DNA of 64,000 nt, taken from Candidatus Lindowbacteria bacterium RIFCSPLOWO2_12_FULL_62_27 (GTDB taxonomy: Bacteria > Lindowbacteria > 2-12-FULL-62-27). The stretch spans positions 62,001 to 126,000 of the forward strand of contig MFPR01000043.1 in NCBI GenBank assembly GCA_001784175.1, written 5' to 3'. Below are positions 1 through 64,000 of the stretch, one piece after another; the first letter of the stretch is position 1, and each line of letters opens with the position of its first letter. Position numbers and translations under genes: made by a program. Below the pieces are notes generated by a model, which was given only the letters and a program-made list of their open reading frames with translations, searched no databases and had not been told where the DNA came from.

Positions 1-2
1 AC

Positions 3-626
3 CCGAACGAATCTCTTTTCATTTCGACCTTACCGATGCCGGCCGTCCGTGAGTGGGCCGCCTACGGCTCCGTGGCCGCCGGGATTCTCTGCGCGGCCGC
101 CCTGATCCGCTGGATGCCGGTCGTGCCGGCCCACTCGGGTCTGAATATTCCGAAGATAGTCGTTCCCGCGCGTGCCCCGGTTACGCCGGAGGCGCTGGTT
201 GTCCGTCGTGATCTCCAGCCGCCGCCGTCACTGGAACGCCGGGTGACGCCGGCGCCGCGCGCTCCGCGCAAGGTCATTCCAGCGCGGGTGACGCCGGTGG
301 CGGAAACGCCGGCGTCTGCGCCTGCGCCCGTCGAGCGTCCCGCTGTCCCGGTGGCTGTGCCGGTCCCGGTGGTTCCGGTGGTCCAGCCGGCCGCGCCGCG
401 TCCGACGGGCATCCAGGTCAAAGTCGGGGACGCGGACAAATTCAGGGAGAGCGTCGGCGTCGTCGTCGCGCGCCATTCGGCCAAGGTCGAATTTTCCGGC
501 GCCGCCATTCGAATTCAGGTGCCGGCCGACCGCCGCGTTGCCTTGAAGGCGGACTTGGACCGCGCCATTTTTGAACACCTGTCGGACGACGGCGTTTCAT
601 TCCAGATCGATTTAACGTCTCCGTGA
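3..626 (+). CDS. Hypothetical membrane-anchored Pro/Val-rich protein (frame open to window edge, probably 5'-partial)
   Basis: One hydrophobic helix (AAYGSVAAGILCAAALI), Pro/Ala/Val-rich linker, small C-terminal domain; no stop upstream of ATG 36. Confidence 0.55.
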   Translation, partial: PNESLFISTLPMPAVREWAAYGSVAAGILCAAALIRWMPVVPAHSGLNIPKIVVPARAPVTPEALVVRRDLQPPPSLERRVTPAPRAPRKVIPARVTPVAETPASAPAPVERPAVPVAVPVPVVPVVQPAAPRPTGIQVKVGDADKFRESVGVVVARHSAKVEFSGAAIRIQVPADRRVALKADLDRAIFEHLSDDGVSFQIDLTSP

Positions 627-639
627 AGCGCCGCGCTTC

Positions 640-668
640 TTGACACTTTTTCCGGGACGACCTAGCAT
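640..668 (+). promoter_or_regulatory. Sigma70-type promoter of glmU operon
   Basis: TTGACA (640-645), 17-nt spacer, TAGCAT (663-668) upstream of ATG 685. Confidence 0.65.
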
Positions 669-684
669 CCCTCTTTTGGCAACC

Positions 685-2091
685 ATGTCGAAACGAACCG
701 GGGTCTTTTTGATTCTCGCTGCGGGCAAGGGTACCCGCATGAAGTCGCCGCTGGCGAAGGTCCTTCATCCGCTGTGCGGCCGGCCGATGTTGTGCCACCT
801 GCTGGACCAGACGATGTCCTTTCGGGACATGCGGACGGTCTGCGTGATCGGGCACGACGCGGAGGGGGTGCGCGCGGTGCTGCCGGCGGCCGTTGGGTCG
901 GTCATTCAATCCCCGCAGCGCGGGACGGGAGACGCCGTCCGCGTGGCCCGCCGGGCCTTTGCGGGCGCGCGGGTGCTGGTGGTGGCGCCGGGCGATGCCC
1001 CGATGGTGTCGGCGGGAACGTTTCGGCGGCTGCTCGAACACCACCGGCGCAAGAAGGCGCTGGCGACGGTGCTGACGGCGGAGCCGGAGGAACCGGCCGC
1101 GTATGGCCGGGTGATTTGCAATCCGGACGGCACGGTCCAGCGGATCGTTGAGGCGGTCGATGCCGATCCTGAGACGCTGAAGGTCCGGCGGATCAACACC
1201 GGCATCTACGCGTTCGACCCGCGGGCGCTTCTGGCCGTGATCGGCCGGATCGGCAAAGCGAACCGCAAAGGCGAGTTTTATCTGACGGATGCGATCGAGC
1301 TTTTGTCGGCCCGCGGCTGCGTCGCGTCGCTGAACACGGATGACCCGGACGAAGTCACCGGGATCAACAGTCTCGCCGAACTGGCCCGGCTGGAAGGCGC
1401 GATCCAGAAACATCTGCGCGGCCGGCTGATGGAAAACGGCGTGCAGATTCCGCATCCCCAGTCGGTTTACCTGGAGCCGTCGGTGCGGGTCGACGCCGGC
1501 GCGCGGCTTCTTCCCGGTTCGCATCTGGCGGGCCGGACGGTGGTGGAGGCCGGCGCGGTGATCGGGCCGGACGCGTTCGTGGTGGACAGCCGGATCGGCC
1601 CGCGGTCCCGGATCTGGTATTCGGTGGTTGAGGGATCGGTGCTCGGAGAAAATGTGGTGGTCGGCCCCTTCGCGCACCTTCGGCCAAAGACACGTCTGGC
1701 CCCGGGCGCCCGGGTGGGCAATTTTGTGGAAACGAAGGCCGCGCGAATCGAAAGCGGCGCGAAGGCGATGCACTTGTCGTATGTCGGAGACGTGACGATC
1801 GGCGCCGGGGCCAACATCGGCGCCGGGACGATCACGTGCAATTATGACGGATTTCATAAATATCCCACCCGGATCGGCCCCGGGGCCTTCATCGGCTCCA
1901 ATGCGTCGCTCGTGGCGCCGGTCACCGTGGGCGCCGGGGCCGTGGTGGGCGCCGGTTCGGTGATCACCAAAAATGTTCCGGCCGACAGTTTGGCGCTGAC
2001 CCGTGCGCCGCAGACGGTCAAACCGGGTTGGGCGAAACGCCGGCGGGAACGGATGTCCCAGGAATTGGGGCGTCGAAAAAAAGGAGGATAA
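685..2091 (+). CDS. glmU: Bifunctional UDP-N-acetylglucosamine pyrophosphorylase/glucosamine-1-phosphate acetyltransferase
   Basis: LAAGKGTRMKS, GEFYLTD, hexapeptide repeats, HLSYVGD, GAGTITCNYDG; synteny with prs. Confidence 0.97.
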   Translation: MSKRTGVFLILAAGKGTRMKSPLAKVLHPLCGRPMLCHLLDQTMSFRDMRTVCVIGHDAEGVRAVLPAAVGSVIQSPQRGTGDAVRVARRAFAGARVLVVAPGDAPMVSAGTFRRLLEHHRRKKALATVLTAEPEEPAAYGRVICNPDGTVQRIVEAVDADPETLKVRRINTGIYAFDPRALLAVIGRIGKANRKGEFYLTDAIELLSARGCVASLNTDDPDEVTGINSLAELARLEGAIQKHLRGRLMENGVQIPHPQSVYLEPSVRVDAGARLLPGSHLAGRTVVEAGAVIGPDAFVVDSRIGPRSRIWYSVVEGSVLGENVVVGPFAHLRPKTRLAPGARVGNFVETKAARIESGAKAMHLSYVGDVTIGAGANIGAGTITCNYDGFHKYPTRIGPGAFIGSNASLVAPVTVGAGAVVGAGSVITKNVPADSLALTRAPQTVKPGWAKRRRERMSQELGRRKKGG

Positions 2092-2101
2092 CGCGCGCGC
2101 C

Positions 2102-3040
2102 ATGGCGACGAACAACGAATTCAAAATTTTTACCTGTTCCTCCAACTCGGATCTGGCTCAAAAGATTGTCCGACTGCTCCGGCAGGATCTCGGAAAACTC
2201 ACGCTCGACCGGTTCCGGGACGGCGAGATCCGCGTGAAATTCGACGAGAGCGTCCGCGGCAAGGACGTATTTCTGATCCAGTCGACCTGCCCGCCGGTCA
2301 GCGAACATTTGATGGAAATCTTGCTCACCATCGACGCCGCCAAACGCGCCTCGGCCGGCCGCATCACCGCCGTCATGCCCTACTTCGGATATGCCCGGCA
2401 GGACCGCAAAGACGTGCCGCGGGTGCCGATCAGCGCGAAACTCGTGGCCGACCTGATCGCCACCGCCGGCGCCGACCGGGTTCTCGCGATGGACCTGCAC
2501 GTCGACCAGCTCCAGGGGTTCTTCGACATCCCGGTCGATCACATCTTCGCCCGGCCGGTCATGCACAAATATTTCCAAAAAAGCAAACTCAAGACGATGC
2601 TGGTTTCCCCCGACACCGGCGGCGTGGAGCGATCCCGCAACCTTGCCGAGCAACTGGGCGTGCCGCTGGCGATCATCGACAAGCGGCGGACCGGCCCCAA
2701 CCAGGCCGAGGTGATGAACATCGTGGGCGAGGTCAAGGGCTTTGATGCGATCCTGTTGGATGATATCATCGACACCGGAGGCACCGTGGTGAAAGCCGCC
2801 GAGGCTCTGATGCGGGCCGGCGCGAAGAGCGTGCGGGTGGCGTGCACGCATCCGGTCTTTTCGGGATCGGCGCCCGAGATTTTGCAGCAAAGCCCGCTGG
2901 CCGAAGTCGTGGTGACGGACACCATTCCCTTGCCGCGGTCGAAGCATTTCAAGAAGCTGACGGTGGTGAGCGTTTCCAAAATATTCGCCGACGCGATTTC
3001 GCGGATTCATCTGAATCGATCGTTTCAGGGATTGATTTGA
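2102..3040 (+). CDS. prs: Ribose-phosphate pyrophosphokinase
   Basis: PYFGYARQDRK, DLHVDQLQGFFD, DDIIDTGGT. Confidence 0.98.
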   Translation: MATNNEFKIFTCSSNSDLAQKIVRLLRQDLGKLTLDRFRDGEIRVKFDESVRGKDVFLIQSTCPPVSEHLMEILLTIDAAKRASAGRITAVMPYFGYARQDRKDVPRVPISAKLVADLIATAGADRVLAMDLHVDQLQGFFDIPVDHIFARPVMHKYFQKSKLKTMLVSPDTGGVERSRNLAEQLGVPLAIIDKRRTGPNQAEVMNIVGEVKGFDAILLDDIIDTGGTVVKAAEALMRAGAKSVRVACTHPVFSGSAPEILQQSPLAEVVVTDTIPLPRSKHFKKLTVVSVSKIFADAISRIHLNRSFQGLI

Positions 3041-3065
3041 CAGAACAACAGGAGGAGTTTCGATC

Positions 3066-3770
3066 ATGACATTGACGGTTCACATTCGGGATAAACAGGG
3101 GAAGGGGCCGTCCGGCCGGGCCCGTCGGGACAACCGCATTCCCGCCGTTCTCTACGGGCGCGGCTATGACACCCAGTCGGTCGAAATCGACGCCCGGGCG
3201 CTACAGAAGGCGCTCCTCACGGGCGCCGGGGATTCCCAGTTGATTGACCTCGTCATCGAGTCTCAGAGCGGGCAGACTGGCGAGAAGGCGCTGATCAAGG
3301 CGATCCAGCGCCATCCGGTGACCGAGCGGATCCAGCACGTGGATCTGTACCGCGTGGTGATGACGGAGAAGATCGAAGTGGAAGTCCCGCTCGCGCTGAC
3401 GGGAACGCCGGCCGGAATCAAGAAGGGCGGCGTCCTTGAGAAACGTCTGACCACCGTCCGCGTGCGGTGCCTGCCGGGCAGCATTCCGGAAAAATTTGTG
3501 GCGGACGTCGCGGCCTTGGACGTCGGACACAGCATGCACGTGTCCGACCTGAAAGCGCCGGAGGGCGTCGTGATTTTGAACGATCCGGGTCAGACCCTCG
3601 CGGTCGTCACCGAAGTGACGGTGGAGGAAGCGCCGGCGGCGGCCGCGGCAGCGGCGGCAGCGGCGGCGACGCCGGAAGCGGGAGCGGCGGGAGCAGCGGC
3701 GGCGCCGGCGGCCGAGCCGGAGAAGAAAGAGGCGGGCAAGGAGAAGGAAAAGCCCAAAGGTAAGGGCTGA
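3066..3770 (+). CDS. rplY: 50S ribosomal protein L25 (long Ctc form)
   Basis: IPAVLYG, IQRHPV, HVDLYRV, GIKKGG; Ala/Glu/Lys-rich tail; prs-rplY-pth synteny. Confidence 0.95.
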   Translation: MTLTVHIRDKQGKGPSGRARRDNRIPAVLYGRGYDTQSVEIDARALQKALLTGAGDSQLIDLVIESQSGQTGEKALIKAIQRHPVTERIQHVDLYRVVMTEKIEVEVPLALTGTPAGIKKGGVLEKRLTTVRVRCLPGSIPEKFVADVAALDVGHSMHVSDLKAPEGVVILNDPGQTLAVVTEVTVEEAPAAAAAAAAAAATPEAGAAGAAAAPAAEPEKKEAGKEKEKPKGKG

Positions 3771-3775
3771 CGCGG

Positions 3776-4351
3776 GTGTTCTGCCTGGCCGGTCTGGGGA
3801 ATCCCGGCCGGGAATACGCCGGGAACCGCCACAATGCCGGCCGGCTCCTCGTTGAATTCCTTGCCGGCGCGTGGAATGCAGTCGGCGCGGGAAAAAAATC
3901 CGACTGCGATCTTCACAGGGCCGTCCGCAAGGACCGGGAAATTCTTCTTGCGCGTCCCCGCGCCTACATGAACGTGAGCGGCCCACCGCTCGTGGGCCTT
4001 CTCAAATCCTGCAACATTCCGTTGGAGCGGTTCCTGCTCATCCACGACGACATCGATTTTCCAGTGGGCCGGCTGCAGTTAAAACGCGGCGGCTCGGCGG
4101 CTGGCCACCACGGCGTCGAGAGCGTTTACGAAACGCTTGGGTCGTCGGATTTCCACCGCCTCCGCATCGGCGTCGGCCGGCCGAACCGGTCGACAAAGGA
4201 TTATGTGCTGTCGGATTTCACGGCGGGTGAGATGGGGGACCTGGAGCGCGTTTTTGAAAAATCGGTTGAGGGCCTGGATTTCTGGATCGACGGACATCCC
4301 AGCCGGGCCGCGCAGATTCTGAACACAGTCTCCGCCAACCCGCTGGCGTAG
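3776..4351 (+). CDS. pth: Peptidyl-tRNA hydrolase
   Basis: GLGNPGREYAGNRHNAG, YMNVSG, HDDID, GHHG, RLRIGVGRP. Confidence 0.96.
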   Translation: MFCLAGLGNPGREYAGNRHNAGRLLVEFLAGAWNAVGAGKKSDCDLHRAVRKDREILLARPRAYMNVSGPPLVGLLKSCNIPLERFLLIHDDIDFPVGRLQLKRGGSAAGHHGVESVYETLGSSDFHRLRIGVGRPNRSTKDYVLSDFTAGEMGDLERVFEKSVEGLDFWIDGHPSRAAQILNTVSANPLA

Positions 4352-4400
4352 GGCATAAGACATAAGTGCCGCTCTTGACTTTTTGACTTTCAAGTTCCAA

Positions 4401-6239
4401 TTACTTCTTCAGCAACTTCCGCGCCTCGTCCAGATTTGTTTGCGCTTGCGCCAAGCCGGGGTTCAGCCGCAGAGCTTCGGTGAAATGCAGGATCGCCTGG
4501 TCGAGATTTCCCCGCATGGCCCATGCGTTGCCCAGGTTGAGATGGGCGAGGGCCTTTCCCGGGTCCGATCGGATGGACTCCTGGTAATGCCGGATGGCGT
4601 CGGCATATTTTTTTTGCTGGAAGAGGACATTGCCGAGGTTATTGTGCGCGTCTGAGTAGTCGGGATGGGTTTGGGTTGCCCGGCCAAAATGCACGACAGC
4701 TTCGTCGAGTTTCCCTTTTTTAAACAGGATTGTCCCCATCGTGTTGTTCGCCTTGGCGTGGCCGGGCTGGACGGTCAGCACGTACTCGAGCTGCCGGATC
4801 GCATCGTCCAGACTGCCTTTTTGCGCGTACGCATAACCGAGGTTGAAATGCGCGGATGGATAGTAGTAGGGCTTGATCCGCACGGCTTCGAGATAATGCG
4901 GCAGCGATTCGTCCATCCTGCCTTGACTGAACAGCCGGTTCGCCAGATTGTAATGGGCCAGATAATTGTCGTTCGTGTGGCGGATCGCCTGCTCGTACAG
5001 CGCGCCGCTGTTTTGCCAGTGCGCGACGGCCTGGTGGCCGGCGGCCGACAGCGCGAGGATGACGCCGATGGTGACGGCCGCAACGGCGGCGCGCGGAACG
5101 CGCCACTTCGAGATCGCCGCAGCGCCGCTCCATGCGAGGATCATGTAAATGCCGATCAGGGGCACGTACGTGTAGCGGTCGGCCATCGCCTGCCGGCCGA
5201 CTTGAACGAGGCCGAGAACCGGGACGAGCGTGACGAGATACCACAACCATCCGACGGCCAGATAGGGCGCGCGCCGCATGGCCAGCACGGCCAGCACGGT
5301 GACTGTGAGGATCGCGAGGCCCGCCCCGATGACGGTTGCGTACGGAAGGTCGTGAGACAGCGGATAGAAAAACGCCAGGCCCGAAGGCCAGACCATCTGC
5401 TCGAGGTAACGGACGCAGCTCAGGAGCGCGTTGGCGACCCGGTGAGACACGGGCACCATATCGAGCGGCGCCATCGCGCCGCCGGTGCGTTGCGCGAGGA
5501 CGGTCATGTAGGATGAGAAGGCCGACAGCGCGAAAAACGGGATCTTTTCGATCAGCAATTTCCAAAACGGAACCGGCCGGCGGAGCGGCCAGTAATCGAG
5601 AAGCAGGAGCGTGACCGGCGCCATCACCAGCATTGGTTTGGCCATGAGTCCCACCGCAAGGGCGACCCACACGGCCGCGTAGCGGACGGCGTTCGGCCGC
5701 GCGGCATAGACGGCGTGAAGCCACAGCGCGCACAGCCAGAAAAATGTGCTCAGGACGTTCTTCCGCTCCGCGACCCACGCCACCGACTCCGCGTCCAACG
5801 GGTGGACGGCAAACAACGCCGCGACGAATGCGCCGGGCCACAGATCGCCGGTGAGCCGGCGCAACAGCAGAAACAGGAGGATCGCGTTGGCCAGATGGAT
5901 CGCCACGCTGACCAGGTGGTGCCCGCCGGGCCGGAGGCCGAAGAGCCGCACGTCGAGCATGTGGGACAGCCACGTCACGGGATGCCAGTTGGTGGCGTAA
6001 AACGACGTGACCGCCCAGCGGACGCTTTCGGCCGTGAATCCTTGCTGCACGTGCGGATTGCGGGTGATGTAGAGTTCGTCGTCGATTTCGACAAACTCAT
6101 GATGCCGCACCTGCCAGAACACGGCCATCGTCAGCGCCGCCAGCACGGCGATCACGGCGAAGGTCCATTTCCGATTATTCTGCGGGGGCTCCGCCGAAAC
6201 ATTGCGATCTCTGCGCCCAGACTTTCGATTCGGGTTCAT
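4401..6239 (-). CDS. Polytopic membrane protein with C-terminal TPRs (TMTC-like GT-C glycosyltransferase family)
   Basis: DD motif (EIDDELYI), NWHPVTW, HPLDAESVAWVAERK, ADRYTY, then several TPR repeats. Confidence 0.85.
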   Translation of the reverse strand: MNPNRKSGRRDRNVSAEPPQNNRKWTFAVIAVLAALTMAVFWQVRHHEFVEIDDELYITRNPHVQQGFTAESVRWAVTSFYATNWHPVTWLSHMLDVRLFGLRPGGHHLVSVAIHLANAILLFLLLRRLTGDLWPGAFVAALFAVHPLDAESVAWVAERKNVLSTFFWLCALWLHAVYAARPNAVRYAAVWVALAVGLMAKPMLVMAPVTLLLLDYWPLRRPVPFWKLLIEKIPFFALSAFSSYMTVLAQRTGGAMAPLDMVPVSHRVANALLSCVRYLEQMVWPSGLAFFYPLSHDLPYATVIGAGLAILTVTVLAVLAMRRAPYLAVGWLWYLVTLVPVLGLVQVGRQAMADRYTYVPLIGIYMILAWSGAAAISKWRVPRAAVAAVTIGVILALSAAGHQAVAHWQNSGALYEQAIRHTNDNYLAHYNLANRLFSQGRMDESLPHYLEAVRIKPYYYPSAHFNLGYAYAQKGSLDDAIRQLEYVLTVQPGHAKANNTMGTILFKKGKLDEAVVHFGRATQTHPDYSDAHNNLGNVLFQQKKYADAIRHYQESIRSDPGKALAHLNLGNAWAMRGNLDQAILHFTEALRLNPGLAQAQTNLDEARKLLKK

Positions 6240-6307
6240 GGTCCAGTGCCACGAGAATCCAATTCCGCGCCCAATCTGTCAAGAACCAGGCTTTATCCGT
6301 GCGCGTA

Positions 6308-6342
6308 TTGACAGGCGGGAGAGAATACGTATACTTATACGT
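6308..6342 (+). promoter_or_regulatory. TA operon promoter with palindromic operator
   Basis: TTGACA (6308-6313), 16 nt, TATACT (6330-6335); inverted repeat ACGTATA-CT-TATACGT (6327-6342) overlaps the -10. Confidence 0.7.
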
Positions 6343-6372
6343 GTAAAACCGAACTGGCCAAGGGAGAGATCC

Positions 6373-6603
6373 ATGAAAAAGAAATTGACGCTTTCCGTAG
6401 ACAGGGAAATCTACGACGGACTCCGGTCTCAAATCGGCGCGAGAAGGATCAGCGGATTCATTGAGAGCCTTCTGCGGCCGCATGTGGTCAAGTCCAGCCT
6501 GGAGGAGGGGTATGCCCGCATGTCAAGGGACAAGGACAGGGAAAAGGAGGCCCGCCGATGGGCCGAACAGACGGTCAGAGACATTGCCCGTGAAAAGAGG
6601 TGA
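6373..6603 (+). CDS. Putative ribbon-helix-helix antitoxin
   Basis: MKKKLTLSVDREIYDGL...ISGFIESLLRP; overlaps the downstream toxin gene. Confidence 0.8.
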   Translation: MKKKLTLSVDREIYDGLRSQIGARRISGFIESLLRPHVVKSSLEEGYARMSRDKDREKEARRWAEQTVRDIAREKR

Positions 6604-6913
6604 TGTCTGGTGGGTCAAGTTCGATCCGTCCGTCGGCGGAGAAATTAAAAAACGGCGCACCGCCGTTGTGATGAGCAATGATGTCTCAAATAAATGGCTG
6701 AACCGCGTCCAGGTCGTTCCTCTCACGACAAATGTCAAGAATGTCTATCCGTCGGAAGCCTTGATTTCGCTCAAAGGTAAACCGTTCAAAGCCATGGCCG
6801 ACCAGATTGCCACCGTAAGCAAGGTTCGACTCTCAAGCCGCGTTGGCGCCATTTCCAGGGAGGACATTGAGAAAATCGAAGAGGTCGTAAAAATCCAGCT
6901 CGATCTCAGATAG
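6590..6913 (+). CDS. PemK/MazF-family toxin
   Basis: KRGDVWWVKFDPSVGGEIKKRRTAVVMSND, VVPLTT, DQIATVSK. Confidence 0.92.
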   Translation: MKRGDVWWVKFDPSVGGEIKKRRTAVVMSNDVSNKWLNRVQVVPLTTNVKNVYPSEALISLKGKPFKAMADQIATVSKVRLSSRVGAISREDIEKIEEVVKIQLDLR

Positions 6914-6992
6914 AATTGCATCGTCTCCGATCCTGATTGGCAAGAGGGAGGTTGAAATTATCGCATTGTAACGGTATGATCTCCCAAATCTC

Positions 6993-7065
6993 GGGGGGTT
7001 AGCTCAGCTGGGAGAGCGCTACGTTCGCAACGTAGAGGTCGTGGGTTCGACTCCCATACCCTCCA
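6993..7065 (+). tRNA. tRNA-Ala (anticodon CGC), CCA not encoded
   Basis: Cloverleaf: acceptor GGGGGGT/ACCCTCC with G3:U70, anticodon arm CTACG-TTCGCAA-CGTAG, T-loop GGTTCGACTCC. Confidence 0.96.
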
Positions 7066-7099
7066 AGTATTCCTCTCGTAACAGGGGTGGCGACAATCT

Positions 7100-7339
7100 T
7101 CACTTACGCCGGCGCTTCCGATCTTCGTCAATGATTTCCTGAATCTCGTCCTCCGTTGGCGCCGGAGTGCCGTCATTGGTTCTAGCAAAAATTTCTTTAA
7201 GCCTCACATCCGCTGCCGGTGCAATCATCACCCGGTCGCCCATCGAGATCGCCTCGTAACGCTTTTTCGGATCGAGCGTCCGTTGGGCTTCCTTGGGCAG
7301 GACGATCGAGCCGTCAGCCTTGATTTTCACCGCCGCCAT
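7100..7339 (-). CDS. AbrB/MazE-like small DNA-binding protein (orphan antitoxin-like)
   Basis: VKIKADGSIVLPKEAQRTL N-terminus; C-terminal TEDEIQEII...RKRR. Confidence 0.65.
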   Translation of the reverse strand: MAAVKIKADGSIVLPKEAQRTLDPKKRYEAISMGDRVMIAPAADVRLKEIFARTNDGTPAPTEDEIQEIIDEDRKRRRK

Positions 7340-7359
7340 TTTCGACAACCTCCTTCATT

Positions 7360-7557
7360 TTATCCCTCAATCTGTTGATAGGCCAGATCCGGCAGTTGTG
7401 TTGTCGTCCTTGCATGTTCAATGGTCATGGACACGGGATTCCCTTTTGCATCAAGATCAATGTAGATATTTTCCGAGATCTCTCTTGTTTCTTTAACCTG
7501 TTGATCGCTGAATTCCACAAGCGCCGTGTCTGTGTCATTAAAATATTTTATTTTCAT
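7360..7557 (-). CDS. DUF2283-family protein (putative antitoxin)
   Basis: MKIKYFNDTDTALVEFS...IDLDAKGNPVSMTIEHA; AGGAGG RBS. Confidence 0.85.
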   Translation of the reverse strand: MKIKYFNDTDTALVEFSDQQVKETREISENIYIDLDAKGNPVSMTIEHARTTTQLPDLAYQQIEG

Positions 7558-7558
7558 C

Positions 7559-7745
7559 TTAAACCTCCTTTTTAAAATCCCGGTCAAAGAAAGCGTTGTG
7601 AACGGTCTCCCCATCGGAAAGCAAAATAACGCGCAAATATTTTCCTTCTTCCCGAATTTCGGCCCATTTGCGCACTCTGCCATCCGACTGCATTTCAGTA
7701 TGTGCCGGCTTGCTGATCACCATTTCTATGACTTCCGGTTTATTG
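7559..7745 (-). pseudogene. 5'-truncated DUF4258-like toxin gene
   Basis: QSDGRVRKWAEI...KYLRVILLSDGETVHNAFFDR upstream of DUF2283; the 5' end runs into the stop of the upstream gene with no convincing start. Confidence 0.6.
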
Positions 7746-9488
7746 TCCCCCCTTGATCCCAACACCCTGTTTGAGCCGCGCGCTGGTGGATCGATACAGA
7801 TCGGCGAGGCGGTGGAAGGTTGCGGCGTCGCGCGTTTCCTGGAGGCGGCGGAGCCGGTGATTGACGCTGAAGGCGGCCGATTCGAGGAGCGTGACGCCCT
7901 GCGGGACCGAATCGGGCAGGCGGCGGGCGCGGCCCAGGAAGACGTCGACTTCCCGCGGGAAGAGGTCCAGGGCGCGTTGAAAAACGGCCTGCGCTTTTTC
8001 GGTGTCGCCCGTTGCCGCGTAGAGGTGGCCGAGCCGCGTGAAGTTTTCTGTGGTGGGTTGTTTTTCTACGATGTCGGTCATGTAGGGAATGGCGTCCGCG
8101 AACCTGCGGAGCATGAAATTGAAAACGACAATGTTGTTTTTGACGGCCGGATAATCGGGATCCCGCTGCGACAGAAGCACGCTGTTTTTCAGCGCAAGCT
8201 CCACCATGCCCTTCGAGCTCAGCCCGCCGATCAGCTTGGACAACAGGTCATTGCGGCGGTAGTCGACCCAAACGAGGCCGTAATCGACTTCGTCCGCCGC
8301 CTCGTTGAGCCGGCCGTTTCGGAGATGATCCTGAACGCGCGCCAGGATCCGCTCGTACTCGTACGTTTTCTGCCAGAATATCTGCTGGAGAATGACGAAT
8401 CCTCCAAGGAGAGTGAGTCCCGTCCAGAAGACGCTGGCCGGAAATTCCCTGCCGGGACGCGGCGCCGCCGGCGCGGTCAGAAGGCCCATCACGCCGAAAA
8501 ATCCCATGGCGGCCCCGTGCGTCAACAGCCACGCGCCCCCGGCCGCCTCATGGGCGGCGAACAGGCCGTACAGTCCCAAAAGGAGCGCGCCGTCCCACGA
8601 GACGGGGGTTCTTACCCATGCGATCACGCAGGCGGCGGACACGAGCCACATCAGAAACAGCAATCCCATCGCTCCGATTTCTCCCGCAAGGACCACCATC
8701 GTCTGGCTCGGATACGGCACGCGGTCCGGCACGCCCCGGAGCGTGGCGTGAACCGGCCGGTACTGGAGGAATTTTCGATCGATGGATCCCGGCCCGGCGC
8801 CGGTCACCGGATGCTCCTTCAGACACCGTCGTGCCACCGACGCGAGCGCGTGGTCGGCTTGCAGGTTCCTTTCGACCAGCGTGACTTCATCCGTCCGCAG
8901 GCGATTCATTGTCCAGCCGGCCCAGCCGGCCGTGAGGATTGCGGACGCGATCGATGATGCGACGGCGAGGGACACCGCCGACGGCGGCGGCGCGCCGGCC
9001 TTTCGAAGTTTGAGAGACGCTGCCAGCGCCAGGCCGACGACGGCACCGAACCCGATCCGCCATGCCTCGGTCGGTGACAGCGGCGGATTCGATCGCACCG
9101 CCCAAAGAATCACCGCAACGGACGCAACCCCAGCCAATACCCGGCGCGCCGGCGGGTCGTGCATGGCGATCAACCAGGCGGCCGCGAGCGAGACGAACCA
9201 CAGGAGGCGTGTCAGGCTTTCGGCCGAGACATCGCGCTTGTCCAGGTCCGACCCAAAAAAAGAACAGGCAATCGCAAAAACAAAGCCGATCGCTCCGATC
9301 ACGATCGGCGGATCGCAGAGGATCAGCCGCCGCCGCCAGGCGCCTTCGGCCAGGAGCAGGATCGCCGTCGCCAGAAGGACCGTGTGATACAAGTATTGCT
9401 CCCAATAGAGGGGGAGGATCCGCGCGGAAAGGATCAAAAGCAGGGTGGCCCAGATGGCCGCGAGAATCCGATTAAAGACGATCGACAT
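7740..9488 (-). CDS. Membrane protein, O-antigen ligase-like with C-terminal TPRs
   Basis: Many TM helices, EHPVTGAGPG loop, LAGEIGAMG; TGATG coupling to hemW. Confidence 0.65.
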   Translation of the reverse strand: MSIVFNRILAAIWATLLLILSARILPLYWEQYLYHTVLLATAILLLAEGAWRRRLILCDPPIVIGAIGFVFAIACSFFGSDLDKRDVSAESLTRLLWFVSLAAAWLIAMHDPPARRVLAGVASVAVILWAVRSNPPLSPTEAWRIGFGAVVGLALAASLKLRKAGAPPPSAVSLAVASSIASAILTAGWAGWTMNRLRTDEVTLVERNLQADHALASVARRCLKEHPVTGAGPGSIDRKFLQYRPVHATLRGVPDRVPYPSQTMVVLAGEIGAMGLLFLMWLVSAACVIAWVRTPVSWDGALLLGLYGLFAAHEAAGGAWLLTHGAAMGFFGVMGLLTAPAAPRPGREFPASVFWTGLTLLGGFVILQQIFWQKTYEYERILARVQDHLRNGRLNEAADEVDYGLVWVDYRRNDLLSKLIGGLSSKGMVELALKNSVLLSQRDPDYPAVKNNIVVFNFMLRRFADAIPYMTDIVEKQPTTENFTRLGHLYAATGDTEKAQAVFQRALDLFPREVDVFLGRARRLPDSVPQGVTLLESAAFSVNHRLRRLQETRDAATFHRLADLYRSTSARLKQGVGIKGGQ

Positions 9489-10627
9489 CAGCCGGCGACG
9501 GCCGCCTCCGCGCGGGCCTCCCGGGCGGACTGCAGTCTTGTCAGAATCTCGTCCAGGAGCGCCATGCGGTCCGGCTTCACGCGCAGCCGGGATTCGTCCG
9601 GGACAAAACAATCAGAAAGACCCGCGCGCCGGATGGCCGCGCGCCACTTTCGGGATTCCGAACCGGAGACTTTCAGTCCCGCGGTCGTCCGCAGTCCCAG
9701 CATCAGCCGCTCCTGGTCTGCCGTCGATTCGTCCGGCCGTTCTTCGCAGGCCTCCGGGAGCGCTCCACGCGATAGGCCATCAAGCCAGCCGGCGAGGTCG
9801 GACACGTTTTTGTATCGCCGTTTTCCGTCAAACCCCACGGCGGAGGGTCCCAGCCCGATATACGTTCCGTAGCTCCATGTGTTGAGATTGTGCCGGCAGG
9901 CGCGGCCGGCTCTCGCGAAATTGGAGACCTCGTATTGCGCAAGCCCGGCGCCGGCCGCCGATTCCATGATGGCCGCATACTGATCCGCGACGTCGTCGTC
10001 GGGCGGCGGGCGGACTTGACGGCGCGCAAACGGAGTGCCGGGCTCGATGGTGAGGGCATAGGCCGAAAGGTGCGTGAGGTCCGGCGACAGTCGTCGCACG
10101 GCGGAAACGCAGTCCGAGACCGATTGTCCTGGAATGCCGTAGATCAAATCCGCGTTGATGTTGTCCCAGCCGGCCGCGCGAAGCGCGCAGATCGCCCGAA
10201 TCGCGACGTCGGCCGTGTGGATCCGGTTCAGGAATTTGAGGAGGTCGTCGTCCAGACTTTGAACGCCGACGGAAATGCGGTTCAAGCCGGCGCGCCGCCA
10301 GAAAAGGGCGGTGTCCGGCCGGATGGTTCCCGGATTTGCTTCGAGCGACCATTCGGCGCCGTCTTGAATCCGGCCGTGGCCTGAAAATTCTCTCAGCAGG
10401 AGGTCCCAGCTTTCCGGCGTCATGAGCGAAGGTGTGCCGCCGCCGAAATATAACGTGGACAACACCGCGCCCGGCGGTATTCGGAGTCTTATCTCCTGAA
10501 TGATCCCGCGCACATACTGCCGCTCCAATTCCGCTTGGTACGGTTTCCGGAAAAAATTGCAGTAGCCGCACGGATCGACGCAGAACGGAACATGAACGTA
10601 GACATGAAGACCGCGGCGGTCCAGCAT
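9488..10627 (-). CDS. hemW: Radical SAM heme chaperone (HemN-like)
   Basis: YVHVPFCVDPCGYCNF, YFGGGTPS, EANP, RISVGVQS, YEVSNFA, HN. Confidence 0.92.
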   Translation of the reverse strand: MLDRRGLHVYVHVPFCVDPCGYCNFFRKPYQAELERQYVRGIIQEIRLRIPPGAVLSTLYFGGGTPSLMTPESWDLLLREFSGHGRIQDGAEWSLEANPGTIRPDTALFWRRAGLNRISVGVQSLDDDLLKFLNRIHTADVAIRAICALRAAGWDNINADLIYGIPGQSVSDCVSAVRRLSPDLTHLSAYALTIEPGTPFARRQVRPPPDDDVADQYAAIMESAAGAGLAQYEVSNFARAGRACRHNLNTWSYGTYIGLGPSAVGFDGKRRYKNVSDLAGWLDGLSRGALPEACEERPDESTADQERLMLGLRTTAGLKVSGSESRKWRAAIRRAGLSDCFVPDESRLRVKPDRMALLDEILTRLQSAREARAEAAVAG

Positions 10628-11191
10628 CTAATGTTTGTGCGAATGCTTGTGGGAGGAATGGTCGTGCTTGGGCGGCTCAGCCGGTGGGGGAACAGCCGGC
10701 GAATCCGCCGTGACGGGAATGGCCGCGGCCTTCACGCCGGCGCCCTCGACAAACACCATCCGGCCGCCGAGGTCGGCGTTTTGCAGCGCAAGAAGCGCGG
10801 TGACGCCGAGGACGGCCACAAAGGCGGGCGCGGCCGGCGGGCGGTGTTCGCGCCGGAGAGAGCACCACGTCAGCAGAACGATGGACAGGCCGAGGACCGT
10901 GAAGCCCACGATTTCGTGCGTGTGCATGATCCGGTGAATCACGTCGTTGTGCGGAATGCCGCCTTCGGCGCGCAAGCCCGTAATGACCGAGAGCGCCAGC
11001 CCGGCCGTCGCCAGCCCGAGGCATGCGCGCCCGGCGAAGAAGGCCGACTGGGAGGCGCGGAGCCAGCCGATCGCGTAGAACAGAAAGGAAACCGGCAAAA
11101 GCGCGATCGGGAAATGGACAAACACCGGATGGAGATTGTAAACCTCGCCCAACCCGGAAAATCCCAGCAGGGACGCATCCATATGCTCCAC
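10628..11191 (-). CDS. DUF2231-family membrane protein with His-rich tail
   Basis: HPVFVHFPIALL, H..H, GGRMVF; C-terminal HDHSSHKHSHKH. Confidence 0.8.
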   Translation of the reverse strand: MEHMDASLLGFSGLGEVYNLHPVFVHFPIALLPVSFLFYAIGWLRASQSAFFAGRACLGLATAGLALSVITGLRAEGGIPHNDVIHRIMHTHEIVGFTVLGLSIVLLTWCSLRREHRPPAAPAFVAVLGVTALLALQNADLGGRMVFVEGAGVKAAAIPVTADSPAVPPPAEPPKHDHSSHKHSHKH

Positions 11192-11262
11192 ATTCTTATT
11201 TCACTGCCGACCAAACCGCAAGCATTGACATTCGTTCAATGATCATGGAACTTTACAAAACA

Positions 11263-11757
11263 ATGCGCACCCAGGGCGGGTTTTCCCTGCTGGAGGTACT
11301 GGTCTGTTCATTCATCCTGTCGATCCTGTCCGTTTCGATTCTGCACGGGCTGACGGCGCTCGAACTCGAGAGCCGGCTGGCCAAGTCGCGGATGAACGCG
11401 GGTCTCTTGGCGGCGGATTTGCGGGAGGAGATCCTGTCAAGGCCGCCGCTCGATCCGGACGGCTCGCCAGTGATGGGCCGGGAGGCCGGAGAATCCGGCG
11501 GGCGGCTGTCGTACGACGATCAGGACGATTATCAGGGATACGTGGACGGGCCGCCGACCGACATCGGCGGGGCGCCGCTGGCTGGGATGGAACGGCTTTC
11601 CCGCGCGGTGCGGATCGAAAACGTCGCGCCCGACCGGCCGGCGGGTCCGTCGACGGACACGGGTCCACGGGGGCTGAGGCGGTTTACGGTGACCGTGTAT
11701 CGCGACAAGGCCGAGATTGCGCGCCTCGTGTGGCTGGGCGTGGGGCAGGAACCATGA
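11263..11757 (+). CDS. Prepilin-type N-terminal methylation protein (minor pilin/pseudopilin, PilV-like)
   Basis: QGG/FSLLEVL class III signal peptide. Confidence 0.8.
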   Translation: MRTQGGFSLLEVLVCSFILSILSVSILHGLTALELESRLAKSRMNAGLLAADLREEILSRPPLDPDGSPVMGREAGESGGRLSYDDQDDYQGYVDGPPTDIGGAPLAGMERLSRAVRIENVAPDRPAGPSTDTGPRGLRRFTVTVYRDKAEIARLVWLGVGQEP

Positions 11758-12263
11758 GGACGGCGCGGAGAATGGCCGGGATCACGCTCCTGGAGATGCT
11801 GGTGTCGCTGGCGATTTTCAGCATGGTGGTGGCGACGGTCATGCAGTTCAGCGAGTACGTGGCGCGAAGGATCATCACGGTGCGGGACGACGTGCAGGAG
11901 ATCGAGCAGGTGGCCGGTTTTCTGGGCCGGCTTGCCGGCGACGTTCGCGGCGGCCGCAGGGTCCTCTATTCGATGCCCACGGAGATCGGGATCTGGCGCG
12001 CGGACGAAAACGCCGACAGCGCGCCCGAACCTGCCGAGACGGTCGGATATGCGTGGGACGGCACGCCGGCCGGCCAAATCTACCGGCAGGACGGCGCCGA
12101 CAGCGTGCCGGTGCTGTGGAACGTCCACTCACTGCAATTCACCTATGACTGGCAAAGCCCGCAGACGCGCCATGTGGTGGTGGGCCTCCTCGTCGGAAAA
12201 ACGCCGGCCGCGGCCCATCCCTATCATCTCAGCCTGAACCTTCGGGCCTCGGAAGTACACTGA
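11754..12263 (+). CDS. Prepilin-type protein (PilW/GspJ-like)
   Basis: AG/ITLLEML class III signal; ATGA overlap. Confidence 0.8.
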   Translation: MRTARRMAGITLLEMLVSLAIFSMVVATVMQFSEYVARRIITVRDDVQEIEQVAGFLGRLAGDVRGGRRVLYSMPTEIGIWRADENADSAPEPAETVGYAWDGTPAGQIYRQDGADSVPVLWNVHSLQFTYDWQSPQTRHVVVGLLVGKTPAAAHPYHLSLNLRASEVH

Positions 12264-13294
12264 TGCGGCGGAACGACTCCGGGACGGCGATGCTCTATAC
12301 GCTCATGGCGCTGATGGTGCTCTCCATATTTTTAAGCATGATTTACGATCGCGTCCTCCGGCTCATGCGAAGCTCGCTGGAGTGGCAGTGGCGGGAGAAG
12401 GCGCAGGCGGCGGCGGAAAGCGGGTCAGCCGCGTCCGAGGCGCGGCTTTTGGAGCAGCCGACATGGTCGGCCGGCGAGGACCCGGGGCGCGCGCCGGAAT
12501 GGAAGTTCACGCTGGACGGCTCGGACATCCGCGTGCGGACGGAACGGTTCCGGATTCCGGACATCGTCTGGATTTTTTCCAGCAGCGTCCACAAACGCGC
12601 CAAAAAGGAGGTCGTCCGGCCCCTGAAAATCGACGACCCGACCCTCTTCGCGCTCATGGCGCGCAGGAATATCTCGCTGGGCCTCGGCAGCATCGTCACC
12701 GGATCCATCTACGCGTCCCACATCAAGCTGGAGGAGGGCAGCGAGGTGGTGGAGAGCGTGATTTCGAGCGGCGGCCTCGACATCACCGAGTCCCACAAGG
12801 ACGCCAACATTTTCGACGATGCCGCCAGCCCGCCGGAGGTTCCCGACATCGACCTCAAGACGCTCACGGCGGTCTGGACGCAGCCGCTCATGACCGCAAC
12901 GCTGCCGGACACGCCGATGATGCCCGGCCGGTATGCGGCGGCGGGAGATCTGACGATTCAGAACGCATCGGAAACCGATGTCTCGATCCGCGTGGCCGGG
13001 AATCTGCGGCTGGACGGCCGCGTGAATTTGCGGTACACGACGGCCTCGGACACGCCGATCCTGGTCGTCGGCAAAGACCTTACAGGCACGCTGTCCGGCG
13101 CCAAGATCCGCGGCGTGATCTTCGTCGCGGGCAAAGTCACCCTCAAAGGCGAGGGCCTCATCACGGGCATGATCATCGCCGACGAAATCGACCTTGCGGC
13201 CGGCGTGGTCGTCCAGTCCTTCGACGCGCTGCCCAACGACCCGCGGCCGGCGGCCAGTTTCTGGAAACGGCGGGTGCGGCGGGTCAGGAATTAG
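12263..13294 (+). CDS. PilX/GspK-like protein with beta-rich C-terminus
   Basis: SG/TAMLYTL without E5, A..AAESG motif; TGATG coupling. Confidence 0.7.
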   Translation: MRRNDSGTAMLYTLMALMVLSIFLSMIYDRVLRLMRSSLEWQWREKAQAAAESGSAASEARLLEQPTWSAGEDPGRAPEWKFTLDGSDIRVRTERFRIPDIVWIFSSSVHKRAKKEVVRPLKIDDPTLFALMARRNISLGLGSIVTGSIYASHIKLEEGSEVVESVISSGGLDITESHKDANIFDDAASPPEVPDIDLKTLTAVWTQPLMTATLPDTPMMPGRYAAAGDLTIQNASETDVSIRVAGNLRLDGRVNLRYTTASDTPILVVGKDLTGTLSGAKIRGVIFVAGKVTLKGEGLITGMIIADEIDLAAGVVVQSFDALPNDPRPAASFWKRRVRRVRN

Positions 13295-13303
13295 CGAACG
13301 GGG

Positions 13304-14437
13304 TCACCCCAGGGCGTCTTTGACCTTGCTGAAAAATCCTTTTTGCGCCGCGCGGGCGTCCTGAATTTCATGGAGGAGCTGGCGCTCGCGGGCGGAAATA
13401 TTTTTTGGAATTTCGACGGACACGCGCACGAGGAGGTCGCCGAGGCCACGCCCGTCGATCGAGGGGAGGCCCTTCTGGCGCAATCGGAGGAGCGCGCCGT
13501 GCTGGGTGCCGGGCGGGATTTTGACGGCGAGCGTTTCGTCCGACAGCCCGCGGATTTCCACGTCCGTGCCGAGGATGGCGTCGACGTAATGGACGGACAC
13601 CTCCGTCAGGAGATGATGGTCCTGCCGCTCGAACCCCGGATGAGGATGGACGCGGACGAGCACATAGAGGTCGCCGCGGTCGCCGCTGCCCGTTCCGGCG
13701 TCGCCTTCGCCGCGCAGCCTGAGACGCATGCCGTCGTCGACGCCCGCCGGGATTTTCACCGTGATCCGCCGCTTCGCGCGTTTGCGGCCGTCGCCCCGGC
13801 AGTTCGAGCAGGTCGTCTTGAAGGATGACCCGGCGCCGCCGCAGCGCCGGCAGGTGCTCGCGAAACTGAAAAATCCCTGCCGGTAGGCGACCTGGCCGCG
13901 CCCGCCGCAGTCCGGGCACTCGCGCCGGCCGCTGCCGCCCGCGCCGTTGCAGTCCTCGCAGGATTCGAGCCGCGCGATTTCGATGTGCTTTTCCTGAGTC
14001 TCAAGGACGTCGGCGAGGTTGAGGGCGATTTCGAGCTGGAGATCGGCGCCGTCCGTTCCGGCGTGCGCCCCGCGCCCGCGCTGCCCCCGCCGCTCGCGCC
14101 CCCCGCCGCCGAAGAAGACGTCGAAGATGCTTTCCATGCCGGAGGACCGGCCGAAAATTTCGGAGAAGATGTCCTCGAGGTTGGAGTAATCGACCTGCGG
14201 GCCCTGCGGGCCGAAGGCCTGGTGTCCGTACTGATCGTACTGCCGGCGTTTTTCGGCGTCGGACAGAATCTGATAGGCCTCGGTGGCCTCCTTGAACTTT
14301 TCCTCGGCCGATTTGTCTCCCGGATTCTTGTCCGGATGAAACTTCAGGGCAAGCTGCCGGTAGGCTTTCTTGATCTCGTCCTGCGCCGCCGACTTCGAGA
14401 CGCCGAGGACTTCGTAATAATCACGTTTTGTCATCAT
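13304..14437 (-). CDS. dnaJ: Chaperone DnaJ
   Basis: [13 protein letters not shown] region, four CxxCxGxG repeats. Confidence 0.98.
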
Positions 14438-16349
14438 CCACGACCTTGAAATCGGCGTCGACGGCGCCGGACTTGTCCTTCGATCCGGCGTCCTTGTCCT
14501 TGGCGGACCCGGCGCCCGCGCCGGCGGCATCGGACTCCTTCCGCGCGGCCTCGTAAATCTTCTCGCCCAGCTTCTGGCTCACCTGTCCGAGATGGTCGAT
14601 GGCCTTGCGGATGTCCGCCTCGCTGGTGGCGGAGTCCTTCGTTTTCTTGAGGTCCTCGACGGCCGCCTCGATTTTCTTTCGGTCGTCCTCGCCGACCTTG
14701 TCGCCGTACTCGCGGAGGGCCTTTTCGGTCGCGTAGACGAGCGAATCGGCCTGGTTTTTGGCGTCGACGAGTTCCCGGTGTTTGCTGTCCTCCTCGGCGT
14801 GCGCCTCGGCCTCTTTTCGCATGCGCTCCACGTCGTCCTTGCCAAGGTTGGAGCTGCCGGTGATGGAGATCCGTTGTTCCTTGCCGGTGCCCTTGTCCTT
14901 GGCCGTGACATGGATGATGCCGTTGGCGTCGATGTCGAACGTGACCTCGATCTGCGGCAGTCCGCGGGGCGCGGGCGGGATGCCGTCGAGATGGAACCGG
15001 CCGAGGATCTTGTTGTCCGCGGCGCGGGTGCGCTCGCCCTGGAGCACCACGATCTCGACGCTGGGCTGGTTGTCGGCGGCGGTAGAAAAGGACTCCGCCT
15101 TTTTTGTCGGAATGGTCGTGTTGCGCTCGATGAGCTTGGTCATCACGCCGCCGAGCGTTTCGACGCCCAAGCTGAGCGGCGTCACGTCCAGGAGCAGGAT
15201 ATCCTTGACCGACTTGTCCTGGGACAGGATCGCGCCCTGGATGGCGGCGCCGACCGCCACGACCTCGTCGGGATTGACGCTCTGGTTGGGTGTCTTGCCG
15301 AAAAATTCCTTGACGGCGCGCTGAATGGCGGGGATTCGCGTGGAGCCGCCGACCAGCACGACCTCGTTGATGTCCTTGACCGACAGCCCCGCGTCCTTGA
15401 GCGCCTGCCCGGTGGGGCCGATGCTGCGATCGATCAGGTCCTGGATCAGGGATTCGAATTTGGCGCGCGTCAGTTTAATCGAGAGGTGTTTGGGCCCTGA
15501 CGCGTCAGCGGTGATGAAGGGCAGGTTGATTTCCGTTTCCATGGTGGTCGACAGCTCGACCTTGGCCTTTTCCGCCGCCTCCCTCAGTCTCTGAAGCGCC
15601 ATCCGGTCCTTGCGGAGGTCCACGCCGTTTTCTTTTTTGAACTCGTCCGCGACATAATCGACGATCCGGACGTCGTGGTCGTCCCCGCCGAGATGAGTGT
15701 CGCCGTTGGTCGATTTCACCTGGAAGACGCCCTCGCCGATTTCGAGGATCGAGATGTCGAAGGTGCCTCCGCCGTAATCGTAGATGGCGATTTTCTCGTC
15801 TTTCTTCCTGTCGAGTCCATAGGCCAGGGCGGCCGCAGTCGGTTCATTGATGATGCGGAGGACCTCAAGCCCGGCGATCGCGCCGGCGTCCTTGGTCGCC
15901 TGCCGCTGGGAATCGTTGAAATAGGCCGGCACCGTGATCACGGCCTTGGACACCGTCGTGCCGAGGAAGGCCTCGGCGTCTTTTTTCATTTTCATCAATA
16001 TCCGCGCCGAGATTTCGGGCGGCGTGTACGTTTTATCCGCCACGTCCACGACCGCCATGCCCTCCTTGCCTGACGAGACTTTATACGGAACGCGCCGGAT
16101 CTCGTCGTCGATCTCGGCGCGCATGCGGCCCATGAATCGCTTGATCGAGTAAATGGTCCGGTCCGGATGCGTGACCGCCTGGCGTTTGGCGATGGCGCCG
16201 ACCAGGAGTTCCCCGGAGGCGGAGAATCCGACCACCGATGGCGTGGTACGGCCGCCCTCGGCGTTCGGGATCACTTTCGGCTCGCCGTTTTCGACGTATG
16301 CGACGCAGGAATTGGTGGTGCCCAGATCAATCCCGATGACTTTGCTCAT
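14421..16349 (-). CDS. dnaK: Chaperone DnaK
   Basis: [41 protein letters not shown]. Confidence 0.99.
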
Positions 16350-16851
16350 GTGACTCACCTCTCTCGTTTACAGTTGAAACCCCGACCCTGACCCGCACGG
16401 GCCGGATCAGCCGGCCGTCCAGCCGGTATCCTTTTTGGAGGACGTGGAGGACCATCGGCGCGTCGAGTCCCGGGACCTCTTCGGTTTCGACGGCCTCCTG
16501 CTCGCCGGGATGAAAAAGCGCGTCCGGCGGAAGTTGGATGGCGCTCAATCCCATCGCTTCGAGGACCGACAGGACCTGCCGGCCGATGGCTCTGTATCCG
16601 TCCAGATATTTTTTTCGAATCTCCTCCGGCACGCCCGCGTCGATGGAAAGCTCCGCGAGGTCGAATGCGTCGAGGACCGGCAGGAGGCGCGCGACGAAGC
16701 GTTCCTTCTGCGCGGCGCTCGCGTCCTCGCGCTCCCGAAGGGCGCGGCGCTTGTAGTTCTCGAGTTCCGCCGCCGCGCGGTATGCGAGGTCCTTGAATTT
16801 TTCCAGCTCGGTGTCGGCCGCCGAGGTTTCGGCGGGATTGGCTTCCATCAT
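16327..16851 (-). CDS. grpE: Nucleotide exchange factor GrpE
   Basis: [31 protein letters not shown]; synteny. Confidence 0.95.
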
Positions 16852-17618
16852 CTCACCCCCCGCATCCGGCGGAACGTGCTGTTCACGGCGTCCTTGACGG
16901 CGCCGACCAGCGCGATGAGCCGGCCGTACGGCATGCGCTTGGGGCCGACCAGCCCCAGGCTTCCCTGACGCGCATCGTCCACGTGGTAGCCGGCCTTGAT
17001 GACGCCGAATTCCTGCAGCTCGGGCTGGTTCAGCTCCCGGCCGAGTTTCACATCGACTTCGTCCGGCCCACCCGGTTCGGGCCTGAAGATCTCGCCGAGC
17101 CGGGCCGGCTCCTCGAGAACCCCCATGGCCTCCCGGAGCTGGCCCATGTCCTTGAAATCGGGTCTGTCGAGCATGAGCGACAACCGGCTGATCTCGACGT
17201 GGCGGCGGTCCGGGTAGAGGACCACGGCCGTGTGGCCGGAAACGTCGGCCATGAGCCGCGCCGTTTTCTGGAGGATGTCGTCCAGCGAGGCCAGTTTCTC
17301 ATTGTACTCGCGGACGATCCGCTCGCGCTGCCGGGCGGCAATCTCCTGGATTTTCAAAAGCTCGTTGATGTAATACCGGTACCCCTTGTCGGTCGGCTGT
17401 CGCCCGGCGGACGTGTGGGGCTGGCCGAGGTATCCCCACTCCTCGAGGTCCGAGCAGATGTTCCGGACGGTGGCCGGCGACATGTCAAAGTCGAAGGCCT
17501 TGGAGATGGTCCGGGACCCGATGGGCTCGTTGGCCCGGATGTAGTTGTGGATCGTGAAATAGAGTATGCGTTTCTCCCGAACGGTCAATTCCCGGTCGGC
17601 CTCGCTTTTCGGCGTCAT
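16848..17618 (-). CDS. hrcA: Heat-inducible transcription repressor HrcA (short form)
   Basis: EPIGSR, SPATVRN, QPHTSAGRQPTDKGYRYY, GLVGPKRMPY; upstream CIRCE. Confidence 0.95.
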   Translation of the reverse strand: MTPKSEADRELTVREKRILYFTIHNYIRANEPIGSRTISKAFDFDMSPATVRNICSDLEEWGYLGQPHTSAGRQPTDKGYRYYINELLKIQEIAARQRERIVREYNEKLASLDDILQKTARLMADVSGHTAVVLYPDRRHVEISRLSLMLDRPDFKDMGQLREAMGVLEEPARLGEIFRPEPGGPDEVDVKLGRELNQPELQEFGVIKAGYHVDDARQGSLGLVGPKRMPYGRLIALVGAVKDAVNSTFRRMRGVR

Positions 17619-17643
17619 GTCCGCCCTCCACCCGCGCCCGAAG

Positions 17644-17670
17644 TTAGCACTCTCCCTTTGAGAGTGCTAA
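17644..17670. promoter_or_regulatory. CIRCE operator
   Basis: Perfect TTAGCACTC-N9-GAGTGCTAA upstream of hrcA; minus-strand TTGACA at 17698-17703. Confidence 0.97.
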
Positions 17671-17730
17671 TTAACTTTATAAAGGAACGCGGGCGAATGT
17701 CAAGACCGGGGCCGGATCAAAGAGATCGCA

Positions 17731-18618
17731 TCAGACGCTGTGCCTTCCGAAGACGGCGGTCGATAGAATCCGGCCGGCGCTTTTTTCGATGATCGCCAAT
17801 TCCCCGGCCTCCGTCGCGCCGCCCCACGTCCGGGCCAGACCGTCAATGGCGTTGGAGAGACTCAGCGCGGAGGCCCGAAACGCGTACACGGTGAGGATGA
17901 CAAAGAGCGGCTTGGAGGCGGAAAGATCGCGCAGGGATTCGAACAAGGCCGGCAGAGACTCCTCCAGTTTCCACACTTCGCCTTTCGGGCCGCGCCCGAA
18001 TTTCGGAGGATCGAGGATGAACGCGTCATAGCGCGCGCCGCGGCGGATTTCCCGCTTCACGAATTTCATCGCATCGTCCACAATCCACCGGATGGGACGG
18101 CCGCTGAGGCCGGACAGGATTTGGTTCTCTCGCGCCCACGTCATCGCCTTCTTCGAGGCGTCCACGTGGGTGACGGAGGCGCCGGCCGCGGCCGCCGCCA
18201 GGGTCGCAAGACCGGTGTAGCCGAAAAGCGAAAGGACGCTCACCGGCCGGCCGGATCCGCGAATCTGCCGGTCGATCCAGTCCCAGTGTGAGGCCTGTTC
18301 GGGAAACACCCCGAGATGGCGGAATGGAGTCGGCTGAACCCAGAACGCGAGTTCTTTGTATCGCATTTTCCATCGCGCTTCGATTGGCCGCAGCGTCTCC
18401 CACCCGGCCGGTTCGTCCTCCCCGCGCTCCCGGAAGACCATGTGGGTGTCTTCCCAGTCTTTCGCCAAAAGAGCCTTCTGCCAGACGGCCTGGGGTTCCG
18501 GCCGGACGAACCGGAAGGCGCCGAATCGTTCGAGTTTGGCGCCGCCGCCGCTGTCGAGGAGTTCGTACTCTGTCCAGTCCGGGGAGGTGAGAACGGTCAG
18601 AGATGCAGATTTTTTCAT
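17731..18618 (-). CDS. Class I SAM-dependent methyltransferase (RlmI/RlmK-like)
   Basis: YELLDSGGGAKLERFG, GVFPEQ, LFGYTG, HVDAS, LDPPKFGRGP. Confidence 0.88.
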   Translation of the reverse strand: MKKSASLTVLTSPDWTEYELLDSGGGAKLERFGAFRFVRPEPQAVWQKALLAKDWEDTHMVFRERGEDEPAGWETLRPIEARWKMRYKELAFWVQPTPFRHLGVFPEQASHWDWIDRQIRGSGRPVSVLSLFGYTGLATLAAAAAGASVTHVDASKKAMTWARENQILSGLSGRPIRWIVDDAMKFVKREIRRGARYDAFILDPPKFGRGPKGEVWKLEESLPALFESLRDLSASKPLFVILTVYAFRASALSLSNAIDGLARTWGGATEAGELAIIEKSAGRILSTAVFGRHSV

Positions 18619-18781
18619 AGGTCGCCGACGATCCTCATCCTGGAATCTCCTCTCTGTTCGCGAGATTTTAAGTGAAATTAAATCACGTAATTCGGAAAAG
18701 GGTTAGAGGTCTTCTGTAATTTCCCGCCTCATATCGTCCAACCCCTGGCGCCTGATCGGGGCTCTGAACCGGCGGCCATCC

Positions 18782-18809
18782 TTGACACTTTGAAAATACC
18801 GTGTATATT
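18782..18809 (+). promoter_or_regulatory. Sigma70 promoter, probably leaderless transcript
   Basis: TTGACA (18782-18787), 16 nt, TATATT (18804-18809), 6 nt before ATG 18816; no RBS. Confidence 0.6.
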
Positions 18810-18815
18810 TAAAGT

Positions 18816-20081
18816 ATGACTTTCCCACGAATTTTGACCGGGTATCTCGACCGGTGGATCCGGCGGCCCAAATCTCTCCTGCTCTGGGGGCCAAGGCAGG
18901 TCGGAAAGACAACCCTCATCGAGAACTGGCTTGAGAAAGGGTTACCGCGCGGGTGGGAATCACATGCCTATCCTCTGCAAGACCCCTCCGTCCGGCGACG
19001 GATGGAACAGGAGCCCGGCATCCTTCAGGAGGAACTTTTGGCCGGGACCGGAAAACGGAAGGTGATCTTTATCGATGAGGTACAGAAAGTGCCGGCGCTG
19101 CTCGACCTCGTCCAGCTCCTGATCGACCGGCATAAATCAAAATGGAAATTCATCCTGACGGGATCTTCCGCGCGAAAAATCCGGCGCGCCGGCGCAAATC
19201 TTCTCCCGGGCCGCGTATTTGAAAAACGGCTGGATCCCTTGATGTGGTCGGAATTGGGTTGGCCTCATCCGTCACCCGGCCGATCTTTGACGCCTCTGCC
19301 GTGGCCTAAAATGCGCAAGGCCGGCGAGGCCGGCCGGAAGACCCCGCGCTTCGGGCTTGAAGATCAGATGACATGGGGATCTCTTCCGGAAATGCCTGCG
19401 CTTGGCGCGGCGGACAGAAGCGAGACGCTGAAATCCTACGTGAGTCTTTACATCGAGCAGGAGATCCGTGCGGAGGCGCTGGCGAGAAATCTGGGCGCGT
19501 TTAACCGATTTCTTGAGCTGGCCGCGCGCGAATCCGGATCGGCCCCGAATCTTTCCAAATTGGCGCAGGAAAGCGGCGTGAGCATGCCGGCGATCAAGGG
19601 ATATTACGCGATTTTGGAGGATACATTTCTTGTCGAGCGGCTCGAGCCGTATTTGAAAAACGCGCGCAAGAGGCTGATGGCGCCGCCGCGACACTTTTTT
19701 TTCGATACCGGCGTGCGAAACGCCGCCGCGGGCCTTCCGCTCACGCGGGACATCCTCGCCGTCGAATCCGGCCGGCGCTTCGAACACCACATCATCCTCG
19801 AAACCCTGCGGCGAATTAGGTCGATGGATTTGCCCTGGAAAGTCCATTATTGGCGGACCTCCCACGGCGCCGAGGTCGATATGGTCGTGGACACCGGTGA
19901 CGAACTGGTTCCGATCGAGATCAAGCATTCCACGCACGTCTCCAGATCGGATCTCAGCGGACTCCATCAATTCATGGAGGATTACCGCTCCAAAGTCCGC
20001 CAAGGCTGGCTCGTATGCCGCATCCCAAAACCCAGAAAACTGGCCCGCCAAATTACGGCGATTCCATGGCAGATGTTGTGA
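18816..20081 (+). CDS. AAA_14 ATPase with DUF4143 C-terminal domain
   Basis: GPRQVGKTT, FIDEVQK, LTGSS, LPGR, FFDTG, YWRT...EVD...IEIK. Confidence 0.9.
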   Translation: MTFPRILTGYLDRWIRRPKSLLLWGPRQVGKTTLIENWLEKGLPRGWESHAYPLQDPSVRRRMEQEPGILQEELLAGTGKRKVIFIDEVQKVPALLDLVQLLIDRHKSKWKFILTGSSARKIRRAGANLLPGRVFEKRLDPLMWSELGWPHPSPGRSLTPLPWPKMRKAGEAGRKTPRFGLEDQMTWGSLPEMPALGAADRSETLKSYVSLYIEQEIRAEALARNLGAFNRFLELAARESGSAPNLSKLAQESGVSMPAIKGYYAILEDTFLVERLEPYLKNARKRLMAPPRHFFFDTGVRNAAAGLPLTRDILAVESGRRFEHHIILETLRRIRSMDLPWKVHYWRTSHGAEVDMVVDTGDELVPIEIKHSTHVSRSDLSGLHQFMEDYRSKVRQGWLVCRIPKPRKLARQITAIPWQML

Positions 20082-20168
20082 AATAGGCATGTGACGTTTC
20101 TTTTCTTTTCCGCCCTATAGTGATCTTGCCATACTGCTCACCTGTAATCGTCCGGGCAGACCGTAAAA

Positions 20169-20435
20169 TTATATCAACGCCTCCGTCAGGATCCGGTCGA
20201 TCAACGTCTGATACCCCCGGAGTTTCTTCTTTTTTGCCATCTGTTTTGCCCGTTCAATCTGCCAGCGGCGCAGGCGGATCGTGACCGGGACCTTCGGAGA
20301 GGTGTCCTGAATGACCTTCTTGAACCATTCACGCTCCCCTTTGGTGAGGGGCTCTGTGTTCTCGATGTCTCCGGAGAACTCCTTGTCAAAGTGCGCGGAC
20401 AATTTTTCCAGTTCCTTCAGTCGTTTCGCTTTCAT
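20169..20435 (-). CDS. BrnA/CopG-like antitoxin
   Basis: VTIRLRRWQIERAKQMA...GYQTLI; ATGA overlap with toxin. Confidence 0.8.
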   Translation of the reverse strand: MKAKRLKELEKLSAHFDKEFSGDIENTEPLTKGEREWFKKVIQDTSPKVPVTIRLRRWQIERAKQMAKKKKLRGYQTLIDRILTEALI

Positions 20436-20695
20436 TCAATTTTTCTCCTTTCTTTGTCCGTCAGCGGACGGGTATGGATAACGAAAAAAGCCCCATCGTC
20501 GTCTGTCACATATGCCACCTGAAGCCACCGATCCCTGTTTGACTTCCCTCGGACAACATACGCCCCGCGGCTTTTTCTCGGATACCCCATCGCCAGATTC
20601 GAAAAAATGGATTCCACCTCCTCCGGCGTCATGTCCCGCAGATGCTTGACAATCTTCTCGAGGTTCCAGTCGTTCCAGCGGTAATTTGGATTCAC
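20432..20695 (-). CDS. BrnT-like toxin
   Basis: WNDWNLEKIVKH...TPEEVESIF...GKSNRDRWLQVAY...VIHTRPLTDKERR. Confidence 0.8.
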   Translation of the reverse strand: MNPNYRWNDWNLEKIVKHLRDMTPEEVESIFSNLAMGYPRKSRGAYVVRGKSNRDRWLQVAYVTDDDGAFFVIHTRPLTDKERRKIE

Positions 20696-20702
20696 CACCC
20701 CC

Positions 20703-20730
20703 ATTTTACGTAGTATTTACTATTTGTCAA
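20703..20730 (-). promoter_or_regulatory. brnT/brnA promoter with operator-like palindrome
   Basis: TTGACA, 16 nt, TAAAAT; the spacer contains near-palindrome TAGTAAATACTA. Confidence 0.65.
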
Positions 20731-20734
20731 TACC

Positions 20735-20845
20735 AATTTTGTTTTGCAGTTGCAAATTGCAACTTCAAAGAGTCGTACTCCTCCCGAGTCAGCCGGAACA
20801 CGAAACCCTCGGGAAATCGGTCCGTGTTTCTATTGACCTGCTGTC
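20735..20845 (-). pseudogene. ORF6N-domain (phage antirepressor-like) gene fragment
   Basis: Minus strand reads QQVNRNTDRFPEGFVFRLTREEYDSLKLQFATAK, the ORF6N core; no N-terminus recognisable. Confidence 0.7.
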
Positions 20846-20942
20846 GGAAGTATTTTCCGATGCTTGTTCGGAATCGCGCCGAACTTTCGTTATATAAAGT
20901 AGAGGCGTTGAGGCGCCTTAAAAACGAAAGGGAGGTGCTTGA

Positions 20943-23324
20943 ATGGCGAGCCGCTGTTCGCTGGGCATTGATCTTGGTACATCGCGATCGGGCATTGCCC
21001 GGGCCTCGGTTGAGAAGACGCCTTTTGAGGTCAGGGCGCTGCCGCTTGGGAAGGTGGCCGACGGTAGGCCATCCTACAGAATGCCGTCTGTTCTTTCAGT
21101 CAATCATGGGATGGGTAGATATCTCGTTGGCGAGGATGCCGGCAGGGTTGACGGATCCAAAGGATTCAAAACATTTGCGTCTGCCAAGTCTGACCTGACC
21201 GGCAATCGCATCTACTTCGGCGGGCTGGGATCGATCTTCGTCAAGCCGTCCAACGTCCTTGCTGAAATTATTATGGAGCTTCAAAGCCGAGCGGCGCCGG
21301 CGCTCGGGATTGACGCGCGGACTCTGCCCACAACCATCGCGGTCCCCGCCTCCCTGCCCTACGATGGCCGGAAAGAAATCCTGGATGCGGCGCGGAAAGC
21401 CGGCTTGCCTGTCCGGGAAGGAGATCTTGTCGAAGAACCTGTCGCCGTATTGCTCGATTCCATATTTGGACCGGCCGGCATTCTGCCGAAGAATCCGACG
21501 GGTCCCATGCGCGTCGCCGTCTATGACATCGGTGCCGGCACATGCGATGTTGCGGTTTTCGAGCTGGATATGACGCATCGGAATGGAACCGGCCAGGATT
21601 TTCGTATTAAACCCCTCGCCATTGGTGACTATGATCGTCTGGGAGGCGATAACTTCGACATCGAAATAGCGCGCAAGGCCCTCATGCCGCAGGTTATGGG
21701 TGAACGAGGGCTTTCACCGGAAGAAGCGAGGCTTTTCATCAAACAGAATCGCCTTGTCGCAAAATGCCTCAAAGAAGAGCTTTGCCGGGCGATTGAAACC
21801 GTGTTGCTTCGAGACAACCGGCAATGCGCAAAAGTTCCGCCGATGGAATATCCGGCGCTGAAAGTGACCGGCAGGACAAATGAGGTTCCTGGCACAGATT
21901 TGATCATACCCGCAAAGGACGTTACCCTCACAACGGAAATGATGCTGCTGGCCCTGCGTCCATTCCTATCGCCGGATGCGGATGAAGGCGAAATTGAAGA
22001 AGGCCGTTGGGTCGGATCTCTCCTGGGACCGCTCGAGTTCGCGCTGATCCAGTCTGATATTGACCCGGAAACCGAACTGGACTTTCTCATTCTGTCCGGC
22101 GCCTGTTGTCGAGCCCCCTTTGTTCCCTATGTCATCAGCGCGTATTGCGCCCAGATCGGGATTCCACCTGGAAAAATCCGACATGCGGACCTGGACCTCT
22201 CTGTAGAACGCGGCGCGGCCATTCATGCCGGCGTCCTTGCGCTGACCGGACATCCGCCTATCGCTCCTGTCCTTGGTGAGGATATCGGCCTCTGGGTCTA
22301 TGGCAACCGTCCAGAGCTGATTGTAGAGGCGGGCAGAATACTGCCCTATCCACCGACGGGTGAGCAGGTGTTCGCTGACGCGTTTTTTGTCCCTGAAGAC
22401 AACTTGGATCGCTTAGTCGTCGAACTTTATGCGCGCTCACGAAAATCAAGAAAGCGCATCATCCGAAAAAGTTTCGACATCCCACAGCATACGCCTGCCG
22501 GCGCACCGGTAACGGTGTCACTCCGAATCGATGCGTCAAAAATGATTCATCTGAAAGCGGCTCTTGTCGACTATCCGGACGTTGGATTGACGATCCATGG
22601 TGAGGACGTCCGCATATCCGGCCGCGCACCCGACGAGGAGGAATGGGTGAAGTCCGCGCGAGAGAATATCCACAAGGCGGTTGAGACAACGGGGACGGCG
22701 CCTCTCAATGAACTTCTGAATCTGGCCCACGGAGAAAGTCTGCGGCACAATGAAACATCCTGGCGCAAATCGCACGAAATCCTCGACCATGTGATTGAGA
22801 ACCATCCCAGAGAAGCGCGGGCCTGGAACATTCTTGGACTCCTGCGCTGGACCGAAAACGATCTGTCCGGCGCCGAACGTGGATTCCGCAAGGCCATATC
22901 CATCGACGCTCACACTCGTTCTTACCGGACCAATCTGGGTTACGTTCTACTGGAAATGGGCCGCAGCGCCGATGCCGTTCACGTGCTTGCCGCCGCCCAT
23001 ACCCGCTGGCCCGATTATCCATATGCCGGAGAAATTTATGCGAGGGCATTGGAAGCGGAGGGAAAGTATCAGGATGCCGTCACTGCCAGACAAAAAACCA
23101 TTGTTGCATATTCAACGAGCTCAAAATCCCCCCTTCTATATGCCGGTGAAATTTCGTGGCTCGTCCGCCTATATGAAGGAATCGGAGAACGCGCGAAGGC
23201 CGATGAGATTCTGAAGCAGAAAGATCATGCATCCACACCACCGGACGTCACCGGTCCGCCGTATAAAGAAGCCCTGCTGGCCGGTCCAGATTCTCCTCAG
23301 CGTAGTCTGGCGTCGGCAAGCTGA
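20943..23324 (+). CDS. Atypical Hsp70-family ATPase with C-terminal TPR repeats
   Basis: GIDLGTSRS, AVPAS, EEPVAV, YDIGAGTCD, LGGDNFD; TPRs (AWNILGLL, YRTNLGYVL); GGAGG RBS. Confidence 0.85.
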   Translation: MASRCSLGIDLGTSRSGIARASVEKTPFEVRALPLGKVADGRPSYRMPSVLSVNHGMGRYLVGEDAGRVDGSKGFKTFASAKSDLTGNRIYFGGLGSIFVKPSNVLAEIIMELQSRAAPALGIDARTLPTTIAVPASLPYDGRKEILDAARKAGLPVREGDLVEEPVAVLLDSIFGPAGILPKNPTGPMRVAVYDIGAGTCDVAVFELDMTHRNGTGQDFRIKPLAIGDYDRLGGDNFDIEIARKALMPQVMGERGLSPEEARLFIKQNRLVAKCLKEELCRAIETVLLRDNRQCAKVPPMEYPALKVTGRTNEVPGTDLIIPAKDVTLTTEMMLLALRPFLSPDADEGEIEEGRWVGSLLGPLEFALIQSDIDPETELDFLILSGACCRAPFVPYVISAYCAQIGIPPGKIRHADLDLSVERGAAIHAGVLALTGHPPIAPVLGEDIGLWVYGNRPELIVEAGRILPYPPTGEQVFADAFFVPEDNLDRLVVELYARSRKSRKRIIRKSFDIPQHTPAGAPVTVSLRIDASKMIHLKAALVDYPDVGLTIHGEDVRISGRAPDEEEWVKSARENIHKAVETTGTAPLNELLNLAHGESLRHNETSWRKSHEILDHVIENHPREARAWNILGLLRWTENDLSGAERGFRKAISIDAHTRSYRTNLGYVLLEMGRSADAVHVLAAAHTRWPDYPYAGEIYARALEAEGKYQDAVTARQKTIVAYSTSSKSPLLYAGEISWLVRLYEGIGERAKADEILKQKDHASTPPDVTGPPYKEALLAGPDSPQRSLASAS

Positions 23325-23363
23325 AACTATCGTAAGCGACTTTGCGGCGGCTCCGCCGCCGGA

Positions 23364-24641
23364 TCAGAACGTGCCCGGCTCGACGAATCCCGACTCCGTG
23401 CCGTCCGGGGCGTAGCGGACCGAGCCCATGACGATGCCGCGGATGGGGGTTTGGTCGGAGACCGGCGTGAAGACTCGGAGGACGCGGCGGGAGAAATCGA
23501 AGGACTCGATGATGCCCATGCCCTGGCAGTGCTGTTTGGGGTCGAGGAGGCCGACGAGGACGCCGCGCTCGACGCCGCTGACGAGCGGGCGCAGGGAGGC
23601 CGTGCCGAGCAGTTTGGTGAGGGCGGCGCGGTCCCTGTCCGAGAGAGGTTTTTTGACGTAGAGGAGCGTTCCCTCATAGGCCGGGAGGCGCTCGGCCCAG
23701 ATGACCTGCGGGTGGTTGACGACGATCGGCTGGCCGCTGAAGAGGTAACAGCGGTAGAAGATGCCGGCGTCGAGCGAAAATTCCAAAATCCGTCCGTGCT
23801 TGAAATACGAGGCGCTGAGCCGCTCTCTCAATTGTTTGCGGACCTGCGGCGACGTCGGCGCCGCCTTTTTCGAGACCTTGATGCGGACGATGTGGTGCGG
23901 CGGCCGGCCACGGACCAGGTGTTCGAGTTCCTGCTCGCGCTGAAGGAGCACGACGAGGTCGGGCAGGAGGACGTCCATCTTGGCGCCCTTGAGCATCCGC
24001 CCGCCGTCGCCGTTGACCCAACCGGTCGTGTCGACGATGACGGTCGCCTCGTGCTTGAGGGCCTGCCAGGTGAGCTGCCGAACACCGATGAGGGCGTGGA
24101 CGAGATGGAGGCCCGGCGAGTGCGACCCGAGAAAATAGAGGCCGTCGACCGGCGCGTCGTGCAGGAACAACTGGGGCTGGCGCATGTAGGTCAGGCCGAA
24201 CGTGCAGGGCGGCCCGACGTCGCTCTGGCCCGCATCGCAGTCGACCACGGCGACCTTGCGGTGAAGACCGAGAAGCCGGTTGGCCATATAGGTGCAGAAA
24301 AAAGTCTTGCCGCTGTCCATTTCGCCGAGCACGAACACGACGCGCGCGTGTTCGCGGAAAATCTTGTAGACGAGGTCGTCCCAGCTCTGGGGGATGGTCC
24401 GTTCAGGAATTTTTTCAGCCGGGTTCGGGAGGGCGCTGTCGATGCGGATTTCGGCGCGTTCGCTGAATTCGACCGGTATTTTTTTGTTTTCCGGAATCTC
24501 GATGGTCTCCCCCGCGACGAGGGGCTTGCCGATCGATTCGGCCGCGCCGCGCAGGATCTCGATTCGGCTGGGGCCGCTGATGAGATAGAAACTGCCGGCG
24601 GGAATCTGAACCGGCTCGTTGGATGGGACGTTCTGGGTCAT
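23364..24641 (-). CDS. Clp1/Grc3(NOL9)-family polynucleotide 5'-hydroxyl kinase
   Basis: Walker A GEMDSGKT, DCDAGQSDVGPP, VDTTGWV, lid motif RKQLRE. Confidence 0.85.
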   Translation of the reverse strand: MTQNVPSNEPVQIPAGSFYLISGPSRIEILRGAAESIGKPLVAGETIEIPENKKIPVEFSERAEIRIDSALPNPAEKIPERTIPQSWDDLVYKIFREHARVVFVLGEMDSGKTFFCTYMANRLLGLHRKVAVVDCDAGQSDVGPPCTFGLTYMRQPQLFLHDAPVDGLYFLGSHSPGLHLVHALIGVRQLTWQALKHEATVIVDTTGWVNGDGGRMLKGAKMDVLLPDLVVLLQREQELEHLVRGRPPHHIVRIKVSKKAAPTSPQVRKQLRERLSASYFKHGRILEFSLDAGIFYRCYLFSGQPIVVNHPQVIWAERLPAYEGTLLYVKKPLSDRDRAALTKLLGTASLRPLVSGVERGVLVGLLDPKQHCQGMGIIESFDFSRRVLRVFTPVSDQTPIRGIVMGSVRYAPDGTESGFVEPGTF

Positions 24642-25069
24642 TTTCGTCGTGCAGGCGTTTTCTTGTCAAAGACCAGCGTCGGCCAGAACGCCTCCAGGGT
24701 GTCGGTGCGGAATCGCTCGATGAGGCGGACGCCGGATTTGGGAATTTTAACCCGGCCATGTTTAGCCGGCGCGCCCGGCACGTCGATCTGAACGACCGCT
24801 TTGGACCATGCTGACAGTTTGCCGGCCAGAGGCTCGCCGTGTTTGGGCCACACGACGAGGAGGGCGCCCTTGGGCGGCGGGTTGTCCATCGGACACGCTT
24901 CGAAGGCCTTTCCAAGGCACACGCCGACGAGTCCGGGATAGACGGGGATCGCGTGATAGATCCGCGCCATCTCCCGAGCGTACCAGGCCACGGCTGCCGG
25001 CGGGTACTTGTTGAGGATGGTCTCGAGCTGCTTGATCATCCCGGGAAATTCGGATTCTCTATACGTCAT
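24638..25069 (-). CDS. Hypothetical protein
   Basis: Coupled to cdd (1-nt gap) and the Clp1 gene (ATGA overlap); no recognisable motif. Confidence 0.7.
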   Translation of the reverse strand: MTYRESEFPGMIKQLETILNKYPPAAVAWYAREMARIYHAIPVYPGLVGVCLGKAFEACPMDNPPPKGALLVVWPKHGEPLAGKLSAWSKAVVQIDVPGAPAKHGRVKIPKSGVRLIERFRTDTLEAFWPTLVFDKKTPARRK

Positions 25070-25070
25070 C

Positions 25071-25472
25071 CTACAGGTCCTCCGGGCCGAACGAGTCCGG
25101 CAAGAGGTCATCGACGGTCCGGACACGATATCCGCCCCGGAGATTCGCAAGCACGACCGGCATCGACTTGCCGAACTCGCGCATGACCTGCCGGCACGCG
25201 CCGCAGGGCGAGGCGAGCCGGGTTGAATGAAAGAGCACGGCCAGCGCGCGGATCTTTTTTTCGCCGGCCGCGACCGCGTTGAAGACGGCCGTGCGTTCGG
25301 CGCAGACGGTCAGGCCGTAGGATGCGTTTTCAACGTTGCACCCGCCGTATAGTTTGCCTGACCCGCCGATGACCGCGGCGCCGACATGGAATTTCGAGTA
25401 AGGCGCATGGGCGCGCCGCCGGGCGCGGGCCGCGGTTTGGATCAATTTGCGGATCTGCGCTTTCGTTATCAT
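25071..25472 (-). CDS. cdd: Cytidine deaminase (homotetrameric type)
   Basis: APYSKFHVGAA, NVENASYGLTVCAER, PCGACRQ. Confidence 0.97.
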   Translation of the reverse strand: MITKAQIRKLIQTAARARRRAHAPYSKFHVGAAVIGGSGKLYGGCNVENASYGLTVCAERTAVFNAVAAGEKKIRALAVLFHSTRLASPCGACRQVMREFGKSMPVVLANLRGGYRVRTVDDLLPDSFGPEDL

Positions 25473-26506
25473 GCGGCCCGCCGCCGGGACGAAAACCAGT
25501 TCCGGTCAATGATCCTGCGGATCCTTGTGCGCGTCGAGTCGTCGCAGAATGCGGCATCGGCGGCGCGCCGGACGGCCGTCGCCATCTGGGCGGCGGTCAG
25601 GCCGCAGCGCCGGACGGCCATCCGGTATTCGTGGGTCAGCGTGATGTTCGACACGCCGGGATCGTCCGAATTCACCGTGACGGCGATCCCCGCGTCCGCG
25701 AGGCGTTTCAGCGGATGCGCCCGGTAACTTTTCGCGACGTGCGTCTGAACATTCGACGTCGGGCAAATTTCCAGAGTGATGTCGTGTTTTCGCAAGAGAT
25801 CCAGAACGCGCCGGTCTTCGACGCTGTGGATTCCGTGACCGATCCGCCTCGCACCCATCCGCTCGATCGCCTCCCGCACTCGGTCCGGGCCGGCGGCCTC
25901 TCCGGCATGGATGGTGACCGGAATGTCATATTTTTGCGCGAGCCGGAACGCCGGATAGTGCGGCCGCGCGGGATGGCGGATTTCGTCGCCGGCAAAATCA
26001 ACGCCGACCACGCCCCGGCCCATATACCGCCGCGCCAGCTCGACCGTCCGGATGGACGAGGCCGGCGATTCGGACCGGTAGCAGCAGAGGATCAGGCGGA
26101 CGGTCACGCCGAATTTTTTCTGGCCGCGCCGGATTCCCCGCAGGGCGCATTCGACCACGTCCTCCATCGGAAACTCGCGGGTCGCCTGAAGGACCGGCGC
26201 GAACCGGGTTTCGAGATAGACGACGTTGTCGGCCGCCGCGTCCTCGCAGATTTCGCAGGCGATCCGCTCGACGGCCCATGGGGATTTGAGGAAATCGTAG
26301 AAGAAAAAAAATTTCTGCAGAAAGTCGGCCAAACTCCGGCAGTCCCGGCCGACCTGACAGTGTGGCGCGAGTCTGCGCACACTGCGGCTGGGCAGCGGGA
26401 ATCCGCCGGCGACGGCGAGGTCGCGCAGGGTGGCCACGCGGACCGACCCGTCCAGATGGCGGTGGAGGTCGACTTTGGGAAGCGTCTTGAAATTCGCGGG
26501 GTTCAC
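25469..26506 (-). CDS. add: Adenosine deaminase
   Basis: DLHRHLDGS, HAGE, RIGHG, CPTSN, NSDDP. Confidence 0.95.
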   Translation of the reverse strand: MNPANFKTLPKVDLHRHLDGSVRVATLRDLAVAGGFPLPSRSVRRLAPHCQVGRDCRSLADFLQKFFFFYDFLKSPWAVERIACEICEDAAADNVVYLETRFAPVLQATREFPMEDVVECALRGIRRGQKKFGVTVRLILCCYRSESPASSIRTVELARRYMGRGVVGVDFAGDEIRHPARPHYPAFRLAQKYDIPVTIHAGEAAGPDRVREAIERMGARRIGHGIHSVEDRRVLDLLRKHDITLEICPTSNVQTHVAKSYRAHPLKRLADAGIAVTVNSDDPGVSNITLTHEYRMAVRRCGLTAAQMATAVRRAADAAFCDDSTRTRIRRIIDRNWFSSRRRAA

Positions 26507-27420
26507 TTTTTTTTGACAAAATATTTGTCGAGGAGGAACGCGAGCTTCGCGCGGGTTCGCGGCGGAACAAGATCCCGCGCGGTCACGATGGCGTTGGCGA
26601 GCGCGGAGTGGCACGGGCAGGACTCGTTCAGGCGTTTGGCCAGCGAGAGGATCGCCGTTCGGGCGATTCTCTTGGCGTTCTCCGCGTTTTTGAGCAGTGT
26701 CTGGATCACCATGTCGGCCGTAACGGCGTCGTGGCCTTCATACCAGCAGTCGTAGTCGGTCGGCAGTGCGCAGATGGCGTAACAGATCTCGGCTTCGCGC
26801 GCGAGTTTCGCCTCCGGCAGGGCCGTCATGCCGATGACCGATGCGCCCCAGGACCGGTGCAGGTGCGATTCGGCCTTCGTGGAGAATTGCGGGCCCTCCA
26901 TCACGACGTAGGTCCCGCCGCGGTGGACGTTCAGATGCTGTGCCTGCGCCGCGTCGTACAGCAACGCTGAGACCTTCGGGCAAAACGGATCGGCGAATGC
27001 GACATGCGCGACAACGCCCTCGCCGAAAAATGTCCCGGGCCGGTGCCGGGTCCGGTCGATGAGCTGGTCCGGAATCACGATGTCGCGGCCCGGCACGATC
27101 TCCTCCTTGAGCGAACCCACCGCCGACAGAGACAGGATCCATCGCACGCCGAGCGATTTGAGCGCGCAGATGTTCGCGCGCGAATTGACTTCGGTCGGCA
27201 AAATCCGGTGGCCCCGGCCGTGCCGGGGCAGAAACGCCACGCGCGCGCCGCCCAGCCGGCCCACGCGGATGCGGTCGGACGGTTCGCCGAAGGGCGTGTC
27301 GATTTCGATTTCCTGAAGGTCCTCGACGCCCTCCATATCATAAATGCCGCTGCCGCCGATCACGCCGATCGCCGGCGCGCTGTGCGCCGCGGCCATCTTT
27401 TTGGCCTTTGCCATGATCAC
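26503..27420 (-). CDS. mtnP: S-methyl-5'-thioadenosine phosphorylase
   Basis: GVIGGSG, PRHGRGH, EGPQFSTKAES, GMTALPEAKLAREAE, TDYDCW. Confidence 0.95.
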   Translation of the reverse strand: MIMAKAKKMAAAHSAPAIGVIGGSGIYDMEGVEDLQEIEIDTPFGEPSDRIRVGRLGGARVAFLPRHGRGHRILPTEVNSRANICALKSLGVRWILSLSAVGSLKEEIVPGRDIVIPDQLIDRTRHRPGTFFGEGVVAHVAFADPFCPKVSALLYDAAQAQHLNVHRGGTYVVMEGPQFSTKAESHLHRSWGASVIGMTALPEAKLAREAEICYAICALPTDYDCWYEGHDAVTADMVIQTLLKNAENAKRIARTAILSLAKRLNESCPCHSALANAIVTARDLVPPRTRAKLAFLLDKYFVKKK

Positions 27421-27644
27421 GCCCTCTTCTTTTTGTTCTTTAAATGTTTTCCGGCCAGCAGATCCCGCTGGAGCTTTGAGATGTCCAGCTTGCGCTTCGC
27501 GGTTTCCCGCTCATCCACGCGGATCTCGACGACGAGGCCCTCGCGGGCGCCCGCGACGTACTTGGCCGGGATTTCCAGTTGCCCGCCGTCGTCGAACTCG
27601 ATGACGGCGATGCCCTCCTCGATCCGATCAATGACGCCCTTCAT
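27417..27644 (-). CDS. DUF3006-family small protein
   Basis: VIDRIEEGIAVIE...IP...GAREG. Confidence 0.8.
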   Translation of the reverse strand: MKGVIDRIEEGIAVIEFDDGGQLEIPAKYVAGAREGLVVEIRVDERETAKRKLDISKLQRDLLAGKHLKNKKKRA

Positions 27645-29887
27645 CCGGAATTCCTTTCCGTGGCGGGCCGAACGTCCTCCAGGACCAACTGCAAGTCGAT
27701 TCGCCCTTGCCATTCGTTGCGGTCCAGCTCAAAGGCCGCGTTCACGCGGCGGCCGAGCGTGTCCGCATCGTCGCTCATGTTCCACCCGACGGCCGTCACC
27801 GCGTCGCGGGCGGTTGCGCCCAGCCGCAGCCGCAGGTGGCGGCCGTCGGCGCCGATCCGCCGGACGTCCGCCACCGGCGCGCCGAACAGCGCGAACCTCG
27901 GAAACGGATTGCCCTTGCCGAACGGCTCCAGAACGGAGATATCCTCAAGGGTGGCCATGGTCAAGTCCCCGAGCTGAAGTTCCGCGTCGATCGTCAGGAC
28001 CGGTTCCGGCATGTCCCTGAGGCGTTCAGCCACGGATTTTTTGAGCCGCTTGAAAAAGTCCGGTATGTTTTCCGGCCGGATGGTCAAGCCGACCGCCTGG
28101 TGGTGTCCGCCGAATTTCTCCAGAAGGTCCGCGCAGGTCCCGACGGCCTCGACCAGGTCCAGCGATTCGATCGACCGCGCCGACCCGACGGCCCTGCCCT
28201 CCTCCTCCATCACGATGACGACGGGCCGGGCGAACGCGTTTTTGACGCGCGCGGCGACGATGCCTCCGACGCCCGGCGGAACGCCCTCGGCGCGAACGCA
28301 GAGAATGCGGTCGGCGTCGAGGTTGTTTTGAAGCGGGACCATCTCCATCACCCGCGCGGCATGGACCTTCACCAGATCCTTTCGCTCCTCGTTCATCCGG
28401 ATGAGCTGGTCCGACAGGTATGCGGCTTCGTGATCCGACTGCGTGGTCAGCATCCGGAATGCAGGCAGCGGGTCGCCGAGCCGGCCGGGCGCGTTGAGGA
28501 GCGGGCCGAGGAGAAACGCGAGGTCCTTGCCGGTGGGCTCCGCGAGCGCCAGTTTTTCGAGGAGCCGTTTGAGGCCGATGGGTGGCGCGTGGCGCATAAT
28601 GCGGAGTCCCTCGGCCACGATGGCGCGGTTTTCTCCGACAAGCGGCATCATGTCGGCGACAGCGGCGAGCGCGGCCAGGGGCATGAGCTGTTCGTAATAA
28701 ACCTCGTCTTCAATCGATTCCCTTTCGAGGAGCTTGTAAAAGACGTCCGCGGTCGCCTGCGCGTCCGAGAGCGCGCGGTGGGCGGCGGGATTGACGACGC
28801 CGAGCGCTTCCGCCACGCGGCTGAGCTTGCGGCTGGGAAGTTCCGTGAGGGTCGAGGTTGCGACGGCCATGACGTCCAGGAAAGACGTCGACAGCCGCGT
28901 CTGGAGATGCCGGCCAAGTTCCGCGTCGAGAAAATCGCGGTCGAATTCCACATTGTAGCCGCAGAACACGGTGTCGGGGCCTTCCAGGAAACCCAATAAT
29001 TTTTTGAGCGCCGTCCGCGGCTCGATCCCGTGCGCGGCGAGGTCCTCGTCGGTGATCCCGGTGATCCGTCGGATCTCCTCCGGCAGAGGCCCTGCGGGCT
29101 TGACGAAGCACGAGAACTCGGATTGCCGGACGCCGTTGCGGTATTTGACGGCGCCGATTTCGATCACTTCGTCCTTCGCGCGGTCCAGCCCCGTCGTTTC
29201 GACGTCGACGAACACCAGCGTGCGGTTCGCGAAGGGCGACCGGCCGGCGATGAGGGCCATGGCGAGCTTGAAGGCGACCCCGGCGCCGGAAAGATGTTTG
29301 AACGGATACGTTTCGCCCGGCACGGCCGGGTGGAGGATCGCATAGGCGGGCGGCAGCGTGTCTTTCTGCTGGTGATGATCGGCGACGATGACGTCCATCC
29401 CGGCGCGGGCCGCCTCCTCGATCCGCTCGATCTCCGCGATGCCGGTGTCGACGGTGATGCCCAGCGTGCACCCTTCGCGGATCGCCCGCGCCATGACCTC
29501 GGGATGTACGCCGTACCCTTCCGACCCGGTCGGAATGTGGCTGTCGACGTCGGCGCCGAAGGCGGTCAGGACGATGCGGAGGATGGCGGTACCCGCCATG
29601 CCGTCGACGTCGCGATCACCGAAAATGAAAATCTTCTCGCCGTCCGCGATGGCCCGACGGAGTCGCGCAACGGCGCGTTCCATTTGAGTGAACAAAAATG
29701 GCGAGTGGAGATGCCGGCGTACCGGGTTTAGGAATTCCGTGGCCTCGGGCGCTGTCCGGACGCCGCGATTCACGAGAAGCCTCGCGAGAAGCGGGCTGAG
29801 TTGCAGGGCCGAAACGAGATCGTGTTCGGCGGCCGAGTCTCCGGCCGCGACCCGCCAGACCGGGGGGGCTATTTGAGAATCTGCCAT
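27641..29887 (-). CDS. recJ: ssDNA exonuclease RecJ with inserted DnaQ-like DEDDh exonuclease domain
   Basis: DHH motifs GDRDVDG, TVDTG, ADHH, VADMMPL, GSARS, GGH; insert DVETTG...NVEFD...HRALSDA. Confidence 0.93.
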   Translation of the reverse strand: MADSQIAPPVWRVAAGDSAAEHDLVSALQLSPLLARLLVNRGVRTAPEATEFLNPVRRHLHSPFLFTQMERAVARLRRAIADGEKIFIFGDRDVDGMAGTAILRIVLTAFGADVDSHIPTGSEGYGVHPEVMARAIREGCTLGITVDTGIAEIERIEEAARAGMDVIVADHHQQKDTLPPAYAILHPAVPGETYPFKHLSGAGVAFKLAMALIAGRSPFANRTLVFVDVETTGLDRAKDEVIEIGAVKYRNGVRQSEFSCFVKPAGPLPEEIRRITGITDEDLAAHGIEPRTALKKLLGFLEGPDTVFCGYNVEFDRDFLDAELGRHLQTRLSTSFLDVMAVATSTLTELPSRKLSRVAEALGVVNPAAHRALSDAQATADVFYKLLERESIEDEVYYEQLMPLAALAAVADMMPLVGENRAIVAEGLRIMRHAPPIGLKRLLEKLALAEPTGKDLAFLLGPLLNAPGRLGDPLPAFRMLTTQSDHEAAYLSDQLIRMNEERKDLVKVHAARVMEMVPLQNNLDADRILCVRAEGVPPGVGGIVAARVKNAFARPVVIVMEEEGRAVGSARSIESLDLVEAVGTCADLLEKFGGHHQAVGLTIRPENIPDFFKRLKKSVAERLRDMPEPVLTIDAELQLGDLTMATLEDISVLEPFGKGNPFPRFALFGAPVADVRRIGADGRHLRLRLGATARDAVTAVGWNMSDDADTLGRRVNAAFELDRNEWQGRIDLQLVLEDVRPATERNSG

Positions 29888-31188
29888 ATCAGTTTCCTTT
29901 TTTTGGGCCGCCCGGCGCCGATTTTCAGCGCCGCCAGAAACCGCGCCCGGCCGTCAGGGATGCGGGCGGGATCGCCGGCATGAAGCCATGCGACGGGCTC
30001 GCCCTTTTTCACGCGATCGCCCGTTTTTTTGGCAAGGACAATTCCCGCGGCAAAATCGATTTTGTCCGACGCGCGCGTCCGGCCGGCGCCGAGCAGGAGA
30101 GACGCGACGCCGACATCCCGCGCCGCCAGCCGCTGAACGACGCCGCTCTTTGGCGCCTCGACCGCAACGACATGCCGGGCCGCCGGAAGGCGCGCGGGGT
30201 CGTCGATCGCCTTGGGATCGCCGCCCTGGGCTTCGACGATCTCCGCGAATTTCCGGCGGGCCTGGCCGTTGGACAACACGGTGAGGATGGCCTTGCGGCC
30301 CTCCTCGGAATTTTTTACGCGGCCCGCAAGTTTGAGCATTTCGGCGCCGAAGGTGACCACGAGTTCCCGCAGGTCGGCCGGCCCCTCGCCCGACAGGCAC
30401 TCGATGGTTTCGCGGATCTCCAGCGCGTTGCCGATGGCCCGGCCCAAGGGCTGTTCCATGTCGGTGATGAAACAGACGGCGGGCCGGCCGGCTTTCCGGC
30501 AGATGCCGAGCATCGCGCGTGCGAGGCGTTTGGAGTCGGCGAGGGTCTGCATGAATGCGCCGTGCCCGGTCTTGACGTCGAGCACAAGCGCCTCGGGACC
30601 CGCCGCAAGTTTTTTGGAGAGGATGCTGGCGGCGATGAGGGGAATGCAGTCGACGGTGGCGGTCACGTCGCGGAGCGCGTACATTTTTCGGTCGGCGGGC
30701 GCGATCTTGTCCGTCTGGCCGATGATGGCGCCGCCGACGCGGGACAGGACCTGGACGAACTCATCTTTTGACAGATTCGTGCGGAATCCGGGGATCGATT
30801 CAAGCTTGTCGAGCGTCCCGCCCGTGTGTCCGAGCCCGCGGCCGGACATCATCGGGACGGGCACGCCGCAGGCGGCGACGGCGGGCGTGAGCGGCAGCGA
30901 AACCTTGTCGCCGACCCCGCCCGTCGAATGCTTGTCGACGGTCCGGACGGGAAACCGGCCGTGCAGGTCGAGGACTTCGCCGGACGCCATCATCTCCTGT
31001 GTGAGCGCCGCCGTTTCCGCGTCGTCCATCCCGTGGAAAAAGACGGCCATCAGGAAGGCGGCCATCTGGTAGTCGGGGATGTCGCCCCGCGTGAACCCGC
31101 CGACCATGAACTCGATCTCGTCGCGGTCCAGGCGCCGGCCGTTGCGTTTTTTGAAAATGATTTCGTAAGGAAGGAAATTCGGGCTCAT
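29869..31188 (-). CDS. pdp: Pyrimidine-nucleoside/thymidine phosphorylase
   Basis: DKHSTGGVGDK, SGRGLGHTGGTLDKLESIPG, LRDVTATV, SILSKK. Confidence 0.96.
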   Translation of the reverse strand: MSPNFLPYEIIFKKRNGRRLDRDEIEFMVGGFTRGDIPDYQMAAFLMAVFFHGMDDAETAALTQEMMASGEVLDLHGRFPVRTVDKHSTGGVGDKVSLPLTPAVAACGVPVPMMSGRGLGHTGGTLDKLESIPGFRTNLSKDEFVQVLSRVGGAIIGQTDKIAPADRKMYALRDVTATVDCIPLIAASILSKKLAAGPEALVLDVKTGHGAFMQTLADSKRLARAMLGICRKAGRPAVCFITDMEQPLGRAIGNALEIRETIECLSGEGPADLRELVVTFGAEMLKLAGRVKNSEEGRKAILTVLSNGQARRKFAEIVEAQGGDPKAIDDPARLPAARHVVAVEAPKSGVVQRLAARDVGVASLLLGAGRTRASDKIDFAAGIVLAKKTGDRVKKGEPVAWLHAGDPARIPDGRARFLAALKIGAGRPKKRKLIWQILK

Positions 31189-32008
31189 TTGAATTCCGGT
31201 TCTTTCATCATCTCCATCACGAGGCGTTGGAATTGCCCGGCGACCCGCTCGGACGTTTCGATCACTTCGGCGTGGGACAGGGCCTGCTTGCTGACGCCGG
31301 CCGCGAGGTTCGAGACCAGGGAAATCGACAGGCATCGCATGTTCATATGGCGGCCGGCCAGAATTTCGGGCACGGTCGACATCCCGACGGCGTCCGCGCC
31401 GAGTTTTCGCAGCATCCGCACCTCGGACGGCGTCTCGTAGCTCGGGCCGAGACACGCGGCGTACACGCCCTCCTGAATCCGCAGCTTCATCCGCCGCGCC
31501 ACCCGCCGGGCGGCGGCGCGAAGGTCCGCATCGTAGGCACAGGTCATGTCGTAAAACCGCGGACCCAGGCTGTCCGGGTTCGGGCCGCGGAGCGGATGGT
31601 CGCCGAGAAGATTGAGATGGTCGCGGATCAGCATGAGGTCTCCGACACGGAATTTTTTGTTGATCCCGCCGACGGCGTTGGCGGTGAAGAGGATCGACGC
31701 GCCGAGAAGTTTCATGAGCCGCACGCCGAAGACGATCTTGTCCATCGGGTGGCCTTCGTAATAATGGACGCGGCCCTGCATCGCGACCACCGGCACGCCG
31801 TGGAGGGCGCCGAAGACCAGGTTGCCGGCGTGTCCGGGAACGTTCGTCCGCGGAAATTCGGGAATGTCCTCGTACCGGATCGCCTCCCGGCCGGCCAGCC
31901 GGTCGGCGAGCCCGCCCAGACCCGACCCGAGGACGATCGCCACGCGGGGCGTGAGCGAAACACGGCGCCGGACGGCGCGGAGCGCGGTCTGCAGGTCGGC
32001 GGCGCCGC

Positions 32009-32012
<4 letters not shown>
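31185..32012 (-). CDS. punA: Purine nucleoside phosphorylase (trimeric type)
   Basis: VLGSGLG, VPGHAG, GRVHYYEG, GPSYETPSE, VGMSTVPE. Confidence 0.95.
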
Positions 32013-34876
<2,864 letters not shown>

Positions 34877-35172
34877 CCTGCATCCTCCACTCCGCCCGAG
34901 GGCTGAACCTAAAATCAGTCATACTCTCTTTTTTGCGGCACGTTGTCAAATTTGGGACGGAGTCGCCGTGGGAAAAATGTTGCTCCTCCTTCGATTTCGG
35001 GACAAAGACACGTGGCGCGGTTCGACGGGCAAAGACCACTCCAGATACGGAGAGCGATTGGACTTATCTTTCGTACTACTGACCCCATGAAGGATCAGGG
35101 TGCCAGATCATGTGAGAAGCCGGAGTCGTGGAGGTTCCACTTCCCTTGGATCAACAATTAAAAAAACGGGGC

Positions 35173-35357
35173 CGGTTCCAATTTATATGCCGCAGAATCA
35201 AGGGACTGAACCCTGATTCTTGAGTCATCGCCGGTCGCTCCTGCCGGAGCCGTCCCGGCGGCGATGGGCCAAGGCCTAGATCGCCACCGCGACCAAGGTG
35301 ACGCCTTCGTTTTTCCGGCCGTAATCCGCGTCGGACTGCAGGAACGGGAACTGGAGA
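35173..35357. repeat. Direct repeat copy 1 (displaced 3' end of the Smr gene plus downstream DNA)
   Basis: 185 bp aligning ungapped to 36147-36331 with 12 mismatches by manual count. Confidence 0.95.
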
Positions 35358-35383
35358 CCACGGGGACCACGGGGGGACCACGG
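35356..35383. repeat. Short tandem repeat GACCACGG(GG) x3 at the repeat junction
   Basis: gaccacggg-gaccacggggg-gaccacgg. Confidence 0.7.
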
Positions 35384-35501
35384 TGCCGGGCATTGAATAG
35401 CGGTTTCCGGGATTTGTCCCGGCGATTGGAAAATTATTCGAGTCCCGCAGCGAGCGGGATACACCCGTCAGGTCACGGGCGAACACGAAGTTTTTCTTCT
35501 C

Positions 35502-35723
35502 TTAAGCCGCAATCGATTGATCGGCGCGGCGATCCAGATACTCCTCGATCCGGCGCATATCCGCCATCGTGTAAAACTGCTCGCCGCAGTCAGAGCATTT
35601 CCAATACATCGCCTTTGGAATTTGCACCGCTCGGCCATTCCGCCGATGCGTGATGCTGCCCCTGATATGCCGAATCCGGTCGGATTCGCACGCCGGACAC
35701 TCGTCAAACTCCAGCTCATCCAT
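35502..35723 (-). CDS. YgiT/MqsA-type zinc-finger protein (putative antitoxin)
   Basis: CPAC...CSDCGEQFY. Confidence 0.8.
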   Translation of the reverse strand: MDELEFDECPACESDRIRHIRGSITHRRNGRAVQIPKAMYWKCSDCGEQFYTMADMRRIEEYLDRRADQSIAA

Positions 35724-36057
35724 TCTTTTTTTTCCTCCTTTCAGTAGTGTCTGTCGACCGTTTAGAGGAAATCAAAATATAGAAAACAGCTTTCTCCTGT
35801 TGCTTTCGAAAAAGTCCCTTCGTATAAATCCGCGCCCCGGAATCGGACGGCGCCACGATGATATGGATTTTCTCCCTATCCATCACTCGCTTCGGGCTGC
35901 GGGATCGCTTTGATCGCACGGTCCGCGCATTCATCAGCGACTGATACACGTCCACATCCATCAAATTGTCCGCGCCCATTTCTTCTCGGGCCTTCAGCGT
36001 AAACGCCACCCGCCCCGTCAGCACGGCCAGCCGAATCTCTCTCAGAATATTTTCCAC
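35716..36057 (-). CDS. DUF4258/MqsR-like putative toxin
   Basis: FTLKAREEM...DVYQSL...IYTKG...YILISSK; overlaps the zinc-finger gene; promoter TTGACA-17-TAAACT at 36093-36065. Confidence 0.7.
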   Translation of the reverse strand: MENILREIRLAVLTGRVAFTLKAREEMGADNLMDVDVYQSLMNARTVRSKRSRSPKRVMDREKIHIIVAPSDSGARIYTKGLFRKQQEKAVFYILISSKRSTDTTERRKKKNG

Positions 36058-36146
36058 CGCCGAAAGTTTACCCTGCCGACCGCGGACTGTCAAAGTTGTG
36101 GATCATGGTGCCAGGCGTTGGTGAAGAAAAGGGGAAGAAAAGGAGA

Positions 36147-36331
36147 CGGTTCCAATTTATATGCTGCGGAATCAAGGGATTGAACCCTGATTCTTGAGTT
36201 ATCGCCGGTCGGTCCTGCCGGAGCCGCCGCGGCGGCGATGGGCCGAGGCCTAGATCGCCACCGCGACCAGGGTGACGCCCTCGTTTTTCCGGCCGTAGTC
36301 CGCATCGGACTGCAGGAACGGGAACTGGAGA
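36147..36331. repeat. Direct repeat copy 2 (functional 3' end of the Smr gene)
   Basis: Partner of 35173-35357, offset 974 bp. Confidence 0.95.
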
Positions 36332-36690
36332 ATGATGCTTCTTCCGGCCTGGTTGAACTCATGGAAGTCCTCGCCTTTCAGGAAGCCGGCGATGTGCTTT
36401 CCGCGGGCGAGATTAGAGAAGGTTGCGAGAAGCGCCTGTTTCAGTTTTCCACCGACACCGGAAGAGCCATAGCCGTGAATAATTTTCAGAACCTTGACGC
36501 CCCGCGCTTTCGCTTGCGCGATTTCCTGTCGGGTTCTCTCACGCGCCTCCTCGACCGTCGGCCAGCCCTTCTCGACGTTCACTGACTTGTACGGAATTCC
36601 CGTGGGCGCATCGATCTCGGATCCGCAATATCGGCATTCCCCGGATAATGCGTTCACGGCCTCGCCGCACATGCTGCAAACAATTTTCAT
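36250..36690 (-). CDS. Zinc-ribbon plus Smr/MutS2 domain protein
   Basis: CSMC...CRYCG, then PTVEEA, KIIHGYGSSG, NEGVT. Confidence 0.85.
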   Translation of the reverse strand: MKIVCSMCGEAVNALSGECRYCGSEIDAPTGIPYKSVNVEKGWPTVEEARERTRQEIAQAKARGVKVLKIIHGYGSSGVGGKLKQALLATFSNLARGKHIAGFLKGEDFHEFNQAGRSIILQFPFLQSDADYGRKNEGVTLVAVAI

Positions 36691-36844
36691 GTGTCTTCCA
36701 CCCCCCATCATTTTGTCCACCCCGGCCATCCCCGTGCCGGCAATCATCATAAACGTCCGTTTGAGCGATTTTTCCGGAATGCTTTCCTGGGGACGGAGTC
36801 GCCGGCTTGTCCCTCTGCCCCGCCGTTGATAGGGTGGGGCCGGC

Positions 36845-37639
36845 ATGAGACGTGTGTGGGTGGCGATCCTGTGTCTGGGAATGTCCGGCGGGCCGGTGTG
36901 GGCGGACGAGACGGCGGCGGTGCGGGAGATGATGTCGTGGGTGGACGAGAACATGAACCCCGCGGACGAAGTGAGCGAGGCGACGCTCATTCTGATCCAC
37001 GCGAACGGCCAGCAGCGGCGGTGGCAGATCAAGCAGTATTACCAGCGCGCGCCGGAAAGCGGATCCGGTGCGGCGATCCTTCTGCGGTTTCTGTCTCCCG
37101 CCGACCTTCGGGGGACCACGCTGATCAGCGTGAATCAGCCGGAAGGCGACAATTACCAGTGGCTGTATCTGCCGGCGTTCCGGACGCCGAAATTTCTGAC
37201 GGAGAGCGGCAAATCCGATTACGTGTTCGGCAGCGACCTGACCTTCGAGGATTACGTCCCGAGAACCATGGACGACTACATCTACACACGCCTCCGGCAG
37301 GACAAGCTGGACGGCCGGCCGGCGGTGGTCGTGCAGGTGGCGCCGGCGGCGAAGAAATTGAGGGATCGCATTGCCTATCATCATCAGCTTGTGTGGGTCG
37401 ACCCGGACCGCGCCGTGATTTTGCGCGTCGACAGTTTCGACGCGCAGGGACGCCTGTTCAAGACGTCCACTTGGAAGGATTTCTACCAGCCCGACGGGCG
37501 CCGGTGGCGCGCGCGGCGCCTCACCGTCTTCAGTCCGCTCCGGCCGCACTGGACCGAGATGACGGTTGAGGACATCAAGATCAACCAGGGATTGCCTTCG
37601 GACTTTTTCTCCGAAAGCAACCTGTCGTCGATACGATAA
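36845..37639 (+). CDS. Outer-membrane lipoprotein-sorting (LolA-like) protein
   Basis: Signal peptide, FLSPADLRGT, QWLYLPA, GSDLTFED. Confidence 0.85.
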   Translation: MRRVWVAILCLGMSGGPVWADETAAVREMMSWVDENMNPADEVSEATLILIHANGQQRRWQIKQYYQRAPESGSGAAILLRFLSPADLRGTTLISVNQPEGDNYQWLYLPAFRTPKFLTESGKSDYVFGSDLTFEDYVPRTMDDYIYTRLRQDKLDGRPAVVVQVAPAAKKLRDRIAYHHQLVWVDPDRAVILRVDSFDAQGRLFKTSTWKDFYQPDGRRWRARRLTVFSPLRPHWTEMTVEDIKINQGLPSDFFSESNLSSIR

Positions 37640-40407
37640 TGGTCCGGTCCTACGTCCGGTTCCTCCACCGTCACCGCCGGGCGGCGTTTGCGGCGCTGGC
37701 GCTGGTCACCCTCTTTTTCGGCGTGGGCCTCTGGCGGCTCTTCGGCGGCGACACGCGGATACTCTCGCAGATGGCGCTGCGGCACCTGCGCCTGCAGGTC
37801 GACACGTCGGACGACCTGTTTCTGCCGGCGCACGACGAGGAGCTGCGGCGGTACCGGGACAGCACGCGGATTTTCGGAGACGACCGGTTCCTGATCGCCA
37901 TCCTCGAGTTTGAAAACGCCTTCACCCCGGACAACCTCGCGCTGATCGCGCGCCTCAGCGAGTCGGCCGGCCGCGGCGCCCGGCGGGTCTCCAGCCTCAC
38001 GCATGATCTGCTCTACTCCGCATCCGGCAAAACCCTCGGATACTTCCGGCTGGGCGACCACCTGCCCCAAACGCAGGCCGAGGCCGATGCGGTCCGGGAC
38101 TCGGTCCTGTCCGACAGCTTTCTCGTCCACCACCTGGTCTCGCAGGACGGCAAATACGCGGCGATCATGGTCCGCACCTGGCCGCACGTGCGCGGCGCGC
38201 AGCTCGATTATTTTGTGAAGCGGTTCCAGCAAAAAATCCGGATGGAGGCCGGGCGCGTCCCCGTGAGCTTCGCGGGCAGCCACGTCCAGGCGCTCGAACT
38301 GCACAGGGCCACCCTGCGGGAACTGAGGCGCCTTCTGCCGATCACGGCGATCATCATCGGCCTCTTTCTCTTCGCGGTCTTCCGGTCGGTCCGGGGCGTA
38401 TTTCTGCCGCTGAGTCTCATGGGCCTGACGCTGATCTGGACGTTCGGTCTCCTCGGGTGGATCGACCGGCCGGTGACGCCGATCGACGTGATCCTGCCGA
38501 CCCTGCTCATGACGCTGTGCGCTACCTATTCGCTGCAGTTCATGACCCGCCATCTGCAAATGGCCGAAGTGGCGGCGCGGTTGGGCGAGACGCCGGACCG
38601 GGTGGCGTTGTGCGAGGAGGCGGCGAGCGATGCGTTTTTCCCGTTGTTTGTGGCGCAGGCAACCACCCTGATCGGCACGGCCATGCTGTGCCTCACGGAC
38701 ATTCCGGTCATCCTCCAGTTTGGCCTGCTGTCCGCCCTCGGCACGGCCTTCACGGCGTTTCTGATCTACACGTATCTCCCGCTCATGCTGATGTCGGCGG
38801 CGCCGCGGGTCCGGCGCGTCGCACCGGAAAGCCGGCTGATGGCGTTCCTTGCGGATATGTCCCAAGCCTTTCACCGGAACAAAACCGCCCCGCTCATCGC
38901 CGCGTTCGGCTTGACCCTGCTCTTGTCGGCCGGGATGCTGCATTTGAAAGTGGAGAGCGACCCGAAACAATTTTTCAAACCGGACTCGCCTGTCCGCCGG
39001 GCCTTTGCGGTCCTCGAGGACAAGATGGGCGGCGCGCTCAGTCTCAGCATCGTGGTGGACGCCGGCGGGCCGGACGCGCTCAAGGACCCGGAAACGCTGC
39101 GGCAGATCGAAGCGCTGGAGCGCTACGCGTCGCGGCAGCCCGATGTTCTTCGAACCCTCTCGTTCGTCGACCTCGTCAAACGGCTGAACCGGGCGGTGCA
39201 CGGGAATGATCCTGCGATGGAGAAGATTCCCGATACGCGGGAGGAGGTATCGCAGATTCTGTTTCTCGCGGCGTTCGGCCGCGACCCGTCGAACATGGAC
39301 CGGTACGTCGACTACAGCTACCAGCGGAGCCGGATCGAGGTCCGGGTCAAAAACGTGAGCGCAACGCAGACGCTCGCGCTGGCTTCGAACCTCCAGACGT
39401 ACATGGACGAACGCTGGACGGCCGCGATGACCGGCCACGTCACGGGCGATCATTTCATGTCGTGCCGGGCGAACACCGCGATCCTGAGCGGGCAGGTCAA
39501 GGGATTCTTCGGCACGGCGGTGGCGGTCTTTGTCGTGATGTGGATATGTTTCGGCTCGCCGAAGGTCGGGTTTCTCGCAATGATCCCGAACGTGGCGCCG
39601 ATCGGGGCGGTCCTCGGGATCATGGGGTACATGGGCGTGCAGATCGACATGGCGACGGCGCTTCTGGCGTCGGTCGCGCTCGGCATTGCGCTGGACGACA
39701 CGATCCATTTCGTCGTTCACTACATGCGGGGCATCCGGACGCAGCCCAAGGGGTATCTCGCGATCCGGGACGTCGTGGGGAGCGCGGGCCGCGCGATGGT
39801 GTTCACGAACGTGGCGCTGGCCCTGGGATTTTCGGTGCTGCTCGCGTCGGATTTCCCGCCGGTGCGGATGTTCGGATTTTTCATGATCGTCGCGATGGCG
39901 ATGGCCTGTTTCGACGATTTCGTGATGATGCCCGGTCTCCTCGGCTGGATTCCGCTCGTGGGAATATGGGAACACTGGCGGATCAAATTCAAATCGGACG
40001 TCCGGCATGGAATTCCGCTCTTCGCGCGGCTCGGGGTTTCGGACATCAAAAAAATCGTGTCGATGGGCCGGCTCATGACCGTGCCGGACCGCTGGCCCCT
40101 CATGAAGGAGGGCGCAACGGGAGACGAAATGTTTGTGATCCTCGAGGGCTCGGTCACGGTGATGAAATCGGGCCGGCCGGTCACGGAACTCGGCCGGGGC
40201 GAGACCGTGGGCGAGATGGGCTTGATCAGCGAGCATCCGCGGAGCGCCGATGTGATCGTCCACGGCGCCACCACGGTCTTCGCCTTCGGCTATGACGCGC
40301 TGGACCGTTTGGAGCGCCGCTACCCGCGCCTGGCGACGCGCGTCCTGCACAACCTGTCCTCGATCCTGAGCCGCCGGCTGGCCGAGACGACGGAGCATCT
40401 CAAGTAA
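37639..40407 (+). CDS. MMPL/RND-family transporter fused to a C-terminal cyclic-nucleotide-binding domain
   Basis: Two TM bundles, GIALDDTIHF; C-terminal GEMGL...PRSADV phosphate-binding cassette. Confidence 0.88.
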   Translation: MVRSYVRFLHRHRRAAFAALALVTLFFGVGLWRLFGGDTRILSQMALRHLRLQVDTSDDLFLPAHDEELRRYRDSTRIFGDDRFLIAILEFENAFTPDNLALIARLSESAGRGARRVSSLTHDLLYSASGKTLGYFRLGDHLPQTQAEADAVRDSVLSDSFLVHHLVSQDGKYAAIMVRTWPHVRGAQLDYFVKRFQQKIRMEAGRVPVSFAGSHVQALELHRATLRELRRLLPITAIIIGLFLFAVFRSVRGVFLPLSLMGLTLIWTFGLLGWIDRPVTPIDVILPTLLMTLCATYSLQFMTRHLQMAEVAARLGETPDRVALCEEAASDAFFPLFVAQATTLIGTAMLCLTDIPVILQFGLLSALGTAFTAFLIYTYLPLMLMSAAPRVRRVAPESRLMAFLADMSQAFHRNKTAPLIAAFGLTLLLSAGMLHLKVESDPKQFFKPDSPVRRAFAVLEDKMGGALSLSIVVDAGGPDALKDPETLRQIEALERYASRQPDVLRTLSFVDLVKRLNRAVHGNDPAMEKIPDTREEVSQILFLAAFGRDPSNMDRYVDYSYQRSRIEVRVKNVSATQTLALASNLQTYMDERWTAAMTGHVTGDHFMSCRANTAILSGQVKGFFGTAVAVFVVMWICFGSPKVGFLAMIPNVAPIGAVLGIMGYMGVQIDMATALLASVALGIALDDTIHFVVHYMRGIRTQPKGYLAIRDVVGSAGRAMVFTNVALALGFSVLLASDFPPVRMFGFFMIVAMAMACFDDFVMMPGLLGWIPLVGIWEHWRIKFKSDVRHGIPLFARLGVSDIKKIVSMGRLMTVPDRWPLMKEGATGDEMFVILEGSVTVMKSGRPVTELGRGETVGEMGLISEHPRSADVIVHGATTVFAFGYDALDRLERRYPRLATRVLHNLSSILSRRLAETTEHLK

Positions 40408-40486
40408 CGGCGTTGATTGCCGGCGGCGGTCATGTTAAGCAAAAGGACGGCAGGGCAGATTACACTGAAGGAGGAGGCTCATATCC

Positions 40487-40939
40487 ATGAAACGGTTTTT
40501 AGCGGCGGTTTTCGCTCTCACGCTCTTCATTGCGGTTTCCGGGCCGGCGTGGGCCGACGAGAAGAAGGAGTCCGGCAAGAAAGATGAGGCGGCGGAAGGG
40601 TCGTCCAGGAAAAAAGGCAAAGGCGACAAGGAAAAATCAAAGTCCTTCACCGGAAAAATCAAGGCCATGGACGCGAAGAACAGGACGGTGACGCTCACCA
40701 AGAAATCAAAGGGCGTCGAGTCGGAAGCGGTGATCGTGATCAAGGATTCGACCACCTTCAAGAATGTCAAGGCGTTCGCGGATCTGAAAGTCGGCGATCG
40801 CATCGGCGTCAAGTACATGGAAGAAGGCGGCAAGAAGGTGGCCAAGTCCGTCGAGTTCAAGATCAACAAGGGAAAAGGCAAGGGACACGGACACCACAAG
40901 AAAAAGAAAGACAAGGAAAAAGAGGACGACGACGAGTAG
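40487..40939 (+). CDS. Secreted Lys-rich protein with small OB-like domain
   Basis: Signal peptide (AWA/D), GKIKAMD...DLKVGDRIGVKY; AGGAGG RBS. Confidence 0.75.
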   Translation: MKRFLAAVFALTLFIAVSGPAWADEKKESGKKDEAAEGSSRKKGKGDKEKSKSFTGKIKAMDAKNRTVTLTKKSKGVESEAVIVIKDSTTFKNVKAFADLKVGDRIGVKYMEEGGKKVAKSVEFKINKGKGKGHGHHKKKKDKEKEDDDE

Positions 40940-40948
40940 GCTCGACCT

Positions 40949-42844
40949 TTAGCGGGCCGGGAACTGGATATCCGCCACCGGGAACGTCCGGGCCCACGTA
41001 TAAAGGAACAGGAGATTCCACAGCCGCTGGTCGTTTTTGCGCCGGCCTTCCAGATGATCCCGGAGAAACAGGCGGGCGGCGTCCGGTTGAAGAATCGATC
41101 GGAGCGCGTCCGGCGGTCGGTCGAGCGCTTCCTGGGCGAATGATCGGAGTTCCCGCCGGAACCAGTGTTCCAGCGGCACGCCGAACCCCATTTTCCCGCG
41201 CCGCCGCACATCGGGCGGCATGAGGTCCTTGAAAGCCGTTTTCAGCAGATCTTTCTTTCTCATCCCCCGCATTTTCAGTTCCGGCGGCAGCGACATCGCG
41301 AATTCAATGATCTGGTGATCGAGAAACGCCGAGCGCGTTTCAAGGGAGTTGGCCATCGACGCGATGTCGACTTTGACCAGGATGTCCTCCGGCAGGTACG
41401 TGTGAATGTCCAGGCAGGACAGCGCCTGCAAGAGCGGCGCGCTGGCCGGAAAGAAATCATTCAGGTAGCGCTCAGCCGCCGAGCCTCGCTCGTTTTCTCC
41501 TGTGAGCCGCCGGCCGTGTTCTGGCAAATAGAGGCGCGCCTTGTCATCGGGCGTGAAATGCGACACGGCGTCCAGGTAGCTGCGGATCGTGGGCCGGCCG
41601 CTCATCTGAAGCAGCCGGGCGGCCTGGCGGGCGCGCTTGTGACGAAGGAGGCGCAGCACGCCGATGCCGGCGGCGCGGAGCCACGAGGGGCAGAGGCCCA
41701 GGATGGGCATCAGGCGCATGGCGAGGTAGCGGTTGTAGCCGAGAAACCCCTCGTCCCCGCCGTCGCCCGAAAGCGCCACCGTCACGTGCTTGCGCGTTTC
41801 CCGGCAGAGATAGTAGGTCGGAATCGCGGAACTGTCGGCGTAGGGCTCGCCGTAGTGCCGGACGAGTGTCGGTAAAAGCTCGATGGCGTCCGGTTTTACG
41901 ACGAACTCGTGGTGTTCCGTCCCGTGAAGTTTTGCTGCCGCGCGGGCATGATGGAGTTCGGAATAATCGGACTCCTCAAACCCGATCGAAAACGTCTTGA
42001 CCGGCCGGGTCGAACAGCGGGCCATCAGGCCCACCGTGATGGTCGAGTCGATCCCTCCTGAGAGAAACGCGCCCAGCGGAACGTCCGAGATCATCCGGAT
42101 CCGCACGGCCTCCAGCATTTTTTCGCGGAGCTGCCGGATCGCCTCCGGCCGCAAGATCGGGCGGACCGCGGGGGAGAGAAACCAGTACCGCTCCACGCGT
42201 TCGATGCGGCCGTTCCGGGCGATCAGGAAGTGAGCCGGCGGAAGCTTGCGGACGGTCGCGTAGATGCTGCGGGGCGCGGGAACGTATTGCAGCGAGAGAT
42301 ACAGGTCAAGCGCCTCAAGGTCCAATACGGGCCGGACGGCCGGCGCGGCCAGCATCGCGTGCAGTTCTGAGGCGAAGAAGAGGCCTGCGGGGGTTTCGGC
42401 ATAATACAGGGGTTTGACGCCGAGCCGGTCGCGCGCGAGAAAGAGCGTTCCGTCCCGCGCATCGTAAATCGCGAACGCGAACATCCCGCGCAACCGGTCG
42501 ACCATCTTCGGGCCGAGTTCCTCCCACAGGTGAACGAGCACCTCCGTGTCGGACTTCGTGGCCATCCGGTGCCCGCGGGCGAGGAGTTCCTGCCGGAGTT
42601 CGAGGAAATTATAAATTTCGCCGTTGAAGATCACCTGGACCGAGCCGTCCTCGTTGCCCTGCGGCTGTTTGCCCGTGCTGAGATCGATGATGCTCAGCCG
42701 CCGGTGCGCCAGGCCCACGCGGCGGTCGATGAAGAAACCGTCCTCGTCGGGACCGCGGTGAACCAGCCGCGCCGCCATCTCGCGGAGAACCTCCCGCGCA
42801 TTTTCGGGTTCCCGTGTCCACTGCCAGCCGGCGATGCCGCACAT
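40949..42844 (-). CDS. asnB: Asparagine synthase (glutamine-hydrolysing) family amidotransferase
   Basis: MCGIAG, HRGPD, RLSIID, NGEIYN, LSGGIDS, SGDGGDE. Confidence 0.93.
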   Translation of the reverse strand: MCGIAGWQWTREPENAREVLREMAARLVHRGPDEDGFFIDRRVGLAHRRLSIIDLSTGKQPQGNEDGSVQVIFNGEIYNFLELRQELLARGHRMATKSDTEVLVHLWEELGPKMVDRLRGMFAFAIYDARDGTLFLARDRLGVKPLYYAETPAGLFFASELHAMLAAPAVRPVLDLEALDLYLSLQYVPAPRSIYATVRKLPPAHFLIARNGRIERVERYWFLSPAVRPILRPEAIRQLREKMLEAVRIRMISDVPLGAFLSGGIDSTITVGLMARCSTRPVKTFSIGFEESDYSELHHARAAAKLHGTEHHEFVVKPDAIELLPTLVRHYGEPYADSSAIPTYYLCRETRKHVTVALSGDGGDEGFLGYNRYLAMRLMPILGLCPSWLRAAGIGVLRLLRHKRARQAARLLQMSGRPTIRSYLDAVSHFTPDDKARLYLPEHGRRLTGENERGSAAERYLNDFFPASAPLLQALSCLDIHTYLPEDILVKVDIASMANSLETRSAFLDHQIIEFAMSLPPELKMRGMRKKDLLKTAFKDLMPPDVRRRGKMGFGVPLEHWFRRELRSFAQEALDRPPDALRSILQPDAARLFLRDHLEGRRKNDQRLWNLLFLYTWARTFPVADIQFPAR

Positions 42845-43132
42845 GATGAGGAAGGCTTTACAAGCCCACCGCCGCCGGGTCAAGAGACATTATGTCAACT
42901 GGCGCTTGATGCGGAAAAATGAAAAATACCCACGGATTCCCCTAATTTATTCCAGCGGGATACCGAAGAGGATGAATAGAGACAAGGATTCGACCAACGC
43001 ACGGAGGCGGTCATACGGTCATGGGCAAAACACAAGGAACATCGGCGCATTCCTCAACACGCAATCCCAAAAACAGATGTGGCAGGACTTATTACTGCTC
43101 ATACTCCATCGGAGAATCATTTCATTATCCAA

Positions 43133-43505
43133 GTCGCCCGCATCCCTCGCCGGCCCGGCGTTCGGCTGAGGGGGCGGGCGCAGATTTTCCTCAGTCTGCG
43201 GCTCCGAGTGGAGAGGTCCCCAATGCGGGATCTGAATCGAAGACAGCGGCCCTCGGGGCGGCTGTCTCCAGTAGGTGACGTCCCATGCAAACAGCTCCTG
43301 TGACGCTCGCCGATATCAGTGCCCGGTACTACAGCATGGCGCAACAGATTGAACCATCCGCCATGCCGGCGCCGGGCTCGATAGCGGTTAAAGGCACGAG
43401 CGCACCGGACGTTGGGCGCGGCACCCTCGTAGACACGTACGTGTAAGACCAGTGTCACACGCACTTTAGTCTTATAGGGCCCGCCCGATGTCAGGGCGCC
43501 CAAAG
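43133..43505 (+). ncRNA. Highly structured non-coding element resembling group II intron domain I
   Basis: Nested long-range pairings (43135-43144 with 43487-43498; 43172-43179 with 43479-43486) and several internal hairpins; the family resemblance is from recall only. Confidence 0.55.
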
Positions 43506-43515
43506 TTAGGAACCG

Positions 43516-43584
43516 GTTACAAGCTCTCAAGCCGCGGGACCGGACGCAATCCGGCCCGTGGCTTGAAGCTTGTAACTTTTTTTT
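43516..43584 (+). terminator. Long bulged hairpin followed by T8
   Basis: GTTACAAGCT...TCAAGCCGCGGG..CCGGA loop TCCGG CCCGTGGCTTGA AGCTTGTAAC TTTTTTTT. Confidence 0.7.
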
Positions 43585-43678
43585 ATCCAGGGATGGATTA
43601 TCCCTGTTGCCCCAGGGTCAGGATTTGCCATGGACGGCAAATCCGCCATCTCAAGCAACAGGGATCACCGGCCCCGTG

Positions 43679-44857
43679 TCATATATCTGCAAGGAAACTC
43701 TTCGCGCCGGTCCAGCCTTCAATCGAAAAATTTTCCGCGACGGTCTGTCCGATGTCCCAGAATCCCTGCCGCACGCCGAGATCGACCAGGCGGGTGAGGC
43801 GGGGGTGCCAGGCCAGGAGCGGCACCAGTTCCCGGGAATGGTCGGTCGAGGGCGTGGTGGGATCGTTGCCGTGGTCCGCGGTCAGCACCGCCAGGTCGTC
43901 CTCCCGAAGGCGCTTCTGAAAGCCGGCCAACTGCGCGTCGAACTCCTCCAGCGCCGCCACGAATCCCCGCACGTCGTTGCGGTGGCCGTACAGCATGTCG
44001 AAATCGACGAGATTCAAAAACGCCATGCCTCGAAACGCGCGGCCCGCCAGGTCCGATAGATGGGCCATCCCCTCCGCGTTGCTTTCCATGGGGAAATGAC
44101 CGGTCAAGCCGCACCCGGCGAAGATGTCCTGGATTTTGCCGATCCCCAGAACCTCCAGGCCCGCGGATTTCATGCGGTCCAACAGCGTCTGGCGCGGCGG
44201 CTCGACGGAAAAATCATGCCGGTGCGGCGTGCGCTTGAAATTCCCTGTGTTCCCGACAAACGGCCGCGCGATCACGCGGCCGACCCGGTGTTTTCCGGTG
44301 AGCATCTGCCGGGCGGTCCGGCAGATCTCGTACAGCGTATCGAGAGGAATGATGTCCTCGTGCGCGGCGATCTGAAACACGCTGTCGGCCGACGTGTAAA
44401 CGATCGGCCGGCCGGTCCGCACATGTTCTTCTCCGAGTTCGGCGATGATCTCCGTGCCTGACGCCGCCTTGTTGCCCAGGATCCTTCGGCCGATCGCCTC
44501 CTCAAACGGCCGGATCACTTCGGCCGGAAACCCGTTGGGATAGGTCGGAAAGGATTCTTCGACCACGACACCCGCCATCTCCCAGTGACCGCTGGTCGTG
44601 TCCTTGTTGACCGATTTCTCCACCATCACACCGTGCGCGCCCGCGCGGGCCCTCGCCGCATCGACGCCCTCGATCCGGCCCAGACGGCCCAACCCCATGC
44701 GCTCCAGCGTCGGCAGGCGCAGTCCGCCCACGGCCCGGGCCATGTTGCCGAGCGTGTCGGAGCCTGTGTCGCCAAAGGCGGCCGCGTCGGGCGCCTCTCC
44801 ACATCCGACGCCGTCGAGAACGATCAGAAAAATCCGGTTAAAGCGCTGCGCGTTCAT
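43679..44857 (-). CDS. deoB: Phosphopentomutase
   Basis: IVLDGVG, KDTTSGHWE, YTSADSVFQIAAH, DMLYGHRND, TADHGNDP, DHSRE. Confidence 0.97.
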   Translation of the reverse strand: MNAQRFNRIFLIVLDGVGCGEAPDAAAFGDTGSDTLGNMARAVGGLRLPTLERMGLGRLGRIEGVDAARARAGAHGVMVEKSVNKDTTSGHWEMAGVVVEESFPTYPNGFPAEVIRPFEEAIGRRILGNKAASGTEIIAELGEEHVRTGRPIVYTSADSVFQIAAHEDIIPLDTLYEICRTARQMLTGKHRVGRVIARPFVGNTGNFKRTPHRHDFSVEPPRQTLLDRMKSAGLEVLGIGKIQDIFAGCGLTGHFPMESNAEGMAHLSDLAGRAFRGMAFLNLVDFDMLYGHRNDVRGFVAALEEFDAQLAGFQKRLREDDLAVLTADHGNDPTTPSTDHSRELVPLLAWHPRLTRLVDLGVRQGFWDIGQTVAENFSIEGWTGAKSFLADI

Positions 44858-44905
44858 TGAGCCGGCAGAATATCAGAAACCGTGTGGGGTGAGAAGGTGG
44901 GGAGG

Positions 44906-45913
44906 TTACAGCGAGGAGAGTTCCTGCTTGAGCTGCGATCCGACCTTTTCGATCAGAGAAAAAATGTCCGCGCGGTCGCCTTCCACCTTGAACTCGCGCA
45001 GCGCCGACATGCTCGGCGAGAGAAACCAGGTGGTGACGATCAGCCGCTCGCCGGCCTCCTGAAATTCGCCGGTGATGATCAGATCCGCCGCCAGGCCGGA
45101 ATCCTTGAACCAGGCCGGATCGAACGTGACGTCCGTCCGGTCCCGGTCGAGCATCTGTACGGACTTGACCTCAATGATGTCGAACTTCAAAATGTTGGCG
45201 ATGCCGCGTTCCAACCATGCGAACTGCGCCCCGGCGGTCTTGTCCTTGTAATTGAACAGTGCCACCTTCCGCCCGCCGGCGGACCAGGATTTTGCCGGCT
45301 GGGCCTCGGGCGCGGCCGGCTTCCAATCCGGCTTTGCGGGCTCCGCGGCCATCGGTTTGTCGCTTCTGGGCGCGGCGGCCGGTGTCGCGCGCGCCGGAGC
45401 GGGCGCAGAGGTCGAACCGCCCAGTGGTTTGAGTCTGGGCGCCGACGACGATATCGAAGGCGCCGGCGGCGGGGTGATCGCGGGCTTGGGCGTTGCGGGC
45501 GCCGCCGGCGTCTGCCACGGCAACGGCGCCGGCGCCGCAGAAGGCGGCGTTGCGGCCGGCGCCGCCGGCCACGAAGCCGACGGCGTGGTCGCCGCCGGCC
45601 ACGAGGCGGCCGGCGCGGTGGGCGCCCACCCGCTCGGCGAGGCCGGCGCCGGCGCGGCGCGCTCCATCGACATTCCCGCAGTTTTGACGTCCGGCATCAC
45701 TTTTTGAAACTGGATTTTCCCGCCCCACTCGCCCTGGTTGAGCAGCACGACAAACCCGTCGGGCGCGGACGGCGACGACATCAGGACGTCGGGTTTCCCG
45801 TCCCCGTTGAAATCGGCTACGAACAATTCGGCGGATACAGGGGCCGCCGCCACCCACATGACGAGCGCCGCGGCCAAACGTGTCACCTTCGTGGAACTGC
45901 CCTCCCTCTCCAT
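44906..45913 (-). CDS. Secreted protein: single FG-GAP-like motif, Pro/Ala linker, TolB-N/CsgG-like C-terminal domain
   Basis: ADFNGDGKPD; long PA-rich region; FAWLERGIANIL...ADLIITGEF. Confidence 0.65.
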   Translation of the reverse strand: MEREGSSTKVTRLAAALVMWVAAAPVSAELFVADFNGDGKPDVLMSSPSAPDGFVVLLNQGEWGGKIQFQKVMPDVKTAGMSMERAAPAPASPSGWAPTAPAASWPAATTPSASWPAAPAATPPSAAPAPLPWQTPAAPATPKPAITPPPAPSISSSAPRLKPLGGSTSAPAPARATPAAAPRSDKPMAAEPAKPDWKPAAPEAQPAKSWSAGGRKVALFNYKDKTAGAQFAWLERGIANILKFDIIEVKSVQMLDRDRTDVTFDPAWFKDSGLAADLIITGEFQEAGERLIVTTWFLSPSMSALREFKVEGDRADIFSLIEKVGSQLKQELSSL

Positions 45914-45959
45914 GCGGGAAGATATTAACGTGACCGGCAGTGGAAAGTCAAGGAAATAC

Positions 45960-48794
45960 TCACCGATTGTCCAGTTCCTCCAGCGAGGCCTGCGCGAGCT
46001 GGCGATAGGGGTCGCCGGGCGGGGCATCCCGCAGAATCGCTGAAAAATAATCTCTGGCCCCCCTCGCGTCCTTCGCTGCCTTCGCCAGAAGGCCCAGCCG
46101 GTAGGCGGCCGGCGCAAATTCCCCGTGGTCCCGGAGGGCCGACCGGTACGCCTCGACGGCCTCCTTGGCGCGGCCCTGATTTTCCAAGAGCCGGCCCAGG
46201 AAAAATTTGCCGCGCGGCGTTTTCGCCGAAACCTGCCGCACGATCTGCTCGCCCTGTTCGGGCGACTTGCTCACGGCGAGGGCCATGCCCCATGCGAGAA
46301 TCAGCTCCGAAGGATCCGAGCCGGGACCCGCCTTGTCCAGATGGGCCAGCGCCCGCAGCGGCTCGCCGAGGATCAGCGCGAGCTGGCCAAGCTTGAGATT
46401 CGCCGGGACGCTCCAGTCCGGAAACTTGGCGGCGGTCCGCAGGGACTCGCGCGCGAGATCGTAGAGACCGAGTTTGAGGTACGCCGCCCCTTTGAGATAG
46501 TGCGCCTCCGGTGCGTCGGCGCGCCGCAGAAGGTCGTCGCAGAGGTCGATCAGCGCCTCGTGGTCATCCGCCGCGAACCGGCGCCGCGCCGCGCTCAGGA
46601 TCGATTCGTTCCATTCCTCCTGAATTTTTTTTCTCCGGCCCTCCGGCCGCTCAGGTTCGCCCAGCACCGTCCTGAGCAGCCGCGGATTCAGTTTCGCGAG
46701 CCGTTCCGTCCGGCCTCGTTCCGCTTCCAGAACGGCCTCGAACAGGCCGCCGCGTGGAACCAGTTGGAAGGCCTCGTCAATCTGGCCGGCCCGGAACCAG
46801 TACCATGCGGTTTGCATGCGGTCCTGATCCGCTTCGGCGCATTTCTCCATCCAGCCGGCCGCCATTTCCCATTCGGCGCGGCCCGCATGCAGCCGGGCCA
46901 GCGCGCGGCACACTTCCTTGGATTTGGGGTCCAGCTTCGTCAGCGCCTCGATGGACCGGCCGGCGTCGCCGGATTGCTCGAGCAGCCGCGCCAACCCCAG
47001 GGCCGCCTCTTCGTTGTTCGGCCGCGCGGTCAGCGCAAGCCGAAACGCGGATTCGGCCGCGGCCCGGTGGCCCAGCGCAAGCTCCAATTCGCCGAGGAGC
47101 GCATAGGCCTCGGGCGTTTCGTGGACGAGCGATCTCAGGGCGGCGGAAAGTTTGTCGGATTCGGCGAAGTCCCGGGCTTTCAATTTTTCCCGGATCTTCG
47201 CCATCTGCTCCGCAACCGTCGCCGCCACGGCGCGGCCCGTCAGCGCCGGCTGCGCATACTGTCGGGCGGCCTCTTCGAGATTTCCCTCGGACATTGCAAG
47301 CTCGGCCGCGAGCGCGATCAGGTCCGGCGGCATCGGCGCGGTGCGCGGCCGGCCGCTCAGAGACTGGACCCATCGGCGGACCGGTTCGGTCTCTCCCAGC
47401 GCGAGCAGCCGGCGGCCCACCGCAAGGACAGGCCGGCGGTCCCAGAGTGCACGGACCTGCCCCGCATCCATTCGCTGCAGGGCGGCGACCGCGTCGCTCT
47501 CGCGGCCAAGGTCGATCGCCGTCCGCGCCGCGCCCCCCGTCGATTCCCGGGAAGACGGGTCGAGTCGCGATGCCAGCGCATAGCGGTCATGCGCCTCCTG
47601 CGCCCGACCGCGCGATTCCAATCGCCGGGCCCACGCGAGTTGTGCGAGCGGTGACTCCTGCAAAAGCCCTGCGGCTCGACGCAGCGTTTCATCCGGGATC
47701 CCCGCTCCGCGGTCGAGCCGCAACAACGCTCTTTCAACGTGAGTCGCCGCCTGTCGGCGGTCCGGTTCCGCCAGGCCGGCCTCGAGCGCCGCAAGATATT
47801 CCTCCAGAGATTCGGCCGTCTTTGCGCCTCGGTCCAGAATCTCCGCCCGCAGAAGCCGCGCGGCGCCGTCGTCGTAGCCGAGCCGGAAGGCCTCCCGCAG
47901 CGACACCAGCGCCTCGGCGTCCTGCCGGTCCTGCGCCTGAAGGCGCGCGAGGCGGTGGAGCAGCGCGGGATCGGTCCTCGCGCGATCGAAATTTTTTCTC
48001 AGATCCGCAACCAAGCCTTTCGCGCGGTCCCGCACGTTCCATTGTTCGAGCAGGGCCAGATACGTTTCCTGGAACCGGTAGACGTCGTCCGCCGGAAGGC
48101 TCTCCGTGTGGGACTTCAAATGTTCGAATGCCCGGTTCACCAGCCTGCGCCTGGGTTCCGTCATGGTGGCCACGGGCAGCCGGCCGGCGAGATCGATCAT
48201 CTGCCGGGCGGCCGTCGTCTGGTGGGACACGCTGCCGACCTCGATGAGCGTGGAAAGATCCCGGAAGCGCTCTTCCAGAAGCGTCGGGCTTTCCAGCGCC
48301 GCCGGCGTTCCGACGCCGACTATTTTGGCGAGGATGTCGGCGTTCTCTCTGAGGGATGGATGAAGGTTCAGCATCGAGCGGGCGGCGGCCCGGTCGCCTT
48401 TTTCAAGATAAATCTCCACCAGCCACCGCGCGATGTCCGGGTCCGACGGCGCGGCCCGGCGCAGATCCAGGAGCGTTTTGAGTTCGGTCGAAAGCGGCCG
48501 GCGCGCGCGGACCGACCGCAGATAGGATTTCTTGAGTTCGATCTCGGACAGGCCGGCCCGCGGCTGCCGCGCCGCCAGTTGCAGAGCCGTTTGGAATTCC
48601 TTTTCGGCCTGGGGCCACAGCGAATGCCGGGAGTAGGCCGCACCCAGCTCATAATGGAGCGCCGGAGAGTCCGGCGCCAGGATCAAGAGTCGCACCAGGG
48701 TCGACAGCGGCCGTCCGGCGGGCTCCGGGGCGCGAGGCTCGGCGGCGGAAATGACCGGCAGGCATAGAAAAAATGAAACGGCCAGTCCGATCAT
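45960..48794 (-). CDS. Large exported TPR-repeat protein
   Basis: Signal peptide and many TPR-like helices (LHYELGAAY, AYALLGEL, AHYLKGAAY). Confidence 0.8.
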   Translation of the reverse strand: MIGLAVSFFLCLPVISAAEPRAPEPAGRPLSTLVRLLILAPDSPALHYELGAAYSRHSLWPQAEKEFQTALQLAARQPRAGLSEIELKKSYLRSVRARRPLSTELKTLLDLRRAAPSDPDIARWLVEIYLEKGDRAAARSMLNLHPSLRENADILAKIVGVGTPAALESPTLLEERFRDLSTLIEVGSVSHQTTAARQMIDLAGRLPVATMTEPRRRLVNRAFEHLKSHTESLPADDVYRFQETYLALLEQWNVRDRAKGLVADLRKNFDRARTDPALLHRLARLQAQDRQDAEALVSLREAFRLGYDDGAARLLRAEILDRGAKTAESLEEYLAALEAGLAEPDRRQAATHVERALLRLDRGAGIPDETLRRAAGLLQESPLAQLAWARRLESRGRAQEAHDRYALASRLDPSSRESTGGAARTAIDLGRESDAVAALQRMDAGQVRALWDRRPVLAVGRRLLALGETEPVRRWVQSLSGRPRTAPMPPDLIALAAELAMSEGNLEEAARQYAQPALTGRAVAATVAEQMAKIREKLKARDFAESDKLSAALRSLVHETPEAYALLGELELALGHRAAAESAFRLALTARPNNEEAALGLARLLEQSGDAGRSIEALTKLDPKSKEVCRALARLHAGRAEWEMAAGWMEKCAEADQDRMQTAWYWFRAGQIDEAFQLVPRGGLFEAVLEAERGRTERLAKLNPRLLRTVLGEPERPEGRRKKIQEEWNESILSAARRRFAADDHEALIDLCDDLLRRADAPEAHYLKGAAYLKLGLYDLARESLRTAAKFPDWSVPANLKLGQLALILGEPLRALAHLDKAGPGSDPSELILAWGMALAVSKSPEQGEQIVRQVSAKTPRGKFFLGRLLENQGRAKEAVEAYRSALRDHGEFAPAAYRLGLLAKAAKDARGARDYFSAILRDAPPGDPYRQLAQASLEELDNR

Positions 48795-49159
48795 TTCACG
48801 ACCCACAGTCTGTTTTCGAGGGATTCCGGCGAAACTTGCGCGAGAACTTTTTCGCCGGACCGGTACCTGTCCGGCGCCGGCCGGGTCTCAACAATTTGAA
48901 CGAACCGCCGGCCCTCCTCGTCCCATCGGAGCGCAAACCTGGCGCTTCGAGTGGGCCGGTAGGATCCGTCGAACCGCGCCGTCGCCTCAACGCGATTGAC
49001 CTTCGGCGCGAGCCTGACGATCCGGCCGACGGTCTCGCGGTCCCGCAGCACCGGATCGCCGTCGCGCAGGCCGTCGGCGGTGGAGAGGATCAGGTCGATC
49101 TCGAAAGCGCCGTCCGGCGAGTCGCCCGGCCGGCCGCCCGTGCATCCCGAAACCAGCAA
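48791..49159 (-). CDS. MlaD/MCE-like domain protein (start uncertain)
   Basis: ADGLRDGDPV...VGRIV pattern; lipobox-like LVSGC; ATGA overlap with the TPR gene. Confidence 0.5.
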   Translation of the reverse strand: MLVSGCTGGRPGDSPDGAFEIDLILSTADGLRDGDPVLRDRETVGRIVRLAPKVNRVEATARFDGSYRPTRSARFALRWDEEGRRFVQIVETRPAPDRYRSGEKVLAQVSPESLENRLWVVK

Positions 49160-49187
49160 CCACAGGATCGCTGTCCCGAGGCGGAGG

Positions 49188-49520
49188 TCAGGCCGGGCGT
49201 TCCAGCAGAAGATAATATTTTCCTTCTTTCTCTGTTACCCGCACCGGCTCGCCCACCGTCAGGCTCTCCCGCGCGCGGTAGTCGCCGATCTCGCCGAGGA
49301 CGCGCAGGCCGCCGTCCAGCTCACAAATGCCGATCACCAGCGGCGGCGTGAACCCGTCCGGCGTCACGAAGAGGGTCGTGAAGGTTCTGAGTTTCCCGCG
49401 GCCTTCGATGTAGATCCGCTCCGTCCGGCCGCGGCAGGAGGAGCAGTGAGCCCGGACCGGGACGAACTGCTTGCGGCACTTTCCGCAAAAGGACGCTTCG
49501 AGGCGGGATGCCGGCTCCAA
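49188..49520 (-). CDS. DUF35 zinc-ribbon/OB-fold protein
   Basis: CGKC...P...CSSC, GKLRTFT, ELDGGLRV; directly after the thiolase. Confidence 0.88.
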   Translation of the reverse strand: MEPASRLEASFCGKCRKQFVPVRAHCSSCRGRTERIYIEGRGKLRTFTTLFVTPDGFTPPLVIGICELDGGLRVLGEIGDYRARESLTVGEPVRVTEKEGKYYLLLERPA

Positions 49521-49523
49521 CGG

Positions 49524-50657
49524 TTAGGCCACCTTTTCGAGAATCGTCACGATGTTGCTGGTGCCCAGCCCCCCGACGCTCTGCGTCAGGCCGTAGCGGA
49601 GTTTGCGGTCGACCTGCCGCAGTCCCGCGGCGCCGCGGAGTTGCCAGACGATTTCGATGATCTGCGCGAGTCCCGACGCGCCGACCGGATGGCCGCGGGC
49701 CTTGAGGCCGCCGGAGGGATTGACGGGAAGCGGGCCGGTGATTTCGGTTTCGCCGTTCAGTATATGCTTCCAGCCGTCGCCGGGCTCGAAAAATCCGACG
49801 TCCTCGCAACCGAGGATTTCAAATGGCGTGAAGGCGTCATGGATTTCCGCGACGTCGATCTTGGCCGGCTTGATCCCGGCCAGCTTGAAGGCCTTCTTCA
49901 CCGCAACACGGGTCGACGTGAAATGAATCTGGCTCTCGCGCTGGGTCAGCGCGACGAAATCGGTGCCGTGGCCGATCCCGGCCACCCGGATCGGCGTCTT
50001 CTCCGTCGTCATCACGATGGCGGCCGCGCCGTCCGACAGCGGGCTGCAGTCGTAGAGGCGGAGCGGGTCGGCGATGACCTTGCTGGTCTCCACCCGCTGC
50101 GCGTCGACTTCGAACTGGAAATGGGCGTAGGGATTCTTGGAGGCGTTCCTGTGATTCTTGACGGCAATGTACGTCAGGGCCTCTCGCGGGCAGGCGTAGG
50201 TGTGCATGTAGTCCCGCGTGATCAGCGCCGCCAGGGCCGGCATTGTCCCGCCCTGCCGCCGTTCCTGGGGGGACAGGACCTCGGAGAGGATGCGGGTGGC
50301 GGCGCCGGTGCTGAGGGTGGTCATTTTCTCGCCGGCGAGCACGAGGATGTTTTTGAAAAATCCGGAGGCGAGCGCAAAAAAGGCGCCGTCAAAAATGGCG
50401 GCGCCGGTCGAGGAGGCCGTCTCGATTCTCATCGTGGGTTTTGGCACGAGGCCCAGGTAGTCCGTGATGAAGGCCGAAATGTTGCTCTCGCCCGTGAAGG
50501 ATTCCGGGCTCATCGCGCCGACCACCACGCCGTCGACGTCGTCCACCCCGGCGTCGGACATCGCCGTGACGGCGGCTTCGTACATCAGGTCCTCCAGCCG
50601 GCGTTCCGACGGCCCGAATTTCGTCATCCCCACACCGCGAATGTAGACGTCCGTCAT
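49524..50657 (-). CDS. SCP2/archaeal-type thiolase-family protein
   Basis: GVGMTKFG, DCSPLSDGAAA, EIHDAFT, NPSGGLKARGHPVGASG. Confidence 0.9.
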   Translation of the reverse strand: MTDVYIRGVGMTKFGPSERRLEDLMYEAAVTAMSDAGVDDVDGVVVGAMSPESFTGESNISAFITDYLGLVPKPTMRIETASSTGAAIFDGAFFALASGFFKNILVLAGEKMTTLSTGAATRILSEVLSPQERRQGGTMPALAALITRDYMHTYACPREALTYIAVKNHRNASKNPYAHFQFEVDAQRVETSKVIADPLRLYDCSPLSDGAAAIVMTTEKTPIRVAGIGHGTDFVALTQRESQIHFTSTRVAVKKAFKLAGIKPAKIDVAEIHDAFTPFEILGCEDVGFFEPGDGWKHILNGETEITGPLPVNPSGGLKARGHPVGASGLAQIIEIVWQLRGAAGLRQVDRKLRYGLTQSVGGLGTSNIVTILEKVA

Positions 50658-50667
50658 TGAGGGTGGG

Positions 50668-50696
50668 ATTATAAGCTACGGGGAGAGGGGCGTCAA
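50668..50696 (-). promoter_or_regulatory. Sigma70 promoter of the thiolase gene (very short leader)
   Basis: TTGACG, 17 nt, TATAAT, 10 nt before ATG. Confidence 0.7.
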
Positions 50697-50697
50697 A

Positions 50698-50916
50698 TTA
50701 AAGCGTCAGAATGTCGGAACAGCCGCACAGCGGGCAGGCGGTCGGCTCAAGATCGGTGTTGGCGTCGTAATAGACCGTGCCGTCGGACTCGTCAGTCTCC
50801 TCATTAAAGCCCTTGACATGCCACTTGTAGCCGCATTCCTCGCACCGGTACTGCGTGGCGGAAGAATTGGTTGAGGCGTAAGCGACGTCGTCATCGAAAT
50901 CGTCGAGGTTGCCCAT
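50698..50916 (-). CDS. Small acidic zinc-ribbon protein
   Basis: YRCEECG...CPLCG; AGGAGG RBS; promoter TTGACA-16-TAAGCT upstream. Confidence 0.7.
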   Translation of the reverse strand: MGNLDDFDDDVAYASTNSSATQYRCEECGYKWHVKGFNEETDESDGTVYYDANTDLEPTACPLCGCSDILTL

Positions 50917-50981
50917 ACCGCCCTCCTGAGGTTTGAGATTTCAAATAAAGCTTACCGCACAAACATCGGTTGTCAAGAGAA

Positions 50982-51221
50982 TCAGTCCGTGTCGCACCGC
51001 GGACAATGGTCGGGATCGCCGGAACATTCACCGCCGTCAACATCCGAGCCGAAATCCTCGCCGACGCCGGACTCGCCGGAAATCACCGCGAATCGCGACA
51101 ACTGCTTTTGAATCTCGAGGCTCCCGCATTTCGGACAGCGGACGCCCTTCCATGCCATCGTCGGGGTGTAGGTCTGGAACGGCTTCTTGCAACTCAAACA
51201 GGAAAACTCATAAATGGGCAT
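50982..51221 (-). CDS. FmdB-family zinc-ribbon regulatory protein
   Basis: MPIYEFSCLSC...CPKCGS...LSRF; AGGAGG RBS. Confidence 0.88.
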   Translation of the reverse strand: MPIYEFSCLSCKKPFQTYTPTMAWKGVRCPKCGSLEIQKQLSRFAVISGESGVGEDFGSDVDGGECSGDPDHCPRCDTD

Positions 51222-51260
51222 GTCTCCGTCCACCTCCTGATTGAGGAACTGTTCAGGTAT

Positions 51261-51372
51261 CCCCCTCTCCCGCCCTTGGCGGGAGAGGGTCGGGGTGAGG
51301 GTGGCAATATTGCCTGCCGACGCCTGACCCCCCCTCACCTCAATCCTCTCCCCCCTGCGGGGGGAGAGGAGG
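51261..51372. repeat. REP-like paired palindromic element
   Basis: CCCTCTCCCGCC-N-GGCGGGAGAGGG..GGGGTGAGGG and an inverted diverged copy CCCCTCACC..CCTCTCCCCC-N-GGGGGAGAGG. Confidence 0.75.
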
Positions 51373-51426
51373 TGAATAGTTACCTGATTGATTAGATTAC
51401 CGAACGGCGGCGGTTTGTCAAGCGAA

Positions 51427-52419
51427 TCAGGATCGGCGGATCCACTCGCAGGCGTCGGGGGCCCAGTAGGTCAGAATGAGATCGGCGCCGGCCCGGCGGA
51501 TCGCGGTCAGAATCTCCATCGCGACTCGCCGCTCGTCCAGCCAGCCTTTCTGCGCGGCCGCTTTGACCATGCTGTATTCGCCGCTCACGTTGTAGGCCGC
51601 AATCGGCACATCAAACCGCGCGCGTGCGGCGTGGATCACGTCCAGATAGGCCAGGGCCGGCTTGACCATCACGATGTCCGCGCCTTCCTCCATGTCCAGC
51701 GCGATTTCGGCCAGCGCCTCACGGACGTTCGGCGGGTTCATCTGATACCCGGCGCGGTCGCCGAATTTGGGCGCGGACCCGGCGGCGTCCCGGAAAGGGC
51801 CGTAAAAGCCGCTCGCGTATTTGGCGGCGTAGGAAAGGATCGGAACGCGCGCGTATCCACGCCGGTCCAGCTCCGCGCGGATCGCGCCGACACGGCCGTC
51901 CATCATGTCGGAGGGGGCCACGACATCAGCCCCGGCGTCCGCGTGTGCGAGCGACATTTTCGCGAGGAGCGGCAGGGTCCGGTCGTTGTCCACGCGAACC
52001 GTCGCGCCGCGCTTTTCGAGGACGCCACAATGGCCGTGGTCTGTGTATTCGCACAGGCACACGTCCGTGATCACGACGATGTCCGGCAGCGCCTTCTTGA
52101 TCGACCGCACCGCCCGCGGGATCACGCCATTGGGATCGTAGCCGGACTTCCCAAGGGCATCTTTGGAAGAAGGAATCCCAAAGAGGAGCACGGCGCTCAC
52201 GCCCAGCTTGTGCGCCCGCTCGCATTCCTTGACGATCGTGTCGGAGGAATACCGGTACTGGCCCGGCATCGAATCGATGGGTTCCCGCACGCCTCGGCCG
52301 TCGCGGACGAAGAGGGGATAGATGAAATCGGCCGCGTGAAGCCGCGTTTCCTGAAGCAGTCTCCGAATCCCGGGCGTCGCCCGGCGCCGCCTCATCCGTA
52401 TCAATGGATATCCACTCAT
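51427..52419 (-). CDS. hemB: Porphobilinogen synthase (Zn-dependent)
   Basis: DVCLCEYTDHGHCG, APSDMMDGR, YGPFRDA, MVKPALAYLD. Confidence 0.98.
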   Translation of the reverse strand: MSGYPLIRMRRRRATPGIRRLLQETRLHAADFIYPLFVRDGRGVREPIDSMPGQYRYSSDTIVKECERAHKLGVSAVLLFGIPSSKDALGKSGYDPNGVIPRAVRSIKKALPDIVVITDVCLCEYTDHGHCGVLEKRGATVRVDNDRTLPLLAKMSLAHADAGADVVAPSDMMDGRVGAIRAELDRRGYARVPILSYAAKYASGFYGPFRDAAGSAPKFGDRAGYQMNPPNVREALAEIALDMEEGADIVMVKPALAYLDVIHAARARFDVPIAAYNVSGEYSMVKAAAQKGWLDERRVAMEILTAIRRAGADLILTYWAPDACEWIRRS

Positions 52420-52454
52420 CTCACGCCACGATCCTTTTTGCCGTTATCCCGCAT

Positions 52455-54065
52455 CTATTGGTCCTTGACCGTGACCGTCTGGTGGACCGGCGCCTTTGCC
52501 GCTGTCACGACACGGCCGGTCGGATACGTCACGCGCACGTCCACCTGCTTCGCCTTGCCGACGCCCAGATGGACCGGGATCGCCGAATTGCCCAGGCCGT
52601 CGCCGGCGCCGACCAGAGCCGCGACGTAACGGCCCGGACCTTTTCGAAAGTCCGCGCCGCCGTCCAAGTCGATCTCGACCCATGCGCCGATCGCGAGCCG
52701 GTAAGGCGCGCCGTCCCCCGCGTCGGATTTTACGATCTCGCGGGTGGCCGGATTGAATTTCGTGCCGCAGTGCGGACATTCGACGACCTGCGCCCGGCCC
52801 CGGGCGGCGCCGCGCGTCAGCGGATTGACCTTGATCCAGCCGTTCGCGCCTGTGTCCTCGTTGCGATAAAACAGATCGACATGCGTCACCTGCGTGCCGA
52901 TGAACAGATCAAGATCGCCGTCGTTGTCGTAATCGGCCCATCCCGCGCCGATGCACCAGCCGCCTTCCAGGCCTTCCTGCTTCGCGACGTTTGCGAACGT
53001 GCCGTCGCCGTTGTTGCGGTACAGCGTGAGTGGCTGGCTGGCGTCGTTGGCGACGACGAGGTCCAAGTCGCCGTCGTTGTCGTAGTCGCCCCATGCGACG
53101 CCCCGGCCCCGCAGGCTGTCCCGCATACCGGACTTTTCGGCCACCTGCGCGAACGTGCCGTCACCGTTGTTGCGGTAGAGAAAATCCTGCGCGTCGCCGT
53201 AGTTGGCGACGTAGAGATCGAGATCGCCGTCGTTGTCGTAATCGCCCCACGCGGCGCCCTGGCCGTTCACGTTTTCGGCCATGCCCACGTCGGCGGCCAC
53301 ATTTTTGAACGTCCCGTTGCCGTTGTTGCGGTACAGGAAGTCCTGCCCGCCACGCGTGACGTAGATGTCGAGGTCTTTGTCGCCGTCGTAATCGCCCCAT
53401 GCGACGCCGTATCCCTGCACAGAGGATTCGACGATGCCGGCCCCGGCGGCGATGTCGAGAAAAGTGCCGTTGCCGCGGTTTTGAAAGAGCGCATTCTGCG
53501 CCCCACCGACCAAAAACAAATCGAGATGTGCGTCGCCGTCAAAATCGGCCCACGCGGCGCCGTAATGGTTTCCCTTCTGGCCCATCCCGGCCTCCGCCGC
53601 CACGTTTCGGAAATGGCCTTCTCCGTCGTTCTGCCACAAAAAGTCCGGCTCCTCGTTCACGTTGACGACGTACAGGTCCTGGTCGCCGTCGTTATCGTAG
53701 TCGGCCCAGCCGCAGCCGAATCCCGCGGCCCGGCCCGCGTCCACGCCGGCTTCCGTCTCCGCCTTCGCGAACGTTCCATCGCCTTTGTTTCGATACAAAA
53801 GATCCGGATGGCGATAGTATCCGCTCACAAAAAGGTCCGGCAGCCCGTCCCCGTTGTAGTCCCCCCAGGACGCGCCCATGCCCATGTGAAAATCCCATGC
53901 CCACGTGTCCTTGATCCGCGTAAACCGCGGCCGCTCCGACGCCGGCGCCGTGTCCTCCACGGCCACCGCGCCCGAACGCACCTTCTCGATCTTGACGATC
54001 TGCTGGCCAAAGGCCGGAGAAACAGACAACATGAAACAGGCCATCAGCGCCGCAACGGCTCTCAT
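52455..54065 (-). CDS. Secreted FG-GAP/VCBS repeat (CRTAC1-like) protein with ASPIC/UnbV-like C-terminus
   Basis: About seven W(G/A)DYDNDGDLDL repeats with LYRNNGDGTF; AIGA...VHLGVG. Confidence 0.88.
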   Translation of the reverse strand: MRAVAALMACFMLSVSPAFGQQIVKIEKVRSGAVAVEDTAPASERPRFTRIKDTWAWDFHMGMGASWGDYNGDGLPDLFVSGYYRHPDLLYRNKGDGTFAKAETEAGVDAGRAAGFGCGWADYDNDGDQDLYVVNVNEEPDFLWQNDGEGHFRNVAAEAGMGQKGNHYGAAWADFDGDAHLDLFLVGGAQNALFQNRGNGTFLDIAAGAGIVESSVQGYGVAWGDYDGDKDLDIYVTRGGQDFLYRNNGNGTFKNVAADVGMAENVNGQGAAWGDYDNDGDLDLYVANYGDAQDFLYRNNGDGTFAQVAEKSGMRDSLRGRGVAWGDYDNDGDLDLVVANDASQPLTLYRNNGDGTFANVAKQEGLEGGWCIGAGWADYDNDGDLDLFIGTQVTHVDLFYRNEDTGANGWIKVNPLTRGAARGRAQVVECPHCGTKFNPATREIVKSDAGDGAPYRLAIGAWVEIDLDGGADFRKGPGRYVAALVGAGDGLGNSAIPVHLGVGKAKQVDVRVTYPTGRVVTAAKAPVHQTVTVKDQ

Positions 54066-54069
54066 GCGG

Positions 54070-55104
54070 TTAGCGCGAACTTCGCGCGAAGTCGAGGATG
54101 CGGGTGATGAGGCCGTCGAAGCCCCAGCCGGCGGTTACGGCCATTTTGGCCATGCCGGCGATCGGGGAAAGATCGGGATTGGGGTTGACCTCCAGCACGT
54201 AAATCCGGTTGTGCCGGTCCAGTCGCAGGTCAATGCGCGTGTAGCCGCGGACGTTCAGCGCGCCGAGGACCGTCCGTCCGACTTGGACGATCCGGTCGCG
54301 AAGGGCGGCGGGCAGAGGCGCGGGGCAGAGCGTTTGGGTGCATTTGAAATAGACGGTATCGTATTTCCATTTTGACTCGTATCCCACAATGCGCGCGGCG
54401 CCTTCCGGCAGCCGCGAAAAATCGATCTCGGCCAGCGGCAACACCTCGTCGCCGACCACGCCCACGTTGATTTCCCGGCCGGCGATGTAGGATTCGATCA
54501 GGATTGGCTGCCGCAGTTTCCGGTACAGCGAGCCGACCCGCCGCCGGAGACGCAACGGATCGGAGGTCACGGCGTCGGCGGTCACGCCGATGCTGCCGTC
54601 CTCCAGGGTCGGCTTGGAGATCCAGGGTGGCAGCGGAAGATTTTCCGGGAGCGTTCCATCCGTGGAGATCGCGTGAGGCGGCGTGAACACGCCGTACTCG
54701 CCCAGCACGGCTTTCGCTTTGAGCTTGTCCCGGCATAAGAGCAGCGCGTCCGGAGGCGCCGACGTATGGGGCAGATTCAGAAGGTCCAGCAGGGAAGTGA
54801 CGCGGGCCTCGCCCATCGTGTCGCCGAACGCGGTCTCCGCCAGATGGAACACCACATCCGGCCGGTCTTTTACGAGCGCTCGTACGAGCTTGTCGATCCC
54901 CATACCCAGCGACACCGTCCGGGTTCGGTGGCCAAGCCGCGCCATCGATTCCTGAATCGGCAGGATGGCTTCCCAGACGCCTACATGCGCTTCCTCGCCC
55001 TCCCGGCCCCGCAGGTCCTCCGTTTCGTCGTGCAAGAGAACGACGTTCAGGCTTGAAACGCGCGGCGCCGCGCGCGGCCGGGATCTGGAACGGATCAGCG
55101 CCAT
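54070..55104 (-). CDS. D-Ala-D-Ala ligase-like ATP-grasp protein 2
   Basis: PDVVFHLAE, DKLKAK, KPTLEDGSIG, GREINV, RIDLR, EVNPNPD. Confidence 0.88.
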   Translation of the reverse strand: MALIRSRSRPRAAPRVSSLNVVLLHDETEDLRGREGEEAHVGVWEAILPIQESMARLGHRTRTVSLGMGIDKLVRALVKDRPDVVFHLAETAFGDTMGEARVTSLLDLLNLPHTSAPPDALLLCRDKLKAKAVLGEYGVFTPPHAISTDGTLPENLPLPPWISKPTLEDGSIGVTADAVTSDPLRLRRRVGSLYRKLRQPILIESYIAGREINVGVVGDEVLPLAEIDFSRLPEGAARIVGYESKWKYDTVYFKCTQTLCPAPLPAALRDRIVQVGRTVLGALNVRGYTRIDLRLDRHNRIYVLEVNPNPDLSPIAGMAKMAVTAGWGFDGLITRILDFARSSR

Positions 55105-56147
55105 CCGGAGGCGGAGGCGGAGACTTCGCGCGCTGGATTCAAACGGGCCAGCGCCGCGGTCAGGATTTTTTCGATCAGCTCCGTGTAGGGAATTCCCAGC
55201 AGCCGGGCCAGAATCGGCAGGTCGCCGGTCGCGGGTGAGAGGCCCGGGAGCGGATTGGCTTCGATAAAAAACGGCGTGCCGTTTTCGGCCAGACGAAAAT
55301 CGATCCGCGCGACGTCGCGGCACTCGAGCGCGCGGAAAACCGACGTCGCCGCCTCCTCGATCCGCTTGATCTGCGGCCCGGACGCGGGCGGCGGCGTCAC
55401 GTATTCGACGAGGTTCACAAAATCCCGCTTGACTTCAAGGCTGTACACAAAATTGGGATTGCTCCCGCCGCGCGGAATCACCTCCAGAACGCCCAGCACC
55501 TCCACCGTGTCGCGCCCGCCGTTCACGGCGGAACTGTTGCCGATCACGCCCACGGTGATCTCCCGGCCCGCAATGAATTGCTCGACGAGGACGGGCCGGC
55601 GATAGGTCCGCAAGAGCCACCGGACGCGCTCTTCGGCCTCCATCATCCGCCGGCAAATGGAATCGTTCCGGATGCCCTTCGAGGATCCTTCGTCGAGAGG
55701 CTTCACAAAGAGCGGCGGCGTGGGAAATTTGGAGGCCTCGAGGTCCTCTTCCTGCCGGATCACCGCAAAGTCCGGCGTGGCCAGGCCGTCCTGCCGGACC
55801 AAGCGCTTGGCCATGGCCTTGTCGAGCGTTGCGGCCAGCGTCAGAGGATCGGAATGCGTGTATGGGATGCCCAAAAATTCGCAGATCGACGGCACATGCG
55901 CCTCCCGGCACCGGCCTCCGGCGCCTTCGGCGATGTTCCACACGAGGTCCGGCGGATCGAACCGGACGCGGTCCAGAAATCCGGCGCCGCCGCCCAGCAG
56001 GACCGTCTGATGGCCGATCTGGCGGAGCGCGGTCGCGATGGATTCCACGGTTTCGGCCGAATCGTACTCCTCGTAGTAATCGTCCGGGACATCCGCAGAC
56101 TTCGCGGCGGCGGCCGGTTTCAGATCAAATGCGATACCAATCTTCAC
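55095..56147 (-). CDS. D-Ala-D-Ala ligase-like ATP-grasp protein 1
   Basis: NIAEG, DKAMAK, KPLDEGSSKGI, GREITVG, RIDFR, EANPLPGL. Confidence 0.9.
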   Translation of the reverse strand: MKIGIAFDLKPAAAAKSADVPDDYYEEYDSAETVESIATALRQIGHQTVLLGGGAGFLDRVRFDPPDLVWNIAEGAGGRCREAHVPSICEFLGIPYTHSDPLTLAATLDKAMAKRLVRQDGLATPDFAVIRQEEDLEASKFPTPPLFVKPLDEGSSKGIRNDSICRRMMEAEERVRWLLRTYRRPVLVEQFIAGREITVGVIGNSSAVNGGRDTVEVLGVLEVIPRGGSNPNFVYSLEVKRDFVNLVEYVTPPPASGPQIKRIEEAATSVFRALECRDVARIDFRLAENGTPFFIEANPLPGLSPATGDLPILARLLGIPYTELIEKILTAALARLNPAREVSASASGWR

Positions 56148-56180
56148 GGGTGTGATACGCCCCTCCTTCCGGATTCCTTG

Positions 56181-57560
56181 CTAGGCGTGCGGGACCAGCG
56201 TCGGCTGCGCCGCATCGGCGTGCTGCGCCCGGCGCGTGTAGCGGAGCAGATGTTCCGGAATCAGGCTGGGTTGGTCGCCCGACAACAGGCGCGCCACGCC
56301 CTCGACCGGCCGGCGGTCCCGGCGCCGGCGGAGGCGGCGCAGAGGCTTGGGCGGCTCCTCGACCGCCACCATCATGCCCTCGTAGTTGCGGAGCACCCAG
56401 CGCTCCTCGGAAACCGACACGATGTAGTTCGGCATGACGGGAATCTTGCCGCCGCCGCCCGGCGCGTCGACCACGTAGGTCGGAACCGCCAGGCCCGACG
56501 TGTGGCCGCGCAGATACTCCATGATTTCGAGTCCCTTCGCGATCGACGTCCGGAAATACTCCGCGCCCTTGATCTGGTCGCAGTGAAAAATGTAGTAGGG
56601 CCGGATCTTGGACGCCGTGAGCTTGTGCATGAGTTCCAGCATCACGAACGGATCGTCGTTGACGCCGCGCATGAGGACCGTGTGGTTGTTCAGCGGCACG
56701 CCGGCGCGCAGAATCTTGAGACAGGCCTCGGCGGCCGTCGGCGTGACCTCGCGCGGATGGTTGAAGTGCGTCTGCACCCAGACCTTTTTGCCGCGCTCGA
56801 GGATGTCGATCAGCTCGGGCGTGATTTTCTGCGGGAGCGTGGTCGGAACCCGCGTGCCGAGGCGGACCATCTGCACGTGCGGGATGTCCTTGAGGCGCTG
56901 GAGCACGTAGTCGAGCTTGACGGGCGACAGCATGAGCGGGTCGCCGCCGGAACAGATGACGTCCCGGACGGCGTCGGTGCGCGCGATGTAGTCGATCATC
57001 GCGTCGAGTTGCGGCCGGGTCATCTGGAAATCGCCGTCGATCCATTCGCGCTTGCGCGTGCAGAACCGGCAGTACATGGAACAGACGTTGGTGGTGTACA
57101 TCAGGACGCGGTTGGGATACCGGTGCGTCAGGCCGGGCACCGGCGAGTCCTCCTTTTCGTCCAGCGAGTCGGCCTCGCCGTAGGACGTCACCTCCAGCTC
57201 CTTCCCTGACGGAATCGACTGGAGCCGGATCGGATCGTTCGGGTCGTCCGGATTCACCAGAGACATCCAGTAAGGCGAGAGCATGAAGTGGTAGACATCG
57301 GTGACATTTTTTAGGCGTTGTTCTTCCGTTGGAGTCAGCGGAATGTGCAGTTTCAGTTGATCGACGGTTTTGATGGAGTTACGCATCTGCCATTTGAAGT
57401 CATTCCACTCATGGTCGGGCACATCTTTCCAGCGGGACTTGGACTTCCACGGGCAAATCGAAGCTGCGGGCGATGTCGCAGATTGAGGTTTGGAAGACTC
57501 AACTGGATCCGGCGGCTCTTCCCCCCCACTTTTACCATGAGCGCTCTGGATCGATTCCAT
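56181..57560 (-). CDS. kamA: KamA-family radical SAM/PLP aminomutase (lysine 2,3-aminomutase-like)
   Basis: GLTHRYP, CSMYCRFCTR, SGGDPL, HFNHP, RPYY, VVDAPGGGGKIP. Confidence 0.92.
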   Translation of the reverse strand: MESIQSAHGKSGGEEPPDPVESSKPQSATSPAASICPWKSKSRWKDVPDHEWNDFKWQMRNSIKTVDQLKLHIPLTPTEEQRLKNVTDVYHFMLSPYWMSLVNPDDPNDPIRLQSIPSGKELEVTSYGEADSLDEKEDSPVPGLTHRYPNRVLMYTTNVCSMYCRFCTRKREWIDGDFQMTRPQLDAMIDYIARTDAVRDVICSGGDPLMLSPVKLDYVLQRLKDIPHVQMVRLGTRVPTTLPQKITPELIDILERGKKVWVQTHFNHPREVTPTAAEACLKILRAGVPLNNHTVLMRGVNDDPFVMLELMHKLTASKIRPYYIFHCDQIKGAEYFRTSIAKGLEIMEYLRGHTSGLAVPTYVVDAPGGGGKIPVMPNYIVSVSEERWVLRNYEGMMVAVEEPPKPLRRLRRRRDRRPVEGVARLLSGDQPSLIPEHLLRYTRRAQHADAAQPTLVPHA

Positions 57561-57589
57561 TTGGGATCAACCACATCCTTTCGTCAAGC

Positions 57590-57618
57590 AAAAAAATCAG
57601 CTCCGCTGCGCGGAGCCG
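57590..57618 (-). terminator. Intrinsic terminator-like hairpin 30 nt upstream of kamA
   Basis: CGGCTCCGC-GCA-GCGGAGCTG-A-T7 on the minus strand. Confidence 0.65.
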
Positions 57619-57648
57619 GGGCACCCTATTTCCCCTGCCCTCATCGCA

Positions 57649-57677
57649 TTCATACAGCGATGGAAAATGAATGTCAA
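57649..57677 (-). promoter_or_regulatory. Candidate sigma70 promoter for the kamA cluster
   Basis: TTGACA, 17 nt, TATGAA. Confidence 0.55.
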
Positions 57678-57706
57678 TACTTCAAACCAATATTTTGCGA
57701 AAATTT

Positions 57707-58705
57707 TTACGGAGACAAACAGACGTGCGGGATCAGATACTCGCGCACATATTCCTGAACGGCGCCGTCGAGCGGCGTGAGCGGGCGCGCGCAGCCGGCG
57801 GCGCGGAGCCGCGAAAGATCGGCGAGCGTGTGGTACTGATACTTGTCGCGGATCCCGGCCGGCATATCGATGTACTCGATCGTGACGGGCCGGCCCATGG
57901 CCGCAAAGACCGGTGTGACGAGTTCCTTCCACGTGTGCGTGACGCCTGAGCCGATGTTGAAGATGCCGTGGACGGAGGGCCGGTCCAAAAAAAACAGCGT
58001 CAGGTCGACGGCGTCCTTCACGTAGAGAAAATCCCGGACCTGCTCGCCGTCGGCGTAGTCGGGCCGGTGCGACTTGAAGAGCCGCACCCGGCCGGTGCCG
58101 CGGATCTGCTCGTACGATTTCAGCACGACGCTTCGCATGTCGCCCTTGTGATATTCGTTCGGCCCGAAGACGTTGAAATATTTGAGGCCGGCGATCCGGT
58201 CCAGCCATCCGCGCGATTTCGCCAGGAGATCAAACCGGTGCTTGGACTCGCCGTACAGGTTCAGGGGCTGCAGCCGCTCGAGGGCGGCCGGATCGTCGGA
58301 GTATCCGGCGTGGCCGTCGCCGTAGGTGGCGGCGCTGGACGCGTAAATGAACCGGACGCCGCGCCGGAGCGCATATTCGGCCAGCGTGCGCGTGTATTCG
58401 GTGTTGTTGCGGCGCAAAAGGTCGGCGTTCATCTCGGTGGTGCTGGAGATCGCGCCCATGTGGATCAGGGCGCGCACGCCGGTCTCCCAGCCGCCTCGGG
58501 CGATGCGATCGAGAAAATCGTCGGCGTCGAGATAATCGGCGTACGCGAGCGGCGCCAGGTTCCGCCGCTTGTCGTTCAGCTCGCCGTCGGGCGGGCCTGG
58601 TTCATCGAGGCGGTCTACGACGAGAATGTCTTTTTCTCCGCGGCGGTTGAGTCCCCAGACGATGGCGCTGCCGATGAATCCGGCGCCGCCGGTGACGACG
58701 ATCAT
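57707..58705 (-). CDS. rfaD: ADP-L-glycero-D-manno-heptose 6-epimerase
   Basis: VTGGAGFIGS, HMGAISSTTE, YASSAATYG, YGESK, YFNVFGPNEYHKG. Confidence 0.95.
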   Translation of the reverse strand: MIVVTGGAGFIGSAIVWGLNRRGEKDILVVDRLDEPGPPDGELNDKRRNLAPLAYADYLDADDFLDRIARGGWETGVRALIHMGAISSTTEMNADLLRRNNTEYTRTLAEYALRRGVRFIYASSAATYGDGHAGYSDDPAALERLQPLNLYGESKHRFDLLAKSRGWLDRIAGLKYFNVFGPNEYHKGDMRSVVLKSYEQIRGTGRVRLFKSHRPDYADGEQVRDFLYVKDAVDLTLFFLDRPSVHGIFNIGSGVTHTWKELVTPVFAAMGRPVTIEYIDMPAGIRDKYQYHTLADLSRLRAAGCARPLTPLDGAVQEYVREYLIPHVCLSP

Positions 58706-58727
58706 TCTGTATTCTGTATTCTGATGA

Positions 58728-59168
58728 TTAGTCGGAAAACCGGATGTAGATGCACATGTCGGGCTTGTTCTTCTTGTAGATGTGCCGGAAGGAGTGGAGG
58801 ACGCTGGGATCATAGGAATAGATGAGCGTGTAGGTGGTCCGGCTGCCGTCCTTCCGGCACTTGACCGTGTCGGTCGGATATTTCAGGGTCGGCTGGTAGA
58901 TTTCAGGAACCTTCTTGTTGATCAGCCGGATGGCGGAAATAAACCCGCGCTTGCCCGGAACGTGGACCTTCTCCAGCTCCTCGACATAATAATTGCGGAG
59001 TTGTCCGGGATAGGCGGTCGAGGAGATTTCAATATCCTTGTGCTTCAGGATCCCCAGATCCTCGAAGACTTCGTCCATGAACTGGCGCCGCTCGTCCAGC
59101 TCCTCCGGCGAGATGGGCTCGTCGCCTTCTTCAAACGCTTCCTGCTCCGTTTTCTTTTCTTCCGCCAT
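58728..59168 (-). CDS. Hypothetical protein
   Basis: GGAG RBS, GC3-biased codons, acidic N-terminus; no motif recognised. Confidence 0.7.
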   Translation of the reverse strand: MAEEKKTEQEAFEEGDEPISPEELDERRQFMDEVFEDLGILKHKDIEISSTAYPGQLRNYYVEELEKVHVPGKRGFISAIRLINKKVPEIYQPTLKYPTDTVKCRKDGSRTTYTLIYSYDPSVLHSFRHIYKKNKPDMCIYIRFSD

Positions 59169-59231
59169 GGCTGTTCGTTTCTCCATCAAGATTGTCATAT
59201 GTGGCCGCGCGTTAAACGATCGAAACTCCCA

Positions 59232-60815
59232 TCAGTAGATGTTGCTGGCCCGGACGCCGCCCGTATAATCGATGAACACGGTTTTCAGCTCGGTGAAAAA
59301 CTCGATACCTTCCTTGGCCATCTCCCGGTTTCCGCAGCCGCTCTCCTTGATCCCCCCGAACGGCACCTGCGCCTCGCCGCCGATGGTCGGGGAATTCACG
59401 TGGACCATCCCGGCTTCGATCGCGTCGACGTACCGCAGGGCCTTGTTGATGTCCCGCGTGTAAATGGAACTCGACAGGCCGAAGATGACACGGTTGGAAA
59501 CCTCGATGGCCTCCTCGAAACTCCTGACCCGCGTCACTGCCAACACCGGGCCGAAAACCTCCTCCCGGAAAAGCGTGTCGGTTGGCTTGACGTGATCGAA
59601 TACCGTCGGCTCCACAAAGTACCCCTTTTCCAGTCCATCCCGCATCGCCCGGCTGCCGCCGGCCAGAAGCTTGTTGCCCTCGGCCTTCGCCTTCGCGATG
59701 TACTCGAGCACGGTCTGGAGCTGGGACTTGTCAATCAGCGGGCTCATCGTGTTCGACGGGTCGATCCCGGGGCCGGCTTTGAGTTTTTTGACTTCCGGCA
59801 AAAATTTCTCGAGGAACCGGTCCGCGATCGATTCCTCCAGGATCAGCCGGCTGGTGGCCGTGCAGCGCTGGCCGGCGTTGCCGAAGGCGCCCCGCAGGAC
59901 GCCGCCGACGGCGCTGTCGAGATCCGCGTCGGCCAGGATCACGCACGGGTTCTTGCCGCCCATCTCGCAGGTGACTTTCTTGTTCAGTATCCCGCACATC
60001 TCTTCGACCTTCCGGCCCACGCCGGTGGAGCCGGTGAAGGAAACGACGCGGACGGCGGAGTTCGTGATCAACTCGTTGCCGACAATCGAGCCGGCGCCCA
60101 CGATGAAGTTCAGGACGCCTTTCGGAAGGCCCGCCTCCTCGAAACATTTCACCAGCTCCGCCGCGAGCCACGGCGTGAAGCTGGCGGGCTTGAAGACCAC
60201 CGTGTTGCCGGCCACGAGGGCGGGCGCGATTTTCCAGCACGGAATGGCCCACGGGAAATTCCAGGGCGTGATGATCGCCACGACGCCGATCGGCTGGCGG
60301 ATCGTGAAGAGAAAATTGTTGGCGAGTTCCGACGGCGCGGTTTCGCCGTAGTAGCGGAACCCCTCGCCGGCGTAAAATTCCAGAAGATTGTCCCCCTTGG
60401 TGATCTCCCCGCGCGCGTCCGAGAGGATCTTGCCGCCCTCGATCGCCATGATCCGCGCCAGATCCTCCTTGCGCGCCTCGGCGATCTGAAACGCCCGGAG
60501 CACGATCCGAGCCCGGACCATCGGCGGCGTCGCCTTCCACGCCGGAAAGGCCCTCCGGGCCGCCTCGATCGCGGCCTTCGCGTCGCGCAGCGTGGACGCG
60601 GGAGCTTTCGCGACGATGTTCCCGTTCGAGGGGTCCTCGACGTCGATCGTTACGCTGTGCTCGGCCGGCTGCCAGCAGCCGTCAATGTAGTTCTGAACGA
60701 TCGTCATCAGGCCGGAGGTCACCGGTTTCTCCCGACTGCTGGTTTTCGCCGGCGCGGCGCGCCCGCTTCCCTTCCCGCGTTTCGCCTTCTTCCCGCCCCT
60801 CGTGATGGTCGCCAT
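59232..60815 (-). CDS. NAD(P)-dependent aldehyde dehydrogenase
   Basis: ITPWNFP, FTGST, EMGGKNP, GQRCTA, EEVFGP, PFGGIKESG. Confidence 0.95.
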   Translation of the reverse strand: MATITRGGKKAKRGKGSGRAAPAKTSSREKPVTSGLMTIVQNYIDGCWQPAEHSVTIDVEDPSNGNIVAKAPASTLRDAKAAIEAARRAFPAWKATPPMVRARIVLRAFQIAEARKEDLARIMAIEGGKILSDARGEITKGDNLLEFYAGEGFRYYGETAPSELANNFLFTIRQPIGVVAIITPWNFPWAIPCWKIAPALVAGNTVVFKPASFTPWLAAELVKCFEEAGLPKGVLNFIVGAGSIVGNELITNSAVRVVSFTGSTGVGRKVEEMCGILNKKVTCEMGGKNPCVILADADLDSAVGGVLRGAFGNAGQRCTATSRLILEESIADRFLEKFLPEVKKLKAGPGIDPSNTMSPLIDKSQLQTVLEYIAKAKAEGNKLLAGGSRAMRDGLEKGYFVEPTVFDHVKPTDTLFREEVFGPVLAVTRVRSFEEAIEVSNRVIFGLSSSIYTRDINKALRYVDAIEAGMVHVNSPTIGGEAQVPFGGIKESGCGNREMAKEGIEFFTELKTVFIDYTGGVRASNIY

Positions 60816-60965
60816 CGCCCTTGCTCCTTTGTTGTTTGAAATGCACCCACACGCATTCAATCACAATCGGCGCGCGCCCGTCAAGCAAGAGGCCGCAGGT
60901 TGACTCCATCTGCGAAGTATAATTAATAGAAATCAACATGATGGGAATGGACAGCGTGTGCGGCC

Positions 60966-62276
60966 GTGAGTGAGGCCGGCCGGAAGAGTCCGTGGCCGGC
61001 GCGGATCGGCCTGTGTCTGGTGTCGGCGGGAGCGGCCGTCTGGATGTTTGTGTTCGCGCTGGAGTGGTTTCATGTCGGCGCGATGGGGTTCGGGCCGCAG
61101 CAACTGATTCTGGCCGTCGGCGGGACGTTGCTGATGGTCGGCGGCGTGCTGCTCTGGATCAGCGTGCGCGTGTTTTACGTGAGTCTCAAGATTGCGGTGA
61201 CCCTCCTGTCGCTCTGGGGTGTTTTCCATCTGGTGACGGGGCTGGGCAGCCTGGAAGTCGTGATGGAGTCGCTGTTGAAAGCGGCCGGCGTGCATGAGCG
61301 GGTTCCGCCCGGACAGTTCGTGTTCCGGCGGATGGCCAACGTGTTCGCGCAGTTTTATCATTTTCCGTACTCATACCAGGTCAAGCCGCGGCCCTACGGG
61401 ATTTATGAGAAGCTGAAACTGAACGATCTCGGGTATCGGATGGAGGAGGACCTCGCGGATTTTCGCGGTCGCCATCCGGACGACCGGGTCATCCTCCTCT
61501 TCGGCGGGTCCGCGGCCTTCGACGTCACGGTGCCGGACTACCGGCAAACCATCGCAGGCCGGATCGAAACGCTGCTCAACGCCGATACGGCCCTCCTCCG
61601 CGGAGAGCGGCGCTTCAAGGTCCTGAACATGGCCGTGCCCGGGTCGATGATGCTGGATGCCATGGTCCACTACGTGGTGTTCGGCGCGCGACTCGCCCCG
61701 GAGATCGTCATCTGCCATGCCGGATTCAATGACCTGTCGGCCGGGCAAATGACCGACACGTATCTGTTGACGAATTATGAAGTCACCTATACCAGCTTTC
61801 ACGAGGAGTGGTCGAAAATCCTGTTTGGCCGGCGGAACTTCCTCTTTGCGCCGTTTTCCCGGCAGACCGAAGTGCACCGGGCGGTCAATCCGCCGGAACA
61901 CGTGGTCGCGGCGTACCGGGACCGGGTTCTGCAGTTTCAGAGGATGGCGCAGGCGGACAGCGCCCTCTTCATATCGGGACTGCAGCCGATGGTGTCGAGC
62001 AAGAAGCGGATGTCGCCGGAGGAGGAACAGCGGGCCCGCCGGGATTACCGGCTGCCGACGCTCGTTTTTTCAGGGGTGCCGGACCTGTACGCGCTGTACC
62101 TGCGAAGCGATCCGCGGCAGTTACCTGCCCACTTTGTCGATTTCCACACGATGTTCCATGCGTACGGCGAGGAAGTCACTCTGTTCGCGGACGTCATGCA
62201 CTACAGCGAAGACGCCTCCCGGATGATCGCGGAGAGTTATCACCGGAAAATATCGGAACTTCTAAAACGACCGTAA
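60966..62276 (+). CDS. Membrane-anchored SGNH/GDSL hydrolase-like protein
   Basis: N-terminal TM helices, LNDLGYR, FGGSAAF, GFND, DVMH. Confidence 0.75.
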   Translation: MSEAGRKSPWPARIGLCLVSAGAAVWMFVFALEWFHVGAMGFGPQQLILAVGGTLLMVGGVLLWISVRVFYVSLKIAVTLLSLWGVFHLVTGLGSLEVVMESLLKAAGVHERVPPGQFVFRRMANVFAQFYHFPYSYQVKPRPYGIYEKLKLNDLGYRMEEDLADFRGRHPDDRVILLFGGSAAFDVTVPDYRQTIAGRIETLLNADTALLRGERRFKVLNMAVPGSMMLDAMVHYVVFGARLAPEIVICHAGFNDLSAGQMTDTYLLTNYEVTYTSFHEEWSKILFGRRNFLFAPFSRQTEVHRAVNPPEHVVAAYRDRVLQFQRMAQADSALFISGLQPMVSSKKRMSPEEEQRARRDYRLPTLVFSGVPDLYALYLRSDPRQLPAHFVDFHTMFHAYGEEVTLFADVMHYSEDASRMIAESYHRKISELLKRP

Positions 62277-62304
62277 CTGTGATATATACAGGCGCGTTTT
62301 CAGT

Positions 62305-62378
62305 GGGGACGTGGTGCAGCTGGTTAGCACACCGGCCTGTCAAGCCGGAGGTCGCGGGTTCGACCCCCGTCGTCCCCG
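62305..62378 (+). tRNA. tRNA-Asp (anticodon GTC), CCA not encoded
   Basis: Acceptor GGGGACG/CGTCCCC, anticodon arm CCGGC-CTGTCAA-GCCGG, T-arm GGTTCGACCCC. Confidence 0.96.
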
Positions 62379-64000
62379 TCACACATCCTTGTACGTCTTG
62401 ACGGCGTTCCTTCCGGATTCTTTCGCCACGTACAGCGCGCGGTCGGCGGATTCGATCAGCGAGCGCTTGTCGGTTGCGCTGTCCGGGAAGGTTGCCAGCC
62501 CGATGGAGATGGTGATCCGGACGGACCTTCCGTCAAAATCGAATTCCAATTCCTCGACGGCATTGCGGAGCCGGTCGGCGAAAATCTTGGCGCCTTCGAG
62601 CGGCGTATCGGGGAGGATGATCCCGAATTCCTCGCCGCCGTAGCGGCAGGGCACGTCGATCTTGCCGCGGATCGATTTCTTGATGGCCCCCGCCACCGCC
62701 CTGAGCACGATGTCTCCCTGCTGGTGGCCGAACGTGTCATTGACGCGCTTGAAATGGTCGAGGTCGGACATGACCAGCGTGAAGTTTCCATTCATCCGCT
62801 GGGTCCGGTCGATCTGGCGGTTCATTTCCTGCTGGAAATAGCGGTGGTTGTAAAGGCCGGTCATCGCGTCGGTCACGGCGCGGTACTGAAACTCCAGTTT
62901 CGACAGCGTCGCCTCGAGCTGGTTGGAGACGCCGTTCAACAGCCGCTCGTCGATCTCGTCGATGACCGCGTCTGCCGGCCGGACCATCCAGATGCCTCCC
63001 GTGACCTCGTTCTCGGAAAAGAAGGGGAAACAGAGCCGGTTCGACTCCGCGAGCGGTTTGGGATGCTCGCCCGATTCGGGCGGCGGCGAGGCGCGGAGCT
63101 TCCGGAGATAAAACAGCGCGATTTCGTCCGGCTCGCCCGCCACCATTTCCTCGGCGCCGACCCCGTGAAACACGAGGGCGCCGGTCGTTCCTGAAATGCT
63201 CCGGGCCAGCCGCGCAAGGACGGCGGTCAGGACTTCCTGTGGGCCCGCCTGCTCGTTCAGGATTGTCGCGATTTCCTGGAGAATCCCGAGATTGTCCGTC
63301 ATCCGGTTGAACGCGCCCGCCAAAATCCCCGTCTCGTCGCGGCTCTCGACCCTGATCCGGTGCTGAAACTCGCCGCCGGCGATTTTTAGAATGCCGGACA
63401 TGACGGTCCGAAGAGGCTTGAGGACCGTGTCGGAGATGATGAAGGCCAAGAGAAGAGAAAAGGCGATCGACACGGCCATGAGGCCCAGCATGAGATCGCG
63501 CGTCTGGACCAGCCGGTCCTGCATGAATTTCAACGAGAGGCCCACCCGGACGGTCCCGAGCAGTTTCTCGACGCCTCGGATCTGGACCGGCTCGAAAAAT
63601 ACGTACAGCTTCGTATCGTCCAGCGTGCGGCGCCGGTCGGTGAAAATGTCCTGGGTGGCGCGGACCCAGCGGTCGTCGCCGACGATGGCGACGATTTCGT
63701 TGCGCGGGGTGGTGAGGTCGTTGACGGCGATGAAGAGAATCCGGCTGTCCTTTTGCTGGATGCTGTTGGCAATTTCTCGGATCTCGAAATACTGGGACTG
63801 CGCCAGAAGTTCGGCGATGTGGTCGGCGAGACTGGAGGCGATGAATCGCCCGGAGGCGGCGAGGCTCGACTCGATGACCGCCTCCTGCTGCCAGAGTGCG
63901 ACCCAGGTGACGCCCGCGGTGACGCCGATCGCGACGATCATCATGGCGATGAAAAGCTTCATGCGGATCGACAGCCGCAGGATCCTGTCGTGGACCTGCT
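62379..64000 (-). CDS. Membrane sensor diguanylate cyclase (TM-HAMP-GAF-GGDEF); frame open to window edge
   Basis: HAMP (DETGILAGAFNRM), TDAMTGLYN, DLDHFKRVNDTFGH, RYGGEEF. Confidence 0.93.
   Translation of the reverse strand, partial: QVHDRILRLSIRMKLFIAMMIVAIGVTAGVTWVALWQQEAVIESSLAASGRFIASSLADHIAELLAQSQYFEIREIANSIQQKDSRILFIAVNDLTTPRNEIVAIVGDDRWVRATQDIFTDRRRTLDDTKLYVFFEPVQIRGVEKLLGTVRVGLSLKFMQDRLVQTRDLMLGLMAVSIAFSLLLAFIISDTVLKPLRTVMSGILKIAGGEFQHRIRVESRDETGILAGAFNRMTDNLGILQEIATILNEQAGPQEVLTAVLARLARSISGTTGALVFHGVGAEEMVAGEPDEIALFYLRKLRASPPPESGEHPKPLAESNRLCFPFFSENEVTGGIWMVRPADAVIDEIDERLLNGVSNQLEATLSKLEFQYRAVTDAMTGLYNHRYFQQEMNRQIDRTQRMNGNFTLVMSDLDHFKRVNDTFGHQQGDIVLRAVAGAIKKSIRGKIDVPCRYGGEEFGIILPDTPLEGAKIFADRLRNAVEELEFDFDGRSVRITISIGLATFPDSATDKRSLIESADRALYVAKESGRNAVKTYKDV

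What the first reader, a model, noticed from the sequence alone, without database searches (positions are those of the whole stretch)
27641..29887. RecJ with a complete DnaQ-like 3'-5' exonuclease nested inside its DHH domain
Seen: between RecJ segments GAGVAFKLAMAL and LAALAAVADMMPLVGENR, which are normally close together, about 165 aa (approx. 28720-29230) are inserted in frame. The insert carries all DEDDh catalytic motifs (VDVETTG, YNVEFD, HRALSDA), and all RecJ motifs (GDRDVDG, TVD, DHH, VAD, GSARS, GGH) are retained. Established: RecJ is a 5'-3' ssDNA exonuclease and DEDDh/DnaQ domains are 3'-5' exonucleases. Inference: one polypeptide that can degrade ssDNA from both ends, built by domain insertion rather than end-to-end fusion. 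I cannot tell how widespread this architecture is.
Basis: partly seen in the sequence, partly recalled or inferred. Interest (0 to 1): 0.82.

Follow-up and report, generated by a model that had tools for sequence, protein, structure and literature searches.

The report
RecJ exonuclease with nested DnaQ-type exonuclease
This bacterium's only RecJ DNA-end-trimming enzyme carries a complete second exonuclease of opposite polarity spliced into its catalytic domain, a real and conserved but so far undescribed variant of two well-known enzymes.

Summary
ORF 27641-29887 (-) encodes a 748-aa RecJ that scores over the TIGR00644 cut-off. Its Pfam DHH domain is split at profile position 103 of 125 by a full-length RNase_T/DEDDh domain (aa 225-383). 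All five DEDDh residues and all RecJ motifs are intact.

It is not a misassembly. Contigs from other runs bridge both junctions, including a ~3 % divergent strain from another study.

It is not unique. The same insertion point is found in 30 further 50 %-identity representatives. It occurs in 4 of 4 genomes of the window's family, 39 of 301 genomes sampled from a Spirochaetota-type phylum, and 4 of 7 of a small phylum. Source names also place it in Elusimicrobia. A single origin is not rejected. The insert later decayed in some lineages and was deleted in others.

The AlphaFold2 model is very confident (pLDDT 96.5, pTM 0.95).

The most likely function is a two-polarity ssDNA exonuclease. That activity is inferred, not shown. 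I found no paper describing the architecture. This scan had already noted it in Endomicrobiia on other DNA (e1-363640). I rate it a new variant of a known kind, of moderate interest.

The parts
27641..29887 (-). recJ-exo gene, 748 aa. It is the only RecJ over the family cut-off in the genome.
   Evidence: ORF list and translation. TIGR00644 scores 489 bits against a cut-off of 396.9. The own-genome search finds one match over the cut-off.
29246..29887 (-). N-terminal region plus the first part of the DHH domain (aa 1-214), with motifs I-III (D91, D93, D95, D147, D170-H171-H172) and helix 201-214.
   Evidence: Pfam DHH at 85-210 covers profile positions 1-103 of 125. These residues are invariant in 36 of 36 insert-bearing proteins.
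28703..29245 (-). Nested DEDDh (DnaQ/PolC-exo type) 3'-5' exonuclease module, aa ~215-395. The Pfam RNase_T core is aa 225-383 (nt 28739-29215). Catalytic residues are D228, E230, D316, H370 and D375.
   Evidence: PF00929 covers the full profile at E 3.5e-30. The best solved sequence relative is the PolC-type exonuclease 2p1j at E 8.8e-25. Foldseek matches the DnaQ domain 8h2f with TM 0.90 and rmsd 1.9. All five residues are present in 33 of 36 homologues.
28304..28702 (-). Second part of the DHH domain (helix 392-411, motif IV D412, ENR 419-421) and the long linker helices (aa 396-528).
   Evidence: Alignments to SaRecJ 8y30 and DrRecJ 5f54 resume at query residues 400-402. D412, N420 and R421 are invariant.
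28028..28303 (-). DHHA1 domain (aa 529-620), with GGH at 593-595.
   Evidence: Pfam PF02272, E 1.5e-13.
27674..27991 (-). RecJ OB-fold domain (aa 633-738).
   Evidence: Pfam PF17768, E 8.6e-27.
32009..34876 (-). uvrA, whose stop overlaps the start of the next gene by 4 nt.
   Evidence: Pfam UvrA_inter, UvrA_DNA-bind and ABC_tran. Coordinates.
31185..32012 (-). Purine nucleoside phosphorylase-type gene (PNP_UDP_1).
   Evidence: Pfam PF01048, E 8e-55.
29869..31188 (-). Pyrimidine/thymidine nucleoside phosphorylase. The start at Met90 of the listed ORF is my inference. Its stop overlaps the recJ start by 19 nt.
   Evidence: Pfam Glycos_trans_3N, Glycos_transf_3 and PYNP_C. ORF.
27417..27647 (-). 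DUF3006 small protein, overlapping the recJ 3' end.
   Evidence: Pfam PF11213, E 4e-14. It is conserved downstream of recJ in L008, L009, L019, L020 and L021.
26503..27420 (-). MTAP-like phosphorylase (PNP_UDP_1).
   Evidence: Pfam PF01048, E 3.9e-46.
25469..26614 (-). Adenosine deaminase (start uncertain).
   Evidence: Pfam PF00962, E 9e-96.

Best explanation
The gene encodes the organism's housekeeping RecJ, a 5'-3' ssDNA exonuclease made of DHH, DHHA1 and OB-fold domains. A complete, catalytically intact DEDDh 3'-5' exonuclease of the PolC/DinG/epsilon type is spliced into a short surface connection of its DHH domain, between the helix after motif III and the helix that leads into motif IV. 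Both active sites are under purifying selection, and the inserted domain is predicted to be rigidly mounted on the RecJ core. The protein therefore most likely degrades single-stranded DNA with both polarities: RecJ from 5' ends and the insert from 3' ends. That would give a one-polypeptide counterpart of the RecJ plus ExoI/ExoX pair used for ssDNA removal in mismatch and excision repair and for clearing ssDNA fragments. The architecture most likely arose once in an old RecJ sub-clade now found in Lindowbacteria-type, Spirochaetota, Elusimicrobia and a further small phylum. The insert later lost its catalytic residues in some lineages and was cleanly deleted in others. What is shown: the architecture, residue conservation, fold, distribution and absence of misassembly. 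What is inferred: both enzymatic activities, their substrates and the biological role.
For: It is the sole RecJ over the cut-off in a 94 % complete genome. The insertion point is the same in all 7 proteins of A1, and 30 of 149 further representatives carry the insert at the same relative position. The RecJ catalytic residues are present in 36 of 36 proteins and the five DEDDh residues in 33 of 36. The insert is as conserved as the core, with mean pairwise identity 36.0 % against 37.1 % over 630 pairs. Against a ~3 % divergent strain, the insert shows 11 synonymous and 3 nonsynonymous changes and the core 20 and 6, among the 40 of 54 substitutions listed. AlphaFold2 gives pLDDT 96.5 and pTM 0.95. 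Foldseek matches RecJ structures 8y30, 5f55 and 2zxo at E 4e-47 to 1e-37, and matches DnaQ/PolC-exo/DinG-exo domains for the insert. Contigs of other runs bridge both junctions with no joint or indel. Apart from this insert, the own genome has only one other solid RNase_T-family protein, and no ExoI-sized one.
Against: There is no biochemical or expression evidence, and no RNA run was listed. I could not obtain model coordinates, so the relative orientation and distance of the two active sites are unknown. Catalysis by the insert is dispensable in nature. Decayed inserts that have lost the DEDDh residues are retained in several lineages (hhalign probability 99 % for two groups). Two close relatives, 60-65 % identical to the window's protein by BLASTP, lack the insert altogether. 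The genome also encodes ExoVII, which is itself bidirectional, so a two-polarity RecJ is not obviously needed. From E. coli sbcB genetics (established knowledge), a 3'-5' exonuclease tethered to RecJ would destroy the 3' tail that RecFOR recombination needs. That argues the enzyme is for ssDNA removal rather than for recombination initiation.
Confidence: 0.7

Rival explanations
1. The DEDDh module is an active nuclease but does not work on the same substrates as RecJ. It could finish the short oligonucleotides that RecJ leaves, or degrade RNA or nano-oligonucleotides. The protein would then be a complete-digestion enzyme that feeds nucleotide salvage, rather than a both-ends repair exonuclease.
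For: The gene sits in a tight same-strand cluster of uvrA, PNP, pyrimidine nucleoside phosphorylase, recJ, DUF3006, MTAP-like phosphorylase and adenosine deaminase, with overlapping stops and starts. The phosphorylase neighbours recur in 5 loci from the window's family (4 organisms). They also recur in an Elusimicrobia MAG (L029) and partly in a Spirochaetaceae MAG (L026). Members of the DEDDh family include oligoribonuclease (established knowledge).
Against: The closest sequence and structure relatives of the insert are DNA-directed exonucleases: PolC exo 2p1j, the DnaQ domain 8h2f and DinG exo 8zef. The operon is also kept next to RecJs whose insert is short and weakly similar (L029 and L026: 25-27 % identity, 576-603 nt matched), so the linkage is not specific to an active insert. 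No 5'-nucleotidase was identified in the cluster.
Confidence: 0.17
2. The inserted domain mainly serves a non-catalytic role, such as a structural brace, a 3'-end or ssDNA-binding platform, or a docking site for a partner. Nuclease activity would be secondary or absent.
For: Lineages that have lost the DEDDh residues still keep a domain-sized insert at this site: P0148, P0151, P0154 and P0220 (hhalign probability 99 %), and the Treponema type (probability 78.6 %). The Treponema-type model is confident (pLDDT 92.6), and its insert has a beta-beta-beta-alpha-beta-alpha-beta order like the DEDDh fold. The high pTM suggests the insert packs firmly on the core.
Against: All five catalytic residues are kept in 33 of 36 insert-bearing proteins that are only about 36 % identical overall, which is hard to explain without selection on catalysis. 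The insert can also be deleted cleanly in close relatives, so the scaffold does not need it.
Confidence: 0.1
3. The feature is an artefact: a chimeric assembly, a frame-fused pair of neighbouring genes, or a pseudogene.
For: None found. The window comes from a metagenome-type assembly of 44 contigs.
Against: The frame is open across 748 codons. Contigs from runs of other samples cross both junctions. One of them, a 1163-nt contig from a different study with 37 differences, spans both junctions. The same architecture occurs in single-contig complete genomes (G030, G056) and in dozens of independent assemblies.
Confidence: 0.01

Closest known systems
Bacterial RecJ (D. radiodurans 5F54-5F56/6LRD, T. 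thermophilus 2ZXO/1IR6, S. aureus 8Y30; NCBIfam TIGR00644)
   Same: It has the DHH motifs I-IV, DHHA1 with GGH, and the RecJ OB fold. It scores over the equivalog cut-off, Foldseek gives E 4e-47 to 1e-37, and it is the only RecJ in the genome.
   Different: All four solved RecJ sequences align in two stretches that stop at query residues 212-215 and resume at 400-403. They have a 5-10 residue connection where this protein has a ~170-aa DEDDh domain. Unlike DrRecJ, there is no extra C-terminal domain after the OB fold, as the sequence ends at 748.
PolC-type / DinG-type / epsilon-like DEDDh exonuclease domains (2P1J, 8H18/8H2F, 8ZEF; Pfam PF00929)
   Same: The RNase_T profile is matched in full, with DEDDh residues D228, E230, D316, H370 and D375. 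TM is 0.90 and rmsd 1.9 to 8h2f. In S. aureus DinG such a domain is an active 3'-5' exonuclease fused to another DNA enzyme (PMC12345164, abstract and passages seen).
   Different: Here the host is RecJ and the domain is nested rather than terminal. It fails the epsilon equivalog cut-off (TIGR01406 58 bits against 222.7) and only marginally passes the dnaq subfamily-domain model (72.3 against 71.5). From memory, not tested here: in PolC the exonuclease is likewise nested, inside the PHP domain.
Archaeal GAN / eukaryotic Cdc45 (DHH scaffold with an inserted CID domain)
   Same: This is a precedent for a whole domain inserted into the RecJ/DHH scaffold while the DHH and DHHA1 folds are kept (PMC5100581, abstract and passages seen; PMC4846377, passages).
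   Different: The CID is a helical protein-interaction domain, not a nuclease. It starts at GAN residue 169, about 20 residues beyond where GAN stops aligning to this protein (chain residue 148), so I could not show it is the same site.
Exonuclease VII (XseAB)
   Same: Functional analogy only: a bacterial ssDNA exonuclease acting from both 5' and 3' ends (established knowledge).
   Different: It has no homology and uses one active site instead of two. The window's genome encodes xseA as well.
Earlier finding of this scan, e1-363640 (Endomicrobiia RecJ with nested DnaQ-type exonuclease)
   Same: It reports the same architecture and the same nucleoside-breakdown operon. Cluster members of P0124 and P0128 are named Elusimicrobia and Endomicrobiales by their sources.
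   Different: It lies on different DNA in a different phylum. The proteins here are about 35 % identical to those representatives.

Membership tests
Bacterial RecJ (TIGR00644 equivalog) | Score over the curated whole-protein cut-off | tested here: met
   489 bits against a cut-off of 396.9, in one stretch covering 31-738 against profile 2-545 of 546. The genome search gives 488.9 bits.
Bacterial RecJ (TIGR00644 equivalog) | DHH motifs I-IV and the DHHA1 GGH motif, which hold the metal-binding and catalytic residues | tested here: met
   D91, D93, D95, D147, D170, H171, H172, D412 and G593-G594-H595 are present and invariant in 36 of 36 homologues.
Bacterial RecJ (TIGR00644 equivalog) | OB-fold domain after the nuclease core | tested here: met
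   PF17768 RecJ_OB at 633-738, E 8.6e-27.
Bacterial RecJ (TIGR00644 equivalog) | RecJ three-dimensional fold | tested here: met
   The AF2 model (pLDDT 96.5) matches 8y30_A at E 4.1e-47 with TMq 0.69, and also 5f55 and 2zxo.
Bacterial RecJ (TIGR00644 equivalog) | Processive 5'-3' ssDNA-specific exonuclease activity | not testable with these tools
   This needs enzymology.
DEDDh (DnaQ-like) exonuclease, Pfam RNase_T PF00929 | Full-length profile match over the gathering score | tested here: met
   106.1 bits against a cut-off of 24, profile 1-164 of 164.
DEDDh (DnaQ-like) exonuclease, Pfam RNase_T PF00929 | Exo I DxE, Exo II D, and Exo III H-x4-D residues | tested here: met
   D228, E230, D316, H370 and D375 are present. 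All five occur in 33 of 36 homologues; P0132 and P0133 lack D316 and P0236 lacks H370 and D375 in the alignment.
DEDDh (DnaQ-like) exonuclease, Pfam RNase_T PF00929 | RNase H-like DnaQ fold | tested here: met
   8h2f gives TMt 0.90 and rmsd 1.9 over 168 columns. 2p1j, RNase T and ExoI are also listed.
DEDDh (DnaQ-like) exonuclease, Pfam RNase_T PF00929 | 3'-5' exonuclease activity | not testable with these tools
   This needs enzymology.
DNA polymerase III epsilon subunit (DnaQ proper) | Score over the equivalog cut-off | tested here: not met
   TIGR01406 scores 58.3 against 222.7, and PRK05711 56.5 against 196. Only the broad dnaq subfamily-domain model is just reached, at 72.3 against 71.5.

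The most novel reading that the evidence does not exclude
The rigidly mounted DEDDh domain and the RecJ core form one composite machine that attacks the same ssDNA from both ends, or finishes RecJ's limit oligonucleotides. It would be dedicated to complete disposal of excised or foreign ssDNA, coupled through a conserved operon (uvrA, nucleoside phosphorylases, adenosine deaminase) to recycling of the released nucleotides. That would be a repair-to-salvage pathway not described for RecJ.
Probability: 0.2. Interest if true: 0.6.

Novelty: new variant of a known kind. Interest (0 to 1): 0.45.

Why it matters
RecJ and DnaQ-type exonucleases are textbook enzymes of opposite polarity that normally act as separate proteins. 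A conserved natural chimera with one nested inside the catalytic domain of the other gives a clean system for three questions. It can show whether two-ended ssDNA degradation by one polypeptide is useful in repair or nucleotide recycling. It can show how a domain insertion is tolerated next to an active site. It can show how such a module decays, because nature provides active, inactivated and deleted versions within one clade. It also shows that current annotation hides a second catalytic domain. The source names seen for these proteins were mostly plain 'RecJ'; one (P0128) read 'exonuclease domain-containing protein'.

Tried and rejected
- **Profile search of the word-indexed collection with A2.** Only 8000 candidates were scored, and just 9 of the 120 listed proteins carried PF00929. 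It missed most insert-bearing representatives found by the exhaustive search, so I did not use it for counts.
- **Expression.** No RNA holder was listed.
- **Model coordinates.** They are not exposed in the script box, so I could not measure active-site distance or orientation.
- **Treponema-type insert.** The AF2 model is good. Foldseek on the whole model lists only DHH-family chains among those shown, and hhalign gives only 78.6 % probability. Whether it is a decayed DEDDh domain therefore stays inconclusive. The 113-aa Spirochaete inserts (probability 32.8 %) and P0212 (2 %) gave no significant similarity.
- **Same site as the GAN/Cdc45 CID insertion?** Not shown.
- **ESM Atlas.** It lists at most three Pfam families per cluster, so it cannot show RNase_T. 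It only showed large Spirochaetota clusters of 685-722-aa RecJs.
- **Earlier notes by sequence and by place.** Nothing found.
- **Literature searches that found no description of the architecture.**
  - RecJ + DnaQ + DHH + inserted.
  - RecJ + DEDDh.
  - RecJ + RNase T + domain architecture + DHHA1.
  - RecJ + exonuclease domain + Elusimicrobia.
  - RecJ + bidirectional + ssDNA exonuclease + DnaQ-like.
  - RecJ + Lindowbacteria.
  - PF01368 + PF00929.
  - PMC4663267 was checked by term search only.
- **The idea that the insert is the cell's epsilon proofreader.** Rejected as a membership claim, because the equivalog cut-offs are not met.
Full report
**Observation**

All quoted motifs are present at the expected positions.

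Pfam places the following domains:
- DHH at residues 85-210, covering only profile positions 1-103 of 125.
- A full-length RNase_T (DEDDh) domain at 225-383 (profile 1-164 of 164, E 3.5e-30).
- DHHA1 at 529-620.
- RecJ_OB at 633-738.

NCBIfam's RecJ equivalog TIGR00644 is passed in a single stretch that spans the insert, at 489 bits against a cut-off of 396.9. The insert alone scores best against PolC-type, DinG-type and 'DEDD exonuclease domain' models.

Residue-level alignment to solved RecJs stops at query 212-215 and resumes at 400-402. That corresponds to a connection of only 5 residues in S. aureus RecJ (213-217) and about 10 in D. radiodurans RecJ (201-210). In my alignment of 99 proteins, the 45 canonical RecJs have 12-33 residues where this protein has 190. 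So a ~170-aa domain is nested inside the DHH domain, between the helix that follows motif III and the helix that leads into motif IV (D412).

**Not an artefact**

Eleven public runs hold the stretch, and I laid four of them.
- One run that may be the source spans the whole gene.
- In a second run (X5), one contig covers 27624-28973 and another covers 29006-30000. Each crosses one junction (about nt 28682 and 29251) without a difference.
- In a run from another study (X8), a single 1163-nt contig (28601-29763) with 37 differences spans both junctions.
- No joints or indels were reported.

Of the 40 substitutions listed for that strain (14 more were not shown), the insert has 11 synonymous and 3 nonsynonymous changes. 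The rest of the gene has 20 and 6.

**Distribution**

- **Search with the insert region alone.** RecJ hosts were 7 of the 120 listed proteins: the window's own protein, five that are 53-63 % identical, and a Brevinema MAG protein at 37 %. The remaining 113 carried no DHH domain; the architectures I recognised among them were DinG-, GIY-YIG- and PolC-type hosts.
- **Exhaustive HMMER search of 1.84 billion representatives.** It listed 150 proteins. Re-testing 156 sequences with the insert as query gave 37 with an insert-like domain at the same relative position, 30 of them new.
- **Genome searches.**
  - All 4 genomes of the window's family carry a match that spans the insert in one stretch.
  - Of the 37 other genomes in that sample, 2 do (G030, G011).
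  - In the phylum of G030, 39 of 301 sampled genomes have a full junction-plus-insert match inside a long frame. Most frames are 736-826 aa, and a few are cut by contig ends. The other 48 of the 87 genomes that passed E 1e-30 are one partial match at a contig end, stand-alone 176-323-aa DEDDh proteins, and two ~720-730-aa frames matching the insert only.
  - In the small phylum of G011, 4 of 7 genomes have it.
- **Record titles and source names.** These tie the carriers to the following groups:
  - Candidatus Lindowbacteria (L020, 65 % identical across the junction region). Its neighbour matches are the same as those of G001, a genome of the window's family.
  - Brevinematales, Brevinemataceae and Spirochaetota.
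  - Elusimicrobia and Endomicrobiales.

An earlier follow-up in this scan (e1-363640) had reported the same architecture in Endomicrobiia on other DNA.

**Conservation and evolution**

In the alignment of 36 insert-bearing proteins (29-65 % identical to the query), the RecJ residues are present in 36 of 36. The five DEDDh residues are present in 33 of 36. Mean pairwise identity is 36.0 % in the insert and 37.1 % in the core over 630 pairs. Within the window's family it is 55.4 % against 68.4 %.

*Tree.* I built a tree of 99 rows on the RecJ core with the insert columns removed (quick IQ-TREE, LG+G4). The rows were:
- 39 insert-bearing proteins.
- 13 proteins with extra length but no Pfam RNase_T call. 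One of these, P0286, turned out to have only 14 residues at the site.
- 2 insert-less close relatives.
- 45 canonical RecJs, drawn at random from the 545-620-aa hits.

In that tree, 42 of the 45 canonical rows plus P0286 fall in one clade (SH-aLRT 99). All insert-bearing rows fall on the other side, together with three canonical rows. Forcing the 53 insert-bearing, decayed and recently insert-less rows into one clade gives a likelihood 7.06 units higher than the free search, with p-AU 0.568. A single origin is therefore not rejected, but the tree is unrooted and the grouping was partly chosen after seeing the data.

*Secondary loss.* The window's protein sits in a clade of 8 rows with 100 % support. 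That clade contains 6 insert-bearing proteins and the two insert-less ones, P0274 and P0275. P0275 is encoded on G002:C23 with DUF3006 and then the MTAP-like gene downstream, as in the window. It reads straight from the helix after motif III into the motif IV helix. This points to secondary deletion. G002 also holds an insert-bearing copy and has 6 % contamination, so it may be a mixed bin.

*Decay.* Inserts without a Pfam call fall into three groups:
- P0148 and the P0151/P0154/P0220 group are clearly homologous to the DEDDh insert (hhalign probability 99 %, E about 1e-18), but their catalytic residues are replaced.
- The Treponema type is only weakly similar (78.6 %).
- Two further groups are not significantly similar.

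A confident model of a Treponema-type protein (pLDDT 92.6) shows a compatible strand-helix order in the insert. Foldseek listed no DnaQ-like chain for it.

**Structure**

AlphaFold2 on a 100-sequence alignment gives mean pLDDT 96.5 and pTM 0.95, with 727 of 748 residues at pLDDT 90 or more. This implies that the placement of the insert relative to the core is also predicted with confidence.

The last helix of the DEDDh domain (372-390) runs almost directly into the scaffold helix 392-411 that ends at motif IV. Foldseek matches RecJ structures for the scaffold and DnaQ/PolC-exo/DinG-exo/RNase T/ExoI for the insert. No solved chain has both.

According to the DrRecJ paper (PMC4846377, passages seen), a motif IV residue stacks between DNA bases, so the insert emerges close to the DNA-binding groove. 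I could not measure the geometry because coordinates are not exposed.

**Context**

The gene lies in a same-strand run of seven genes: uvrA, a PNP-type phosphorylase, a pyrimidine nucleoside phosphorylase, recJ-exo, DUF3006, an MTAP-like phosphorylase and adenosine deaminase. The stops and starts overlap.

The phosphorylase neighbours are conserved in five loci from the window's family (four organisms, since L008/L020 and L009/L021 are the same two regions fetched twice). An Elusimicrobia MAG has PNP, TP, recJ and MTAP in that order. A Spirochaetaceae MAG has TP next to recJ, and a Treponema MAG has uvrA next to recJ.

The own genome also encodes ExoVII large subunit and MutS. It has one stand-alone 201-aa DEDDh protein that is 35 % identical to the insert and of the same PolC/DinG-like subtype.

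**How it most likely works**

*Shown:* two complete catalytic modules of opposite known polarity in one chain, both under purifying selection, with the insert rigidly mounted.

*Inferred:* the RecJ part threads 5' ends as in DrRecJ, and the DEDDh part removes nucleotides from 3' ends. Together they would give a two-polarity ssDNA exonuclease suited to removing excised strands, flaps and ssDNA fragments.

Because a tethered 3' exonuclease would erode recombinogenic 3' tails, a disposal or excision role seems more likely than recombination initiation. The operon with nucleoside-catabolic genes suggests, but does not show, a link to nucleotide recycling.

The rivals are set out in the Rival explanations section: a different substrate for the insert, a mainly structural role, and an artefact.

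**Novelty**

Seven full-text searches found no paper describing a RecJ with an inserted DEDDh domain. The papers opened treat RecJ, DinG-exo and GAN separately. Supplementary files could not be read.

The source names seen were mostly plain RecJ; one (P0128) reads 'exonuclease domain-containing protein'. The architecture combines two well-known domains in a new arrangement and is widespread in a few poorly studied phyla. I rate it a new variant of a known kind, of moderate interest.

Noticed in passing
window 25469-34876 (-): Seven same-strand genes run with overlapping stops and starts: uvrA, a PNP-type phosphorylase, a pyrimidine nucleoside phosphorylase, recJ-exo, DUF3006, an MTAP-like phosphorylase and adenosine deaminase. 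The phosphorylase-recJ linkage recurs in the window's family, in an Elusimicrobia MAG (L029) and partly in a Spirochaetaceae MAG (L026). So RecJ is linked to nucleoside catabolism across phyla.
   Followed up: partly
L019 (G002:C23) 1039-2889 and L010 (G002:C212) 453-2816: One genome bin holds both an insert-less 616-aa RecJ, which is syntenic (DUF3006 and MTAP downstream), and an insert-bearing RecJ. The bin has 6 % contamination, so it may contain two related populations. The pair is a natural with-and-without comparison.
   Followed up: partly
G000:C43:164237-164767 (L004 1474-2079), outside the window: A stand-alone 201-aa DEDDh exonuclease of the same PolC/DinG-like subtype, 35 % identical to the nested domain. 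Apart from the insert, it is the only other solid RNase_T-family protein in the genome.
   Followed up: partly
P0122 (1848 aa): A representative protein with three RecJ-like repeats (three DHH and three RecJ_OB stretches) and a weak Toprim match. It could be a tandem fusion or an assembly or gene-calling artefact.
   Followed up: no
Genomes of the phylum of G030: 45 of the 301 genomes have a 176-323-aa stand-alone DEDDh protein that matches the insert profile at E 1e-31 to 1e-39. Many are in one family (f53). Whether these genomes have decayed RecJ inserts was not checked.
   Followed up: no
G000:C28:142061-142333 and 145024-145164 (L005, L006): Two weak RNase_T-like matches lie in short frames, one with an internal TGA. 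They may be gene remnants.
   Followed up: no
ESM Atlas clusters: There are large Spirochaetota clusters (57-172 members) of 685-722-aa RecJs, about 110-150 aa longer than canonical. This fits decayed inserts being common in that phylum.
   Followed up: no
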